Shown: positions 1 to 64,000 of the stretch, in pieces
Layout of the letters: each line of letters begins with the position of its first letter
How positions within the stretch are numbered: the stretch's first letter is position 1
NCBI GenBank assembly: GCA_964291405.2
Contig: OZ219926.1
Location: 2,976,001-3,040,000, forward strand
DNA from: Thermodesulfobacteriota bacterium
GTDB taxonomy: Bacteria; Desulfobacterota; Binatia; Bin18
DNA length: 64,000 nt
Direction: 5' to 3'
Position numbers and translations under genes: made by a program
Notes under the pieces: generated by a model
What the model was told of the DNA's origin: nothing
Database searches by the model: none
What the model saw: only the letters and a program-made list of their open reading frames with translations

Positions 1-97
1 GCCGGAGGAGCCGGAAGTTTTCATCGGCCAACTTCCGTATCTCGACTGGGAGTCCGTTGTAGAACGACCAGAATTTGTGGGTGACGCGATGTCTCAC
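1..97 (-). CDS. ParE/RelE-like type II toxin, N-terminal part (runs off window start)
   Basis: Not in ORF track. GTG at 97 overlaps the antitoxin TGA (GTGA) and reads MRHRVTHKFWSFYNGLPVEIRKLADENFRLLR, typical of ParE-like toxins. Confidence 0.7.
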   Translation of the reverse strand, partial: MRHRVTHKFWSFYNGLPVEIRKLADENFRLLR

Positions 98-294
98 AGG
101 TCGGTACACTGGCCCTCGCGCAGGGCCTGCAACGCCTCCTCCGCCAATGCGTCAAGTCGCCCGGCAGCGACATCACGCTCAAGCTCACGGTCCCATATTT
201 CGGCATCGAACTCCGCAAACCAAGCGCGGAATGCGGCGAGTTGTTGGGCCGACAATTGGCTCACGGCCGTCTGGATATCTTGAAGAGTGTCCAT
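94..294 (-). CDS. Putative antitoxin (small acidic helical protein)
   Basis: 66 aa with WDRELERDVAAGRLDALAEEAL motif, translationally coupled to the downstream toxin. Confidence 0.7.
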   Translation of the reverse strand: MDTLQDIQTAVSQLSAQQLAAFRAWFAEFDAEIWDRELERDVAAGRLDALAEEALQALREGQCTDL

Positions 295-367
295 GTCTGA
301 AGGCTATCTCTGAAGTCTGCTGATGACAAGACACGAAAGAGGGGGCTGGGGGCTGGCCCCCACAGGG

Positions 368-760
368 TTAATCTTTCTGTCCGAACGTCTGTTCGTAGCG
401 CGCCTTGAACGTCTCAAACAGGGTGAGTTCCTGCGCGGTATACGTCCGGTAGGTCTGGCTGGCGTGGGGAAAATAAAAGCGCAAGACAGCATTCCCCTCT
501 GCGTCATCAAGGCTGACAAACACGCTGACGGAGTCGCCGTGCCCCAGTGCTTCGGCAAAGCGTACCTTGGTAATGGTGTCGAGGTTGGCGTGAATATGCC
601 AGCCGCGATACTCGACCGTTGCCCACGGGTCGGCAAAATCGACCTTTCGGACCTCCTCGTCCAGAAAAAGTTCGCTGACAACCCCGTCACGTCCGACCGT
701 ACACACCAGCGCGGGCGTGCGCGCCAAGTCTTCGAGTAACTGTTTCACGCCGGGGATCAT
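368..760 (-). CDS. ChuX/HutX-like (heme carrier fold) protein
   Basis: 130 aa with WHIHANLDTITKVRF and VSLDDAEGNAVLRFYF patterns resembling ChuX/HutX/HemS repeats. Confidence 0.55.
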   Translation of the reverse strand: MIPGVKQLLEDLARTPALVCTVGRDGVVSELFLDEEVRKVDFADPWATVEYRGWHIHANLDTITKVRFAEALGHGDSVSVFVSLDDAEGNAVLRFYFPHASQTYRTYTAQELTLFETFKARYEQTFGQKD

Positions 761-1269
761 ACGTTCCTCTTGATTGTCTTTTCCTCTTTTTCATAACGGT
801 CTAAGAGGAGCTTGAGAAGACGAGGAGAAGCGCGAAAATTCGTCTTCTGTAAACGCTCAATTGCCGAGGGAAAATTGAGAAGCCCGAGTCTGGCCGCCTC
901 GCTCAAGAGGCCGAGCAGGCCGGTCACTTTGAAACCATATTCTTTTGCAACTTGACGAGCTGCCTTCTCATCCAAAATAATCAGGTCTGCCCCCAAGTGT
1001 CGTGCCAAGAGAATTGCGTCTCGTTCGCCTGCGTGCAATCGGTCAAGTGCGGGGTTTGTCTCGCTCAGCGTAAGGGCCCCGGTATGGATGTTCGCCCAAC
1101 TAGGGGGCTGGGCTATCCAGTCCTGAAGCCCGACTGGAGCCCCTTCAGCTTTTAGCTCATCACGTACTGATTTTGGGAGGGTGACTTGACCGAATAGTTT
1201 TGGAAACAGATCAAGACAGTTAATGAGATAGAGATAGCAGATAGGGGACGTATTGGAGATAGTAATCAC
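757..1269 (-). CDS. PIN-domain toxin, DUF3368 family
   Basis: ISNTSPI...LHAGERDAILLA...ILDEKAAR...GLLGLL motifs. Confidence 0.85.
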   Translation of the reverse strand: MITISNTSPICYLYLINCLDLFPKLFGQVTLPKSVRDELKAEGAPVGLQDWIAQPPSWANIHTGALTLSETNPALDRLHAGERDAILLARHLGADLIILDEKAARQVAKEYGFKVTGLLGLLSEAARLGLLNFPSAIERLQKTNFRASPRLLKLLLDRYEKEEKTIKRNV

Positions 1270-1532
1270 GGGCGAGTGACTGCACGGAGCGCTTCAATAT
1301 CTCCTGCTAAGTCTTCTTCAGTATAGTCCAGATAGGCGTGTGCTTGCTTGAGCATCCTGTCGACCTCCCAACGTGAGGGGAGGCCAAGCATTTTTTGCAC
1401 TTGCGCTTCGGTCAAGACTCCTGCTCGATACGCTTCGATTGCGACTGCTTCAAGAGTCCGCCGGGAGAGGTTGCCCCAGTTTTGTGCGAGATGGAGGGCA
1501 ATATCTTCCGGGAGTTCAATGGCAACATTCAT
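1266..1532 (-). CDS. UPF0175 family antitoxin
   Basis: EAVAIEAYRAGVLTEAQVQKMLGLPSRWEV...YTEEDL; overlaps the PIN gene start. Confidence 0.85.
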   Translation of the reverse strand: MNVAIELPEDIALHLAQNWGNLSRRTLEAVAIEAYRAGVLTEAQVQKMLGLPSRWEVDRMLKQAHAYLDYTEEDLAGDIEALRAVTRP

Positions 1533-1602
1533 TCTATTATACTCAGAAACCAATAAATTCTCTTCACTTTACTTGAATATCTACCCTCCTGTCCATGCCG
1601 AA

Positions 1603-1809
1603 CTATTCAAAGAGAAGAGAGTCAGCAGCATAAGACAAGGCGGCCTGGATATCCGCCCGGACGAGACGCGGATATGCCTCTAATAAATCTGCTTCTGTCG
1701 CTCCTTCACCTAGCTTTCGGAGAATCACTTCAACTGGAATACGAGTACCACGGATCAAAGGCTTCCCGAGCATCACTGCCGGATTAATCTCAATGCGGTC
1801 GGTTGTCAT
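1603..1809 (-). CDS. DUF433 family antitoxin-like HTH protein
   Basis: INPAVMLGKPLIRGTRIPV...YPRL..ADIQAALSYA signature. Confidence 0.9.
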   Translation of the reverse strand: MTTDRIEINPAVMLGKPLIRGTRIPVEVILRKLGEGATEADLLEAYPRLVRADIQAALSYAADSLLFE

Positions 1810-1832
1810 GGGGCTCTCCTTCGGGTTAGGCC

Positions 1833-3662
1833 CTACTCCACCGTCACGCTCTTGGCCAGGTTGCGCGGCTGGTCCACGTCGGTCCCGCGATACACGGCCA
1901 CATGATAGGCCAGGAGTTGGAGCGGGATGCTGAGCAGAATCGGCATGATCAGGTGGTTGGTGGTCGGAACCTGGATAATCTCCCAGGCGATTTCTTCGAG
2001 CTCGGGCGAGGGAGCGTCGGTCAGGGCGATAATACGGCCGCCGCGCGCCTCGACCTCTTTCATATTGCTGAGCGTTTTCTCGTATACCGGGTCTTTGGGG
2101 AGGAGGACGACAACGGGCATCTGCTCGTCGATCAGGGCAATCGGACCGTGCTTCATCTCCCCGGCCGGATAGCCCTCGGCGTGAATATAGGACAGTTCCT
2201 TGAGTTTGAGCGCGCCCTCAAGCGCAATCGGATAGTTGATGCCCCGTCCCAGATACAAGAAGTCGCTGGCATGACCGTATTTCTTGGCGATCTTTTCAAT
2301 CGCCCTGGTCTTCTTCAGCGTCGCCTGGACCAGGGCGGGCAGGGTGACGATGTCTTCGATGAGTTTCCGGCCGTGGTCGCGGTCGAGGACGCCGCGGCGT
2401 TGTCCGAGGTGCAGGGCAAGCAGATAGAGGGCGGTCAACTGCGTCGTAAACGCCTTGGTTGACGCCACACTGATCTCGGGTCCGGCATGGGTATAGACCA
2501 CCATGTCGGATTTGCGCGTAATGGACGAATCGACCACATTGCAGATAGCCAGCGTGCCGGCACCCTTGTTTTTGCCCCCTTCGAGCGCGGCCAGCGTATC
2601 CGCGGTCTCGCCCGACTGAGAAACCGCCAGAACCAGGCTGTCCGCATCGAGCCGTGTGGGACGATAGCGGAATTCACTGCCGTAATCGACCTCGGTTGGC
2701 AGTTCGGCCAGTTCCTCCAAAAGAAATTTGCCAACCAGACAGGCGTGCCAGGCCGTGCCGCACGCCACCAGGGTCGCCCGCTTGACCGCATCGAGCGCGG
2801 GTAGCTGGTCCGTGAGTTCGCCCAGCGCAATCTCGCCGGATTCCTCCAGGATACGGCTGCGCATGGTATCGATAATGGCCTGGGGCTGTTCATGGATTTC
2901 TTTCAGCAAAAAATGCTTATAGCCGCTCTTCTGGGCCGTAATCGGGTCCCAGGTAATATGGCGCGGTTCGCGCTCAATCGGCCGGCCGGAGAAGTCCGAG
3001 ATCGCGACACCTTGACGACTCACCTCGGCCATCTCGCCGTCATCCAGGAAGAGCACCCGGCGGGTATAATCGAGCAGGGCGGGAATATCGGAGGCCACAA
3101 AACTCTCCTCCTCCCCGAGTCCGATGACAATGGGTGTAGCGTTTTTGGCCGTCAGGAGTGTTTCCGGGTCTCGCTCGCTCAGGGCAACCAGGGCGAACGA
3201 ACCGGAAAGATGCCGCAGGGCGGCCCGGGTCGCTTCACGGAACGAGAGCCCCTCTTGCAGGTATTGGTCGATCAGGTGGGCAATGACTTCGGTATCCGTC
3301 TCGGAGCTGAATGTCCGCCCTTTGCCCATGAGTTCGTGGCGCAGCTCAAGATAGTTCTCGATAATGCCGTTGTGGATAACCACCACATCGCCGGCGCGGT
3401 GCGGATGGGCGTTCTCCTCGGACGGCGGCCCATGGGTCGCCCAGCGGGTATGACCGATACCGACCGAGCCGGGCAGGGGTTCGGCCTGTAAGAGTTGGTC
3501 AAGCTGGGCGAGCTTGCCGACCGCCCGCCGGATGGCAATACGGCCGTTTGTGAATGCGGCGATTCCCGCGGAGTCGTAGCCGCGGTACTCAAGCCGCTTG
3601 AGTCCCTGGAATAAGAGCGGGGCCGCCTCGCGGTGCCCAACATATCCCATAATGCCGCACAT
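1833..3662 (-). CDS. glmS: Glutamine-fructose-6-phosphate aminotransferase
   Basis: MCGI N-terminus, GHTRWATHG, C-terminal QPRNLAKSVTVE. Confidence 0.98.
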   Translation of the reverse strand: MCGIMGYVGHREAAPLLFQGLKRLEYRGYDSAGIAAFTNGRIAIRRAVGKLAQLDQLLQAEPLPGSVGIGHTRWATHGPPSEENAHPHRAGDVVVIHNGIIENYLELRHELMGKGRTFSSETDTEVIAHLIDQYLQEGLSFREATRAALRHLSGSFALVALSERDPETLLTAKNATPIVIGLGEEESFVASDIPALLDYTRRVLFLDDGEMAEVSRQGVAISDFSGRPIEREPRHITWDPITAQKSGYKHFLLKEIHEQPQAIIDTMRSRILEESGEIALGELTDQLPALDAVKRATLVACGTAWHACLVGKFLLEELAELPTEVDYGSEFRYRPTRLDADSLVLAVSQSGETADTLAALEGGKNKGAGTLAICNVVDSSITRKSDMVVYTHAGPEISVASTKAFTTQLTALYLLALHLGQRRGVLDRDHGRKLIEDIVTLPALVQATLKKTRAIEKIAKKYGHASDFLYLGRGINYPIALEGALKLKELSYIHAEGYPAGEMKHGPIALIDEQMPVVVLLPKDPVYEKTLSNMKEVEARGGRIIALTDAPSPELEEIAWEIIQVPTTNHLIMPILLSIPLQLLAYHVAVYRGTDVDQPRNLAKSVTVE

Positions 3663-3720
3663 GGTTGAGTCCTTTGGGTTTGTTGGGTCTATGGAGTCCT
3701 TTGGGTCGGTTGCGTCCTCT

Positions 3721-3748
3721 GTAGGGGCAATTCATGAATTGCCCCTAC
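3721..3748. repeat. Perfect 28-bp GTAG-type REP palindrome, copy 1
   Basis: GTAGGGGCAATTCATGAATTGCCCCTAC equals its own reverse complement; identical copies at 36312 and 37621. Confidence 0.9.
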
Positions 3749-3840
3749 GGGCTTGGGAGGGGTGGCCGAAGGCCGGGGTGGGTTCCTTTTCGCATCACAC
3801 GTTCCAGGAGGGGAGCTTTTCACTTGTCACTCGCCCCTGT

Positions 3841-5253
3841 TCACTCTTCACTCTCTTTGGCCCGTTTGGCTGCGGTCCAGCCTTCCCGTATTTCTTCCTG
3901 ACGCCGATTAAAGACCAGGGCGCCCGCGGGCACATCCTGCCGGACCGTGGTGGCGGTGGCAATATACGCATCGTCGTTGACGGTCAGCGGGGCGACCAGG
4001 GTCGTATCCGAGCCGACCTGGACGCGGTCTCCGATCCTGGTCCGATGCTTGCGAAAGCCGTCATAGTTGCAGGTGATCGTGCCCGCGCCGATATTGGCCT
4101 CGCGGCCGATTTCCGCGTCGCCGATATACGCCAGATGTTTGGCCTTGGTACGCTCGCCGATGGTGGATTTTTTGACCTCAACGAAATTGCCGATCTCGGC
4201 GTGAGGGGCAAGCACGGCCCCGCCCCGCATATGTGAGAACGGCCCGGCCGAGGAGTTATCGCCGAGTTGGCTGTCACTCAGCACAACCGAGAAATAGATG
4301 CGGACATGATCGCCGATGGTGCAGTTCTCGATATAGGCGTTGCCGTCGATCCGACAGTGCGAGCCGATAGCGGTCTTGCCCTTGATATGGGTATTCGGAC
4401 CAATGACCGTGTCCGGTCCGATGGTCGCTTCCTCACTCAGATAGACCGTCTGCGCATCCTCAAAGGTGACACCGGCGTCCATCCACTGCTGGCGGAGTTG
4501 TTCCTGGCGTGTTGTTTCCATACGAGCAAGCTCCTGTCGGGAATTCACCCCTTCGACTTCGTGACAGTCGGGCGTGGGCACGGCCCGGGTCGGGAGTCCG
4601 GCCCGGACGGCCGCGGCCACAATATCGGTCAGATAGTATTCGCCCTGGGCGTTTGTGGGTTGGAGACGGTCGAGCGCGGAAAAGAGAAAGTCGGCCGCAA
4701 CGCAGTATATCCCGGTGTTGATCTCCCGGACACTGCGCTCCCGGGCCGAGGCGTCCCGCGCCTCCACAATGCGGATCACCTGTCCGTCGGAGCGGCGAAT
4801 CACCCGCCCGTACTGAGCGGGGTCCGCGGGCCGGGCGGTCAGGACCGACAGGGTCGCTTGGTGAGCGTGATGATCCGCGACAAAGCGCGCCAGCGTCCGG
4901 GACGTGAGCAGGGGCACGTCGCCGGAGACGATCAGAATATCCCCCCGAAAGCCGACAAGCTGCGCTTGTGCCGCGCGGACCGCGTCCCCGGTGCCGCGCT
5001 GTTCTTTTTGAAGCGCAAAGACCACCCCGTCTGCTTGGCATGCTGCTTGAACCGCGGCGGCCTGGTGGCCGACCACGACAACCAGACGGCTGGGATGGAG
5101 GCGTTGGCTGGTCTGAATGACCCGCGTCAGGAGCGGTTTCCCGGCCAGATGATGCAGCACTTTGGCCCGCTCGGAGCGCATGCGCGTCCCCTTGCCCGCA
5201 GCCAGAATGATAACGCCCAGGGGTTGCGCCTGGTGTTGATCCGGTACAGCCAC
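3841..5253 (-). CDS. glmU: Bifunctional UDP-GlcNAc pyrophosphorylase/GlcN-1-P acetyltransferase
   Basis: LAAGKGTRM, GTGDAV, NAQGEYYLTD, hexapeptide repeats, GAGTITCNYDG. Confidence 0.97.
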   Translation of the reverse strand: MAVPDQHQAQPLGVIILAAGKGTRMRSERAKVLHHLAGKPLLTRVIQTSQRLHPSRLVVVVGHQAAAVQAACQADGVVFALQKEQRGTGDAVRAAQAQLVGFRGDILIVSGDVPLLTSRTLARFVADHHAHQATLSVLTARPADPAQYGRVIRRSDGQVIRIVEARDASARERSVREINTGIYCVAADFLFSALDRLQPTNAQGEYYLTDIVAAAVRAGLPTRAVPTPDCHEVEGVNSRQELARMETTRQEQLRQQWMDAGVTFEDAQTVYLSEEATIGPDTVIGPNTHIKGKTAIGSHCRIDGNAYIENCTIGDHVRIYFSVVLSDSQLGDNSSAGPFSHMRGGAVLAPHAEIGNFVEVKKSTIGERTKAKHLAYIGDAEIGREANIGAGTITCNYDGFRKHRTRIGDRVQVGSDTTLVAPLTVNDDAYIATATTVRQDVPAGALVFNRRQEEIREGWTAAKRAKESEE

Positions 5254-5318
5254 GTCAGCCCGTCCAACCCGAAAGAGATCGCTGCATGTCCGTTCCCGCA
5301 GTCCAATAAGCGTTCCGC

Positions 5319-6419
5319 TTAATCCGCCGCGTGCAGCCGGTCCGGGAGTTGTTCAAACCAGGGCAGGACCAGGGTTTCGTTGATGGAATACGTATAGGCG
5401 TGCCCCCAGTCGGGCAGCTCGGTATAGTTGAGGTGGGTAAAGCCCTGGCCTTCTAAAAACTTCCGGGACATACGCGCCGAGGAGACCGGGAAAATAAAAT
5501 CCTTTGCGCCGTGGACGATAAAGATGGGTAGGGCTGTCGCCTGTTTATAATCGAGCCAGGGTGGTAGGACTCCGGCAATGGGAGCGATACCGGCAAAGAG
5601 CTTGGAGCAACTGATCCCGAGCGCGTACGAAAACGTCCCGCCGTCAGACAGGCCGCTGACCAGAATGCGGCTCGTATTCACCGCGTATTCATCCATGACC
5701 GTTTCAAGCATGGACAGAATGGAGCGCACATCGAGGCCGGGCTGCTGAATGGACCAGGTCTGGCCCAGGGATTTCGGCGAGAGCAGGATAAAGCCGCGAC
5801 TCTTGGCCGTCCTGAGCCAGGTCAGCAGATAGTCATCACCGCGCCCGTGGCCGCCGTGAAGGGTAATCACCAGGGGCCAGCGTGTGCCGGGGTCGTAGTT
5901 TTCGGGGACGTACAAGGAATACTCGGCGTGCTTCTTGGTCTGCTTGCGATGCATCACACCGGTCTGGGCGGTGTTGTTTGTGGCCGGAGTTTCAAGCTCG
6001 GTCCGACGCGGGAAATCATCCGGTAAAAACCAGTACGGCTGAAGCGGCGGCAACTCGGCGCGCAGGCCGTACAACAGATATTTGCCCAGCGAGAACGCCC
6101 GCCGGCTCTGCATATAGGCGACAATGAAGTTATGCGCCGAACCGGTCCGAAAGGACGTATAGGCGTCCTCAAGATGTTCGAGCGCTTCCAGCCATTGTGT
6201 ATGAAAGGCGGTCCGTTCCGGGGGGACTTCCAGGCCCTCGTTCTGGGTATTGAGGGAAGTGAACAAGTCCCCCACCTGTTCGACGAGTTCGGCCTGATGC
6301 TGGGGGATTTTTGCCAGGTGAATCTGCTCCTGGAGGGCCTCAAAGGTGCGCAGGAAGCCCAGAATCTGCTCGGCTTGGCGGGTCGTCGTTTCGTGATAGT
6401 TTTCCGCAGCGCTTTCCAT
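5319..6419 (-). CDS. Phospholipase/carboxylesterase (alpha/beta hydrolase) with N-terminal helical extension
   Basis: LHGGHG, GLSDGG nucleophile elbow, HGAKD, WGH; GGAGG RBS before ATG 6419. Confidence 0.8.
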   Translation of the reverse strand: MESAAENYHETTTRQAEQILGFLRTFEALQEQIHLAKIPQHQAELVEQVGDLFTSLNTQNEGLEVPPERTAFHTQWLEALEHLEDAYTSFRTGSAHNFIVAYMQSRRAFSLGKYLLYGLRAELPPLQPYWFLPDDFPRRTELETPATNNTAQTGVMHRKQTKKHAEYSLYVPENYDPGTRWPLVITLHGGHGRGDDYLLTWLRTAKSRGFILLSPKSLGQTWSIQQPGLDVRSILSMLETVMDEYAVNTSRILVSGLSDGGTFSYALGISCSKLFAGIAPIAGVLPPWLDYKQATALPIFIVHGAKDFIFPVSSARMSRKFLEGQGFTHLNYTELPDWGHAYTYSINETLVLPWFEQLPDRLHAAD

Positions 6420-6560
6420 GGTCCGCCTCCCTTGAATATGCGAGGCTAGCAGTTCGGCTTTCGCAGTTGCAAGGGGGAAAGCCATGTGACAAAGAAGAGA
6501 TGTGTTCAACCGATTTGGAATCAATGAAGAACACGTTTCTTCTTCGGGCCGGGAGCGGGT

Positions 6561-7931
6561 ATGAAAAAGTCTCACCTTCTCCTGCGAGCGCTCCCATCCG
6601 TGGAAAAACTGCTGGCAGCGCCGGCGCTTCAGCCCATCCTGGCCCGCTATAACCGAACGTATATCACCGACCTGATTCGTCAGGTCTTGGAGACGCTGCG
6701 TCAGGACATTCTATCCGGCGCACATACCACACCGCTTGCCGAACACGACCTGATCGAGCGCATTACAACCCGACTCCACAGCGAGGACCAGTCCCCGCTG
6801 CGTTCGGTCATCAATGCCACCGGCACGGTGCTGCACACCAACCTGGGGCGCGCCCTGCTGGCCCAGGCGGCCATAGACGAAGTGGTCCGGGCGGCGTCCA
6901 CACCCGTGACGCTCGAATATGACGTGTCTCGGGCCGGTCGCGGCGACCGGGACGATCTGGTCGAGGCCGACCTGACCGCCCTGACCGGCGCGGAAGCGGC
7001 CACAGTGGCGAATAATAACGCGGCCGCGGTGTTATTGGCGCTGAACACGCTGGCGGAAGGGCGGGAAGGGATCGTTTCGCGCGGAGAGCTGATCGAGATC
7101 GGCGGCTCTTTCCGCATCCCCGAGGTCATGCGCAAGAGCGGCGTGGTGCTGCGCGAGGTCGGCACGACCAACCGGACCCATCCGCACGATTATGCCAGCG
7201 CCGTCTCGGATCGGACGGGGGTTCTGCTCAAGGTGCATACCAGCAATTACCGGGTCGTGGGTTTCACCGCCGAGGTTGGCCTGGAAGAACTGGTGGCCCT
7301 GGGTAAGGAGCGTGGTGTCCCGGTCATGGAGGATTTGGGAGCCGGGGCGCTGATCGACCTGGCGCAGTACGGACTGCCACAGGAACCGGTCGTGGCCGAG
7401 CGGGTCGCCAAAGGCGCGGACGTGGTCACCTTTAGCGGCGATAAACTCCTCGGCGGGCCGCAGGCCGGGCTCATTGTGGGCCGCAAAGCCTGGGTGGACC
7501 AGATCAAAAAGAACCCGCTCAAACGGGCGCTACGCCTCGACAAGCTGACGCTGGCGGCCCTGAGCGCGACCCTGCGCCTGTACCGTCGTTCACCCCAATT
7601 GCCCCGCGACCTGCCCACCCTGCGTTGGCTGACCCGGCCGGTGCATGAAATGGAAACTCTGGCGGCCCAGGCCGTTCCGCTTATCCAGCAGGCGCTCGGC
7701 AGCGCATTCTCGCTGAGCGTCGAGCAGGCAACCGCCCAGATCGGCAGTGGGGCGCTGCCGGAGGAGGAACTCCCCAGCACGATCATTGCCGTTCGGCACG
7801 GCGAACTGTCCGCGGAAAAAATCGCCCAGCGTTTCCGGCAGGCCGATACACCCATCCTGGGCCGGATTCACAACGACACGTTCTTGCTCGACCTGCGCGG
7901 TATTTTTGATCCGCAGGACCTTGTTCCGTGA
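6561..7931 (+). CDS. selA: L-seryl-tRNA(Sec) selenium transferase
   Basis: INATGTVLHTNLGRA, SRGELIEIGGSFRIP, FSGDKLLGGPQAG; adjacent tRNA-Sec. Confidence 0.97.
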   Translation: MKKSHLLLRALPSVEKLLAAPALQPILARYNRTYITDLIRQVLETLRQDILSGAHTTPLAEHDLIERITTRLHSEDQSPLRSVINATGTVLHTNLGRALLAQAAIDEVVRAASTPVTLEYDVSRAGRGDRDDLVEADLTALTGAEAATVANNNAAAVLLALNTLAEGREGIVSRGELIEIGGSFRIPEVMRKSGVVLREVGTTNRTHPHDYASAVSDRTGVLLKVHTSNYRVVGFTAEVGLEELVALGKERGVPVMEDLGAGALIDLAQYGLPQEPVVAERVAKGADVVTFSGDKLLGGPQAGLIVGRKAWVDQIKKNPLKRALRLDKLTLAALSATLRLYRRSPQLPRDLPTLRWLTRPVHEMETLAAQAVPLIQQALGSAFSLSVEQATAQIGSGALPEEELPSTIIAVRHGELSAEKIAQRFRQADTPILGRIHNDTFLLDLRGIFDPQDLVP

Positions 7932-7937
7932 GCGGGC

Positions 7938-8123
7938 TCAGTTGTCATCGTCGTACAGTTCCTTCCGGCTCAATGTCCCGTACACAGTCCCGTTTCGCAC
8001 GCCGAGTTGAATACGATTGTGGCCATTGGCCTTCGTGTCGGTCAGTTTCCGTGCTATCTCGGCGACCACCTCCAAACCGCGGGCGATCGGTTCGGGGATA
8101 TCTTTGACATCAATGGTTTCCAT
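7938..8123 (-). CDS. Small hypothetical protein, antitoxin-like
   Basis: 61 aa ending LSRKELYDD, a C-terminal motif common in antitoxins; lies at the tRNA 3' end. Confidence 0.5.
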   Translation of the reverse strand: METIDVKDIPEPIARGLEVVAEIARKLTDTKANGHNRIQLGVRNGTVYGTLSRKELYDDDN

Positions 8124-8150
8124 ATTCTAACCAAGACGGTCACGAGGATT

Positions 8151-8245
8151 TGGCGGAGAAGGGATGGAGTCGAACCATCCGCGCAACTTACGCCACGCAA
8201 CTCGGTTTTGAAGACCGGTACGGCCACCGGGCCATATCCTTCCCC
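8151..8245 (-). tRNA. selC: tRNA-Sec (anticodon UCA)
   Basis: Minus strand GGGGAAGG...CCGGTCTTCAAAACCG...long variable arm...GATGGTTCGACTCCATC CCTTCTCC G CCA; 8-bp acceptor stem, 95 nt. Confidence 0.95.
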
Positions 8246-8340
8246 CCGCCAGCCTCAGCGCTTACCACGGCAGAAGATGTGAGTCCAGCAATGGCAAGCG
8301 CTAGCAGATGCTGACTATGCAGGGGCCCTGCTCTTCTATC

Positions 8341-8535
8341 CTCTCTCGGGACGTGTGATGCATATCGAGGCGTGAGCCTCCCAGGGACCGGTCCGGCGGT
8401 TCCCACCTTGGGCCGCTCGCCCGCCCGCTGCCTGGGAGCGCGGCCCTCCTGGCCCCCGGTCGCAGACCGGCACGGCGCAGGGGAGCCGGAGGCCGCCGAG
8501 TAATGTAAGTTGCACCATACGTCTGAGGAGGAGAG
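8341..8535. repeat. MITE/REP-like element with imperfect terminal inverted repeats
   Basis: CTCTCTCGGGACGTGTGATGCA...TGCACCATACGTCTGAGGAGGAGAG; ~8341-8455 is the reverse complement of ~46022-46138. Confidence 0.75.
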
Positions 8536-8642
8536 CTTTTTTATCCCCTCCTCGGAGGGGTGGCCCGCAGGGCCGGGGTGGGTCGGGTCCGGTCGACTCA
8601 GCCTCCGTTCTCAAGAGGAGGAAGACAGGGCAGAGTCCGAAA

Positions 8643-8671
8643 TTGACAGACTCACCGGAAGATTTTATAGC
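8643..8671 (+). promoter_or_regulatory. Sigma70 promoter, copy 1
   Basis: TTGACA-17 bp-TATAGC. Confidence 0.7.
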
Positions 8672-8696
8672 GGAGGACTGAAGGGAGAGGGGCGGT

Positions 8697-8984
8697 ATGG
8701 CCGGCCAACCAAATATCCATAAGAAGATGGATAAAATTCTGCAAAAGCTGACGACGCTGGAAGCGAACGACAAGGGACTGGCCAAGCAGACCAACTACCT
8801 GGCGCAACTGGTCGTGCTGGCAAAGCAAGACTCTGCCCGCCAACATTAGGAGTCCCAGACGATTTTGCAGGAGTCCCAGACGATGTTACGGGACATGGGG
8901 CAAATACTCCTGGAAGTCAGAAAAATCTCGGCTCGAACCGAGGAGCGGGTCGCGGAGATACTTGCGGAAACGCGCTGGCACTGA
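8697..8984 (+). pseudogene. Coiled-coil ORF copy 1, interrupted by in-frame TAG (8847-8849)
   Basis: Near-identical to 9926..10246, where codon 51 is CAG; the frame continues to TGA at 8982-8984. Confidence 0.75.
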
Positions 8985-9056
8985 GCCATGATGGATACTC
9001 GTTTGTGAGAAGTGACGGTGAAGGAAATATGAGAGAATTAAGTGGAGAAACAAAAG

Positions 9057-9290
9057 TTACGAGTCTTCTTGTTCACCACCAGAAACGGCATTAGGTCCGC
9101 TAGAGGTTTCAACTTCAATCTTACCTCTTTCGCCCCAATGGAAGATAAATCGGAAATTCTTGTTTTTGAGAACCACGGCGTAGAGAAGTATTCCTACCAC
9201 CGTCCCAATAAAAAAACTGATGAGATCAAATGTGAAACCCGTGGGGAGCAGGCTCTCAAACATCCTATTAGGCAGCCTGCTCTTCCACAA
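9057..9290 (-). CDS. Small single-TM membrane protein
   Basis: Hydrophobic FDLISFFIGTVVGILLYAVVL followed by KNKN; overlaps the RHH gene. Confidence 0.5.
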   Translation of the reverse strand: MWKSRLPNRMFESLLPTGFTFDLISFFIGTVVGILLYAVVLKNKNFRFIFHWGERGKIEVETSSGPNAVSGGEQEDS

Positions 9291-9504
9291 GCGATTCTAG
9301 TTGAGGAAACACCACTTCTACTTGCGAGGAATCATCTCTCTCAAGTATGATTTTGCTCTTCTTTTCGTATTTTTCGTTTGCAAGCCACCGGAGAACACCA
9401 AGAGCGTGGTTGACGACTTCACCCCTAGACTTTGCGTTGAGAATTTCTTTCAACGAGTCTAGCTCTTTCACGGCTGCATCAGAAAATTCAAATTGGATTC
9501 GCAT
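9268..9504 (-). CDS. Ribbon-helix-helix (CopG-like) DNA-binding protein
   Basis: MRIQFEFSDAAVKELDSLKEILNAKSRGEVVNHAL, a classical beta-alpha-alpha pattern. Confidence 0.75.
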   Translation of the reverse strand: MRIQFEFSDAAVKELDSLKEILNAKSRGEVVNHALGVLRWLANEKYEKKSKIILERDDSSQVEVVFPQLESLVEEQAA

Positions 9505-9727
9505 AATTCATATTTCAATCAGAGTCGGCGATAGAGCCAACCCTTGTTTCTTGTTCAATTTTCTCCAAAGGCAGAGTTTCCTTCGGGGCGCGCGGTTTCT
9601 CCTCAATCTCTAGCCGCGTTCCATCAACTTGCCCCCCATCTTCCACATGGTTTTCTTGTTCCACTACATAACCTCCCCGTTATTCTGCCATACATTGTGT
9701 GTCCCTCCTTTCGCTGAGTACTTCTGA

Positions 9728-9791
9728 ATAGTACTAATAAGAGAGTTTATTGTCAATTAAGCACAATATTTATTCTCATAAAACTCTCTTA
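9728..9791 (-). promoter_or_regulatory. Sigma70 promoter with inverted-repeat operator
   Basis: Minus strand TTGACA(9756-9751)-17 bp-TACTAT(9733-9728); 11-bp inverted repeat TAAGAGAGTTT (9738-9748) / AAACTCTCTTA (9781-9791). Confidence 0.7.
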
Positions 9792-9871
9792 ATACTCCCC
9801 CTCAGGCAGACATAACAGTTCAGCGGGTTGGAACAGCGGCCTATCACAGGAAGACGGGGCGGTGTCCGAAA

Positions 9872-9900
9872 TTGACAGACTCACCGGAAGATTTTATAGC
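9872..9900 (+). promoter_or_regulatory. Sigma70 promoter, copy 2 (likely also drives the dnd operon)
   Basis: TTGACA-17 bp-TATAGC, identical to 8643-8671. Confidence 0.7.
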
Positions 9901-9925
9901 GGAGGACTGAAGGGAGAGGGGCGGT

Positions 9926-10246
9926 ATGGCCGGCCAACCAAATATCCATAAGAAGATGGATAAAATTCTGCAAAAGCTGACGACGCTGGAAGCGAACGAC
10001 AAGGGACTGGCCAAGCAGACCAACTACCTGGCGCAACTGGTCGTGCTAGCCAAGCAGGACTCTGCCCGCCAACATCAGGAGTCCCAGACGCTGTTGCACG
10101 ACATGGGGCAAATGCTCTTGGAAGTCAGAAAATCCTCGGTCCAGACTGAGTCGATGGTACACGATGTGGGGCAAATGCTCTTGGAAGTCAGAAAAATCTC
10201 ATCTCGAACCGAGGGGAGATACTCGCGGAAACGCGCAGGGGTGTAG
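9926..10246 (+). CDS. Coiled-coil hypothetical protein, copy 2
   Basis: Heptad-like sequence with internal repeat HD(M/V)GQMLLEVRK x2; GGAG RBS; 3' end frameshifted relative to copy 1. Confidence 0.6.
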   Translation: MAGQPNIHKKMDKILQKLTTLEANDKGLAKQTNYLAQLVVLAKQDSARQHQESQTLLHDMGQMLLEVRKSSVQTESMVHDVGQMLLEVRKISSRTEGRYSRKRAGV

Positions 10247-10328
10247 CTTAATAAATACCGCGTTGGTAGAAAAATCTTGTTAAGAAAATCCGTCAGTCCG
10301 AAAAGGTGAGGGGAACTATTTTAGGACA

Positions 10329-11621
10329 ATGGACATGAACACATACGAAGATATTAAGAGCGCGTTACGACAGCTCTACCTAGAGGACGACCGGCCTTGG
10401 CTTGTGGGGTTTAGTGGAGGGAAGGACAGCACCATGCTCGCCTCGCTCATCTTCGAGACTGTCCTTTCGTTTCCAATAGAAAGACGAACAAAACCCATCT
10501 CCGTCCTTTGCACAGATACCCGAGTCGAAATCCCTGCCATTGTTGAAATGGTCGAAGGAACCCTGGAGAAGATGCGCAAGTGTTCGGAAAAGAACAACAT
10601 GCGTATAGATGTCAATCTCCTTCGCCCTCCCGCTGACCAGTCATTTTGGGTCAACATTATTGGGCGTGGGTATCCTCCGCCGAATCGTGTCTTTCGCTGG
10701 TGCACACAGCGCATGAAGATTGATCCGGTTACTACCTTTGTTCAGCAACGTCTCGGTCATTGGGGCGAGGCAATTCTCCACCTTGGTGCACGACGTGCCG
10801 AGAGTAGCAGCCGGGCGCAGACAATGGCGGGCCGTGAATCACGAAACGGACTTCATCGTCACCCGAACTTGCCTCGGGTGTGGGTGTCCAATCCAATCGA
10901 GTTTCTGAGTACGGACGAGGTATGGACCTATTTATTGCAAAATCCGAATCCATGGGGGACAAACAATCGCTCTTTGTTTGCGCTCTATGCACGAAGCGGC
11001 GACTGTCCGATCCAAATTGACACGAGTACCCCGAGCTGCGGCAAGAGCCGGTTCGGCTGTTGGACCTGTACGGTTGTCGAGCGTGATAAGGCAAGCGAAG
11101 GCTTACTTGCGAGTGGTGACGAACGTATGGAAGACCTGATCGAATTCAGGGAGACGCTTATACGCTATCGTGACCCGGAGAACGGAAAGCGAGACATGAA
11201 GCGGATGAACGGAAGCGATGGCCCTGGTCCGCTTACTATGACTGCTCGTCGTGAATTGTTGACCCAACTCCTCAAATTACAGGAGCAGACCGGCCTGAAA
11301 GTTATCAGCGAGGATGAATTGTTTCTTATTCAAAAGCATTGGAAAGCCGCCCGTCAACCCGATGATGGCGGTGGTGTAGGACGCATTGTCACTCGTCAGA
11401 GAGGAATCATCATGAAGGACTGGAAGGAAGTAAACCAGTTGCGGGACCTGGAGGAGGAGGTCGTAGCTGAGAAAGGCATCCGTGCAGATACCTTACGGCG
11501 TCTGCTTGCAAAAGTTGAAGAATACAGCGAGCGCCATCGTGCCTATGGCTTACCGGATGATATGCTGAACATCCTGAAAGACGATATGGAGCACGAAAAG
11601 GAAGCGCTCGAAGATGCCTGA
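10329..11621 (+). CDS. dndC: DNA phosphorothioation sulfurtransferase DndC (PAPS-reductase family)
   Basis: PP-loop SGGKDS, GRGYPPPNRVFRWCT, Cys cluster CPIQ...SCGKSRFGCWTCTVV. Confidence 0.93.
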   Translation: MDMNTYEDIKSALRQLYLEDDRPWLVGFSGGKDSTMLASLIFETVLSFPIERRTKPISVLCTDTRVEIPAIVEMVEGTLEKMRKCSEKNNMRIDVNLLRPPADQSFWVNIIGRGYPPPNRVFRWCTQRMKIDPVTTFVQQRLGHWGEAILHLGARRAESSSRAQTMAGRESRNGLHRHPNLPRVWVSNPIEFLSTDEVWTYLLQNPNPWGTNNRSLFALYARSGDCPIQIDTSTPSCGKSRFGCWTCTVVERDKASEGLLASGDERMEDLIEFRETLIRYRDPENGKRDMKRMNGSDGPGPLTMTARRELLTQLLKLQEQTGLKVISEDELFLIQKHWKAARQPDDGGGVGRIVTRQRGIIMKDWKEVNQLRDLEEEVVAEKGIRADTLRRLLAKVEEYSERHRAYGLPDDMLNILKDDMEHEKEALEDA

Positions 11622-13677
11622 CGTCTATATTGACGAACTCACGCTGGAGAATTTCGGCCCTTATTATGGTGAGCACACTTTCAATTTCGGCACAGTAGAG
11701 GACCGTTGTGGCATTCTTATCGGTGGTAAGAATGGCGCAGGAAAAACGCACTTACTCCGGGCGCTGTATCTCGCAGTCGTCGGAGAAGCTGGCGTTGGGG
11801 ATCTCAAAAAAGTAGAGCCGGCCTCCGAAGCGACACGGTTTATATTTGAGAGGTCGCTGAACCGGCGGGCTCAAGCAGAAGGTAAAGATACCGTTCGGCT
11901 TCAAGTCAAGATTTCCCAAATCGGTGAGACAGGCGGTGGGAGTCGAAAGGCCGTACTGGTTAGGGAGATTCGTCACCGACCATCCGGACCAAAATGGTCC
12001 TCCTATGCAGACCGCATGGACGGGTCTGGGCGAATTGAAGAGGAAAAGCACTTATCCAAACTCCGAGATACACTCCTTCCTCGGCATTTGGCTCGATTTT
12101 TTTTCTTCGACGCGGAGCGGGGTCAAAATTTCAACCTGGGGCAACAGGAAATCGTTGAAGGTATTAGCCGCATATTGGGGCTATGGTCTTACGACGAACT
12201 TGAAACCGACTTGCGCAATCTGATTCAGAATAAAATTCCGCGTGTGTTCAATGCTTCCGGGGAATATGAAGCGGCACAGAAACTTGCCGATATATCTGGA
12301 CAGATCGTCACGACAGAGAAGAAGCTCATCGCCCTGAAGGACGAGTTAAAAAGCACTGAACTTGAGCTGTCTGAAAACCAAACGGAACTCGATGAAGTGG
12401 AGGAGCAGCTCAAGAGCATTGGAGCTGTTGACCCTCAAGAATTAAATCGAGCACAGGCAGCTCGAACGGAGTTGGCGGAAACCAAGGCTAAGCTCGAAAC
12501 CGAGCTAACATCGGCATGGGAACAAGCCATGCCAGTAGCCCTGATGGGGGGCTACCGTAATGAACTGCACAATGACCTTATTCGAGAAGAGAAACGTAGA
12601 GAATGGGAGAGTAGTCGGGCGACAGTTGAGCCAAAGATTCCTCAGGTAAAGCAAGATGTTTTTGAGAAAGTGCCATCTGAGTACCGATTAGCGGACGATG
12701 TTTGCGCCTTCTATGCTGATCGTTTAGAGCACGCCCTCCATCGTTTATTTCACCCACCACCTGAAGGAATGGCAGAAAGCATCTTTATAACAGACCGCAA
12801 TGACCGGAGTGCTCAGATTCGAGACCGGTTGAAGACTGGAACAAATTCTTTACCGGGTGTCACAGAGCTATGTGAACAAGTGGAATCTATTGACGCGGAT
12901 CTACGGGAAATTGATGGAAGAATCAGACAACTTAAGCAAGACACCGGAACGATGGAACTTGGGGCAGAGCTTCATAAGCGGCGCGGAGAGTTGACAACAC
13001 AGTACGGTCATTTGGAGAACAAAAAGAAAGAGATAGAACAACGGATCGTGACACTTGAAGGCGATCTTCAGGAGCAGAAACGTGAGGAGACAAACCTGAC
13101 GAACTTGGCGACAAAAGCACGGCAGGGTAAAAACCTGACTGCATTAGCGGCGTCTTATCGTGAGGCGACAAAAGAGATCCGCGTTCGTGCCGCTGAACAG
13201 CTTCGGCGGAGAATTTCCGAGTATGTTGGAGAATTGTGGACAGAAATCACGGAACGCCAGCGAGAATTCTTGGGAATGGAATTTGATAAGAACTGGAACT
13301 GCTTGCTGCTCGGCCGCAACGGCGAAAAGTTGTCCTGGGAAGGAGCGAATACATCAGCCGGTCAGCGACAGGTACGTATGTTAGCCTTTTACGAGGCACT
13401 TCGCCGCCTGGCGAAGGTCGCACCGCCATTAGTCGTTGATACTCCCCTGGGCCGCCTCGATAAGGAAGTCAAAGATAGTGTGCTTGATAGACTGTATTTA
13501 ACAGGACACCAGACTATCTTTCTGACTACGAATTCAGAAGTTGATCCTAGTGGGCCTTTGTTTGAAAGGCTTCGAGGCAGATTTGGACGCATGTATACCT
13601 TGCACCCATACGGTCAAGAGGACAGCGATAACTATGAAGTACGCGTAACTAACGACTACTTCGGGAGTAGGCCATGA
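11614..13677 (+). CDS. dndD: DNA sulfur modification SMC-like ATPase DndD
   Basis: LENFGPYYG, Walker A GKNGAGKT, FFFFDAE, long coiled coil, signature SAGQRQ, Walker B VVDTPLGRLD. Confidence 0.92.
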   Translation: MPDVYIDELTLENFGPYYGEHTFNFGTVEDRCGILIGGKNGAGKTHLLRALYLAVVGEAGVGDLKKVEPASEATRFIFERSLNRRAQAEGKDTVRLQVKISQIGETGGGSRKAVLVREIRHRPSGPKWSSYADRMDGSGRIEEEKHLSKLRDTLLPRHLARFFFFDAERGQNFNLGQQEIVEGISRILGLWSYDELETDLRNLIQNKIPRVFNASGEYEAAQKLADISGQIVTTEKKLIALKDELKSTELELSENQTELDEVEEQLKSIGAVDPQELNRAQAARTELAETKAKLETELTSAWEQAMPVALMGGYRNELHNDLIREEKRREWESSRATVEPKIPQVKQDVFEKVPSEYRLADDVCAFYADRLEHALHRLFHPPPEGMAESIFITDRNDRSAQIRDRLKTGTNSLPGVTELCEQVESIDADLREIDGRIRQLKQDTGTMELGAELHKRRGELTTQYGHLENKKKEIEQRIVTLEGDLQEQKREETNLTNLATKARQGKNLTALAASYREATKEIRVRAAEQLRRRISEYVGELWTEITERQREFLGMEFDKNWNCLLLGRNGEKLSWEGANTSAGQRQVRMLAFYEALRRLAKVAPPLVVDTPLGRLDKEVKDSVLDRLYLTGHQTIFLTTNSEVDPSGPLFERLRGRFGRMYTLHPYGQEDSDNYEVRVTNDYFGSRP

Positions 13678-15230
13678 GGTTTAAGCCGAGCCTTGCTACT
13701 GAGGAATTTATAGAAAAAGTTCACCAACAAGTTGGAGCACGCAACAAAGCCGTTTTAGGCCGTTCGGCTCTTTTTCTGGCTCTTGGGGAGGGCGTTCGGC
13801 CTGGTTTTAAGCCTGAGAATTCTCAAGGAAAAGACCTTGATGATGAAATCGTGATTAACGATGAACTGCGCGATGTTGTGCGGGCAGCACTCAATCATCG
13901 TGCAGGAAAAACATTGAGCGAGAGTGAGTATCGCAGATCATTCCGGAAACATTTTGAATATGGCTGTCAACGATTAAAAGAAATCTGGGAGGAGTCGAGA
14001 AACGATCAGACACGCTTTGTCGCCGCTCTACTCAAAATTACCAGCCCTGACTTTGGTGAGAGTCGGAAAACTCACGTTACACCCACACCCGTAGTAGAGC
14101 AAATAGTAGAGCAAGAGGTTAAACTAAAGGTATTGGCTGAGACTCCTGAATGGAGCATCAATGGTCCAGGTACGAAGAACGGGCTTCTCGTCATTTCCGG
14201 TGAACCAGGTTCAGGCAAGAGCCAACTTGCTCTTGATCTCCTCGCCCAGTTGTCCAGTCAGGGGGTGCGTTTTGTTTTCTTCGACCTTAAAGGCGAATTA
14301 GAAGACGACCCGAATAATCCTCAGCAGCGCAAGAATCGGACACAATTCTTACAACAGACCGGAGCACACCACATACGGCTCATTCAGCAAAGCTTACCCA
14401 TCAATCCACTCTACCGCTCCCCAGACCCGACTCGAAACGCTCAGATTGCCTATGAGATTGCCGGTTTAATTCGCTGCTTCGCGCGCCAACTCGGTGCGAA
14501 ACAAGAGCGGAGTATTAGCGATACATATCAGCAACTTCCGACTCCTGACTTCTCATCTCTCGCCCTCCAACTTGAGCAAAATGGTTCAGAGGGCGTAGAT
14601 TTAGCCATCATACAAAAGATCAATCGACTCAACATATTTGCCAATGCCTCAAGTTCGCTTGGTCTTGAGGAAGGACTCAATAATTCAGCCGTTAGAAACT
14701 TACTCAACCAGGAAAAGACGACCATCAGTCTGGAGGAGTGGCTCAACAGTTCAATAGTGATTGACTTCAAAGACATGGGGAACGATAGCGAAACCAAGGC
14801 ATTGATTGTCGCACTTATCTTGAATTTCCTAATGAAGCATCTGAATCAGAATCTTGCCGTGAAGAATAACATCCAACCTATCAAAATGGTGCTTTTTGTG
14901 GACGAGGCTCATCTTTTGCTGCCAAAAGAAGGCAGGGCAGGTTTACTCGGTTCCCTTGCGCGTCAGGGTCGTTCATGGGGATTCCCGGTGTGGCTCGCCT
15001 CTCAGGACGCCGATGCTTTTGTGACAACGGGCGATCACGCGACCAACTTTGCTGAGCTTGCGGAGTGCGGAGTACACTTTTCGCCGCATACGCTAAGTGA
15101 TGCACAGCAGAGGAAAGTGCTTGGGGGAGTCATTCGTCGCGAATTGAAAAAGGCTGAAGCTGCTTTACGTTTGCAAGGCAACCTTACAGTGGCGTCGGCG
15201 AGGCAGTTTTGGAAGGATCAAGGCAGTTAG
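13674..15230 (+). CDS. dndE: DndE domain fused to HerA/FtsK-like ATPase (DndEi-type)
   Basis: N-terminal ~120 aa DndE-like (NKAVLGRSALFLAL); C-terminal GEPGSGKS, FFDLKGE, LFVDEAH, RQGRSWG; ATGA overlap with dndD. Confidence 0.8.
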   Translation: MRFKPSLATEEFIEKVHQQVGARNKAVLGRSALFLALGEGVRPGFKPENSQGKDLDDEIVINDELRDVVRAALNHRAGKTLSESEYRRSFRKHFEYGCQRLKEIWEESRNDQTRFVAALLKITSPDFGESRKTHVTPTPVVEQIVEQEVKLKVLAETPEWSINGPGTKNGLLVISGEPGSGKSQLALDLLAQLSSQGVRFVFFDLKGELEDDPNNPQQRKNRTQFLQQTGAHHIRLIQQSLPINPLYRSPDPTRNAQIAYEIAGLIRCFARQLGAKQERSISDTYQQLPTPDFSSLALQLEQNGSEGVDLAIIQKINRLNIFANASSSLGLEEGLNNSAVRNLLNQEKTTISLEEWLNSSIVIDFKDMGNDSETKALIVALILNFLMKHLNQNLAVKNNIQPIKMVLFVDEAHLLLPKEGRAGLLGSLARQGRSWGFPVWLASQDADAFVTTGDHATNFAELAECGVHFSPHTLSDAQQRKVLGGVIRRELKKAEAALRLQGNLTVASARQFWKDQGS

Positions 15231-15232
15231 CT

Positions 15233-16303
15233 ATGGCTAAGAAACCTCAATCAGAGAAATTTTTAGATTCCATACCCGCCCTTGAGGTCTTACAGGGTGA
15301 GACGACTTTCTACTTATTTGCAATTTCAGCAAAGAAACTTCTTCGAATAGCTTACACTTCCGAGAGGACCCAGTATAACCGAGAAGGAATTCAGCGTGGC
15401 CTACGTCCCGACCGCCTTAGAGATATTGGTAAATTTCTCACTGCAAACGGCTCAAATCCACCGCTCCTGCCCAACGCCATAATCATCAGCCTTAGTTCAA
15501 AGAGTTATTACAAAGATGGTCGCCTTCATATTCGCGAATGTCCTTCCGGGGAAGCGTTCGTCATTGATGGCCAACATCGTCTCTGGGCGTTCGATCCACA
15601 ATATTCAGGAGAAGCCGACCTTGATGTCGTCGTAACCGCCTTCATAGATCTTGACGACTCCGGTAAGGCATCCATCTTTCGGTCTATCAACGGGAATCAG
15701 AGAAAAATCAATCCTTCGCTAGTCTATGATCTCATTCCGATGTTGCGCAACCAGGAAACGGTAGCCTTCGAAGACAGGAGATGCCGAGACCTCGTTGCGC
15801 TTCTTAATGAAGAGACTCCTGACTCTCCATGGAAGAATCGTATTAGTATGGTGGGTGGTGGGAACCGCATAATAAGTCAGTCGTCGTTTATTTCCGCGCT
15901 CAAAAAACTCTTTAAGAAAGATCACCTTTTCGCCAGTAAAAACTCAGACTTCTTTGAGCAACGTATTCAGCATGACCTCTTACTTGAATATTTCAAAGCA
16001 ATTCAAAGTTCATATTCTGTTCAATGGGACAATAAGGCATTCTTTCTGTGCAAATATGTTGGAGTATCTGCGTTACTGAATCTCCTTGAACGTATTATTG
16101 CGGATCTCAAAGAAAATGGCATACCTGTTAGCGATAAGAACGGACTCTGCATAGACAAAATGACCTTCGCACCATACGTAAAAAAACTGAAACAATTCTC
16201 TTTCAGTACCGCTGAGGAGAAGGAAAAAGGTATCACTTACGTAGGCGAGGGTGGAATTCGTGAACTAACTAAGCGGGTGATTTCTCTCGTATTTCCCTCC
16301 TGA
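15233..16303 (+). CDS. DGQHR-domain protein (DndB/ParB-Srx superfamily)
   Basis: IQRGL...PNAIII...VIDGQHRL...FRSINGNQRKINPSLVYDL. Confidence 0.9.
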   Translation: MAKKPQSEKFLDSIPALEVLQGETTFYLFAISAKKLLRIAYTSERTQYNREGIQRGLRPDRLRDIGKFLTANGSNPPLLPNAIIISLSSKSYYKDGRLHIRECPSGEAFVIDGQHRLWAFDPQYSGEADLDVVVTAFIDLDDSGKASIFRSINGNQRKINPSLVYDLIPMLRNQETVAFEDRRCRDLVALLNEETPDSPWKNRISMVGGGNRIISQSSFISALKKLFKKDHLFASKNSDFFEQRIQHDLLLEYFKAIQSSYSVQWDNKAFFLCKYVGVSALLNLLERIIADLKENGIPVSDKNGLCIDKMTFAPYVKKLKQFSFSTAEEKEKGITYVGEGGIRELTKRVISLVFPS

Positions 16304-16304
16304 T

Positions 16305-17291
16305 ATGACCACAGTAATTGCTTCTCATTCACCTGATACTAAATCTATGCTGAGTCACACTTGGCTTCTGGACGACCAGAAGGTGGCTCTCGTATCTGCA
16401 CCATTCGCAGCAAATAGGACATCCGTCTCTGCTCATCTTAGTGGTTGGCTAGTAGAGAATAATTACCAGGATGACGTGAAGAAGAGTGGCCTCTATATTG
16501 AAGACCCCCAAATTACTGTCTGCCTCATGAATCAAGCGTTGGAGTTTCTTCAGAGAGCCATGGGGAACACCGTGGCCCATTATGTGCTCGCAAAGAAGGG
16601 CCTAGAAACATGGGCGCGCGTCACGAATTACTATGCGGGCTATTTCTCTGTTTGTGGCTTGCTTTGTCTTCAGGGGCGAACGATTACAAGGCTATCGCTA
16701 GATAAATCGCCAGATAAAAAGACTACAGTTCAGGTAGTGCCTGTTAATTTACACGGTCATATTTTTGGCATAACGCCCTTTGTGCCGAAGAAGTCCCAAC
16801 ACGAAGTCCCATGGAATCGATTCTATGATATCTATGACCGCTACGCAGTCTCGCACCAAGCTTACGAGATTGTCGCGAGGAGGGCGCATACTACTGAGCC
16901 AGCCGATGAGTCCATCGAAAGGAACTCGATTAACTACACACCATTTGTTGGCTTTAACGAGATCCAGGACTTAAATCGCCGTCAAGGGTTCACAAACCTT
17001 TTCGAAGAATACCTATCCACCCTAGAAGGAAAGACTACCCTAGAAGCATTTCTAGTTGATCTTCAAGGCTACGCGACAGACACAGACTGCAAATATTTTG
17101 CCAGAACCTTACTGAGGTTAGCGCTCGCTGGAGATATTCTATTGGCACTCCGGGAAGTTAGTAATGCTTTAGAAGGAGCGTGGGCTTCCATGACGAGAAA
17201 ATGGGAGAGCTTCTTAAGTACGATATTCGCTGAAATAGATAATTGCTACTTGCTACGCTTCGTTCCCCTTATTGGGACTAGCCCGAACTGA
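16305..17291 (+). CDS. Uncharacterised protein with HEPN-like motifs
   Basis: WARVTNYYAGYFS (HEPN N-terminal YYAxF-like helix), KKSQHE, ERNSINY (R-x4-Y); starts 1 nt after the DGQHR stop. Confidence 0.55.
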   Translation: MTTVIASHSPDTKSMLSHTWLLDDQKVALVSAPFAANRTSVSAHLSGWLVENNYQDDVKKSGLYIEDPQITVCLMNQALEFLQRAMGNTVAHYVLAKKGLETWARVTNYYAGYFSVCGLLCLQGRTITRLSLDKSPDKKTTVQVVPVNLHGHIFGITPFVPKKSQHEVPWNRFYDIYDRYAVSHQAYEIVARRAHTTEPADESIERNSINYTPFVGFNEIQDLNRRQGFTNLFEEYLSTLEGKTTLEAFLVDLQGYATDTDCKYFARTLLRLALAGDILLALREVSNALEGAWASMTRKWESFLSTIFAEIDNCYLLRFVPLIGTSPN

Positions 17292-17412
17292 GTCCTGCCA
17301 CTAGTGAACCTGATGAAGCTTCCTCGGGTCACAGGTCTCAAACCTTTCTATCTCTAATCGGACATTATTGATCCCGCTTGGGTAATATTCTTGGTGACAG
17401 AGGGAAGTTAGG

Positions 17413-17694
17413 ATGAAGCTCGATGTCGTTGACGCCTGTTTTATCGGGGTAGCAGCCCGGTCACATGGAAAAATCCAAGCCGGAGAGGGGTTGGTGAGCA
17501 AAATGCTCGTGGAATGTGATGAGCAGGGCGTAGCACTCCCCGACCCGGAGGAAAAAGCGCTGTACCGGATTTGTAGAGATGGAGAGGACGCCTCTCCACT
17601 GACAGAAGCGATGACGCTCGAAGCGCATCAGGCACTCATCAACCTTTTGCTGAGAGGTCGGGAAGGGATAGGGGGGAAGTTGGCTGAGCTATGA
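17413..17694 (+). CDS. Hypothetical protein, paralog of 19148..19411
   Basis: High similarity to 19148..19411 (ACFIG.A.RSHGK.QAGE.LVS.MLVECDE...LYRICRD). Confidence 0.55.
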   Translation: MKLDVVDACFIGVAARSHGKIQAGEGLVSKMLVECDEQGVALPDPEEKALYRICRDGEDASPLTEAMTLEAHQALINLLLRGREGIGGKLAEL

Positions 17695-17710
17695 AAATCG
17701 GTAAATCCGG

Positions 17711-18919
17711 TCATGCTTTCAGCCAGTCCCCAACGGGTTTCAACAGGAATGCCTCAAGGTCGATGCCGTCGCCCCCGACGAGCAGCTTACGCGTGGGTCG
17801 AAACGCCTCGGAAAAGGCCGCCATGCCCGCCAGCGTATCAACCGCGCGCCCGCTCTTGACCTCAATAGCAACCAGGCTGTTGCCGGCACGGACGACGAAA
17901 TCCACCTCACGGTTACGCTCACGCCAGTAATAGGCTTGGCACTCACCTACGGCCGCGGCGTTGGCCAGATGCGCGCCAACCGCGGACTCGACCAGGCGTC
18001 CCCAAAAGGCAGGGTCTTGGCGGGCCTGCCTGAGTGTCATGCCGGCCTGGGCCGTGATCAGAGCAGTGTTGAAGACCTGGAGCTTGGGGCTCGACGCCCG
18101 CCGCCGCGCTACGCCTCCGGCGTATTTTTGCAGGCCGGTGACCAGACCCGCACCGGACAAGAGGTCGAGGTAATGGGCCAAGGTGGTCGCGTTGCCGGCA
18201 TCTTGGAGCTGGCCGAGCATCTTGGTGTAGGACAGAATCTGTCCGGAGTAGGCGCAGCTCAGTTCAAGCAGTCTGCGTAGCAAAGCCGGCTTGTCGACGC
18301 GAGAGAGGAGCAGCACGTCGCGGGAGATGACAGGTTCAATAAGCGCGTCGCGGACGTAGCGCGCCCAGCGGACCGGCTGTCGGATGAGCGGGGCCGCGCC
18401 GGGATACGCACCGTAGAAGAGGTAGTGCTCCAGAGACCAGCCAAATGTCTGTTGCATTTCGGCAAGGCTCCAGTGCGGCAGACGCACCATCTCGAAACGT
18501 CCGGCCAGGCTCTCGCTCAGGCCGCGCTCGACCAGGAGTGGCGCCGAGCCGAGCAAAACGACCTTGAGCGGACGGCCTATGCGAGTGTCAGCATCCCACA
18601 GGTGCTTCACCGTCTCCGACCAGCCCGTGACCTTCTGCACCTCGTCGAGAACCAGGAGCGCCCCGTCCGTATCTGCCGCATCGGTGAGACTCCGCGCGGC
18701 CTCCCACTGCTGTTCAATCCACTGGACGCCGCGTAAAGTCGGCTCGTCCGCACTGGCATAGCGGGTCGGCAGGCCGGACTGCCTTGCGGCCTGCCCCGCC
18801 AGCGTCGTCTTGCCGACCTGCCGGGCACCGGCAACGACCTGGATAAAACGACGCGGCTCCAGCAGCCGGCTGGTCAACTCTTTGGCCTGGAGACGAGTAT
18901 AGCCGGACAATTTGCTCAT
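17711..18919 (-). CDS. AAA+ ATPase, AAA_14/DUF4143 family with C-terminal PD-(D/E)xK-like domain
   Basis: GARQVGKT, LDEVQK, SESLAGR, REVDFV...AIEVKSG. Confidence 0.9.
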   Translation of the reverse strand: MSKLSGYTRLQAKELTSRLLEPRRFIQVVAGARQVGKTTLAGQAARQSGLPTRYASADEPTLRGVQWIEQQWEAARSLTDAADTDGALLVLDEVQKVTGWSETVKHLWDADTRIGRPLKVVLLGSAPLLVERGLSESLAGRFEMVRLPHWSLAEMQQTFGWSLEHYLFYGAYPGAAPLIRQPVRWARYVRDALIEPVISRDVLLLSRVDKPALLRRLLELSCAYSGQILSYTKMLGQLQDAGNATTLAHYLDLLSGAGLVTGLQKYAGGVARRRASSPKLQVFNTALITAQAGMTLRQARQDPAFWGRLVESAVGAHLANAAAVGECQAYYWRERNREVDFVVRAGNSLVAIEVKSGRAVDTLAGMAAFSEAFRPTRKLLVGGDGIDLEAFLLKPVGDWLKA

Positions 18920-18924
18920 GATAC

Positions 18925-18958
18925 TGAGTAATTTTACTCAAGAGAATGAGTAGGTCAA
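18925..18958 (-). promoter_or_regulatory. Promoter with overlapping palindromic operator for the AAA ATPase gene
   Basis: TTGACC-16 bp-TAAAAT on minus strand; palindrome TGAGTAA-TT-TTACTCA at 18925-18940. Confidence 0.55.
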
Positions 18959-19147
18959 GGCTGTCGAAAGTACCAGGGAATCAATGAGCGGTTTGACGGT
19001 TTCGCCGGTCTGCTGGATAATCTCTTGATTCCTGTCCAGAAATACAGCGTTAGACAATATCCAGGAAGCAATCGCTGCCTGTCTGGAGAGCTTACGAGAT
19101 GAAGGATCACCTCTTCCGGCAGACGTGATAGAATAGGGGGAGGTAGG

Positions 19148-19411
19148 ATGAAGCTTGAGGCCTGTTTTATCGGGATAGCTACCCGGTCACACGGAAAAGT
19201 CCAAGCCGGAGAGGAGTTGGTGAGCGAAATGCTCGTGGAATGTGATGAGCATGGCGGAACACTCCCCGCTCCAGAGGAAACAGTGTTATACCGTATTTGC
19301 AGAGATGATGGGGAGGACGCCTCTCCACTTACGGAAGTGATGACACTTGAAGCGCACCGAGCACTTATCAGGCTTTTGCTGAGAGAAAAGGAAGGCCAAA
19401 ACTGCAAATAA
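19148..19411 (+). CDS. Hypothetical protein, paralog of 17413..17694
   Basis: GGAGG RBS; paralogy visible at DNA and protein level. Confidence 0.55.
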   Translation: MKLEACFIGIATRSHGKVQAGEELVSEMLVECDEHGGTLPAPEETVLYRICRDDGEDASPLTEVMTLEAHRALIRLLLREKEGQNCK

Positions 19412-19626
19412 AGCACCCCGATGGTTCAATAAGTTATTGATTTTATTGAATTCAGGTCTGAGACCCCCCCCTATATAGTTTTTCTTTGTTTGTTAGAGAG
19501 TAACGGTGTTTTATATATGAATATCCTTCCATCAGCCCCTCAGCTTGGATAAATCTCCCTCACTCTGTTGATTAACGCCCGGAAGTATCCGGTAGTGTCC
19601 GGTGAATTACCGGATATTGCCGGACA

Positions 19627-19894
19627 CTAGAGCGTTCCACGATAAGTTGTAGCCACGCTATTCCGCGCTCGTCATGTCGGACCCCGGATCATGTCCGTGG
19701 CAGGCTTTGATCCGGCATCCATGCTTCGACTCCGCCCTTCCGGGCTATGCCCTTCGACGGGGCTCAGGATAGACTCAGCACAAACGGCCTTGCGTTCGCC
19801 CTGAGCGGAGCGAAGTCGAAGGGCCTATCCGGTGGCGGCGAGCCTGCCTGCGCAGGAATGACGGAGGGCTGCACAGCATTGTGATTTGCCCTAG
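19627..19894. mobile_element. MITE-like element bounded by CTAG, carrying CCCTTCGAC/GCTCAG-type REP hairpins
   Basis: Ends CTAGAGCGTTCCAC... and ...GTGATTTGCCCTAG; both ends match, in reverse orientation, the ends of 45949..46226. Confidence 0.65.
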
Positions 19895-20092
19895 GGCGTA
19901 AAACGCTCTCGCCTCGGGATCACACAAACCCTTGTCCGCCCACATGAAACACGGTAGAACTCAGGCCAGGAGCGGCTCGAAGGGAGAGTGTGGAGAGACG
20001 GAGGTTCCTTTTTACGGGGGAAGTATCCCCCGAGTCCCCTCCTCCGTTTTTCTTTTGGGGATAGCGCCGCTCCGGGCAGTGCGAGGCAAGAC

Positions 20093-20827
20093 ATGCGGGT
20101 GACAGTGCTTGGCGCGGGCGATGCGTTCTGTAGCGGGGGGCGGCGCCATAGCGGCTATCTGGTTGAAGCCCCCGGTGCCTGCTTTCTGCTCGATTGCGGC
20201 ACGACCACGCTGCTCGCCCTCAAATCGCTCGGTATTTCAGCGGACCGCATAGACTTTGTGGCCATCAGCCATCTGCACGGCGATCATTTTGGCGGCCTGC
20301 CGTTTCTCTTTCTCGAATATATCTATGAAAAACAGCGCTCCCGGCCCCTCACCATCGTCGGGCCGCCGGGGACCGAAGAGCGGGTGCGCACTCTCCACGC
20401 CACTATGTACCGCGAGTTGTCGCAACGGCCGTGCTGCTTTGATATGCGCTTCCGGGAACTGATGCCGGGCCAGCAGACGGCCCTCTTCGGCGTGCAGTTG
20501 TTTCCCTTCCGTGTGCCGCACCAGGAGCGGGATATTTCGTTTGGCTATCGGGCCGAAACCGCCGGTCGGGCGCTGTTGTATTCGGGCGACTGCGGCTGGA
20601 ACGAGGATTTGATCCGGTATTCGCGCGGGACCGACCTGTTTATCTGTGAGTGTTGCTATTTTCAGACCGAGACCTCATTCCATATCAGCTATCCCAGGAT
20701 CGCCCAGGAGCAGCATCGCCTGGGCTGTAAACGCCTGCTGCTCAGCCATATTGGCCGGGAAGTCCTTGAACGGCAGGGCGAGGTCTCGCTGGAATGCGCC
20801 CATGACGGGATGGTGATCGAGGTCTAG
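20093..20827 (+). CDS. MBL-fold metallo-hydrolase (RNase Z/BN-like)
   Basis: LLDCG, SHLHGDHFGG, YSGD, LSH. Confidence 0.88.
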   Translation: MRVTVLGAGDAFCSGGRRHSGYLVEAPGACFLLDCGTTTLLALKSLGISADRIDFVAISHLHGDHFGGLPFLFLEYIYEKQRSRPLTIVGPPGTEERVRTLHATMYRELSQRPCCFDMRFRELMPGQQTALFGVQLFPFRVPHQERDISFGYRAETAGRALLYSGDCGWNEDLIRYSRGTDLFICECCYFQTETSFHISYPRIAQEQHRLGCKRLLLSHIGREVLERQGEVSLECAHDGMVIEV

Positions 20828-20840
20828 TCAGACCTGATTT

Positions 20841-20941
20841 CTTTTCCTGGGAGGGCGGCCATCCTGGCCGCCATGCAGGCTGGAAGCCCGCACTCCTCAA
20901 GGAGGAGAGAGACGCGCTCCACAGCCGCGTGATTTGCCCTA
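20841..20941. repeat. Partial copy of the MITE/REP family
   Basis: Approximate reverse complement of 45950-46045 (GGAGGGCGGCCATCCTGGCCGC...GGCTGGAAGCCCGCACTCCTCAAGGAG...GTGATTTGCCCTA). Confidence 0.7.
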
Positions 20942-20987
20942 ATACCTTGACGCTATTACTGTTTGCCCCTACACTTTCCCCTTCCTT

Positions 20988-21428
20988 ATGTCGATACGCA
21001 TCCTTGTCTTACACGGCCCGAACCTGAATATGCTGGGTCTGCGTGAGCCCGACATTTACGGGACAACGACCTTGGCCGACGTGAATGACCGGATTGCGGC
21101 CCTGGCTCAGGAGCTTGGCGTCGAGGTCGATACCTTTCAGTCGAATCACGAGGGCCAGTTGGTCGATAAAATCCAGGCCGCCCGCGGCCAGTACACGGCG
21201 CTCATCATCAACGCCGGCGCCTATACCCATACGAGTGTTGCCCTGCTGGACGCGATTTTATCGGCCGAACTCCCGACTATCGAGGTCCACCTCTCGAATC
21301 TGTATAAACGCGAATCATTTCGCCATCACTCCTATATCGCGAGCGCGGCGGTCGGGCAGATCTGCGGCTTTGGCGCGGACAGCTATCTGCTGGGGTTACG
21401 CGCGGCGGTTGCCCTCGCCCGGAGTTGA
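20988..21428 (+). CDS. aroQ: Type II 3-dehydroquinate dehydratase
   Basis: [34 protein letters not shown]. Confidence 0.97.
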
Positions 21429-21519
21429 GCCTTCTCTGGGATTTGTCAAAACGATGTCAGGGTAGTGCAGAGCGTGCTATAAAGAGAGTCGTTGGTATGG
21501 CATCGAGTGAAGGACACGT

Positions 21520-21972
21520 ATGGAGATTGACGAAATCCGGAAGCTCATTGAGCTGATGGAAGAAAAAGGGGTCAGCGAGCTGGAGCTCAAACATCGTGCG
21601 GGCGAGGTTCGCCTGGTGCGCGGGGAACCGGCTTCCGTGCCCGCGACCGTCCAGCCGCAGCCGGCCCCACCCCCGGTTTCGCCTCCGGCGGAGGCCGCCA
21701 CCGCGGCCCAGGAACAGGACGGCCTTGACCCCGGCTTGACCATCACCTCGCCTATGGTCGGCACCTTTTATGGTGCGCCCAACCCCGACGCCTCGCCCTT
21801 TGTGGCGGTCGGCGGGATGGTGGAAACCGGCGATGTGGTGTGCATCATCGAAGCCATGAAAATGATGAATGAGATCGAGGCGGAGATTCGCGGGCGGGTG
21901 CGCCGGGTTTTGGTCGAGAACGGCCAGCCGGTCGAATATGGCCAAGCCCTGTTTCTCCTTGAGCCCGTGTAG
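21520..21972 (+). CDS. accB: Acetyl-CoA carboxylase biotin carboxyl carrier protein
   Basis: SPMVGTFY, EAMKMMNEI. Confidence 0.96.
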   Translation: MEIDEIRKLIELMEEKGVSELELKHRAGEVRLVRGEPASVPATVQPQPAPPPVSPPAEAATAAQEQDGLDPGLTITSPMVGTFYGAPNPDASPFVAVGGMVETGDVVCIIEAMKMMNEIEAEIRGRVRRVLVENGQPVEYGQALFLLEPV

Positions 21973-22033
21973 GTGGGTCGTTGAGTCTATTGGGTCTTCA
22001 TGAAAATCCTGCATAATCACAGAAATCCTGGTC

Positions 22034-23422
22034 GTGTTTAAGAAAGTCCTCATTGCCAATCGGGGCGAGATTGCGGTTCGTATCCTGCGGGCCTGCCGGG
22101 CCATGGAGATTGCCACCGTGGCCGTGTACTCGACGGCCGACCGTGACGCCCTGCACGTCCGCCTGGCCGATGAGAGCGTGTGTATCGGGCCGCCGAATCC
22201 GCTCGAAAGCTATCTCAATATTCCCGCGATTGTCAGCGCCGCGCTGGCCTTTGGCGCGGATGCCGTTCATCCCGGCTATGGGTTTCTGTCCGAGAACGGC
22301 GATTTTGCCGAGGCGTGTCAGCGCTCGGGCCTGACCTTTATCGGTCCCCGCGTCCGCAACATCCGTCTGATGGGGGATAAACCGCGCGCGCGGCGGATCA
22401 TGGAGCGTGCCGGCGTGCCGGTTTTATCCGGAACCTCGTCCGGGACCACGGATGTCAAAGAAGCCCAGGCCGTGGCGGCCCAGATCGGCTTTCCCATTCT
22501 GATAAAAGCCGCGGGCGGCGGCGGCGGGCGCGGCCTGCGGGTCGTCCAGAATCCCCACGAACTCTCGACCCTGTTTGCCGTTGCCCGGGAAGAGGGCGAA
22601 AACGCGTTTGGGAACGGGACGCTGTACGTCGAGAAATATCTGGAACGCGCCCGGCATATCGAATTTCAAATCGTGGGCGACCAACACCGCAACGTCATTC
22701 ACCTTGGGGAGCGTGAGTGTTCGATCCAGCGCCGCTATCAGAAACTCATTGAGGAAGCACCCTCGCCGGCCCTGACCAAACGCCTGCGCGAACGGATGGG
22801 CGCCATGGCCGTCAAGGCGGCCCAAGCGGTCGGCTATACCAATGTCGGGACGATTGAATTTTTGCTCGACCCTCAGGGCCACTTCTACTTTATTGAAATG
22901 AATACCCGAGTCCAGGTGGAACACCCGGTGACCGAGATGATGACGGGCATAGACGTGGTTCAGGCCGGCATCCGCTCGGCCGGGGGTGAGCCCTTGCCCT
23001 GGCGTCAGAAGGATATCCGTTTTTCAGGCCACGCCATCGAGTGCCGGGTGGTGGCCGAAGACCCCATCACCATGCTGCCTTCTCCTGGGACGATTCGGAC
23101 CTATCATCCCCCGGGCGGAATGGGTGTCCGGGTGGAAGCCGGCGTGATGGAGAACAGCACGGTTCCCGTTTACTATGACTCTCTGGTGGCAAAAGTCATT
23201 GTGAGCGCCCAGACGCGCGCCGAGGCCGTCCAACGGATGCGCGCCGCCCTGTCGGAATATCGGATTGACGGTATTAAAACGAATATCCCGCTGCACCAAA
23301 GAATTCTGCGCGACCGGGATTTTTTAGCCGGCAAGGTGCACACACGGTATCTGGATACATTTTTGGCCCGCTCGAATAATGGTGCGGCTCGCCCGTCCCA
23401 ACGCACCACCAAGGAGGTGTAG
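22034..23422 (+). CDS. accC: Biotin carboxylase
   Basis: IANRGEIA, HPGYGFLSEN, RECSIQRR, EMNTRVQVEHPVTE. Confidence 0.96.
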   Translation: MFKKVLIANRGEIAVRILRACRAMEIATVAVYSTADRDALHVRLADESVCIGPPNPLESYLNIPAIVSAALAFGADAVHPGYGFLSENGDFAEACQRSGLTFIGPRVRNIRLMGDKPRARRIMERAGVPVLSGTSSGTTDVKEAQAVAAQIGFPILIKAAGGGGGRGLRVVQNPHELSTLFAVAREEGENAFGNGTLYVEKYLERARHIEFQIVGDQHRNVIHLGERECSIQRRYQKLIEEAPSPALTKRLRERMGAMAVKAAQAVGYTNVGTIEFLLDPQGHFYFIEMNTRVQVEHPVTEMMTGIDVVQAGIRSAGGEPLPWRQKDIRFSGHAIECRVVAEDPITMLPSPGTIRTYHPPGGMGVRVEAGVMENSTVPVYYDSLVAKVIVSAQTRAEAVQRMRAALSEYRIDGIKTNIPLHQRILRDRDFLAGKVHTRYLDTFLARSNNGAARPSQRTTKEV

Positions 23423-23424
23423 CC

Positions 23425-24501
23425 ATGCGTTTCGGGACTTCTGCCGCCCTTGTGTTGACTGTTTTCTTCTCTCTTGCCTGTCTCGATGTCGTCCCAGGAG
23501 CGCGCGCCGAGTCTGAGACGCCTCCGAGCGGCGGCACAACCCCCGATACGGTGGCCTTTATCGGTCCTCGGATGCAGGTTGCCGAGCCCGTGTTCGATTT
23601 TGGACAGGTCGAACAGGGGGAACAGGTGACGCATGATTTTCGATTCACCAATCAGGGCAACCGGGATTTGCGGGTGCAGTCCGTCAAAACCTCGTGCGGC
23701 TGTACCGCCGCGGTGATTGCCGCGGATACCATCCCGCCCGGCACGGAGGGCACTATTCAGGCCACGTTTGACACCAAGCGGTTTGCCGGCCAGAAGGCCA
23801 AAGACATCCGCGTCCATACCAACGATCCCCTCAGCCCGGTCACGACCCTGACGCTCCGGGGAGAGATTACCACCGAGATGCAGGTGCAGCCGGCCCAGCT
23901 GTATCTCGGACGGCTCCAGCGCGGCGTCCCGACCACACGCACGGTCACGGTTCTGTACGATGAAAACAAATCCCTGGAAATCACGGACATCACCAATGGC
24001 AATCCCGCCATCAACGTCCGGGCAGAAGATGCCCAGGTCGAGGGCAAAAAGGGTAAGGCGCTTCAGGTGAGTGTTTCCAAAACCGCCCGGCGCGGCCCGC
24101 TCAACGACACCATTACGGTTACCACGACGAGCACGAAAAAGCCGACCATTAGCATTCCGGTTGTGGGGAGTATCGAAGGCGATATCAGTGTCTCGCCGTC
24201 CCAGGTCTCGTTTGGGGTCGTCCGCCAAGGAGTCGGAGAGACCCGGACGGTGCGTATCAAGAACCGCTCCGCTCAGCCCCTCAGCATTGGACAGGTACAG
24301 AGTTCGCTCGCCAGCGTTGTCCCCGAGCTGACCGAGGTCACGCCGGGCAAAGAGTTTGAGCTGCGCTTACATATCACGGGCGACACGGAGCCGGGTCGGA
24401 TACGCGGCAGCATTGAGATCATGACCGACCATCCCGAAGAAACACAGCTCACGATTCCCCTGTTCGGTATTGTCGCTGCCGCGCAGCAGGCCAGCCGCTA
24501 A
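23425..24501 (+). CDS. DUF1573 Ig-like repeat periplasmic protein
   Basis: Signal peptide, FDFG...F.N.G...SCGCT motif, three Ig-like repeats. Confidence 0.85.
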   Translation: MRFGTSAALVLTVFFSLACLDVVPGARAESETPPSGGTTPDTVAFIGPRMQVAEPVFDFGQVEQGEQVTHDFRFTNQGNRDLRVQSVKTSCGCTAAVIAADTIPPGTEGTIQATFDTKRFAGQKAKDIRVHTNDPLSPVTTLTLRGEITTEMQVQPAQLYLGRLQRGVPTTRTVTVLYDENKSLEITDITNGNPAINVRAEDAQVEGKKGKALQVSVSKTARRGPLNDTITVTTTSTKKPTISIPVVGSIEGDISVSPSQVSFGVVRQGVGETRTVRIKNRSAQPLSIGQVQSSLASVVPELTEVTPGKEFELRLHITGDTEPGRIRGSIEIMTDHPEETQLTIPLFGIVAAAQQASR

Positions 24502-24511
24502 CACGTCGTCT

Positions 24512-27500
24512 ATGGATGTAGGTCCGTCGTTCGCTGCCCCCCTCTCGGTTGCCCTTGAGACAACAGCGCGGCTCAGTGCTGCTGCGCCTGCACCCAATGT
24601 CATCCGTCTGGCCGGACTCAAGGGCGCGGCGCCGGCGTTTTTCATAGCCCGTCATCTGCAACACACTCCGCAGCCAACGCTGTGTGTGCTGCCGTCGGAT
24701 AAACAGGCCGAGACCTTCGCCGCCGACCTGCGCTTCTTTATCGGGCAGGACCTTGCCCCGCGGGTCCGTTACTACCCGGCCTGGGACGTGTCGGTGGCCG
24801 ACGGCCTGTCTCCCAACAGTGAGGTCGTCGCCGCACAGATTGAGGGGCTGTACGATGCGCTCTCAGTCGCCACCCCTATTCTCGTCACCTCGGCCCAGGC
24901 CCTGCTGCAAAGGCTCCTGCCCCAGGAAGAGTTCATCACCGCGACCTTCCGGCTGCGCACCGGCGATGAACTCCCGCTGTCCGCGTTCGTTGATTACTGC
25001 CTGCAGTGGGGCTACCGGCGGGTCCCGCTGGTTGAAGAAAAAGGCGAAATCAGTGTCCGCGGGGGGATTGTTGACCTCTTCCCGCCGCTCGCCCGGTACC
25101 CGCTGCGGGTCGAGTTCCTTGGAGACTGCATCGAGACCATGCGCTCGTTTGATCCGGCCTCGCAGCGTTCGCTCGATACCTGCGAGGAGCTCATGGTTTT
25201 ACCCATGCGCTTCTTTTCGGTCGCGCGTCTCCAGGCCGCCTGGCGCACGATTGAAGAGGCGCTGGATGCCGGAGACATTTCTCATCGGGAACAGCAGCGG
25301 ATTATCGAAAATCTCAAGAGCGGGTTGCCTTTCCCTGGGGTCGAGTTCTTCCTGCCGTATCTCTACCCCGATTTAGAGCACGTGTGGGAGTATCTGCCCC
25401 GCGGAACGGTCGTGTGGGCCCTGGACCCGGTTGAACAGGAAAGAGCGGCTGAGACATTTTGGGAACAGCTTGAATCACGAGTGGCCACGGCCCGCGAGGC
25501 TGGCCGGTTTGTCCCGCCTCCCGAGCACTACTACCTGTCGGCGAAACGGGAGTTGGACGGGCGCGCAGCCTTCTTAACCGTCGAGGTGCGTGGCCTGGAG
25601 ACCGTCGGGGCTGACTGTACCGTCACCTCGATGCTGCATCTTGGCCTGAAACCCGGTGCGTCTCCTCCAGGCGCCGAAAAAAGCCTGGCACCCCTTGTCG
25701 CGCGTATCCGGCAGTGGCAGGACGAGCAGCAGCAAATCTATCTGACCGTTTCGAGTCAACGCCAGGCCGACCACCTCCAACATCTCTTGCTTGGCCATGA
25801 GTTGGAACTCCCCATCGAGCCGGCGCGGGTGTGGGACGCGCAGGGAAGAAAGAGTAAACGTCCCCTCCAATCAGACAAAAAAGCTGGGGCGTTTACTCTT
25901 TTAGAGCGCCAGCACCCGCGGACCGCGATTGTGGTGGGGCATTTGTCGCAGGGTTTTACGCTGCCCGCAGACGGGCTGGTCTTCCTGGCTGAAGAAGAGA
26001 TTTTTGGCGAGCGCCGCCACAGACGGCGTTCCCGTCCGCGTCCGGTGGCCGACTATCTGACCGGACTCAGCCAACTGGCTGCCGGCGACTATGTGGTCCA
26101 CACCGACCACGGCATTGCCCGCTATCACGGGCTCCAGCACCTGAGCGTGGCCGATACCACGGGCGACTATCTCTACCTCGAATATGTCGGTGGCGACAAA
26201 CTCTACGTGCCGGTTGAGCGCATCAATCTGGTCCAGAAGTATGCGGGTGCGGATGGAAAAGAACCCAGCCTGGACCGCTTGGGCGGCCAGACCTGGGAGC
26301 GCGTCAAGCGCAAAACCCGGGAAGCCATTCAGGCCATGGCCCGCGAGCTGCTCGAAATTCATGCGGTTCGGGAAAGCGTCGCGCGGCCCGCTCTGGCCAC
26401 CTTCACCGACGACTACGAGGAGTTTGTGGCTCGTTTTCCGTTTGAAGAAACCCGCGGCCAGCGGACCGCCATAGAAGACGTGGAAGCCGATCTGCAAAGC
26501 CCCAAACCCATGGACCGTCTGGTCTGTGGCGATGTGGGCTACGGCAAGACTGAGGTCGCGCTCCGGGCGGCCTATCTGGCGGTTGAAAATGGCAAACAGG
26601 TCGCCGTCCTGGTGCCCACAACGGTGCTCGCCCAACAGCACGCCGAGACCTTCAGCCGCCGCTTCGCCGACTATCCCATCCGGGTCGAGCTGCTCAATCG
26701 ATTCCGCTCGGTCCAGGAAGCCAAGGCCGTGGTCCGCGGCCTGGCCGCCGGAACGGTGGATATCGTCATCGGTACCCACCGTCTCTTACAGCGCGACATT
26801 GTGTTCAGGGAACTCGGCCTGGTCGTCATCGACGAAGAGCATCGGTTCGGGGTGACGCATAAAGAAAAGATCAAACGCCTGCGCCACGAGGTTGATGTCT
26901 TGACGCTGTCGGCTACACCCATCCCGCGTTCGCTCAATATGGGTATGATGGGCCTGCGCGACCTGAGCGTGATTGAAACCCCGCCCGTGGACCGCCAGGC
27001 CATCCGGACCTATGTGGCCCGCTTTGATGAAGACCTCATCCGCTCGGCGGTTCTGCAAGAACTCGCCCGGGGAGGACAGGTCTTTTTTGTCCATAATCGG
27101 GTCGAGAGCATCGAAAAAATGGCCGACCAGTTACGAGCGCTCGTGCCCGAGGCGATCCTGGCGGTTGCCCACGGCCAGATGGGGGAACGCGAGCTGGAAA
27201 TGGTCATGCTGGACTTCATGCACCACCGGGTGAACGTGCTATGCTGCTCAGCTATTATTGAGTCCGGGCTCGATATCCCGACCGCGAACACGATTATTAT
27301 TAACCGGGCGGACCATTTTGGCCTGGCGCAACTGTATCAGCTGCGCGGTCGGGTCGGACGGTCCGCGATGCGCGCCTATGCCTATTTGCTCATCCCGGGG
27401 GAGCACGCCCTGACCCGGGACGCTCAGCGGCGTTTGGAGGTCCTCCAGGAGCTGGACGACCTGGGCGGGGGGTTTCGTTTGGCGGCCCATGATCTGGAGA

Positions 27501-28066
27501 TTCGCGGGGCGGGCAATCTTCTGGGCAAAGAACAGTCCGGCCGCGTCGCGGCGGTCGGCTACGAACTCTACGCCAATATGCTGGAAGAGACGGTCCGCGA
27601 ACTGCGCGGGGGCGAGATTGAGGTGGCGATTGAGCCCGAAATTCATATTGGCCTGCCCGCCTATTTGCCCGAAGTCTACATCCCGGATGTCAATCAGCGT
27701 CTGGTCTTCTACAAAAAACTGGCCAATGTGAAAGCGCGCAGCGACCTGGAAGACTTGGCCTATGAAATGGAAGACCGTTTCGGACCCCTGCCCGAGTTGG
27801 TCCTGGATTTTATCGAAGTCATGGACCTGCGCCGGGTCCTGCGTCACTATCTCGTCACCGCCGTCTACCGCAAGGGCGAACGCGTCACCCTGCACTTCCA
27901 TCCTGACTCGCCCATACAAGGCGAGCGGCTGGTGGCCTTTGTTCAGCACAATGACCGGGGTGCCCAACTCAGCCCGGACTTTCGGGTCTCGTTTTCGCTT
28001 GCGCCCCAGGAAGACGTGATGGAGGCGGTCAAGACTCTCTTGCACGACCTCGACGAATCATGTTAG
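24512..28066 (+). CDS. mfd: Transcription-repair coupling factor
   Basis: RGGIVDLF, GDYVVH..HGI, CGDVGYGKTEVA, DEEHRFG, QLRGRVGRS, DLEIRGAGNLLG. Confidence 0.97.
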   Translation: MDVGPSFAAPLSVALETTARLSAAAPAPNVIRLAGLKGAAPAFFIARHLQHTPQPTLCVLPSDKQAETFAADLRFFIGQDLAPRVRYYPAWDVSVADGLSPNSEVVAAQIEGLYDALSVATPILVTSAQALLQRLLPQEEFITATFRLRTGDELPLSAFVDYCLQWGYRRVPLVEEKGEISVRGGIVDLFPPLARYPLRVEFLGDCIETMRSFDPASQRSLDTCEELMVLPMRFFSVARLQAAWRTIEEALDAGDISHREQQRIIENLKSGLPFPGVEFFLPYLYPDLEHVWEYLPRGTVVWALDPVEQERAAETFWEQLESRVATAREAGRFVPPPEHYYLSAKRELDGRAAFLTVEVRGLETVGADCTVTSMLHLGLKPGASPPGAEKSLAPLVARIRQWQDEQQQIYLTVSSQRQADHLQHLLLGHELELPIEPARVWDAQGRKSKRPLQSDKKAGAFTLLERQHPRTAIVVGHLSQGFTLPADGLVFLAEEEIFGERRHRRRSRPRPVADYLTGLSQLAAGDYVVHTDHGIARYHGLQHLSVADTTGDYLYLEYVGGDKLYVPVERINLVQKYAGADGKEPSLDRLGGQTWERVKRKTREAIQAMARELLEIHAVRESVARPALATFTDDYEEFVARFPFEETRGQRTAIEDVEADLQSPKPMDRLVCGDVGYGKTEVALRAAYLAVENGKQVAVLVPTTVLAQQHAETFSRRFADYPIRVELLNRFRSVQEAKAVVRGLAAGTVDIVIGTHRLLQRDIVFRELGLVVIDEEHRFGVTHKEKIKRLRHEVDVLTLSATPIPRSLNMGMMGLRDLSVIETPPVDRQAIRTYVARFDEDLIRSAVLQELARGGQVFFVHNRVESIEKMADQLRALVPEAILAVAHGQMGERELEMVMLDFMHHRVNVLCCSAIIESGLDIPTANTIIINRADHFGLAQLYQLRGRVGRSAMRAYAYLLIPGEHALTRDAQRRLEVLQELDDLGGGFRLAAHDLEIRGAGNLLGKEQSGRVAAVGYELYANMLEETVRELRGGEIEVAIEPEIHIGLPAYLPEVYIPDVNQRLVFYKKLANVKARSDLEDLAYEMEDRFGPLPELVLDFIEVMDLRRVLRHYLVTAVYRKGERVTLHFHPDSPIQGERLVAFVQHNDRGAQLSPDFRVSFSLAPQEDVMEAVKTLLHDLDESC

Positions 28067-28076
28067 CCGGTGAAGC

Positions 28077-29171
28077 GTGATGAAAAGAATGCAAATCCTG
28101 ATCGGTATGCTGGTCTGTGCCGTGTGGCTGGGGCCGGCCGCAAGCCAGGCTGAGGTCATTAACCGTATTGTGGCGACCGTCGATGGAGCGCCGATTACCT
28201 CATACGAGATGCAGGGCTTCCGGGAAGTGGCGGGCGCGAGTCCGATGGCACCCGCCGGCGGAGCGGCGGGAATGTCGGACGGCGATGTCCTGGACGCGCT
28301 CATCATGCAGAAATTGATCAGAAAAGAAGTGGAAAAGCAGGGCATGAAAGCCAAAAAGGCCGATATTGACGGCTATATTGCGCGCATCCAGGCGCAGAGC
28401 AATCTCAACGATGAAGAATTTGAAGCTGCCCTGGTTGAGCAGGGCATGACCATGGAGGCATACCGCGAACGGGTTGCGACTGAGGTGGAACAGGCGATGT
28501 TAATGAGTCGTGAGATCGGTTCCAGGGTGAATGTCACGCCCGAGGACGTCCAGCGCTACTATGATGAGCATATCGACGAGTACACCCAGCCCGCGCAGGT
28601 GCGTGTCCGTCATATTTTCCGTCCGTTAGCGCCCTCCGCGAGCGAGTCAGAGGAACAGGGAACAGTTGCGCTTGTGCATCAAGTCCGTCAGCGCGCGCTG
28701 GGCGGCGAAAATTTCGGCAATCTGGCAAGTGAGTACTCTCTGGGTCCGGGCGCTGACAGCGGAGGGGACCTCGGCTATTTTGAGCGCGGACAGATGCCCG
28801 AAGGCATCGAACAGGTCGCCTTTTCCCTGGAAAACGGCGATATCAGCCAGCCTTTCCGGACCAATTCCGGGATGCATCTGCTCAAGATCGAGGACAAACG
28901 GAACGCCGGTCTGCAACCCCTGGAGACCGTCTCCGAGGAGATTAAAAACAAGCTGTATAACGAGGCGCTGCGCGATCGCTATGCGCGCTGGTTTAATGAG
29001 GATCTCCGCTTCCGCCACCACGTCGACAACTTCCTCGAAGCGCCGGAAGATTTTGGCTCGGGTATCACGGAGACGAGTGGCGTTTTAGATACCGCGGTGG
29101 AAGAGGTGGCTCCGGACCGTCTGGAGATCGGAAAGAAAAAGGGCCTCCTCGGCTGGATCTGGCCGTTCTAA
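28077..29171 (+). CDS. surA: SurA-like peptidyl-prolyl isomerase/chaperone
   Basis: NRIVATVDG, VRVRHI, GGDLGYF; conserved mfd-surA-pdxA synteny. Confidence 0.85.
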   Translation: MMKRMQILIGMLVCAVWLGPAASQAEVINRIVATVDGAPITSYEMQGFREVAGASPMAPAGGAAGMSDGDVLDALIMQKLIRKEVEKQGMKAKKADIDGYIARIQAQSNLNDEEFEAALVEQGMTMEAYRERVATEVEQAMLMSREIGSRVNVTPEDVQRYYDEHIDEYTQPAQVRVRHIFRPLAPSASESEEQGTVALVHQVRQRALGGENFGNLASEYSLGPGADSGGDLGYFERGQMPEGIEQVAFSLENGDISQPFRTNSGMHLLKIEDKRNAGLQPLETVSEEIKNKLYNEALRDRYARWFNEDLRFRHHVDNFLEAPEDFGSGITETSGVLDTAVEEVAPDRLEIGKKKGLLGWIWPF

Positions 29172-29182
29172 AAAACGCCGTA

Positions 29183-30277
29183 GTGCTCATGCCTATCAAG
29201 CCTGTGCTCGGGGTGACCATGGGCGACCCCACAGGGGTCGGGCCGGAGGTCATACTGAAGGCTCTCCAGTCACCGCTGCATGGCTGTCGGGTTATTATCC
29301 TTGGAGATCTTGCGGTGCTACAGGAGACGGCGACCCGTCTGGCGTCTTCCCTCCGCCCGTATCAGTGGCAGGTTGGCGACGCCTTGCCCACCGACGCGCA
29401 GTGTCTACCCGTCCTGGCGCTTTCCCAACTCACTCCAGCCGAACGTATACCCGGCCATCCCACTCATGCCGGGGGAGATGCCTCCTATTGCTATGTCGAA
29501 AACGGTGTGCGTTTCACCTTGGACGGGACTTTGGACGGACTGGTCACCGCGCCGATCAGCAAAGCCATGTGGCAGGCGAGCGGCCATCCCTACCCCGGCC
29601 ATACCGAACTCCTGGCCGCGCTGACGGATGCGGCCGAGGTGCGGATGATGCTGGACGGGTCGCCCCCCCCTTTTTTGGGGGGCCGCCCTGAGCCTGTCGA
29701 AGGGCGAGGGGGCAAAAAGCAGTTGCGGGTGATTCTGGTGACCACCCATATGCCCCTGGCCCAGGTTCCGGGTGCCCTGTCGTGTGAACGAATTGAGAAA
29801 ACCATCACGGTTGCCGCGACGCATTTGCGCCGTTTTTACGGTCTGCCACGGTCCCGTCTGGCCGTCGCCGGACTCAATCCCCACGCCGGAGAAGCGGGTG
29901 CGTTCGGCGATGAAGAACAACGGCTGATTCAACCGGCCGTCGAGCAGGCCCGCGGCGCGGGCTGCAATGTTGTCGGGCCGCTGCCCGCGGATACGGTGTT
30001 TGTGCGGGCGGTGCGAGGCGAATTCGATGCTGTGATCTGCCAGTATCACGATCAAGCCCTCATTCCGCTCAAACTGTTGTCCTGGGAGGACGGAGTCAAC
30101 GTCACGCTGGGTCTGCCGATCATTCGTACCTCACCCGACCACGGCACGGCGTTTGACATTGCCGGCCATAACAAAGCCAGTCCGCGCAGCATGCAGGCGG
30201 CCCTCAGGCTGGCAGCGGAAATGACGCAACGGGCTCGGACGGCCCCCGGTAGGCTCAGCCGCGACGCTCAGGAGTGA
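29183..30277 (+). CDS. pdxA: 4-hydroxythreonine-4-phosphate dehydrogenase
   Basis: MGDPTGVGPE, GHTE, LNPHAGE, YHDQ, RTSPDHGTAFDIAG. Confidence 0.95.
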   Translation: MLMPIKPVLGVTMGDPTGVGPEVILKALQSPLHGCRVIILGDLAVLQETATRLASSLRPYQWQVGDALPTDAQCLPVLALSQLTPAERIPGHPTHAGGDASYCYVENGVRFTLDGTLDGLVTAPISKAMWQASGHPYPGHTELLAALTDAAEVRMMLDGSPPPFLGGRPEPVEGRGGKKQLRVILVTTHMPLAQVPGALSCERIEKTITVAATHLRRFYGLPRSRLAVAGLNPHAGEAGAFGDEEQRLIQPAVEQARGAGCNVVGPLPADTVFVRAVRGEFDAVICQYHDQALIPLKLLSWEDGVNVTLGLPIIRTSPDHGTAFDIAGHNKASPRSMQAALRLAAEMTQRARTAPGRLSRDAQE

Positions 30278-32532
30278 TCGGGAATATGACCACACTCGCA
30301 CGGATCGGTGAGCGGCTGAGACAGGACTACGGGGAGCCGGGGCGGCACGCCCATGAACGCCTCCGGAGCTGGCTGGCGGGTGAAGTGCCGTACGCTTATC
30401 CCGAGGTGCTTGCCCGGCATCTCGATGCAGACCATCTGGCCCTGGTGTTTGACGCCTTCTGGCAGGTTCTGCCGTTTGGGACGGGCGGCCGCCGCGGACG
30501 GGTCGGCTACGGGCCGAACCGCATGAATCCGACAACAGTAGCCATGACCGTCCAGGGGCATTGTCAATACCTTGCGTCAGTGTTTCCGAACCGGAGCGAT
30601 CTGGCGGTGGTTGTGGCCAACGATGTCCGGGTGTTTCATGACTTGGCCGGGGTGTACGGCTTTCTGGGCAACACCCACCCCCTCCTGGGCGTGTCGTCCC
30701 GCTCGCTGGGCAAACTGGCGTGTGCGATTTACGCCGGGAACGGCATTGTCGCCTATTTCGCCGAGCCGGAAAACGACATGGCCGTGCTGACCACGCCGGA
30801 GCTGTCCTATCTGATTGGTCAACTGGGCGCGGTTGGGGGCATTAATCTGTCGGCCTCGCATAATCCGCCCGACGATAACGGCATCAAGGTGTATGACCAG
30901 TATGGCAGCCAACCGGTGGCCCCGGACGACCAGCGGCTGGTGGATATCATGGCTCAGGCCACGGACATTCGCTCCATCCCCTTTGCACAGGCCCTGGGCC
31001 GGGACCTGATTCGCCCCATTCCACGTCGGTTGCACGAGGACTATCTCCGGACCTATGTGCGGCTCTACGATCAGCTTTATACTCCGTTGCCGGCCTATCC
31101 GGTTGTGTTTACCCCCCTGAACGGCTGTGGGCTGACGACGGTTGGCGCGCTGCTGGAGCGAGTCGGGTTTCCGATACAGACCCCGCCCGACCAGGGCCCG
31201 GACGGGACTTTTGCGGCCATTCCTTTTCGCGTGCCCAACCCCGAAGTCCCCCAGGCGACCGAGCCGGCAAAAGCCTTTGCCGATACGCGCGGGATCGGCC
31301 TGGTCCTCTCCAGTGACCCGGATGCGGACAGGGTCGGTCTTGAGGCCAGACTGTCCGATGGGAGCTGGTATCATTTTGACGGCAACCAGCTTGCGGCCAT
31401 GCTGTGCTATTTCCTGATGCTGGACCCCAGAGGTCCGCAGCGCAGAGGGCTGGTCATTGAGACCCTGGTGACAACCCGGCTACTGGGTAGGATCGTGGCT
31501 CAGGCGGGCGATTCCTGGATCGTGGACGACCTGCTCGTCGGCTTCAAATATGTGGCGGCGGTCCTGAAAGCCCTGGACCAGACCGGAACCTATCGCGACG
31601 TGCGGTGTACGTCCGAGCAACTGGTCCTGGCGGTCGAAGAAAGCCACGGCGGTATGCTCATCCCCCACCTCAAAGATAAAGATGCCGCGCCGGCCTGCCT
31701 CTATTTCGCCACCCTCTACCAGCAGCTCCGCCAAGAGGGAAAGACGCTGCTCGACTACTATATTCACATCCTGGAAGAGTTGGGCGGGTATGCGGATGTG
31801 AATCGCTCCATCATGATGAGCGGGGCGGAGGGAGTATTGCGCCGAGACCGGCTTATGCACTCCCTGCGCGAAGCACCGCCCCGGCAGCTTGGCGGGTTTG
31901 CCGTTACGGATATGATTGATTACTGGGACGAGGCGCGCTTCGGACCCTTTGTGAGCGAAACCGATAAGCTCCCCCGGAATGTCTTGCAAATCGTGACAGA
32001 CGACGGGGTGACGATCATCCGGCCGTCAGGCACGGAGCCGAAACTCAAATTCTATTGCCAGCTCCTGCCCCACGGAGCCGAAACAGCCCTATACGGAAGC
32101 GCGCTTTTGGAGACCGTCCGGACCAGGGCCGAGGCCGTGGCCGGACAGGTCTATAATGAGCTCCTGGCCCGGCTCGACTGTCGCTTGAGTGCGGCCGGCC
32201 TGCTCCTGCCCGATATTATCGACCTCACCCACAAGCGCACTTTTGATACCAGTACGATCCCTCAGCTACGCCAGGCGTTTGTGTCCGGGTCGTTGCCGAG
32301 CCTGGACGATACGCTCGTCTGGCTGCGAGAGAAAACATCTGGGATGACACCAGGGGCAGACCCTTTACCTGCCCTGAGAGCGTCGCTCGCCGCACTGTGC
32401 GAGCAGTGGCAGGCCGAGATTTCGAGCCCCGCCCTGGAAGCACTACGGCGATGGACCCAACCGACCCAACGGACCCAATCGACCCAACAAACTCAACCGA
32501 CTCAACGGACATACCCATGCGACGCAGAGTGA
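30274..32532 (+). CDS. Alpha-D-phosphohexomutase (PGM/PMM family) with C-terminal extension
   Basis: FGTGGRRG, SASHNP, SDPDADR, VGFKY, EESHG, RPSGTEPKLKFY. Confidence 0.9.
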   Translation: MIGNMTTLARIGERLRQDYGEPGRHAHERLRSWLAGEVPYAYPEVLARHLDADHLALVFDAFWQVLPFGTGGRRGRVGYGPNRMNPTTVAMTVQGHCQYLASVFPNRSDLAVVVANDVRVFHDLAGVYGFLGNTHPLLGVSSRSLGKLACAIYAGNGIVAYFAEPENDMAVLTTPELSYLIGQLGAVGGINLSASHNPPDDNGIKVYDQYGSQPVAPDDQRLVDIMAQATDIRSIPFAQALGRDLIRPIPRRLHEDYLRTYVRLYDQLYTPLPAYPVVFTPLNGCGLTTVGALLERVGFPIQTPPDQGPDGTFAAIPFRVPNPEVPQATEPAKAFADTRGIGLVLSSDPDADRVGLEARLSDGSWYHFDGNQLAAMLCYFLMLDPRGPQRRGLVIETLVTTRLLGRIVAQAGDSWIVDDLLVGFKYVAAVLKALDQTGTYRDVRCTSEQLVLAVEESHGGMLIPHLKDKDAAPACLYFATLYQQLRQEGKTLLDYYIHILEELGGYADVNRSIMMSGAEGVLRRDRLMHSLREAPPRQLGGFAVTDMIDYWDEARFGPFVSETDKLPRNVLQIVTDDGVTIIRPSGTEPKLKFYCQLLPHGAETALYGSALLETVRTRAEAVAGQVYNELLARLDCRLSAAGLLLPDIIDLTHKRTFDTSTIPQLRQAFVSGSLPSLDDTLVWLREKTSGMTPGADPLPALRASLAALCEQWQAEISSPALEALRRWTQPTQRTQSTQQTQPTQRTYPCDAE
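32452..32510 (+). repeat. Degenerate 9-bp tandem repeat (GACYCAANN)n
   Basis: GACCCAACC GACCCAACG GACCCAATC GACCCAACA AACTCAACC GACTCAACG; related runs on the opposite strand at ~3664-3717 and ~21974-21997. Confidence 0.75.
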
Positions 32533-33491
32533 GCGTAATTGGAGGTGGAACCGGGTCGTTCAACGTCCTGTCGGGTCTGCGTACCTATGCCGACCTGTGG
32601 GTACAATCCATCGTGACCATGATGGATTCGGGCGGCGACTCGGGGCGTCTCCGGGATGAATTCGGGGTGCTGCCCCCGGGTGATATGCGGCGCTGTCTGG
32701 TCGCCCTGTCAGAAGAGAGCCAGCTCTTGCGCGATCTGTTTTCTTTTCGGTTTGTAGATGCGCCCCTGGAAGGCCGGAGCTTTGGCAATCTTTTTTTCCT
32801 CGCCCTGACAAAAATTCTGGACTCCGAGAAACAGGCGATTGAAGCGATCAGCCGGATACTCAAAATACGGGGTCGCGTCCTGGCCGTGACCTGGGATCAC
32901 GCTCATCTGTGCGCGGAGCTGGCGGACGGCACCCTGATCGAGGGAGAGGCCAATATCGACGTGCCCAAGCACGACCCGGCCATCCCGATCCAACGGGTGT
33001 ATCTCACGCCCGCGGCGCGGGCCAACCCCGAGGCCGTCCGGGCCCTGCACGAGAGCGATTTCATTATCTTTGCGCCGGGGAATTTATACACCTCAACCAT
33101 TCCCAATGTCTTGGTCAGCGGCATTCCGGAAGCGCTCCAAAACGCGCGCGCACCGGTCATTTACATTCTCAACCTCATGACCCGTCATGGAGAAACCGAT
33201 GGCTATTCTGCCTCTCAGCACGTGGCAAAGCTGGCCGAGTATGCGGGCCGGACCCCTGATGCGGTGGTTGTCCACCGGGGTGAGATCCCCCCGGCACTGG
33301 CACGCAAATATCAGGAAGAACAGGCCGCACAGGTCAGGCTCGATACTGAGGCACTGTATGACCTTGGGGTAAAAGTGGTGAAATTCGGGAACGTCATGTC
33401 GGCCCATTCTCTGGTGCGGCACGATCCGGCCCGCACGGCGCGCGTGGTGGGTGAGCTGTTTGAAGAGTTGGGCGGCGACGCGCGCCGGTAA
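32517..33491 (+). CDS. yvcK: YvcK/GlmR (CofD-related UPF0052) protein
   Basis: IGGGTG, DSGGDSGRLR, PPGDMRRCL, SFGNL, GEANI, PGNLYTS, RHDP. Confidence 0.9.
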   Translation: MRRRVSVIGGGTGSFNVLSGLRTYADLWVQSIVTMMDSGGDSGRLRDEFGVLPPGDMRRCLVALSEESQLLRDLFSFRFVDAPLEGRSFGNLFFLALTKILDSEKQAIEAISRILKIRGRVLAVTWDHAHLCAELADGTLIEGEANIDVPKHDPAIPIQRVYLTPAARANPEAVRALHESDFIIFAPGNLYTSTIPNVLVSGIPEALQNARAPVIYILNLMTRHGETDGYSASQHVAKLAEYAGRTPDAVVVHRGEIPPALARKYQEEQAAQVRLDTEALYDLGVKVVKFGNVMSAHSLVRHDPARTARVVGELFEELGGDARR

Positions 33492-33512
33492 TACGACAGG
33501 ACGCGGTGGAGG

Positions 33513-34328
33513 ATGAGCGAAGCGGAGACGCTTGAGCGGATCAGGCAGCTCGTACGCGCTGCGGATCAGATGGCCCTGGACCAGTATGGCCGGAGTCCGG
33601 GTTCGCTCAAACCCGACGGCTCATGGGTCACACCCGCGGATGGCGCAATCGAGGACTTTCTGCGCCGCGAGCTGACGGCACTCTTTCACGGGGACGTGGG
33701 GATTTTCGGGGAAGAGCAGGGCTGGTCCGAAAACCGTTCGGCTTCGTATATTGCCATACTCGATCCGATTGACGGGACGGCGGCATTCCGCAGCCGTATT
33801 CCCGTGTGGGGCGTTTCCCTGGCGGTCTTCCAGCAGCAGGCGGAATCCGACTTGTGGGAACCGCTCATCGGCATTTTCAGCATGCCGGCGGCCAACCATG
33901 TTTTTCTGAGTGCGCACGGCAAGCGCGCCGAGTGGAATGCTGCTCTGCTCACTATCCCACCCGTCCAGCCGGACATCCGGAAATCCGACTATCTCGGGGT
34001 CTCATCGGACGTGCAGCACTGGAATCTCAGTCAATATCCCGGCAAGCTTCGGAGCTTCGGCGTCTCCGGCTACGAGGTCATTCTGGTCGCCACCGGCGCA
34101 CTCCAGGCCAGCTTGCTCACCCGTTTCCACTTTTACGATATTGCCGCTGCGGCAATGGTGTTATGGCAGGCCGGGGGAGGGTTGTATCGACTCTCCGGCG
34201 AGCCGGTAACCCCAACCGAAATGGTACGGAAGACAAGAGACCAACCAGAGGCATCGGAAGCACCCATTATCGCCTGTCACCCAGCCCACCTCGGAGCGCT
34301 GCTGGAGATGAAATTCCGGCCCTTGTGA
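33513..34328 (+). CDS. Inositol monophosphatase family protein
   Basis: VTPAD, GEE, LDPIDGT, YDIAAA. Confidence 0.88.
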   Translation: MSEAETLERIRQLVRAADQMALDQYGRSPGSLKPDGSWVTPADGAIEDFLRRELTALFHGDVGIFGEEQGWSENRSASYIAILDPIDGTAAFRSRIPVWGVSLAVFQQQAESDLWEPLIGIFSMPAANHVFLSAHGKRAEWNAALLTIPPVQPDIRKSDYLGVSSDVQHWNLSQYPGKLRSFGVSGYEVILVATGALQASLLTRFHFYDIAAAAMVLWQAGGGLYRLSGEPVTPTEMVRKTRDQPEASEAPIIACHPAHLGALLEMKFRPL

Positions 34329-34454
34329 CGGCCGTTTCAATCCTCACCCGTCCGCTCCTCCCTCCAGAGTAAGGACAGCGAGAGAATCCGTTGACAGAGC
34401 CTATCCACTTTCGTACTTACATTGTATGCACTCGACCAAAACGGAGGCTTGCCG

Positions 34455-34709
34455 ATGAAAACTGCCCTCGTTCAAATTGGGAACTCGCGCGGTGTCCGCA
34501 TCCCCAAAGCATTTTTGGAACAGTGCCAGCTCCACGACCAAGTCGAACTGGAGCTCCGGCACGACCACCTGGTCATTCGTCCGGTCAGACAGCCTCGGAG
34601 CGGGTGGGATGACGCCTTTGGCCACATGCGTGAACATGGGGATGATGCCCTGCTTGATGAGGGGTCTCTGTCAGCCACCGAATGGGACACGACGGAGTGG
34701 GAATGGTAG
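34455..34709 (+). CDS. mazE: AbrB/MazE antitoxin
   Basis: IGNSRGVRIPK, acidic WDTTEWEW tail; GGAGG RBS. Confidence 0.9.
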   Translation: MKTALVQIGNSRGVRIPKAFLEQCQLHDQVELELRHDHLVIRPVRQPRSGWDDAFGHMREHGDDALLDEGSLSATEWDTTEWEW

Positions 34710-35026
34710 TTGCCCGTTTTGAGGTTTACTTGGTGCGGCTCGATCCTACACAAGGGCATGAGATTCAGAAAACGCGTCCATGTGTCGTCATATCGCCCGA
34801 TGAAATGAATCAGCATATCGGTACTGTTGTTGTCGCTCCGATGACGACAAAAGGGCGTCTGTATCCTACCCGGATACCCGTTCGTTTTCAGAGAAAAAGC
34901 GGTCAGGTTGTCCTGGATCAGATACGCACGGTTGACAAAACGCGTTTGGTCCGCCGCCTGGGAAAAATTAGCGACAGGGCGGTGCGGGAAGTCCTGACTG
35001 TCCTGGGCGAAATGTTTGCGCCGTAG
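34703..35026 (+). CDS. mazF: PemK/MazF endoribonuclease toxin
   Basis: LDPTQGHEIQKTRPCVVISP, DQIRTVDK. Confidence 0.93.
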   Translation: MVVARFEVYLVRLDPTQGHEIQKTRPCVVISPDEMNQHIGTVVVAPMTTKGRLYPTRIPVRFQRKSGQVVLDQIRTVDKTRLVRRLGKISDRAVREVLTVLGEMFAP

Positions 35027-35056
35027 GGTGAGAGCAGGTGAGACTGGAGAGGGGAG

Positions 35057-35082
35057 CGGGGCAGACCGTCGGGTCTGCCCCG
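35057..35082. terminator. Hairpin between convergent genes
   Basis: CGGGGCAGACC-GTCG-GGTCTGCCCCG; no U-tract, so it may be a REP hairpin. Confidence 0.45.
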
Positions 35083-35090
35083 ATGAACAT

Positions 35091-36212
35091 CTAGGCGCTG
35101 GCCGCAACCAATTCCGCCTGCTCCTTGGGCAGTTGGAAGGCCGGATCGGTCTGAAGCACGGGCAGGACTTTCTCGGCAAAGAGCTGGAAGCTGCGGTTCA
35201 GTTTCGGGGCCGGCAGGCCGCCGAAAGCGAAGGTGCCGACCATGTGGTCGAGCGCGACCGTCTCGTGAATATAGCGGATTTTTTCGAGTACCTGATCCGG
35301 TGTGCCGGCCGCATGCAGGCTGCGGAAGAACTCGATTGCCTTGACCTTGGCCTCCGCGTCCGCGTTGAGCTTGGCATAGGTTTTGGCCATTTTGCCGTAG
35401 AACTCATAGCCCTTGACGCTTTTCAGCTTGCCCGAGGAAAAGCCGTAGTGGTTTTCAATGGAGTCAAACAGCGTACCCATATAATGTTGGGCCAGGTCTT
35501 CGGCTTCTTTGGCATCGTCAGAAACCAGGACGTTGAATAAGCCGATGGGCGGACGGGGGGTGATGTTGTTGGCCAGGGCCGTCTCGCAGTAGCGTTGATA
35601 GTCCGTGGCCGTATCTTCCCAACTGCGCTGGGCGATGATCAACACGCCGAAGCCCATCTTGGCCATGATGTCCGCCGACTCCGGGCTGACCGACGAGGCA
35701 TAGAAGCGGGTCTCGGGATTGGAGATGGGCCGCGGGCGGACTTGAATGTCCGGAATCTGATAATACTTGCCCTCGTACGAAAAGCTGTCCTGGGTCAGAC
35801 CCAGACGGATGATGTCGGCGCATTCGACAAAACGCTCGCGCGACTCGTCCATGGGAATGCGGAAGCCGGCGTATTCGACCGTGGCTGCGCCGCGCCCAAA
35901 GCCGAAGATCGTGCGTCCGCCGGACACGAGGTCGAGCAGGGCGATTTTCTCGGCAATCTCGACCGGGTCGTGCCAGGGCAACACGATGACCGCGGTGCCG
36001 AGTTGAATCTTCTTGGTGCGCCCGGCCATATAGGACAACAACTGACATGGGTCAGGCGACATCACATAGCCGGTGAAATGGTGGTCCAGACTCCACAGCG
36101 AGTCAAAGCCGTAGTCTTCCGCTTTATCCGCCAGTGACAGCTCTTCCTGATAGGTTTGCAGGTCCGGCTTGCCGTCAAAACTGGTCAACTGCATGATCGT
36201 ACCGACTTTCAT
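35091..36212 (-). CDS. LLM-class flavin-dependent oxidoreductase
   Basis: GFDSLWSLDHHF, LGTAVIVLPWHDP, SGGR..FGFGRG. Confidence 0.92.
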   Translation of the reverse strand: MKVGTIMQLTSFDGKPDLQTYQEELSLADKAEDYGFDSLWSLDHHFTGYVMSPDPCQLLSYMAGRTKKIQLGTAVIVLPWHDPVEIAEKIALLDLVSGGRTIFGFGRGAATVEYAGFRIPMDESRERFVECADIIRLGLTQDSFSYEGKYYQIPDIQVRPRPISNPETRFYASSVSPESADIMAKMGFGVLIIAQRSWEDTATDYQRYCETALANNITPRPPIGLFNVLVSDDAKEAEDLAQHYMGTLFDSIENHYGFSSGKLKSVKGYEFYGKMAKTYAKLNADAEAKVKAIEFFRSLHAAGTPDQVLEKIRYIHETVALDHMVGTFAFGGLPAPKLNRSFQLFAEKVLPVLQTDPAFQLPKEQAELVAASA

Positions 36213-36311
36213 GGTTCCTCCTTTTTCTCTCCTGAGTTTTCCTCCGCGTACGATGAAGCGCCCATTGTAGAAGAGCGCGGCCAATTACACAAACGGTCCA
36301 AAATCAGGGAT

Positions 36312-36339
36312 GTAGGGGCAATTCATGAATTGCCCCTAC
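36312..36339. repeat. 28-bp GTAG REP palindrome, copy 2
   Basis: Identical to 3721-3748. Confidence 0.9.
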
Positions 36340-36408
36340 GTTTGCGCCTTTGAAAACTCTCCATCTTTCTGGTACAGCGTCGGGTCGAATACCACACAAG
36401 GGAGATGT

Positions 36409-37599
36409 ATGACAACCGATTCCTTACTCATTGACTGTGACGGACATATCCTTGAACCGCCCGATCTGTGGGAACAATATCTTGATCCAGCCTATCGTGA
36501 CCGGGCGCTGCGTATCCGCGTAGACCCGGACGACGGGTACGAATACCTGGAGGTTGACACCAAGCGGGCCAAGCTCACCCGTCCGGGCACGCTGGGCACC
36601 CTGGGTGGTATGGGCAAACAGGTGGACGAGGCCACTCAACTGCGCCAACGGGCGATGCGGGGCGAGATCCGACCCGAAGAGGTGCGGGCGATCCGACCGG
36701 GGCCGGAACTGACCTATCTCAAGGGAGCGGCGTTCGGCACCATGGATATGAAGGAGCGGGTGGAACTGCTCGGCCGCGAGCACATGGACAAGGCCATCCT
36801 CTACCCGACCCTCGGGCTGCTGTGGGAGGCCGAACTGCTCGACCCCGAACTGTCCGCGGCGTACTGCCGGGCGTATAATCGCTGGATTGCCGACTTCTGC
36901 CGGGACTCGGGCGGACGGCTGGTGCCCATTGCCCACGTGTCGCTCGGCGACCCCCAGGAAGCTGCCCGCGAAATCGAACGCGCCGTCACGGATGGCTGTA
37001 AAGGAGTGTTCGTCAGCCCGTTTACGATTTCACGTATCCCCCACGGCGACCCCCGCCACGATGTTGTCTTTGCCACGGCTCAGGACTGCGACATCCCGTT
37101 TGCCATTCATCCCACGTTTGAGCCGCCCGAGTGGGGTATCCACCAACGCTATGACAAGTTCGGCTGGGCCATGTGGTATGTGGACCTGTTCGCCGGTCAG
37201 GGCGTGCAGCATGCCTTTGGTACCTTGTTTCAATGGGGCGTGTTTGAACGCTTCCCGCGTTTGCGAGTCGTCGTTCTGGAATCGCAGGCCGGCTGGATCG
37301 GTTATTTTCTCGACCGGGCGGACGCCATCTTCGAGGGTACGACGCTTGGCGCGACGGTGCGTCTCAAGGAAAAGCCGTCCTACTACTTCAAGCGGCAGTG
37401 TTATATTTCCGCGGACCCCGAAGAGCGCACAATCGCGTCTCTGACCGATCTGGTCGGTGCGGACAAATTCTTCTGGGCGAGCGACTACCCTCATCCGGAC
37501 CATCCGGCGAACTACCTCGAAGAATTGCAGGAAATGGTTGCGCCGATGGGCGAGACCGCCCGCCGTGGCATCCTGGGGGAAAACGTCGCCCGCGCCTAG
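36409..37599 (+). CDS. Amidohydrolase_2 family protein
   Basis: IDCDGHILEP, YNRWIADFC, GVFERFPRL, ASDYPHPD. Confidence 0.9.
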   Translation: MTTDSLLIDCDGHILEPPDLWEQYLDPAYRDRALRIRVDPDDGYEYLEVDTKRAKLTRPGTLGTLGGMGKQVDEATQLRQRAMRGEIRPEEVRAIRPGPELTYLKGAAFGTMDMKERVELLGREHMDKAILYPTLGLLWEAELLDPELSAAYCRAYNRWIADFCRDSGGRLVPIAHVSLGDPQEAAREIERAVTDGCKGVFVSPFTISRIPHGDPRHDVVFATAQDCDIPFAIHPTFEPPEWGIHQRYDKFGWAMWYVDLFAGQGVQHAFGTLFQWGVFERFPRLRVVVLESQAGWIGYFLDRADAIFEGTTLGATVRLKEKPSYYFKRQCYISADPEERTIASLTDLVGADKFFWASDYPHPDHPANYLEELQEMVAPMGETARRGILGENVARA

Positions 37600-37620
37600 C
37601 TCGACTGAGCGGTGCGGTTC

Positions 37621-37648
37621 GTAGGGGCAATTCATGAATTGCCCCTAC
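37621..37648. repeat. 28-bp GTAG REP palindrome, copy 3
   Basis: Identical to 3721-3748. Confidence 0.9.
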
Positions 37649-37649
37649 G

Positions 37650-39390
37650 CCTTAGATTCGATACTCGAAGCCCACGTATCGCCTCTCCGAGCGGCCGAAT
37701 AGCGGAGTCTGGTCGTGGTGCGGACATGCGTTTTTCTGTTCGCACCGGCCTTGAGAATCCCGAACCTGCCCAGGTTATAGCTGAGCTGAATATCGGTCAG
37801 CCATTTGGCGTTATAGTTCTGGATAAAATTTCCACCGCCCTCGTGCACTTTGTACTGGCCGTAGCGGTGCAGCGAGATCGAAACCGCGAACTGCTCCAGG
37901 CGGTACACCCCGTTCAGCAGGAAGTGACTCTTGGGCTGCCAGTCTTCCAGAATGCCACGGTCGGTGGCGGTGAAGAGCGAGGAGGGCAGGCCGGACGGCA
38001 GGTTGACCTTGCGAATCTCGGTCTTGCTCATGGAGCCGACCGCCTTGAGGGTCAGGTCGCCCAGCGGAATATACGGCACGTTGCACGAAGGAAGCCCTGG
38101 GTGCGGGTATCCGCGGGTTCATAAAGCTGACGCCCGATGGGCGACTCGGCCAGACCCCGGCTCCCGTTGGGGTGACGTTGCCGCTCAGTGATGATACGGT
38201 CTTCGACCTCGATGTGGTAGAAGTCGGTGGTGAGCGAAAACGATGGAACGGGCTGGAATACGAAGCCGGCGCTCAAGTTGATCGAGGTCTCCTCTTCCAG
38301 TTCGGGAATGCCGATTGCCCTGGCGATTCGGCTGTCATTCCGAAATGTGCCGCGTTCCTCGGCCAGGGTTGCGCCGGTCTGCGGGTCGGTCACGAACTGG
38401 GTGCTGGTATTGTTGAAGTAGAGCTGCTGCATGGACGGCGCGCGAAAGCCGCTGCTCACCGAGCCGCGCAGCGCGAACCAGTCGGTCAGGTCCCATTTAG
38501 CGGCGGCTTTGCCGTTGACGGTATTGCCGAAGTCGCTGTAGTGCTCGTAGCGCGCGGCCGGGCTGACCATCAACCAGTCGGTCAGATACAGCTCGGAGTC
38601 CACATACAGGGCAAAGGCGTGGCGGGTCTCGTCCACTTCGTTTTCGGGCTTGAAGCCGGGGAAGACCTGGATGCCGGCCGAGCCGCCGCCGCTCCCGTCA
38701 TAATCCGCGTACGAGTATTCCTCGCCGGCCACGATTTCGTATTGATCGCGCTTATACTCCCCGCCCCAGGCCAGAAACATATTATTGTTCGGCGTCAGGG
38801 TGAAGTCCAGGTTCACGGTGGTCAGATAGAGTTGCAGGCTGCCGGCGTCCGCGGACGAATCGGGTGCACCGGAGGCGTCCAGACCCGGAAAGACCGGATT
38901 GCCGGCGCCGTCAAGAAAAGGCGCGTTCTGGCCGAGACTCCGGTTGACCCACGAGGCGTTATGGGAGTTGAGAATGTGAGCCAAAGTCGTTTCCGCCATG
39001 GACCACGCTGAGGTCGGCGGTCAGGCCGTTATCGAACCGCTTGCTGAGACCCCCACCGCCGGCGTAGGACCGTGGTCTCGATATGCGGCAGAAATCCCCA
39101 GTGCGACCCTTGGGGGAAGAGCCCTTCGAGGTAGGGATTGCGGAAAGTGGCCCGGCAGCCGCCGCTCTCGTTCTTGGCAAAGGCGTAGACCTCGGCGTCC
39201 TGCCACAGTGCATCAATGGGTTTCTCGAAGTTTAGTGCCGCTGACCTGCTCCAACTCAGAATCTCCGATCCGGAAACGCCGCCGGTCGAAGTTGCGTTCC
39301 TTGTCGCCTGGGTCTTGCAGCAGGACGGTGGCACCCTCTTTATGGGTTGTGAGCAGGGCGGTCTGGCGGGCCGGGTCGAGTTGATCGGGT
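37650..39390 (-). pseudogene. Fragmented TonB-dependent receptor
   Basis: Pieces in several frames: ARYEHYSDFG, RGSVSSGFRAPS, LEEETSINLSAG, DFYHIEVEDRI, KWLTDIQLSY; no intact N- or C-terminus. Confidence 0.85.
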
Positions 39391-39401
39391 ACACGCGCCC
39401 A

Positions 39402-39680
39402 GCGAGTCACCCAAACGAAGATCGACAAGCAGCCGGTGTTCATCCTGGGATTTGCCCGTAGCGGTACGGACGCATTGCGCTGCACGGAACCTCGGTTGCA
39501 ACCGAGGTGTTGACGATCAGGGCGCTGCCGTGCCCGCCGACCGTTTACCAGGGACGGTCTCGGACCTTTCAGGAACGAGGGCCTGTACCCGACCTTCGTT
39601 CCTGATCGGACCGCGGGAGAATCCACCACGCTCCGCCCTTGGCTGAAACGTTCATCCAGATGGCCAAGTCCCATGCCGGC
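39402..39680 (+). pseudogene. Sulfotransferase remnant (duplicate of the region starting at 40569)
   Basis: 63 bp identical to 40569-40631, encoding PVFILGFARSG, followed by degraded similarity. Confidence 0.65.
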
Positions 39681-40403
39681 CACAAGGCCTGACGGGTGGT
39701 TCTATCAACTCCCTGTCGAACCGGAACCGCCTTGCGACCTTGGTAGTGTCTCCCTGTGAAACTTCTGACCAGTCGAAAGACGGAGGCAGTCCGCCCTCTC
39801 CCAATACCTCAGTGCATCGTTTCTCCTCTCGGCTCCCGGACACCGCGCTGACGCATGTCCAGAGGACCGTCCACCCCCTAACACGGCTCCCCACCGGTTG
39901 TCCCTAGTAATTTATGAGGAAAATTATGAGGGATGGTGGCCCCGCTCCGACTTGGCCCCAGGCCGAGGGGTGCCCGGCGGGAACAAGACGGCCCGGTCGC
40001 CGCAGGCCCGGAGACGGGAGGGAAGGGCGGACCGACCGCGCAGAAGAACACATGGCAAACGGAGACACTACCCGAACCTTCCGATTGCACCCGGATGCCT
40101 AGAAAGGCTCTCCGGCGGGTCTGGGCGACCCTGTTAGCACTAGAATGCGTACCACGTGTATGATAACCATAATACGTACCGTATGTATGATAGTAGCGCA
40201 AGGGAGAGGGGCAGTAGCGCAAGCTGTCCCAGGACCGGTTGAAAGGAGAAGGCATGGCCAACCACGATATCAAGGACGCCGTTCGGAAGATTGAGTGTCC
40301 GGTATTTGAGAACCCGGCATTCACTACACCCCCCACTGAAAGAGGCTGAGGTGCGGCGTGATCTGTGGTTTTTCTGCTGCCCACGGACGGCAGGCAGTGA
40401 CTC

Positions 40404-41141
40404 ATGTCTGACACTGAAATTTCCCAACACCCCTCTATTATGGCTCCTCCGGGGACGTGGCTCCGCCTTTTATGGGAAAATGGCGGTGTAGCCCCAGCCT
40501 ACTGGGGAAAGTGGCCCGCATTCTGCTGGAAGCCCCCTGCGCCTCGCCGAGTGGGTACGCTATGGCCGGCGAGTCACCCAAACGAAGATCGACAAGCAGC
40601 CGGTGTTCATCCTGGGATTTGCCCGTAGCGGCACGACGCATTTGCAACCTGTTACAGCGACGGTACGGGACGGTCTCGACCTTTCAGGCGGCCGTACCGA
40701 CCTTCTTCCTGATCGGACGCGGCTGGCTGAAACGCCAGATGGCAAAGGCCGTGCCGGCTACCAGACCCATGGACAATGTCCTCCCTTGATACGCCAGTCG
40801 AGGAGGAAGCCGCAGTCAGCAATAGCTGCCCTTTCCCTCCTCCATCATCTGTCGTTTTCACGCTGGGACAAATACCTCACGATGCAGGAGCTGACGCCGC
40901 AAGAACTGGCTCGCTGGGAACAGGTCTATCTGGAGTCCTGCGCAAAGCGACCCTTGATAACGGCGGTCGGCCTCTGGTTCTGAAGAGTCCGAACAATACC
41001 GGCCGGATTCCGCACCTGCTGCGCCTCTTCCCCGAGGCGAAATTCGTCCACATCGTCCGCAATCCGTATGTCGTGTACCAATCGTGCGCCATATGTATCG
41101 TAAAACGCTCCCCCTGTTTCAGCTCCAGGATATGGCTATAG
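40404..41141 (+). pseudogene. Frameshifted sulfotransferase (Stf0/Stf3-like)
   Basis: PAPS loop FILGFARSGTTHL and LVLKSPNNTGRI...FPEAKFVHIVRNPY lie in different frames. Confidence 0.8.
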
Positions 41142-41381
41142 AAGATGAGCATATTCTGACACAGGATACCATGCAGCACTATGGAGGATCGGTCATTGAT
41201 TCCACAGGAGAAGAACGAAGCTGAACAGCGGTCGCTAGTTGAACTGCCTCTACGCCGAGTTGGCAGCTCTATCAGCGGATACCCTCTCCGGCTACAGAAG
41301 ACCGCTTCTCCTGGAAGACGCATATTGGCAATTCGCCTTGGATCTCTGCCTACCACAGGGATCCGATACCGAATTAAGACC

Positions 41382-41733
41382 ATGCTGCGATTTTCCGAAG
41401 AAATCATTTTACTGCCGCTCCCGAGGGGAGATGTCATCCTGGCTGGTGCCATTTGGCCCTCGAAGGCCGCATTGATACCGACCTCACCCAGCTCCGTGGT
41501 TGATGCGACGCCACTCGACGACGACTTGCTTGATCCGACGCTGGCCGACATCGCCCAATCATCCGAGACGCGCGCCGTCAGTTTTTGGTTGACCACCACC
41601 GCGAAGCGGGGGAACGAGATTCGCGACCGGACGATCGCCCGCCTGGTCACTCGCGGTATTTCGAAGCTGAGGGCGACGCCCTGATCTTCTTGACGCGGGC
41701 GGTGTCCCGCTCCCGCCACTATCCGAGCATTGA
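41382..41733 (+). pseudogene. GPP34/GOLPH3-family domain remnant
   Basis: MLRFSEEIILL...DATPLDDDLLDPTLADI...IRDRTIARLVTRGI, then a frameshift continuing EAEGDALIFLTRAVSRSRHYP. Confidence 0.6.
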
Positions 41734-43148
41734 TCCTTGCCTTTCTCATACATGCCTCCGGTACGAATAGGTACAGCACATTAGGTCCGGGAACTGGAGC
41801 CGTCCGCGACACCGCCGGTCGCGGCCCGGCCAGCCCAGGAGATACCCCAGGCCCCAGGACTGCCTGTGGTGCCTTTAGCTTATTGCCTAATTTCCTTGCC
41901 TTTCTCATACAACAATACCGCACATTAGGTCCGATCTTTCGTATCCGGGCCTTTCATCATCGCTTTATTGTTATGGTCGGCCCGGAGGCCAATCGTTTCC
42001 TGGCGCGAGACACGCGGCATTTTCGCAGTGCTGAACCCTGGTTGGATTTCCTGGCAGCCATGGGCGATACGCATATGGCCATTAGTATGGATGGTCACGA
42101 ACACGTCCGTATGCGCCGGGCGCATGTGGATTACTATTCGCGTAAGGTGATTGAAAACCGCGTAGACGAGGCGGTTCACGTTGTGCGCAACGAGATAGCA
42201 GAATGGCCGGTAGACACCGCAATTCCTGGTCAGTACGCCTGGCAGCGTATCGTGGCCACGCAACTGGGGAAGCTGATCACCAGCACGGAGCCGAGGGAAT
42301 ATTTAGATGACCTCCTCTTTTTCCTCGAAATGATGGTCAAGACCTCCGTCTCTCGACAACTTCCTCGGTGGGCGATATCCCTGCCTCGTTTTCGGCGGAC
42401 CCGCAAGCGGGTGGAGGAACTGGCTCGACAGATCGTGGCGGATCACGCGCTAGAGAACCGCCACTCCCGGCCTCCTGATCTCATTGACGAAATGCTGGAG
42501 TTGAATCGGACCGATCCCCACTTTATGCCCGAGACCAATTTCCTGCTCACTGTGCTGGAACCTCTCTTGGCCGGTCTCGACACCGCGTCCAATATCCTGG
42601 CCTTCATGTCATATGAGTTGTTGAAACACCCGGACCTGCTCGCACAGGTGACGGCAGAAGCTGACACGCTGTTTGAACGGGGATACCCGAGTCTGAAAGA
42701 CTTGCGTCAACTCGATGTCACCCACCGCGTAGCGCTGGAAACACTGCGCCGCTATCCCCTCGGGCCCGCGATGCCGCGGACCGTCGCCAACGCGTTCGAC
42801 TTTGGGGGTTATCATGTGCCGGCTGGTGAGCGGGTCTTAATAAGCTTCACGGCGACCCATCTGATGGAGGAGTATTTTCCTGAGCCGCACAGTTTCGATA
42901 TCGATCGCTACACACCGGAACGGGCCGAGCATCGGCAAGCCGGGGTATATGCGCCCTTCGGGGTTGGCACACACCAATGCTTGGGCCGCAGTCTGGCTGA
43001 AGTGCTGATCGCGCTCAATATCGCAACCCTGGTGCATGATACCGAACTCGTCCTGGACCCGCCCGATTACACCTTGAAGATCAAACACCTGCCCGTTGCC
43101 CACCCCGACCGCTCATTCAAATTCCGCCTGGTGCGCCGCCGTATATAG
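41730..43148 (+). CDS. Cytochrome P450 with scrambled N-terminus (probably the C-terminal half of a broken fusion)
   Basis: I-helix AGLDT, ETLR, FDIDRY, heme motif FGVGTHQCLG. Confidence 0.85.
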   Translation: MILAFLIHASGTNRYSTLGPGTGAVRDTAGRGPASPGDTPGPRTACGAFSLLPNFLAFLIQQYRTLGPIFRIRAFHHRFIVMVGPEANRFLARDTRHFRSAEPWLDFLAAMGDTHMAISMDGHEHVRMRRAHVDYYSRKVIENRVDEAVHVVRNEIAEWPVDTAIPGQYAWQRIVATQLGKLITSTEPREYLDDLLFFLEMMVKTSVSRQLPRWAISLPRFRRTRKRVEELARQIVADHALENRHSRPPDLIDEMLELNRTDPHFMPETNFLLTVLEPLLAGLDTASNILAFMSYELLKHPDLLAQVTAEADTLFERGYPSLKDLRQLDVTHRVALETLRRYPLGPAMPRTVANAFDFGGYHVPAGERVLISFTATHLMEEYFPEPHSFDIDRYTPERAEHRQAGVYAPFGVGTHQCLGRSLAEVLIALNIATLVHDTELVLDPPDYTLKIKHLPVAHPDRSFKFRLVRRRI

Positions 43149-43447
43149 CCATACCTCCTACCGCGAGACGCGCAGACCGGAGGCGGAAACAACTTTGAAT
43201 ATCCACATGCTTTCTGGTATAGCAGCCGGGGCACCACCGCCTCGAAAACCATATTCCGGCCGAAAGGGGAAGGCATGGCCGATCATACGCTCGCGGCCTG
43301 GACCGGGCTGCGCTGGTTTCGGGATTCTACCCAGGCCGGCAAAGTCATCCGAGCCGCGCAGCAAGCCATGAAAGACGCGGAGGTGCGGCATGATATATGG
43401 TTTTTTCTACTGCCCATGGACAGCATGCAGAGCTAAGGAGGAGAGCT

Positions 43448-43930
43448 ATGGCGTCTTTTTTATCAATGGATGATCCTCAATTCTGGAAGCAGTATCCGGA
43501 GGAACTGAAAGAATTGGTCGAGCTGCCCTTAGAGGGTGTCACCGGACTGGCCTATTTTTTACTCGGCGATAGGAAGGACAACCCGCCCACTGTGGTGACG
43601 CTGCGCATGGGTCCGAACTGGACCCTGCCGCGGCACGCCCACGACTGCCATCGGTTTGAGATTGTCGTGCAGGGCACGCTGGACGTGGGTGAGCGCATCC
43701 TCAAGCCCGGTGACGTGATGATGACGGAGCCGGGCGTGGCTTACGGTCCGCATATCGCCGGACCGGAGGGCTGCACCACGTTTGAGATTTTCAGCAACCA
43801 TCGGGGGTCCTACGTGACCCTGATAGACACCCCGGAGGGCCGGATCGAGTGTGATGTCTCCACCCGAGAAGGCATGCGGAAAATGGAACAGGCCATGCTG
43901 CGCGATATGGAGGCCAACGGGCAGGCGTGA
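43448..43930 (+). CDS. Cupin-domain protein
   Basis: LPRHAHDCHRFEIVVQG...PGVAYGPH; AGGAGG RBS. Confidence 0.8.
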   Translation: MASFLSMDDPQFWKQYPEELKELVELPLEGVTGLAYFLLGDRKDNPPTVVTLRMGPNWTLPRHAHDCHRFEIVVQGTLDVGERILKPGDVMMTEPGVAYGPHIAGPEGCTTFEIFSNHRGSYVTLIDTPEGRIECDVSTREGMRKMEQAMLRDMEANGQA

Positions 43931-43960
43931 TGTAACGCGGGTCCGGACGGCCTCTTGCGC

Positions 43961-45208
43961 ATGTCTCTTTTCCCTTCGCTCTTTTATGGCTGGGTCGTCA
44001 CCGCCTGTGCTTTCGTTGTCCTGTTCGTGACCTACGGGGTGCAGTACTCCTTTGGAGTGTTCCTGCCGGCCATGCTGGATGAACTGGGCTGGCAGCGCGC
44101 CAGCCTGGGTGGGGCGTTTTCGCTCTACACCATGGTCTATAGCGGCTGTAGCTGGATCAGCGGCCGGCTGACCGACACGGCCGGCCCCCGCTGGGTCGTC
44201 ACCGCCGGTGGGCTGTTGCTGGGCAGTGGCATTATCGCCACCAGCCAGATGTCGGCCCAGTGGCAGCTCTACCTGTGCTATGGGCTGATTGCCGCGCTGG
44301 GCATGAGTAGCGCCTATATTCCCTGCAATACGACGGTGGTCAAATGGTTCCAGCGCAAACGTGGCCTGGCCTTGGGATTGGCTGCCAGCGGCAGCAGTTG
44401 CGGCATCCTGCTCTGCCCCTGGTTGACTGCCCTGTGTATCGCGCGTTGGGGTTGGCGTCCGGTCTATTTTGCGTGCGGCCTCATCATCCTGGTCCTGCTT
44501 ATCGCCCTCGCGCGCTTTATGGTGCGCAACCCGGAACAACTCGGGTTGACGCCTGACGGCGAGCCTGTGGCCCAGAGCTCGGCGCCGCTGCCGGACAGTC
44601 AAACCGAGGCTTTCAAGAGTTGGACCCTCCCGGAAGCCTGGACCACCCTGTCGTTCTGGTTGTTCGGCTTCGCCCTGGTGGCCATGTTCCTGACCATCCC
44701 TGTGCCCTTCGTGCATATTGTGGCGTTTGCGCAAGACTTGGGGGTCTCGCATGCAGACGGAGCCCTGGCGGTGAGTATTATGGGGGTGAGCGCCTTACTG
44801 GGCAATCTCTGCCTGGGTCCGCTGTCGGATCGTATCGGGCGGAGGAGCGGCATGGCTGTGAGCCTGGGTGTCCACATCATGGCCTATCTCCTCTTTTCTT
44901 CGGCCCAGGGGCTCGGGGCGTTATACGCGGGTGCGGTCGCCTTTGGTTTTTTCTACGGCGGCCTGACCACGCTGCTGCCGGCCCTGGTTGGTGACTTCTT
45001 CGGCCGGTTGCACGCCGGGTCCATTACCGGGTTTTTATTTGCCTGGGCCGGGGTGCTTGGAGGCTGGGGACCGATGATTGCCGGCTATCTGCGGGATGTC
45101 AGCGGCAGCTATCAACCTGCCTTTCTCTACGGCGCGGCGACCGGAGGCCTCGCCCTGGTCCTCCTCCTTCTGACGCCACGACCGGCCGTTTCTCGTCGTG
45201 CAATATGA
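43961..45208 (+). CDS. MFS transporter (OFA/MCT-like)
   Basis: 12 TM pattern, GRLTDTAGPR, KWFQRKRGLA, LSDRIGRR. Confidence 0.92.
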   Translation: MSLFPSLFYGWVVTACAFVVLFVTYGVQYSFGVFLPAMLDELGWQRASLGGAFSLYTMVYSGCSWISGRLTDTAGPRWVVTAGGLLLGSGIIATSQMSAQWQLYLCYGLIAALGMSSAYIPCNTTVVKWFQRKRGLALGLAASGSSCGILLCPWLTALCIARWGWRPVYFACGLIILVLLIALARFMVRNPEQLGLTPDGEPVAQSSAPLPDSQTEAFKSWTLPEAWTTLSFWLFGFALVAMFLTIPVPFVHIVAFAQDLGVSHADGALAVSIMGVSALLGNLCLGPLSDRIGRRSGMAVSLGVHIMAYLLFSSAQGLGALYAGAVAFGFFYGGLTTLLPALVGDFFGRLHAGSITGFLFAWAGVLGGWGPMIAGYLRDVSGSYQPAFLYGAATGGLALVLLLLTPRPAVSRRAI

Positions 45209-45277
45209 ATACAGCAAAGCCGGTTGCCTGTCCTTGCTTCCCAGGCTAAGACCGAGCGATCACAAGAACCGAAAGGG

Positions 45278-45952
45278 ATGATGACCATGGTATCAGACAT
45301 CACGCTGCACTACTTCCACGGGAGAGGCATCGGCGAGCCGATCCGCCTGCTGTTCACCGCAGGCGAGATAGCATTTACGGACCGACGCTATACCGTAGAC
45401 GAATTCGCCAACATGGCGGCGTTCAAAGCACAGCTCCCCTTCGGACAAATGCCCGCCCTTGAAGTGGACGGCGTATTCCTCGGCCAGACTGACAGTATCG
45501 CCCGTCTTGCCGCGCGCCTGGCCGGCTTGTATCCGTCGGACCCGATTGAGGCGGCGCGCAGTGATATGATCGTCGTGCATCAAGCAGAAATCCAGTCCGC
45601 CCTCGCCAAGATGAGCTTCGAGGGTGTTCCCGGCACTCCGGGGGTGAAAATGGTTCCGCAGGAAGAGCGGCAGAAACGCATTGCTACGTGGATTGAGACC
45701 ACGCTGCCTGGCGCCCTGCTGCGCCTGGAAAAGCTCGTTCAGGAGGGCTGTATGGTGGGATCACAGCTCTCGTGGGCTGACATTTGTGTTTTCAATCGGC
45801 TCAACCAACTACTCGACATAGATGAAGCTGTGTTGCGCGCTGATTTCCCGAAACTCCAGGCGGTGTACGACAGGGTCGCGGCGTTGCCGCAAATCCGGGC
45901 ATGGATACAGGCGCACCAAGAGGACTATCCCAGATTCAGCGCGGGCGGCTAG
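45278..45952 (+). CDS. Glutathione S-transferase (sigma/alpha-like)
   Basis: LHYFHGRGIGEPIRL, LPFGQMPALEVDG, LSWADI. Confidence 0.9.
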   Translation: MMTMVSDITLHYFHGRGIGEPIRLLFTAGEIAFTDRRYTVDEFANMAAFKAQLPFGQMPALEVDGVFLGQTDSIARLAARLAGLYPSDPIEAARSDMIVVHQAEIQSALAKMSFEGVPGTPGVKMVPQEERQKRIATWIETTLPGALLRLEKLVQEGCMVGSQLSWADICVFNRLNQLLDIDEAVLRADFPKLQAVYDRVAALPQIRAWIQAHQEDYPRFSAGG

Positions 45953-46226
45953 AGAAAATTACGATGCTGTGTAAGCGCGTCTCTCTTCTCCTTGAGGAGT
46001 GCGGGCTTCCAGCCCGCAAGCGGCCAGGATGGCCGCCCTCCCAGGCAGCGGGAGGGCGAGCGGCCCGAGGCGGGGGCCGCCGGACCGGTCCCGAGAGGCT
46101 CACGACACAATATGCATCACACGTCCCAGGAGGAGAGCCACCCCCACCCAGGCCGCTGGGGGCAGGCCCTTGTCCTTCCCGACGAGCGCGGAATGGCACG
46201 ACTCCAGCCTATGGGAAAACGCTCTA
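45949..46226. mobile_element. MITE-like composite repeat between convergent genes
   Basis: Ends homologous to 19627..19894 (inverted); interior homologous to the 8341 and 20841 elements. Confidence 0.7.
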
Positions 46227-47525
46227 CCGAAACGGATACGGCAACAGATGCTCTTTGGCATTCAGGTCGTGGATGGAAGCACAGCCCAGGAGCCGCATGG
46301 TATCCTCAATTTCTTTTTTCAGGATGGCAAACGCCTTGCGAACTCCCGCTTCTCCACCCGCCCCAAGACCATACACATACGCCCGCCCGGCTAAGACCGC
46401 ATCCGCGCCGTGGGCTAAAGCAATGACGACATCTCCGCCGGAACGAATGCCGCCATCCAACAAGATGGTCATCGTGGAGTCCTTGAGTGCGGCTACGACG
46501 TCTTTCAGGATGTACAAGGTAGGGTAGACGCGGTCCATCTGGCGCCCGCCGTGGTTGGAGATGACAATGCCGTCCACGCCATGTTCGGCCGCCAGCCGGG
46601 CATCTTCGACACACTGCACGCCCTTCATGAGGATGGGCTTATCCGTCCCCCAGATTTCCCGAATCCAGGGCAGATGCTCCCAGGTGACAACCGAAGTGCG
46701 CAGTTGCGCCCCAACGTCCGCGTAGGGCATCGGCTGGCCGTCGTCCAGAATGACATTGCGGAACTGCATCATCCCGCCGTCCGCGTAAAAACTTTTCAGC
46801 CAGGAGAGATGGGGGATCATTTGCGGGCCAAATTTCAGTTTCTGGAATGGCGTGCCATTAATCGCCTGTGAGGCGCCCAACCATTCGTGCTGGGCGCGAT
46901 TCCCGGAGACCGCGGTGTCAATGGTCAGTACAAGCGCGGAATAGCCAGCGTTTTTTGCCCGTTCGATACTGCGGGCCGCGACGTCTTTCCCGCCAACGAG
47001 ATAGAGTTGATACCAACACGGTCCTGGCGAGGCGGCGCTGACTTCTTCCAGGTCAGTCCCCGTCAGTGTGGAGAGCGTGCCTATCGTCCCGGCTTCACCG
47101 ACCGCCTTGGCAGCGACGGCTTCGCCGCGGGGCCAGAGCATGCGGGGACTGCCTATCGGAGCGGCGATAACCGGCAGCGCAATGGGGTGTCCCAGGATTT
47201 CAGTCCGCATCTCTATTGCGTCAAGCCGGATCGCACTTCTCGGCTTAAAGCGTTCTCTCTGAAAGGCTTCGGCGTTATCCCTGAGCGTGATTTCGTTATC
47301 GGCACCGCCACGATAATACTCTCTCACAATCGGTGGCACGCGCTTCTCCATCACCCGCCGGAGATGGTCTATGGTGACGCATTTTTCGACCGCTCTGGCC
47401 CAGCGCTTCGCACTTCTGGCATGCGCGCGCCGGAGGTAGGGTTGCAGTAGCCGCAGCCCGGTACTGTGTTCATTGAGAGCGGGAGTGTGCTCGAGATTCC
47501 GTTCGAGAGTCTGCGGATGAGTCAT
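46224..47525 (-). CDS. FMN-dependent alpha-hydroxy acid dehydrogenase (LldD/MdlB family)
   Basis: GGADNEITL, WYQLY, LTID, KGV, SNHGGRQ, DGGIRSGGDV, GRAY. Confidence 0.93.
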   Translation of the reverse strand: MTHPQTLERNLEHTPALNEHSTGLRLLQPYLRRAHARSAKRWARAVEKCVTIDHLRRVMEKRVPPIVREYYRGGADNEITLRDNAEAFQRERFKPRSAIRLDAIEMRTEILGHPIALPVIAAPIGSPRMLWPRGEAVAAKAVGEAGTIGTLSTLTGTDLEEVSAASPGPCWYQLYLVGGKDVAARSIERAKNAGYSALVLTIDTAVSGNRAQHEWLGASQAINGTPFQKLKFGPQMIPHLSWLKSFYADGGMMQFRNVILDDGQPMPYADVGAQLRTSVVTWEHLPWIREIWGTDKPILMKGVQCVEDARLAAEHGVDGIVISNHGGRQMDRVYPTLYILKDVVAALKDSTMTILLDGGIRSGGDVVIALAHGADAVLAGRAYVYGLGAGGEAGVRKAFAILKKEIEDTMRLLGCASIHDLNAKEHLLPYPFR

Positions 47526-47666
47526 CGCTACGATATCCGACCTCCGGTCCTTATATAAATCCCTCTATTGCTGACGGTACTCAAGACTCGAGTATGGTAC
47601 AAGAGAGGCCCACCCCGGACCTACGATAATTGTACTCAACCTCTGGGAGCGCTGGAAGGAGATCAT

Positions 47667-48314
47667 ATGGTCGGTACCGTCCTTCTCGTAATTCACATCG
47701 CAGCAGGCTCGGTTGCGTTGCCGACGGCCATGATCGCGCTGATAACGGCCAAGGGCGGCACTCATCACATAAGAGCCGGGCGGGTCTATGCTATCGCAAT
47801 GACGGTGATCTTTATTACCGCGCTACCACTGGCGATACTCGGGTCCAACGTATTCCTGGCGCTGATCGCTCTATTCAGTTTCTATCTGGTATTTGCCGGA
47901 TGGCGCTTTGCCCGGAACAGACACGGGCACGCCCAGCCGATTGACTGGGCCGCGGTGGCAGTCATGGGGCTGACCGGGTTAGGGATGTGGGGCTACGGTG
48001 CTGTTCTTCTCTTGTCGGGTAGTGCTCAGTGGGTAACGATGGTGGTATTTGGGAGCATCGCGGTGGCGCTGAGTGCCGTCGATGCCCGTTTCCACACCGG
48101 TCGGCGAGCGTCCGGCAATCAGCGTATCGCCCGGCATCTCACGAATATGCTGGCGGGAACCATCGCAACCGTCACCGCGGTGTTAGTCGTCAACGTGGAG
48201 ACCGACCCCGTATGGCTGGCCTGGATCCTGCCCACCATTGTGATAACTCCACTGATAGTCTGGTGGAACGTGCGGATCGGGCGGGAGACGAAGAGACGGG
48301 AGACGCCAGGGTAA
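47667..48314 (+). CDS. DUF2306-like membrane protein
   Basis: HIAAG...KGGTHHIRAGRVY...HLTNMLAGTIATVTA; 7 TM segments. Confidence 0.75.
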   Translation: MVGTVLLVIHIAAGSVALPTAMIALITAKGGTHHIRAGRVYAIAMTVIFITALPLAILGSNVFLALIALFSFYLVFAGWRFARNRHGHAQPIDWAAVAVMGLTGLGMWGYGAVLLLSGSAQWVTMVVFGSIAVALSAVDARFHTGRRASGNQRIARHLTNMLAGTIATVTAVLVVNVETDPVWLAWILPTIVITPLIVWWNVRIGRETKRRETPG

Positions 48315-48372
48315 CGCAGGTGAGTGTAGCCGCAGGGATAGCAAAGATTTTGGACCATTTGTCATAGTGAGT

Positions 48373-49419
48373 CTATGCTGAGGCAGAGGCCGAGCCGAAC
48401 TGCGGCATAACCTGGCTGGCGAACAATTCCATTGAGCGTTCGGACTGGGCCTGGGTCAGACTGCCCCAGGCGAACGACACCAGAATATAATTGCAGCCGC
48501 TGGTCTCGAAGAAGCGGGCAATTTCGTCCTGCACCCGGCTGGGAGAGCCGACGAGGGCGACGTCCAGGCTGCGGGCGACCTGGACGTCGGGGGTGAACAG
48601 GGTGACGGCTACGCCGAAGTCGAGCCACAGCTTTTCGATATTGGCGTAGTAATCCTTATAGGCCGGTGTGGCGATGGCTTCGGCTTCCTGGTCCGTGTCC
48701 GCCACAAAGACATGGCGGAACGCACCCATTTTCGGCGTTTCGACCTGGGGGTTGAGGTTCAGCGGATTGTCCCGATTCTGTGACCACACCTCTTGGTACT
48801 GGGCGGTCAGTTCCTTGATCCCGCTGTTGGGTCCGCCGCTCGCCATATGCATGCCGCGCTCCGCGGCAAAGCGGAGGCTGCTCGGATTGATTACCCCGTA
48901 CCAGAACGGAGGGTTGGGCGTTTGCTTAGGATGCAATTCCATCGGGACATCGACACATTGGTAATACTTGCCTTCATAGGTGAGCCGCTCCTGGTGCAGG
49001 CCGGCGGTGACCATTTCCAGGGCTTCCTCGAACATCGCCCGCGAGTGCAAAAACGGCACCTCAAAATATGCCTGCTCAAACGGCGACACGCCGCGCCCGA
49101 CCCCGATTTCCAGGCGGCCGTTGCTCATATGGTCGAGCATGCAGATTTCACTGATCAGCCGTAGCGGATGATACAGCGGCAGCAGATACACCAGCGGCCC
49201 TAAACGAATACGCTTGGTATGTTGGATGGCCGCCGACAGGAAGACGCTCGGGGACGGGGCCATGCCTAGCGGTGTGGCATGGTGTTCGGCCAGGTGATAG
49301 CCGTAAAAACCGGCTTCGTCAGCCATCTTGAGGAGTCGCATGCGGCCCTCATACAACTCGCCCAGCGAGTCCGCCCTGCGCTCCAAGTGATCAAAGATGC
49401 CAAACGCAACATCACTCAT
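48373..49419 (-). CDS. LLM-class flavin-dependent oxidoreductase
   Basis: AEHHATP, LPLYHPLRL, SNGRLEIGVGRG. Confidence 0.92.
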   Translation of the reverse strand: MSDVAFGIFDHLERRADSLGELYEGRMRLLKMADEAGFYGYHLAEHHATPLGMAPSPSVFLSAAIQHTKRIRLGPLVYLLPLYHPLRLISEICMLDHMSNGRLEIGVGRGVSPFEQAYFEVPFLHSRAMFEEALEMVTAGLHQERLTYEGKYYQCVDVPMELHPKQTPNPPFWYGVINPSSLRFAAERGMHMASGGPNSGIKELTAQYQEVWSQNRDNPLNLNPQVETPKMGAFRHVFVADTDQEAEAIATPAYKDYYANIEKLWLDFGVAVTLFTPDVQVARSLDVALVGSPSRVQDEIARFFETSGCNYILVSFAWGSLTQAQSERSMELFASQVMPQFGSASASA

Positions 49420-49439
49420 ACCGTAGACCTTCTTGGGTC

Positions 49440-50405
49440 CTAGCCCATCCGGGGCAACACCTGGTCCGTGAATTGGAGAAAGCTCTCATGACTCAGTGGC
49501 GCGCCGATGATGTAGTCCAGATGGATTTCTTCATGCAGGCGGGCGAGTTCGTCTCTGACCTTGTCCGGCGTACCGTGAATGACCACTTCGTCAACATAGC
49601 GCTGGACCGGGTCGCCAGTCCCGTACATCTCGGGTGGCACATAGGTATCCACCAGCCATTTGGCTCCCTGACGGGCGACTTCGGCGGCCTTTTCCTGGCT
49701 GGAAGCAATGGCGAGGAGCCGCGCCATGGGTATCTGACGGCCTTCAATGGAATAGCCGTGGCGGGCGAGCGTATCCCGGTACAATTCCCATTTATGGCCC
49801 AGTTCCCCATGGGTGGCGTGCGGGTCCATGAGAATCGAATGGCCGACGGAGGCGGCCCACTCAATAGCTGACGGCGAAGAGGCTGCGGCCCACACGGGTG
49901 GGTGTGGCTGTTGCAAGGGCTTAGGCAGAACTTCGACATTCTCGAAAGAGAAAAACTGGCCCGTATAGGTCAGGCGATCAGTGGTCCAGGCTTTAAGCAC
50001 AATGTCTACGGTTTCCCGAAAGCGGGCGTGGCTCTCCTCGACGGGCACGCCGAAGGCTTGGAACTCCTTCAGGTCAAAGCCGCGCCCGGCCCCCCAGTTC
50101 ACCCGGCCGCCTGACAGCGTATCGAGCAGCGCGACTTCCTCGGCCAGCCGGAGCGGGTGGTAGAAGCCAGCCAGGCACACGCCGGCCCCGATCCGCAGAT
50201 GCTTGGTCTGGGCCGCGGCATATGTCCCGATGACCGGGATCGAAGGACACACACTATAGTCGTTAAAATGATGCTCGGTCAGCCAGACCGCATCATAGCC
50301 GTTTTGATCCATGATCTGGATACGTTCCAAACCACGCTGATACACCGTCGCAATCTCAGTCCGACGTCCCGGCCAGCTAAAGAATTGAAGGATGCCAAAT
50401 TTCAC
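49440..50405 (-). CDS. LLM-class flavin-dependent oxidoreductase
   Basis: WLTEHHF, HPLRLAEE, SGGRVNWGAGRG, PLQQPHPP. Confidence 0.92.
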   Translation of the reverse strand: MKFGILQFFSWPGRRTEIATVYQRGLERIQIMDQNGYDAVWLTEHHFNDYSVCPSIPVIGTYAAAQTKHLRIGAGVCLAGFYHPLRLAEEVALLDTLSGGRVNWGAGRGFDLKEFQAFGVPVEESHARFRETVDIVLKAWTTDRLTYTGQFFSFENVEVLPKPLQQPHPPVWAAASSPSAIEWAASVGHSILMDPHATHGELGHKWELYRDTLARHGYSIEGRQIPMARLLAIASSQEKAAEVARQGAKWLVDTYVPPEMYGTGDPVQRYVDEVVIHGTPDKVRDELARLHEEIHLDYIIGAPLSHESFLQFTDQVLPRMG

Positions 50406-50535
50406 ACGGTTCTCCTCGGCGTCGGTTGACTCAGTATAGCGGGATTGCGGTGGAAGTCTGCCCCCTTCTGGGTGTCAGCGTCTTTCTCCAACCGGGCTTG
50501 ACGTTAACTGTCCGTTCGGTTAATTACTGCCCGTT

Positions 50536-51240
50536 ATGGCCCGTCCCATCAAAACAGCTTCGTCGCTGGACTACCGCGCCAAGATTGGGACGGTTGCTGA
50601 AGCGCTGTTTGCCGAGCGTGGTTTTGACGGCACCTCGATTCGGGAGATTGCCGAGCACACTGGCGCGACCAAGGCCCTCATCTATCACTATTACGACAAC
50701 AAAGAGGCGCTGTACCAGACGCTACTTGAGGACGCGGTGAGCGGAGTGGTCACGCAGATTGAGGTCATTGCCGCGGACGGGACTGAACCCGAGGCACAGC
50801 TTCGCGCCGTGGTACAGGTATTCATTGACGTCTATCATGACGCGCCGCACCGGTTTCAGATGGTGCAGCGCACCATTGACGACCATCATGCAGTTGCCGC
50901 GGTGCTGGCCGAGCGCTGGTTTTCACGGGCGCACCACGCCTTACAGAATATTGTGGCGCGCGGCGTGCGTCGGGGCGATCTGAAGCCGCTGCCGGTCCAG
51001 ATGGTCCCGTTGGCCATTATTGGCCTCGTTATTCACACCCTGCGTGGACAGAAACTCGTGGGCCATGTGGACCCGAAGCTGTCCGGCGAGCAGGTGCTGA
51101 CCGCCTTGCCGGACCTGATTCTAGCCCTGCTCACCGCTGACTCCGGCCAGACAAAAACCAAACCGAGAGGTGCACCTGCGTCCCGGAAACGCGCCCTGAG
51201 TCAGACCGCGCGCAGAGCCAGGAGTGCCCCGGCAGGATAG
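50536..51240 (+). CDS. TetR family transcriptional regulator
   Basis: LFAERGFDGTSIREIA...LIYHYYDNKEALY. Confidence 0.93.
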   Translation: MARPIKTASSLDYRAKIGTVAEALFAERGFDGTSIREIAEHTGATKALIYHYYDNKEALYQTLLEDAVSGVVTQIEVIAADGTEPEAQLRAVVQVFIDVYHDAPHRFQMVQRTIDDHHAVAAVLAERWFSRAHHALQNIVARGVRRGDLKPLPVQMVPLAIIGLVIHTLRGQKLVGHVDPKLSGEQVLTALPDLILALLTADSGQTKTKPRGAPASRKRALSQTARRARSAPAG

Positions 51241-51251
51241 AAGAACACTGA

Positions 51252-53795
51252 ATGGAATCCATTTTTCGCACTATCATCCGTTTTCGTTTTCTGGTCATTG
51301 CGGCCATTCTGGGAGTGACGATGGCCGCGGCCATGCAGCTCCAATACCTGCGCTTCGAGAGCGACGCCGAATCCATGATCCCTCCCAATGACCCGGTCCT
51401 GCACTACAACGACGTGGTGGAAGAGCGCTTTGGGATGCTGGACCTTATTATTGTCGGCGTCCTGAACGACAACCCGCAGGAAAACGGGGTCTTCAATCCG
51501 CGTACCCTGGGCATTGTCAAAGAGTTCTCCGAGAAAATCGCGCTCCTGCCCGGCATCAAAGCCGTCCGGGATGAAGATGTGACCAGCGTGGCCACCATGG
51601 ACAATATCACCGGCACCAGCGACGGCATGGCGGTCGATCCCTTCATGGAAGAGCCGCCGCGCTCGGCCGCAGCCCTGGCCGCGCTGAAAGACGCCCTGTT
51701 TGACAACGCCATGTTTGTGGACTGGGTAGTGTCACGCGACGGCACCGGCCTGCTGATTATGGCCAGGATGGAGTCGTCCGAGGGGACGCTTGAGGGGGTC
51801 GCCCGACGGTCGGCGATCTACCGTACCATCCGTGACATGATTCGCGAAAAAGAGGCGGCCGGCATGCCCGAGCAGTTCCACATTGCCGGTCGCGGCGCCA
51901 TGGAGGTCACCTTCTCCGAAGACGCCCGGAGCGACATGGAACGCTTCATGCCGCTGGTCCTGTTCATTGTCCTCGGGACTCTCTATCTAACCTACCGTAG
52001 TCTGCGCGGCGTCCTCCTGCCGTTTGCCGTGGTGATCATCTCCGTCATCTGGAGTATGGGTCTCATGGCCTGGGTCGAGGTCCCGATGTATTTTATCTCG
52101 ACCATGATGCCAGTCACCCTGATGGCGATTGGCGTAGCCTACGGCATCCATATTCTCAGCCGCTACTACGACGAAATCCTCAGTCAAGCCGAACCGGACG
52201 CCAACGCGGCCGTCATGGCGGCCATGCGGGAAATGTGGAAACCGGTGGTGTTCACGGCCCTGACGACTGCAGCCGGCTTTCTGTCGTTTCTGACCGCGGC
52301 CATGGTGCCCATCCGTTACTTCGGCGTGTTTACCTCGGTCGGTGTTCTGGCGGCGATGGTGGTCTCGCTGACCTTTTTCCCCGCGGCGCTGAGCCTGCTG
52401 TCGCCTCGGGCCGGGCGTGGCCTGCGGAGACAAATGAAGCGGGGCGGCGACCTCGCCGCCACCGGCTGGGCCGCGCGGACCCTGTCCAGCCTGGGCCGAG
52501 GGGTTGCCCGGCGTCCGTTGCTGGTGTGGAGCATTGCGGTCGGTACTATGTTCACCTGTCTGCTCGGCCTTCAGCGCATCTATATTGACTCGTCGTGGAT
52601 TGATGTGTTCCACCAGCAGAGTCCGGTCCGCATTGGCGATGAGGTCCTGCGGGAGAGGTTTCAGGGCACGCTGCCGATCTATGTGGCCATTGAGGGCCAC
52701 GAGCCCGACCTGCTCAAAGACCCGGACCTGCTGGCCAAGCTCGACCGTCTGCAAGCCGCGGTCGAACAAGACCCTATTGTGGGTGGCTCGCTGTCTATTG
52801 CCGAGTTCATCAAACGTATGCACCGGGTCATGAATGAGGACCGCAAGGAGATGGAGGTCATTCCCGACTCGCGCGACCTGGTCGCCCAATACCTGCTGTT
52901 GTACTCGTTCTCCGGAGACCCGGACGATTTTGATGAGGTGGTCGATTATGACTATCAGCACGCCAATGTGTCGTTTTTTCTGCGCTCGGACCACAGCGCC
53001 GATATCGAGCGCGTGATCGACCGGATTCAGGACTTTGCGGTTCGAGAATTCGGGGCCGAAGAGAATGGCGGTGGCGGTCAGACTGGCGACCACGATCCGC
53101 TGACGGTGCAGTTCGGGCGCTGGCTGGCCGGTATCACGCCCACGGTCATTGGCTGGGAGACCAAGAGCGGGTTCTGGATCGGCTTTGCCGGACAGGGCTA
53201 TATGAGCAACCGCTTCAGCGAGCTGGTCGTGTCCGGGCAGTTGACCAGCCTGGTCACCTCGCTGCTGGCGGTATTCCTGCTCACCACCTGTATGTTCCGC
53301 TCCGTGGTTGCCGGGCTGATCAATATCATTCCCATCGGCGCGGTGATGGTGTTCAGCTTCGGTCTCATGGGACTGCTGGGCATCCCCCTCGAAGTGGGAA
53401 AGTCCATGACCGCCTCCATGGTGATCGGCATCGGGATCGACTACACCATCCACTTTCTCAATAAATATCAACTGAAAACCAAAGACGCCCTGGTCGACCC
53501 GGAGGCCATTACCGTGGCCACCATGGCCACCTCGGGCAAAGCCATTTTCTTTAATGCGGCCGTGGTGATTGGGGGCTTCCTGGTCTTTCTGACCTCCAAC
53601 TTCAAGCCCAATTTTTATCTCGGAGCGATGATGGCGCTGAACATGGCTGCCTGCCTGCTGGCCTCCATGACGCTTCTGCCGGCCATCCTCAACACCTTCA
53701 AGCCGCGTTTTGTGTATGGAACAGCGCTGGCGTCCGCTTCGCCACCGAGAACGGACTACGCGGTTTCACCCCTACAAGAGAAGGAGACAGTATGA
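51252..53795 (+). CDS. MMPL/RND-superfamily (HAE3-like) transporter
   Basis: Two membrane repeats with AIGVAYGIH and GIGIDYTIH; TALTTAAGFLS. Confidence 0.92.
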   Translation: MESIFRTIIRFRFLVIAAILGVTMAAAMQLQYLRFESDAESMIPPNDPVLHYNDVVEERFGMLDLIIVGVLNDNPQENGVFNPRTLGIVKEFSEKIALLPGIKAVRDEDVTSVATMDNITGTSDGMAVDPFMEEPPRSAAALAALKDALFDNAMFVDWVVSRDGTGLLIMARMESSEGTLEGVARRSAIYRTIRDMIREKEAAGMPEQFHIAGRGAMEVTFSEDARSDMERFMPLVLFIVLGTLYLTYRSLRGVLLPFAVVIISVIWSMGLMAWVEVPMYFISTMMPVTLMAIGVAYGIHILSRYYDEILSQAEPDANAAVMAAMREMWKPVVFTALTTAAGFLSFLTAAMVPIRYFGVFTSVGVLAAMVVSLTFFPAALSLLSPRAGRGLRRQMKRGGDLAATGWAARTLSSLGRGVARRPLLVWSIAVGTMFTCLLGLQRIYIDSSWIDVFHQQSPVRIGDEVLRERFQGTLPIYVAIEGHEPDLLKDPDLLAKLDRLQAAVEQDPIVGGSLSIAEFIKRMHRVMNEDRKEMEVIPDSRDLVAQYLLLYSFSGDPDDFDEVVDYDYQHANVSFFLRSDHSADIERVIDRIQDFAVREFGAEENGGGGQTGDHDPLTVQFGRWLAGITPTVIGWETKSGFWIGFAGQGYMSNRFSELVVSGQLTSLVTSLLAVFLLTTCMFRSVVAGLINIIPIGAVMVFSFGLMGLLGIPLEVGKSMTASMVIGIGIDYTIHFLNKYQLKTKDALVDPEAITVATMATSGKAIFFNAAVVIGGFLVFLTSNFKPNFYLGAMMALNMAACLLASMTLLPAILNTFKPRFVYGTALASASPPRTDYAVSPLQEKETV

Positions 53796-54598
53796 AGACC
53801 ATCGGGTTATGGATCGGATTTGGATTGTTTGTGCTGAGTGCGGCGCCGTTTGCGGACGCACAGGAAGTCCCTGGCGAGCCCAGCGGGCGGGAGATTGCCG
53901 TCATGGTTGACGAGCGTGAGGACGGCGACGATCAGATCTCCGAGGCCCTCTGGACGCTGACCAATAGCAGGGGCAAGACGCGCAAGCGCCATACCCTGCG
54001 CTACTGGAAAGACTATGAGGGCGAGGAGGGGCTGTCGAGCAAGTCTTTCATCTATTTTGAATCCCCGCCGGATGTCAAAGACACCACTTTTCTCAACTGG
54101 TCGCAGGAAGACGCCGAGGCCGACGACGACCAGTGGATCTATCTGCCGGCCCTGCGCAAGGTGCGCCGGATTGCCTCCGGCGATAAGGAAAACTCCTTTA
54201 TGGGCAGCGATATGATCTACGACGACATGGCAGACCGGGAGGTCGAGGAGGATACGCATAAACTGCTGCGTGTCGAGCAGAACAACGGCACCAAGCTCTA
54301 CGTCCTGGAGTCCACACCGGTAAAGGAGAATTACATCTACAGTAAAAAACTCCGCTGGATAAACGCCGAGACCCTGACCGAGCCCAGAATTGAGTTCTAC
54401 GACCGCAAAGACCGCCTGCTCAAAATCCTGACAACAGAGTGGGAGGAGATCGACGGGATTTGGAACTGGAAGCGGATCGTGGTGGAAAATCAACTGACCG
54501 GACATAAGACCGAGGTTGATTTTAGCAACGTGCGGTTCAATCAGGGTCTCAAAGAGTCGATTTTTACCGAACGGTCGCTGCGCAAGGGCGCGCCCTAG
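53792..54598 (+). CDS. Outer-membrane lipoprotein-sorting (LolA-like) protein
   Basis: Signal peptide, DDQWIYLPALRKVRRI, SFMGSD. Confidence 0.9.
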   Translation: MKTIGLWIGFGLFVLSAAPFADAQEVPGEPSGREIAVMVDEREDGDDQISEALWTLTNSRGKTRKRHTLRYWKDYEGEEGLSSKSFIYFESPPDVKDTTFLNWSQEDAEADDDQWIYLPALRKVRRIASGDKENSFMGSDMIYDDMADREVEEDTHKLLRVEQNNGTKLYVLESTPVKENYIYSKKLRWINAETLTEPRIEFYDRKDRLLKILTTEWEEIDGIWNWKRIVVENQLTGHKTEVDFSNVRFNQGLKESIFTERSLRKGAP

Positions 54599-54610
54599 AT
54601 TATTCTCTGT

Positions 54611-56590
54611 ATGAGCAGCACGCCCACGAGGCAGAAGGCCTGGGTTTTTAGCCTTATCGCGATCCTGTGGATTGGGGTAGGAACATCTTCCGCCCAAGCC
54701 GTCTCTCCCTCGGTCCTGCGTCTCCACAAGGTCCATCTGACTGCCGACGGGAGTCAGCGGCAGGTGGTGCTGCAATTCTCTCAAGCACCGAGTGCCATCC
54801 ACGCCTTCCCGCTTTCGACTCCAACCCGCCTCGTGATTGATGTCATCGGGCCGGTCCTGCCGCATCCCTCAGCGACCTATCCGGCCAAAGATACGCTCCT
54901 GCGCCGTGTCCGGGTGGGCACTCACCCGCAGCATCTGCGTTTTGTGCTCGACCTCAAAGGCGAAAAACTGCCGGCCTTTAGCGTAGAGCAGCAGGGCAGT
55001 CGGGTGAGGGCGGTGCTCCAAACGCCGGACCGACCCGTCCCGGAGCTGAGGGCGCAAATTCTGTTTGAAAGTCCTGAGGTCAATCGCTTCGTCCAATCGA
55101 TCCCACCGCCGTCCGATCCCTCTACGCAGCAGGCCAAAGCTGTCCCGCCACCGCCGGCTCCGAAAACGGAGGTCGCGTCAGCAACCGAAAGGGGGACAGT
55201 GGCCGCGCAACAGCGACCTGCGAGTGCGACGCCAACTGCCCGGCGTCCCGCTCGTGAGCCGCAACCTGGCTTGTTTGAGACCCTGCGGGACCGCTTGGAC
55301 GTGACCGGTTATGTCAAAAACGAAACCGCACTTCGGCTCCACTCTCCGCATCAACTCTCAAAGTCTCAGAATTGGCTCCAGGCCGAGATTGAGTTTGAGC
55401 TGACCGATTGGGCCGAACTCACCATCCTCGGACGGTCGATGTTTGATCCGGTCAATCATCTGGAAACCAATATAGAGGATTTCCGGGCCTCGCCGGTTGA
55501 TCGGTTGGCGGGCGGCGATTCGTTTCAGGCCGAGCTGCGCGAGCTGTACCTCGACGTACTCTACGACGATTTTGATATCCGTCTGGGCCGCCAACAGATC
55601 GTATGGGGCGAGTCCATTGGCCTACGCATCCTGGATGTGATCAACCCGCAGGACTTTCGCGAGTTCATTCTGAACGACTTTATTGATGCCCGCATCCCGC
55701 TATGGGGGCTGCGAGTGGACTACACGCTGAGTGACTGGACGTTTGAGGGCCTGTGGCTGCCCGACTTCGAGGCCAACCGTCCGGCCGACCAGGGCAGCGA
55801 ATTTCAGTTTCGGAACCTGCCCCTGCCGGCACTACCCTTTCAGCCTCCCCCGCCGTTCCCCTCGGTCCAGGTGGACTCGATACGTCAACCTGAGGATTGG
55901 CGGCTGAGCGATTCCGAGGTTGGATTTCGGGTGACCCGCTTTCTGCGCAATATGGATCTGTCGCTGAACTATCTATATTCCTGGAACGACTTTCCTGTCC
56001 CCTTCCGGCGGGTGCTGGGTCCCAACACGTTTCGTTTCGAGCCCCGGCACGAGCGCTTCCACCTGATTGGCGGCAGTTTCAACTACGCCTTTGACGTGTT
56101 TGTGATCCGCGGCGAGGGGGGCCTGCGGCTCGGAGAACACTTTGTGTCTGGTGATCCACGCGATCGCGACGGTATCCGGCAGCGAGAGTTCCTGTCCTAT
56201 GTTTTAGGATTGGACTGGACGGTGCACGATAATCTCATGGCGAACGTGCAGTTCTTTCAGAATGTGATCTTCAATGCGCCCGGCGCTCTTGTTGGCGAGT
56301 CCGTTGAGAATGCGGTGTCGCTCTTCCTGCTGTCCGATTTTCTGCACGAAACCCTCCACCCTCAACTGCTGGTGCTATACGGCATCAATTTTGGCGACCT
56401 GCTGATCCGCTCCCAGGTCCGATACGATTTCTCGGACTACCTGTCCGCCACCATCGGGGCCGATTTCTTTCTCGGCTCACGCTCCGGTCTGTTCGGCCAA
56501 TTTGCCGCTCCCGTACGCGACCATGACCGGTATTGGACGGGACGGAACAGTCGCCTCTTTCTTGAGGTCAAGCACTCGTTCGCGCTGTGA
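54611..56590 (+). CDS. AMIN domain fused to DUF1302-like outer-membrane beta-barrel
   Basis: N-terminal PTRLVIDV...RVRVG...LRFVLDL (AMIN), Pro-rich linker, LRELYLD/RLGRQQIVWG barrel. Confidence 0.8.
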   Translation: MSSTPTRQKAWVFSLIAILWIGVGTSSAQAVSPSVLRLHKVHLTADGSQRQVVLQFSQAPSAIHAFPLSTPTRLVIDVIGPVLPHPSATYPAKDTLLRRVRVGTHPQHLRFVLDLKGEKLPAFSVEQQGSRVRAVLQTPDRPVPELRAQILFESPEVNRFVQSIPPPSDPSTQQAKAVPPPPAPKTEVASATERGTVAAQQRPASATPTARRPAREPQPGLFETLRDRLDVTGYVKNETALRLHSPHQLSKSQNWLQAEIEFELTDWAELTILGRSMFDPVNHLETNIEDFRASPVDRLAGGDSFQAELRELYLDVLYDDFDIRLGRQQIVWGESIGLRILDVINPQDFREFILNDFIDARIPLWGLRVDYTLSDWTFEGLWLPDFEANRPADQGSEFQFRNLPLPALPFQPPPPFPSVQVDSIRQPEDWRLSDSEVGFRVTRFLRNMDLSLNYLYSWNDFPVPFRRVLGPNTFRFEPRHERFHLIGGSFNYAFDVFVIRGEGGLRLGEHFVSGDPRDRDGIRQREFLSYVLGLDWTVHDNLMANVQFFQNVIFNAPGALVGESVENAVSLFLLSDFLHETLHPQLLVLYGINFGDLLIRSQVRYDFSDYLSATIGADFFLGSRSGLFGQFAAPVRDHDRYWTGRNSRLFLEVKHSFAL

Positions 56591-56843
56591 GTAGCCCTCC
56601 GAGTGCGGATACGACAATCAGAGAGGGGGTCATTTCAGCGCTTTTACCGCGACTTCACAAAATTCAGAATTATTCTCTAACCACAGCGGTTGGGATTTGT
56701 GATTGGGTAGGTAAGGAATTTTTCCTGCGCTTTAACGCGGCTCTCTCATCACGATCAGTAGACGCTTGGCTAACGGAAGAGTAGCTTCGGTATCGTATCC
56801 AGAACCCCTTTGCCGGCTATGGGTATCGCATGGAGATTTACGG

Positions 56844-57968
56844 ATGAAAGAAAATCTTAGACAAACAGCACGACACCACGTACTCCCGAAAGACCCTGGC
56901 GCGGACACGAATTGGTTCTACCGCATGAAGACCTTTCAGCGAGAAGAGACGTTACGCCAAGCGTACTATAAGCGCGAAAAATGGTCCGCCCTACCGGATG
57001 GCGTATCGTCCAAAAGGCCAACATATCACTATCCGCATATTCTTCCTGAAGGACATCTGGACAAGAATTTTTACCCGCCAATCTATGAGCCTCTCCGCAA
57101 GTATCTCAAAGAGGAAGACATTGCGTTACATACCGAATCGCTCAATCTCAAGAGTTCCCAGGTCTGTTGCTTCAACTTTCTTTTCCCCTTTCGGCTGGGA
57201 CTAGGAATCTCTCCGAGGTTACTCTCTGGTGCACTTCCGGGGGTGAGAAAGGTATCGAATATTGAATTTGAGTATGCCGGCCCGGATAGAGCCACCGAGT
57301 GGTTGGGAGAGCCACCGGGTGGAAAGCGGGGTCAGAATCGGACCAGTGTGGATGCAGCAATATGGTGGCAAGACGAAAAGGGTGCCAGTGGGCTGACCTT
57401 GATCGAGTGGAAATATACCGAAGCCGAGTTTGGGCCTTGTGGTGGATACAACTCTCCAAGTAACAAACAGAAGGAGAAATGTCGTAATCTCTCCGCTGAG
57501 AGCATCTGTCACCAACCTCAGTCGAACTGCTATTTGGCAACGCGCAGAACTGATCGGACCAGCCGCCGCTATTGGGAGAATTTGGCGCAGGCGGGAATCT
57601 CTCTTACGTGCCTCGATAACAACTTGGGCTGCCCCTTTCGGGGACCCTTCTATCAACTTTTTCGCCTATATCTCTTGAGGGCATACTGCCAGCGAACCTT
57701 AACTGATGTAGACCGAGTAGACGTCGCTGTCATTGGCTTCCAAAAAAATATTCACCTTCGCCGTATGCCGTCTAAGCCGCCTCACCTCCGTCAACTCGAT
57801 GATAATGTAATTGAAGCGTGGAACAGGTTGCTCACCAGCGACGCACCACCCCTCCGCTGGACGACGGTTGAGGAGATGATGACCGGCCCTGGGAACGCTG
57901 GTCCCGACGAGCGGGAGTGGCGAAAATACATAAGGGAGCGCTACGGAGTCCAAAGGGGGGATGAATAA
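56844..57968 (+). CDS. PD-(D/E)xK nuclease, PGN_0703-like putative restriction endonuclease
   Basis: LKSSQVCCFNFL, IEFEY, RTSVDA...LIEWKYTE, CPF..FYQL.R. Confidence 0.7.
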   Translation: MKENLRQTARHHVLPKDPGADTNWFYRMKTFQREETLRQAYYKREKWSALPDGVSSKRPTYHYPHILPEGHLDKNFYPPIYEPLRKYLKEEDIALHTESLNLKSSQVCCFNFLFPFRLGLGISPRLLSGALPGVRKVSNIEFEYAGPDRATEWLGEPPGGKRGQNRTSVDAAIWWQDEKGASGLTLIEWKYTEAEFGPCGGYNSPSNKQKEKCRNLSAESICHQPQSNCYLATRRTDRTSRRYWENLAQAGISLTCLDNNLGCPFRGPFYQLFRLYLLRAYCQRTLTDVDRVDVAVIGFQKNIHLRRMPSKPPHLRQLDDNVIEAWNRLLTSDAPPLRWTTVEEMMTGPGNAGPDEREWRKYIRERYGVQRGDE

Positions 57969-57992
57969 CGCGCTCTACCTCAAGAAGGGCCG

Positions 57993-58754
57993 TCACTGCG
58001 CCATATAGCCGCCGTCAACCGGCATGGGATGCCCGGTGACAAAAGACGCCGCATCCGAGCACAGCCAGACGACCGCCTCCGCAATTTCCTGGGGCTGCCC
58101 CAAACGGCCCACCGGCTGGGCGGCGGTCATTTTCTCCACCACCCGGGGACGCCGCTGGCCGACGCTCTGAAGCATGGGCGTATCAATCGGACCGGGGCAG
58201 ACCGCGTTGACGCGAATACCCGCCTTGGCATACTCCAGGGCGGCCGTTTTGGTCAGGCCCACTACGCCGTGTTTGCTGGCCACATAGGCGCCGGCGCGTG
58301 GCACGCCGATCAGTCCGGCATCGGACGCCGTATTGACGATAACCCCTTTGCCCTGGGTGAGCATGCGCGGAATCTCCGCTTTCATGCACAGCCAGACCCC
58401 CGTCAGATTAATGGCAATGATGCGATGCCAGTTCTCTTGGGTGCAGTCAATCGTACTCTGGGCCTTGCCGGCTATGCCGGCGTTGTTATGCGCGCAGTCC
58501 AGGCGGCCATAGGTCTCGACCGTCGTATTGATCAAGGCTTCGACGTCAGCCGCCCGTGAGACGTCGGCTTGCACAAACACCGCCTGGCCGCCCGCGTTCT
58601 GAATCAGGCGCACCGTTTCCTGCCCGCCTTCGACGACGATGTCGGAAACGATAACCTTGGCGCCTTCACGCGCAAGGGCCAGGGCCGACTGTCTGCCTAT
58701 GCCCGACCCGCTGCCCGTGACCAGCGCGACTTTTCCCTCAACCAGTCCTGCCAT
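57993..58754 (-). CDS. Short-chain dehydrogenase/reductase
   Basis: TGSGSGIG, NNAG, YVASKHG, VDGG. Confidence 0.95.
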   Translation of the reverse strand: MAGLVEGKVALVTGSGSGIGRQSALALAREGAKVIVSDIVVEGGQETVRLIQNAGGQAVFVQADVSRAADVEALINTTVETYGRLDCAHNNAGIAGKAQSTIDCTQENWHRIIAINLTGVWLCMKAEIPRMLTQGKGVIVNTASDAGLIGVPRAGAYVASKHGVVGLTKTAALEYAKAGIRVNAVCPGPIDTPMLQSVGQRRPRVVEKMTAAQPVGRLGQPQEIAEAVVWLCSDAASFVTGHPMPVDGGYMAQ

Positions 58755-58848
58755 GTGACACTCCTTTTGAGGGAGACCCTATCAACAAAACGGAGAACCG
58801 GTAAGGTGCATATGGTGTCTCCTCGGAAGATGCTACGCTGAGGTTGAA

Positions 58849-60036
58849 TTAGGGGAGTAGGGAGCTGGTTTTTGCCTTCGGGAAGCTCTTGACTCGCTCG
58901 AAAAAGTCGGTCTCCGTGATCTCCGTCGGCCACTCAAGGCGTAGGTCTATCCAGCGCGTTTCTTTGTCATCCTGTCGCACCGAGATTGCCTTGAGATGTA
59001 TGAGCTGAGCGAGGTCACGGGTCAGTGCTTTGATCGGGTTCTGCAGCGGGCTGTAGCGATGACGAATGATCTGTACAAGCTGTTGAACTGTGACCGAATC
59101 TTCCCGCAACAGCAGCTTCAGGATTTCGATCTGTCGTTCGGCAATAACCCGTTTTTTCTTACTCTCCAAGCGGGTGAAGAGATCATACATCACGTCTCGA
59201 AAGAGGGCTTTTGAAACATTTCTACGAATTTCCCCTGAAAGCCTTTGACACTGAATCGCTATGCCTTTTAGCCCGAAAACGAGGAATGGGGTGAGGTCGT
59301 GATTCTTCTGTCGTACTTCTGCCAGTGCCGCAAGATAAGCAGTTTTTTCATCATAGTAGTAATTCGACATAGCAATAAACAAGGCATCTCGTAACCCGGC
59401 CCGTTGCAGCATCAGGGCTTCCACGGCACGGGCCGTTCGCCCATTGCCGTCCAGAAACGGGTGCATGGCTGCAAAATGGTAGTGGAGTGCCAAAGCCTGA
59501 ATCAGAAGGTCGTGCTCTTGATACGGTCCCTGAACTGCCTTCATAAGCTGAGCAAACGCGTGCTCACATTCAGCACCGCCTTCGACCCCCCTATGCCTGG
59601 GAATTCCAAATATTACATTTTGATCTTTCCGGCGAAGTTCTCCTGGTTGACAATGATCGTCATCCGCCCCCGTTACAATCATCCTGTGTACTTGTTTGAT
59701 CAGGTCAGCGTTAATCGGCTGGCCATCCGGCAGTTGAGCAATCCATTGATACGTTTTTACTGCCGCGTGGGCTTGGCGTTGCGAGCGAGTGAACCGTTCG
59801 TCCGGCGTTTCCTGTAGGGCGCGTTCAAGCTCGCGCTCTGTGAAATCAGCACCTTCTATCCGAGAGGTTCCCGCGACTTCCCGCTTTAGTTGAATGGCCT
59901 GGAGTTCCTCAACCCAGCTTCGTTGATACGGGACACCTGTGAGGGATAAAACGCTGGCCCTTGCTTCAACAAGAGCAGTGAATACGGCAGGAATGTCATA
60001 GTGAACCCAAGATAGTGGAGATTCATATTTTATCAT
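58849..60036 (-). CDS. Fic family protein with C-terminal HTH
   Basis: Canonical HPFLDGNGRTAR and inhibitory-helix motif TSRIEG; AT-rich upstream region. Confidence 0.92.
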   Translation of the reverse strand: MIKYESPLSWVHYDIPAVFTALVEARASVLSLTGVPYQRSWVEELQAIQLKREVAGTSRIEGADFTERELERALQETPDERFTRSQRQAHAAVKTYQWIAQLPDGQPINADLIKQVHRMIVTGADDDHCQPGELRRKDQNVIFGIPRHRGVEGGAECEHAFAQLMKAVQGPYQEHDLLIQALALHYHFAAMHPFLDGNGRTARAVEALMLQRAGLRDALFIAMSNYYYDEKTAYLAALAEVRQKNHDLTPFLVFGLKGIAIQCQRLSGEIRRNVSKALFRDVMYDLFTRLESKKKRVIAERQIEILKLLLREDSVTVQQLVQIIRHRYSPLQNPIKALTRDLAQLIHLKAISVRQDDKETRWIDLRLEWPTEITETDFFERVKSFPKAKTSSLLP

Positions 60037-60314
60037 TATATTTTCTTATTATTACTCTTTTAGTATTTTTTAAGTATCTAGAAATATTTACTTTTATACT
60101 TTTTAAAATATTGATATATTCATGTAATTTCAAGTATATTTCTTACATTTTTCTGCTGTTTTGACTCGTAGACAGAATACACACACTCAAGGGGCGTAAT
60201 ATCGGCCTCGTCCTTGCCGAGTCAGGGATGCCTGATCGGGGGTAGGGACAGTCTACGAACCGTCCTTCGAGAATCGAAATGACACCATCAGCGGATTACA
60301 CCGTAGTGGCCCCT

Positions 60315-61538
60315 CTACGAATTTTTCTCAAACAAGACATCGGCGTCACGCAACTGCTGTACCTCTTCAGGCGACCGTCGCAGATACTCCGTCAGGATTT
60401 CCTCGTTATGTTGTCCCAGCGTGGGCGCGTGGAGGGGGAGTTCGTCCGGGAACTCGGAAAACTTGAGCGGAAAACCGGGGACGTCGAGGTCGCCATGGAT
60501 CGGGTCGTTGATTGTTGTCACAGTCCCACGTTCTCGCAGATGAGGATAGTCGAGGGTCTCGGCGACGGAGAGCACCGGAGCAACTGGAACGTGAAAACTC
60601 TCTAAGTGAGCAACCGCACTCTCGACATCCGGAAACGTCTGCAGCCAGTTTTCGACCAGTTTGATAACTTCGTCTCGGCGTTTGAGCCGGGCTTGATCCG
60701 TACTGTACTGGGGATCGTCAATCAGCTCAGGCCGTTCGATTGCTTTGCAGAAATCCGGCCAGTGATGGAAAATGGCCATGATGACCAAGTAGCCACCGTT
60801 ACCGCGAAAGACACCTGAGGGGCAGGCATATGTCATATGGCGGCCAACACGGGTTGGTTGAATGGCACCTTCTGTGGCTCGCGGGGTATGTACGTTGACC
60901 TCGTGGTAGTGGTAGTACACATCCAACAGCGCAACATCGAGATGTTGGCCCCGGCCGGTATTGTCCCGGTGGCGTAAGGCCGCCAGGACGGCGAGTGCGC
61001 CATGTACCCCTGTGCTGACATCCCCCATCCCGACCAGCGGGATGTAAGGCGCATCGTGCTCCTCTCCGATCATTGAGGTCACCCCGGAATACGCCTGAGC
61101 GATATAATCGTAGCCAGGCTTATGGGCTAAGGGGCCGGTCTGGCCAAGGGCAGAGATAGAGCACAGAATGATATCAGGCTTGAGCTCTTTGAGCCGCTCA
61201 TAACTGAGACCCATGTCTGCCATGACGCCGGGCTTGAAATTCTCAACCACGATATCAACGTGCTGAATCAGCTCAGTCACAAGCGCCATGCCGCGCGGGT
61301 CGCGCAGATTGACACACAGACTTTTCTTGCCCCGATTGTGCTGAACGTGGAACAAGCTACGCTTGTCGCCAAACGTTGAGAAATTCCGCCCAAGATCACC
61401 CTTGGGCGCAGACTCGACCTTAATGACATCCGCTCCCATCTCGGCCAGCATGCGGCTGCATGTCGGGCCGGCGAGAGCGCGGGTGAAATCGAGCACCCGC
61501 AGCCCGCTGAGAACATGCTGCGTACCTTGGGTCGTCAT
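60315..61538 (-). CDS. CaiB/BaiF class III CoA transferase
   Basis: LAGP...MGADVIKVE, NRGKKS, ENFKPG, PGYD, APTLGQHN. Confidence 0.94.
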   Translation of the reverse strand: MTTQGTQHVLSGLRVLDFTRALAGPTCSRMLAEMGADVIKVESAPKGDLGRNFSTFGDKRSLFHVQHNRGKKSLCVNLRDPRGMALVTELIQHVDIVVENFKPGVMADMGLSYERLKELKPDIILCSISALGQTGPLAHKPGYDYIAQAYSGVTSMIGEEHDAPYIPLVGMGDVSTGVHGALAVLAALRHRDNTGRGQHLDVALLDVYYHYHEVNVHTPRATEGAIQPTRVGRHMTYACPSGVFRGNGGYLVIMAIFHHWPDFCKAIERPELIDDPQYSTDQARLKRRDEVIKLVENWLQTFPDVESAVAHLESFHVPVAPVLSVAETLDYPHLRERGTVTTINDPIHGDLDVPGFPLKFSEFPDELPLHAPTLGQHNEEILTEYLRRSPEEVQQLRDADVLFEKNS

Positions 61539-61551
61539 AGCCGCCTCCTTA

Positions 61552-62775
61552 CTATGAATTTTTCTCAAACAGGACGCCGGTCTCGCGTAGCTGTTGCACC
61601 TCTTCGGGCGAACGTTTCAGATATGCGGTGAGAATCTCCTCGTTATGCTGTCCCAGGGTGGGAGCGTTGAGCGGCAGGTCGTCCGGGAAACGGGAAAAGC
61701 GGAGCGGCATGCCGGGGATATCAAACTCGCCGACAATGGGGTCATCGATGGTGCGTACGGTGCCGCGTTCCCGTAGATGGGGGTGCTGCGTCGTCTCCGC
61801 TACCGATAAGACCGGTGCAACCGGCACCCCGAACTGCTCCATATGGGCAACCGCGCTCTCAACATCGGGAAAGGTTGCCTGCAACCAGTCTTCGATAATC
61901 TGGACGACCTCGTCCCGATGTTCGAGACGCAGCGCCTCGGTGCCATAGCGCTCGTGTTCCACCAGCTCCGGTTTCTCCATGGCCGCACACAGGTCCTTCC
62001 AGTGATGCAGAAAGGCCATGATGACCACCGAGCCGCCCTTGGCCCGAAAGATACCCGCCGGACAGACATAGGTTAAATGCCGGCCGGCCCGGGTCGGATT
62101 CATCTTGCCCTTAGTGCCGCTGTACTGATGCACGTTGACCTCGTGGTAGTGGTAGTACACGTCCAGCAGGCCGATATCGAGGTGCTGGCCCTCACCGGTA
62201 CGGTCGCGGTAGCGCAGAGCGGACACCACGGCCAGGGCGGCGTGGACGCCCGTGCTCACATCACCCATCCCGACCAGCGGCAGATACGGAGCTTCGTCCG
62301 GGTCGCCGATCATGGAGGTAACCCCGGAGTAGGCCTGGGCAATATAGTCATAGCCGGGTTTGGTTGACAGCGGCCCCTTCTGGCCCAGAGCCGAGATTGA
62401 GCACAGGATAATATCCGGCTTGATTTTCTTGAGGTCCTCATACCCCAGCCCCATCTGGGCGATCACGCCGGGCTTGAAATTCTCGACCACCACATCCATC
62501 TCCGCCACCAGCTCCTTGATAATGTCCATGGCTTTGGGGTCGCGGATATTTACGCACAAGCTCTTCTTGCCCAGATTCTGCTGAATGAAGTACAGGCTGC
62601 GTTCCTTCTCAAAGACCGAGATGCCGCGCACCATATCACCGCGGGGCGCGGACTCGACCTTAATCACATCGGCGCCCATCTCAGCCATCATCCGGGTGCA
62701 GCTCGGTCCGGCCAGGGCCCGGGTAAAATCCAAAACCCGCAAATCGCTCAAAATATGTTCCATTCCGTATGCCAT
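61552..62775 (-). CDS. CaiB/BaiF class III CoA transferase (tandem paralog)
   Basis: Same motifs; highly similar to its neighbour, including the C-terminal LFEKNS. Confidence 0.94.
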   Translation of the reverse strand: MAYGMEHILSDLRVLDFTRALAGPSCTRMMAEMGADVIKVESAPRGDMVRGISVFEKERSLYFIQQNLGKKSLCVNIRDPKAMDIIKELVAEMDVVVENFKPGVIAQMGLGYEDLKKIKPDIILCSISALGQKGPLSTKPGYDYIAQAYSGVTSMIGDPDEAPYLPLVGMGDVSTGVHAALAVVSALRYRDRTGEGQHLDIGLLDVYYHYHEVNVHQYSGTKGKMNPTRAGRHLTYVCPAGIFRAKGGSVVIMAFLHHWKDLCAAMEKPELVEHERYGTEALRLEHRDEVVQIIEDWLQATFPDVESAVAHMEQFGVPVAPVLSVAETTQHPHLRERGTVRTIDDPIVGEFDIPGMPLRFSRFPDDLPLNAPTLGQHNEEILTAYLKRSPEEVQQLRETGVLFEKNS

Positions 62776-62803
62776 CGTGTTCCTCCGTTTCAGATATGTG
62801 CTC

Positions 62804-63583
62804 TCAGTCCCACATCAGCCCGCCGTCAACATTGAACGATTGGCCGGTGATATTACGCGCTTCATCCGAGGCCAGGAAGACGGCCATATTGGCAATATCA
62901 TCCGGGCTGTTGGAGCGCTTGAGGGGAATCGAGGCATCAAGCCGGGCAGTCGCCTGTTCTTCGCTTATCCCTTCGCGCTCGGTCAGTTGTTTCATGACGT
63001 TGGTGTACAAATCCGTACGGGTAGCACCGGGGCAGATGGCATTCACATTAATATTATGTTTGGCGAGCTGCGAGGCGCCGATACGGGTCATGGCGATAAC
63101 CGCCCCCTTTGAGCCGGCGTACGAGATATTTGACGTACCCCGAAAGCCCTTGCCGGCGATGGACGCGATATTCACGATTCGGCCTTCTTTGCGTTTTGCC
63201 ATCTCGCGCGCCACGGCCTGCATACAGAAAAAGACGCCCTTGGCATTCACCGAATGAATCCAGTCCCAATCCTCTTCGGTGACATCAAAAAACCCCAGGC
63301 TTTTGGTGACGCCGGCGTTGTTGACCAGAAGATCAATCCGGCCAAAGGTTTCCATTGCGGTGGTGACCATGGCGTTGATGTCTTCCACCCGGCCCATGTC
63401 CGTTTTGACAAAGAGGCCGCGGCGGTCGTGGGCGCTCACCTCAGCCGCGGTCTGCTTGCCGGTGACTTCATTGATTTCTGCGCCCACCACATGGGCACCC
63501 TCTTTGGCACATCGCAGGGCAATGGCCTTGCCCATGCCGGTCCCAATCCCTGTCACAATGGCGATTTTCTCTTTGAGCAACAT
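62804..63583 (-). CDS. Short-chain dehydrogenase/reductase
   Basis: TGIGTGMG, NNAG, YAGSKG, NVDGG; start set at MLLKEK with GGAG RBS. Confidence 0.93.
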   Translation of the reverse strand: MLLKEKIAIVTGIGTGMGKAIALRCAKEGAHVVGAEINEVTGKQTAAEVSAHDRRGLFVKTDMGRVEDINAMVTTAMETFGRIDLLVNNAGVTKSLGFFDVTEEDWDWIHSVNAKGVFFCMQAVAREMAKRKEGRIVNIASIAGKGFRGTSNISYAGSKGAVIAMTRIGASQLAKHNINVNAICPGATRTDLYTNVMKQLTEREGISEEQATARLDASIPLKRSNSPDDIANMAVFLASDEARNITGQSFNVDGGLMWD

Positions 63584-63642
63584 GCTGTCCCTCCTTCGCT
63601 GGCAATGTCGTCTTATAAACTGTGGGTGAGGGGGCTGCGCCC

Positions 63643-64000
63643 TTATGGGTGAAACTCTGGCATCACTTCCTTGGCAAACAGCTCCAACCCCTGACACGCC
63701 CGCTGAGGGTCCCGGCCACCGGCGTGAAAATAGAACGCCACCTGATCGAGGCCAAACTCGTCGTTGAGCTCGTACAGCCGGCGGCGGCACTCGGCCGGGG
63801 TGCCCACAACCGCACGTTTTTCCACATCGTCCGGCATGGAGAGAATAAATTCGAGGTAGGAACGCATGGGGTCGTGTGCCGGGACTTGATGGAGTGCCTC
63901 ACGGGGCACAAATGAGGTAATTAATTCTGTATAGGCCCGTGTGGTCTCTCTCGCGTCGCGTACGGCTTCCTGATGATCGTTATGCACGAACAGAAAGAAG
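63643..64000 (-). CDS. LLM-class oxidoreductase, C-terminal part (runs off window end)
   Basis: VVGTPAECRRRL...LELFAKEVMPEF. Confidence 0.8.
   Translation of the reverse strand, partial: FFLFVHNDHQEAVRDARETTRAYTELITSFVPREALHQVPAHDPMRSYLEFILSMPDDVEKRAVVGTPAECRRRLYELNDEFGLDQVAFYFHAGGRDPQRACQGLELFAKEVMPEFHP

Follow-up and report, generated by a model that had tools for sequence, protein, structure and literature searches.

Purified DndC, DndD and DndE are reported to be sufficient for the phosphorothioate (PT) modification of DNA (PMC10853773). In one published variant, described as the DndEi type, DndE is fused to a helicase/HerA-FtsK ATPase; the DndEi clusters reported from Riemerella, Flavobacterium and Kordia encode a DndE N-domain and a P-loop ATPase in this way, beside a DndD-type ABC ATPase and DndC. 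Modules that combine a ParB-like protein with a HEPN protein next to modification systems were catalogued in 2013 and read as cell-death modules attached to such systems, with a role similar to that of the guard PrrC, and guard functions have been proposed generally for HEPN genes attached to modification/restriction systems. A 2024 paper names HEPN among the nucleases found in Dnd neighbourhoods. The initial annotation of the locus analyzed here proposed that its last two genes form a previously undescribed effector, which, given the 2013 catalogue and the later mention of HEPN in Dnd neighbourhoods, is too strong a wording.

The locus is located in a window of 64,000 nucleotides (C3:2976001-3040000) from a Thermodesulfobacteriota genome. 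An ORF check of the locus yielded five frames, all on the plus strand. The first two junctions are overlaps of 8 and 4 nt and the last two are gaps of 2 and 1 nt, so that coordinates, strands and junctions are all as claimed for five co-oriented, near-abutting genes. The AT-richer island noted at the same time is equally evident, with GC contents of 0.52, 0.50, 0.49, 0.44 and 0.47 for genes 1 to 5 compared to 0.59–0.60 in the flanks; the last two genes are AT-richer than the three dnd genes that precede them.

The identities assigned to the first four genes are borne out by profile scores and motifs. Gene 1 (10329..11621, 430 aa) encodes the PP-loop ATPase/sulfurtransferase of the PT pathway, DndC, with 369.6 bits to TIGR03183 (cut-off 290.4), a PADLOC DndC match at 1.1e-122, a Pfam PAPS_reduct match and the PP-loop SGGKDS at residue 29; it is the sole DndC match genome-wide. 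Gene 2 (11614..13677, 687 aa) encodes an SMC-like ABC ATPase, probably a member of the DndD clade, that matches PADLOC DndD over its full length (4.6e-66, with PbeC models scoring nearly equally), has 190.3 bits to TIGR03185, under the cut-off of 245.85, and carries the Walker A motif GKNGAGKT at residue 38; a CxC Zn-hook was sought in the protein sequence and is not present. Gene 3 (13674..15230, 518 aa) contains a Pfam DndE domain at residues 2–103 (31.7 bits, cut-off 25), followed by the Walker A motif GEPGSGKS at residue 176 and a C-terminal ATPase with matches to PADLOC mad8 (1.2e-19), to the DndH C-terminus (4.6e-16) and, just short of the cut-off of 22, to HerA_C (20.9 bits). A DndE domain and a HerA/FtsK-class P-loop ATPase are thus joined in one polypeptide, as in the DndEi type. 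Gene 4 (15233..16303, 356 aa from its ATG; the longest frame begins at a TTG at 15209) encodes a DGQHR-domain protein of the ParB/Srx fold, and gene 5 (16305..17291, 328 aa) a protein without a family model whose best fold matches are HEPN domains.

The absence from the window of dndA and of a DndFGH or Pbe set, also noted in the initial annotation, was followed up across the genome, which is 97.5% complete. None of the 15 Aminotran_5 matches lies within the window; the cysteine desulfurases are encoded elsewhere in the genome, and one of them would supply the sulfur for the cassette. The models for dndF, dndG and dndH (TIGR03236, TIGR03237 and TIGR03238) matched nothing genome-wide, which is weak evidence for absence because they were also silent in every control genome. 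The PbeC model matched only the dndD described above and two marginal places, so that no second pbeC was detected, and neither the complete Dnd defence set (dndABCDE with dndFGH) nor a Dnd-Pbe set was found in the genome. Searches of the same genome for a DUF262 gene and for HEPN_MAE_28990 (PF18737) gave no match.

The product of gene 4 scores 129.2 bits against TIGR03187 (cut-off 58.85) and consists of a ParB/Srx-fold N-domain (approximately residues 17–175), with the DGQHR motif at residue 112, and a helical C-domain (residues 176–356). Across 22 homologues there is no variation in the QR pair, the DGQHR motif or the FxxxN motif, and the structure model (pLDDT 85.7) matches ParB, PadC, KorB and Srx, with a weak match to SspE (Z 4.0). 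The protein is a predicted NTP-binding DNA sensor. Membership in two named families was considered and rejected: the protein reaches 103.5 bits of the 450 required by TIGR04172, over residues 22–176 only, and 97.3 bits of the 300 required for DpdB (NF041060). DpdB is nevertheless its single PADLOC match (2.6e-28), and the N-terminal half matches Pfam DndB at 43 bits (cut-off 29.1).

These affinities bear on what the last two genes do. DndB, the closest characterised DGQHR protein, is reported to regulate PT levels negatively (PMC4507180); a review describes a doubled PT frequency when DndB is lost, and binding of DndB to the dnd promoter. It has also been described as a ParB-like domain fused to HEPN (Makarova et al. 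2013), which means that ParB plus HEPN can be the architecture of a regulator. A serious rival to an effector function, possible if on balance unlikely, would give the pair a regulatory role, as a DndB that has been split up or elaborated. The DGQHR protein, together with its HEPN-like partner, would then restrict the extent or the timing of DNA modification through promoter or DNA binding or through NTP consumption, and would do likewise for methylases in other loci. The Pfam DndB match fits this interpretation, while the scores under the TIGR04172 and DpdB cut-offs and the C-domain of the DGQHR protein, for which fold comparison gave no HEPN-like match, speak against it, as do the roughly 680 residues of the two proteins and their invariant, catalytic-looking residues. 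Control proteins of methylase systems are small.

For gene 5 no match was obtained in Pfam, NCBIfam or PADLOC (version 2.0 of which has no model for it), and a Foldseek search with the structure model (pLDDT 89, pTM 0.91) found nothing. In VIA-align, the seven best matches are all HEPN domains whose length is covered near-completely (Z 6.8–8.9), led by 2hsb_A with 124 of 126 residues aligned at an rmsd of 3.2 and a Z of 8.9, a range that, as values below about 13 can be reached by chance for helical bundles according to the note of the tool, is to be read with caution. Further fold matches include Csm6, HepS and AbiV (Z 5.5 for the latter), HEPN_AbiV makes up 20% of the closest named Atlas cluster (score 0.78), and weak, sub-threshold PF05168 matches appear in 6 of 70 distant relatives. 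The segment ERNSINY, residues 205–211, lacks the canonical HEPN motif R-x4-6-H: the Arg and the polar residue after it are kept (R206-N-S-I-N-Y211), and the residue at +5 is an invariant Tyr. The earlier designation of gene 5 as HEPN-like is backed by the fold and the weak profile matches and fails at the canonical catalytic His; because this His is replaced by Tyr, RNase activity is uncertain.

Across 33 gene-5 sequences, with identities down to 15%, Y109, H166, R206 and Y211 are unchanged, and His166 lies in a β-rich, three-stranded insert between helices 2 and 3. According to the literature, the motif of AbiV and AF0298 (PDB 2hsb) likewise retains its Arg without the His, and a conserved His supplied by the helix-2/3 insert is used instead. 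On the strength of the model, gene 5 appears to be a divergent HEPN-fold protein, with Arg206 and His166 as a candidate active site of the AbiV/AF0298 type. A sequence relationship to AbiV/AF0298 was looked for and none was detectable, and gene 5 is far larger, with an N-terminal extension of about 65 residues and the three-stranded insert.

Of the 32 assessable loci with a gene-5 homologue, 31 have a DGQHR gene upstream of it on the same strand. This count, like the other locus counts given here, overstates independence, since many of the loci are closely related or duplicated (L038/L040, L042/L043, L047–L051). All 12 assessable genome loci have the DGQHR gene upstream, 11 of them directly adjacent and one with a single intervening ORF; the same holds for 19 of 20 assessable metagenome loci as regards the upstream position, and at L046 the 916 nt upstream of the gene-5 homologue contain no DGQHR gene. 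The two frames often overlap at the stop and start codons. Genes of the dnd or pbe type are present at each of the 13 genome loci, in agreement with the expectation that homologues of the last gene recur next to dnd genes. A further claim, that the pair is specific to PT, does not hold: of the 23 metagenome loci, 14, which belong to more distant members, adjoin a DNA methyltransferase and 4 dnd genes, one duplicate having been left out and four loci being too short to judge. The DGQHR and gene-5 pair is a portable unit that stands beside a DNA-modifying enzyme wherever the flanks are adequate, and its association elsewhere with DNA methylases suggests a portable module that may give DNA-modification systems an immune or a control function.

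The same data weigh on the idea that the pair exists independently, as a selfish or toxin–antitoxin-like element that merely shares variable islands with modification genes, without functional coupling. Its low GC relative to the dnd genes, its exchange between congeners (see below) and the integrases and toxin–antitoxin genes near some relatives are what such an element might show. Its modification gene is, on the other hand, directly adjacent in all 18 adequately flanked metagenome loci and in 13 of 13 genome loci, and pair and modification genes are mostly transcribed in one direction with abutting or overlapping frames. Moreover, the main clades of the DGQHR and gene-5 trees agree, and in both trees a branch (support 100/100 and 99/99) separates the 12 PT/Pbe-linked pairs from all others, a pattern that chance co-location would not give. 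We regard a selfish element as very improbable. The mobile and defence genes seen near relatives include integrases, AbiEii, Schlafen-AlbA2, PIN, HepT-MNT and a relaxase.

Each tree contains a single change between PT and methylation, so that the clades of the pair follow the type of modification, as would be expected if the two proteins were accessories of the modification reaction itself. Such a function would resemble that of DpdB, a DGQHR ParB-like ATPase reported to drive preQ0 insertion into DNA by DpdA (PMC12839542) and, as mentioned above, the only PADLOC match of the DGQHR protein; an NTPase and its partner would load or target the modifying enzyme on DNA and contribute to its site specificity. 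This scheme is improbable in view of the reported sufficiency of DndCDE and of two cassettes (G110 and G152) that have the same dndC-D-Ei genes without gene 5. Dam-like D12 and N4/N6 methyltransferases, which accompany the pair elsewhere, normally act alone.

The cassettes in question, both from the same phylum and that of G110 from the same genus, are near-identical operons of the DndEi type that end in different DGQHR-plus-unknown modules. They show that the position of the DGQHR gene after dndE, which the initial annotation had set apart from the canonical order, is correctly described and is not unusual among DndEi cassettes, being shared by both. The DGQHR protein at the 3' end of the G110 operon passes TIGR04172 (470.6 bits), and the placement of this curated PT-associated protein at the same operon end is compatible with a regulator, as is the strict adjacency to modification genes, which suits either function, regulator or effector. 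Three different DGQHR-plus-partner modules behind near-identical dndC-D-Ei genes look, however, more like diversifying defence cargo than like regulation.

The interpretation that we favour, while granting it slightly less than an even chance, is that a DndEi-type PT cassette is combined here with a DGQHR/HEPN-like pair that acts as the effector of self/non-self discrimination based on DNA modification. The pair would be an obligate two-gene accessory module 3' of dndC-D-Ei. Its proteins would associate with each other, and the DGQHR partner would depend on NTP to sense DNA or the state of its modification and would license or restrain a HEPN-like nuclease, resulting in defence. A counter-point comes from the DpnII restriction enzyme, which is already present in 2 of the 14 methyltransferase-linked loci. 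A broader version, which we consider doubtful, holds that the two proteins are a plug-in 'R arm' not recognised before, an effector that any DNA-marking enzyme could be coupled to, of which one clade is specialised for PT. If so, the marks would comprise backbone phosphorothioation, Dam-like N6-adenine methylation and N4/N6 methylation, the search for the mark along DNA would fall to the ParB-like NTPase, and restriction or abortive infection to the Arg/His/Tyr site of the HEPN-like partner.

Among known systems, PrrC guarding EcoprrI likewise attaches a HEPN-family protein to a DNA modification/restriction system; the present locus differs in having no restriction enzyme partner, and gene 5 lacks both an ABC ATPase domain and the canonical motif. 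DndB and TIGR04172 proteins share with gene 4 the DGQHR ParB/Srx domain, the QR, DGQHR and FxxxN motifs and a location in dnd operons, but unlike canonical dndB and the G110 gene, the DGQHR gene of this window belongs to a type that is always followed by gene 5. The pairs of DUF262 (GmrSD_N) and HEPN_MAE_28990 (Anantharaman et al. 2013) have the same order, a ParB-superfamily gene and then a HEPN gene, and the same company of methylase or restriction genes; in the loci checked, GmrSD_N is upstream in 5 of 5 and XhoI adjoins in 2. Both families are nevertheless distinct from those described here: the ParB-like gene is DGQHR rather than DUF262, MAE_28990 retains the canonical R-x4-H that gene 5 is without, and assignment of gene 5 to HEPN_MAE_28990 was rejected by hhalign (A2 versus 6 members, probability 0.1%). 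SspE and GmrSD/BrxU join a ParB/Srx NTPase to a nuclease-type domain for defence based on modification, as is predicted for the pair, and the DGQQR and DGQHR motifs are related. SspE senses PT. The NTPase is fused to an HNH-type nuclease in these proteins, whereas here the two parts are separate proteins and the second, a candidate nuclease, is HEPN-like; if the pair does act as an effector, it would represent a split counterpart of SspE/GmrSD and of the DUF262 and HEPN_MAE_28990 pairs.

The last two genes of the five-gene phosphorothioation (PT) operon, encoding a DGQHR-domain protein (gene 4) and a 328-aa HEPN-like protein (gene 5), form an obligate pair that, as established here, accompanies DNA-modifying enzymes of several chemistries. 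ORF calls place all five genes on the forward strand: dndC at 10329–11621, dndD at 11614–13677, dndEi (a DndE–ATPase fusion) at 13674–15230, the DGQHR gene at 15233–16303 (from its ATG; the longest ORF starts at an upstream TTG at 15209) and gene 5 at 16305–17291. The initial annotation had described five nearly abutting, co-oriented genes in an AT-richer island, and this is borne out by the coordinates, by the successive junctions (overlaps of 8 and 4 nt followed by gaps of 2 and 1 nt) and by the drop in GC content from 0.59–0.60 in the flanks to 0.52, 0.50, 0.49, 0.44 and 0.47 in genes 1 to 5. A promoter and terminator scan returned fewer sites than shuffled sequences and was uninformative.

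The cassette is established here as a DndEi-type PT modification system with a trans-encoded sulfur donor. Gene 1 is DndC, matched by TIGR03183 at 369.6 bits (cut-off 290.4) and by the PADLOC DndC model at 1.1e-122, and carries the PP-loop SGGKDS. Gene 2 is a DndD-type ABC ATPase with a Walker A motif, matching PADLOC DndD over its full length (4.6e-66) and reaching 190.3 bits on TIGR03185, under the cut-off of 245.85; its sequence contains no CxC hook, which would place it outside the CxC/PbeC clade. In gene 3, a DndE domain at residues 2–103 (Pfam, 31.7 bits, cut-off 25) is followed by a P-loop ATPase that resembles the DndH C-terminus (4.6e-16), mad8 (1.2e-19) and HerA. This fusion is the published DndEi type; according to a review passage, the helicase and ATPase activities of the extra domain of Riemerella DndEi are needed for PT, and a passage of Krishnan et al. 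(2024) describes HerA/FtsK domains fused to DndE and adjoining a DndD-related ATPase.

In a survey of one genome for each of 185,579 species, with neighbours identified by tblastn and clustering, a gene-5 relative is encoded at 13 loci, the MAGs being labelled as Binatia, Terriglobia, Blastocatellia, Nitrospirales, Chromatiales, Syntrophaceae, Deltaproteobacteria and Rokubacteria. Seven loci have the full order dndC-dndD-dndEi-DGQHR-gene 5 (L003, L005, L006, L008–L011), L004, L007, L013 and L014 have the same order cut or decayed, L012 carries the pair behind PbeA, PbeC and an AIPR/AbiU-like gene, and L002 is cut at the contig edge. A DGQHR gene stands upstream of gene 5 in all 12 assessable loci, adjacent in 11 and separated by a 544-aa ORF in L012. 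The linkage of gene-5 homologues to dnd genes, on checking, therefore held, in a dnd or pbe context. Downstream of gene 5, 9 of the 13 loci have a convergent cysteine desulfurase gene (Pfam Aminotran_5 confirmed on four, PADLOC DndA at 9.1e-145 on one); the window has none beyond gene 5, and elsewhere the source genome has two NifS/IscS-like genes with 42–44% identity to the locus-linked DndA. Profile searches of the 97.5%-complete source genome found no DndFGH, second PbeC or DUF262, the absence of DndFGH being a weak negative because its models matched in no control genome.

Several of these loci have peculiarities of their own. The 544-aa ORF of L012 (8352–9986, in a Rokubacteria MAG) has no family match and ends in ~64 residues that are 47% identical to the DGQHR protein's C-terminal tail, a pattern resembling an insertion into the DGQHR gene. 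PbeA, PbeC, a 136-aa ORF and the AIPR/AbiU-like gene are found upstream. The copies in L007 (4136–5322), L013 and L014 look decayed: in L007, a gap of 1.2 kb in which neither dndD nor dndEi could be detected separates dndC from the DGQHR gene, and the gene 5 that follows is divergent at its C-terminus; L013, whose contig is labelled as a Klebsiella pneumoniae MAG (an unusual host in a set of environmental phyla), retains just a 91-residue dndD match; and in L014 the DGQHR and gene-5 matches are both split. In four related loci (L005, L006, L008 and L009) dndD and dndEi are separated by a conserved ORF of ~80 aa that matches nothing in Pfam (for example L008, 7187–7429); since these two genes overlap in the window, the ORF is missing there.

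The DGQHR protein passes the domain model TIGR03187 (129.2 bits, cut-off 58.85) and fails the full-length models TIGR04172 (103.5 against 450) and DpdB (97.3 against 300). It is improbable that the pair is a DpdB-like accessory of the modification reaction. All three signatures that Machnicka et al. give for the DGQHR domain, the QR pair (Q54, R55), D112-G-Q-H-R116 and F149/N153, are invariant in 22 homologues. In the AlphaFold model (pLDDT 85.7) the N-domain adopts a ParB/Srx fold; Foldseek matched the model to ParB bound to CTPγS (E 8.3e-4) and VIA-align to PadC (Z 7.8), pNOB8 ParB (6.9), KorB (6.3), sulfiredoxin (5.4) and SspE (4.0). The helical C-domain (176–356) gave no clear fold match. 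A HEPN domain in the C-terminal half of this protein was considered; no HEPN appears among the fold matches of the whole-protein model.

Gene 5 belongs to a newly delineated family outside the reach of current Pfam, NCBIfam and PADLOC models: it has no match in any of the three, and 21 close relatives gave nothing meaningful in Pfam at E ≤ 10. Its 77 relatives at the 90%-cluster level are all unnamed or "hypothetical", and 116 relatives were found at E ≤ 0.001 in a library of 1.84 billion representatives; a scan of IMG/VR viral contigs with an alignment of gene-5 relatives (A4) produced 60 pattern matches and no relatives. With the confident structural model (pLDDT 89, pTM 0.91), Foldseek found no PDB match at E ≤ 0.001, and a profile search of the PDB by sequence gave chance-level matches only. 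In an exhaustive VIA-align comparison HEPN domains fill the first seven ranks among the chains, namely 2hsb_A (Z 8.9, 124 of 126 residues aligned), 4nqf_B (8.4), 1ufb (7.7), 2jpu (7.6), 1wol (7.5), a sacsin HEPN (7.4) and an AMPylated HEPN toxin (6.8), with Csm6, HepS and AbiV lower down, and VIA-align itself cautions that such values can be chance for helical bundles. Weak hints of HEPN are PF05168 at E 0.005–0.035 in 6 of 70 distant relatives and, independently, the closest Atlas cluster with a name, of which 20% is HEPN_AbiV (score 0.78).

Four residues of gene 5, Y109, H166, R206 and Y211, are invariant in 33 sequences down to 15% identity. In the model, R206-N-x-x-N-Y211 is the end of helix 200–211, and H166 lies within a strand-rich insert between this helix and helix 101–122. 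According to Anantharaman et al. [quoted passage not shown] Because gene 5 has the AbiV/AF0298 layout, with the insert histidine H166 in place of that of the motif, we infer that it is a HEPN-superfamily protein with a putative alternative active site. The earlier description of the gene as HEPN-like is tentatively favoured by fold ranking, PF05168 hints and layout.

A metagenome scan with alignment A4, which finds more distant members, yielded 23 loci, in which DGQHR was sought with local HMMs. In 19 of the 20 assessable loci (L044, L048 and L051 are cut and were left out) the gene-5 homologue is immediately preceded by a DGQHR gene, the one exception, L046, having no DGQHR in its 916 nt upstream. 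On that 2.1-kb contig the gene-5 relative (917–2134) has an N-terminal extension of ~150 residues and adjoins an SPFH/Band_7 fragment. The pair neighbours a D12-class (Dam-like) methyltransferase in L033, L034, L047, L049 and L050, an N6_N4 methyltransferase in L035–L039, L044 and L054, and an N6_N4 methyltransferase with a DpnII endonuclease in L052 and L055; it occurs with dnd genes in other arrangements in L042/L043 (dndC-DGQHR-gene 5-dndD-dndEi), L045 and L053. L040 duplicates L038, and L041, L046, L048 and L051 are too short for neighbours to be judged. Several metagenome loci nearly duplicate one another, and the number of independent cases is correspondingly lower. With methyltransferases adjoining the pair, its proposed role as a PT-linked effector loses its PT-specificity: a compact, strictly paired module of a ParB-like DGQHR protein and a HEPN-like protein follows DNA-modification genes of three chemistries.

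DndEi occurs in three of the 401 genomes sampled from the phylum: the source genome, a genome of the same genus (G110) and one other (G152). In G110, dndC-dndD-dndEi lies at the syntenic site beside tRNA-SeC with 74% DNA identity to the window, and the site has no DNA match to window 15085–20089; the operon ends in a hydrophobic ORF of 172 aa and a DGQHR protein of 414 aa (L063/L069) that qualifies as a genuine TIGR04172 member (470.6 bits against a cut-off of 450), and it contains no gene-5 homologue. The G152 operon (L071) finishes with a 261-aa ORF, a DGQHR protein of a further kind (430 aa) and a dndA-like gene in convergent orientation; neither the 172-aa nor the 261-aa ORF has an NCBIfam match. 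Since both cassettes also end in DGQHR modules, a DGQHR gene at the end is normal for the DndEi type, and the terminal position that had been flagged as odd is usual. The variable part of DndEi cassettes is which DGQHR-plus-partner module is attached, and the module of DGQHR and gene 5 is exchanged between congeneric genomes.

Because the same tRNA (93% identity) flanks the G110 cassette, the dnd island occupies the tRNA-SeC site in both genomes. In the window the tRNA-SeC gene (8151–8245, reverse strand) lies between selA (6561–7931, forward strand) and the AT-rich island. A direct repeat of ~360 nt (8619–8978 and 9848–10239; 254 nt are 96% identical, with weaker similarity extending beyond) encloses an ~870-nt AT-rich stretch with two small reverse-strand ORFs (9057–9290 and 9268–9504); the second copy carries a 106-aa ORF (9926–10246), the first is, by eye, apparently shortened by a stop, and the arrangement could be a small insertion or duplication. 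Beyond gene 5, repeats at 17402–17666 and 19137–19395, 82–86% identical and each with a small ORF (17413–17694; 19148–19411), bracket an AAA_14 + DUF4143 ATPase gene (17711–18919, reverse strand) that matches the PADLOC candidate PDC-S01 at 2.3e-172; its G110 homologue (79% identity) lies elsewhere in that genome.

Trees were built from 25 complete pairs, leaving out those that are partial, frameshifted or duplicate (L002, L004, L007, L013, L014, L040, L041, L043, L044, L046, L048 and L051). A single branch sets the 12 PT/Pbe-linked pairs apart, with support of 100/100 for gene 5 and 99/99 for DGQHR, and each tree has one change between methylase-linked and PT-linked pairs. Pairwise identities of the two proteins correlate at r = 0.87 over 300 pairs, a value that co-inherited genes would give anyway. 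An unrelated selfish element is a very improbable identity for the pair. We tentatively read it, at slightly less than an even chance, as the effector arm of a modification-based discrimination system, in which the ParB-like NTPase would sense DNA or its mark and the HEPN-like protein would act as executor. The predicted complex of the two (score 0.02, mark 0.32) counts neither way; R206, H166, Y211 and the DGQHR motif offer themselves for point mutants. The module is a concrete candidate for an alternative effector or a general modification governor, relevant to the "solitary" dnd systems without DndFGH, which by a review passage make up close to half of dnd clusters. Of the initial interpretation as a whole, the gene identities, the pairing and the dnd linkage stand, whereas PT-specificity, the novelty of the theme and the oddity of the DGQHR position do not.

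No description of this gene pair was found in the literature, although the supplementary datasets of PMC10853773 and PMC3710099, beyond our search, may list this HEPN family or neighbourhood. ParB-like plus HEPN modules and the guard reading are already in print, so that "previously undescribed" does not apply to them. In passages of Makarova et al. (2013), DndB is a ParB-like domain fused to HEPN, and the DUF262/DGQHR family, often fused to HNH, PD-(D/E)xK or HEPN nucleases, is put forward as a possible cell-death module joined to modification systems. A DndB-like regulator of modification is a less likely but serious alternative role for the pair, in which ParB-like and HEPN-like proteins likewise meet. 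A passage of Anantharaman et al. suggests that HEPN genes associated with restriction-modification systems act as guards in the manner of PrrC, one of Krishnan et al. (2024) counts HEPN among the nucleases of Dnd neighbourhoods, and one of the ProPhylo paper (2011) reports an extra DGQHR protein restricted to PT genomes. PF18737 (HEPN_MAE_28990) has matches in 7 of the 401 phylum genomes, and in all five cases checked a GmrSD_N/DUF262 gene lies upstream, whereas gene 5 follows DGQHR. Assignment of gene 5 to MAE_28990 was tried and rejected (PF18737 has no match in the source genome, and its profile–profile probability against the gene-5 family is 0.1%); the pair thus represents an unmodelled variation on a known theme, parallel to MAE_28990. 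What is new is the gene-5 protein family, and what is known is the attachment of ParB-superfamily plus HEPN modules to DNA-modification systems.
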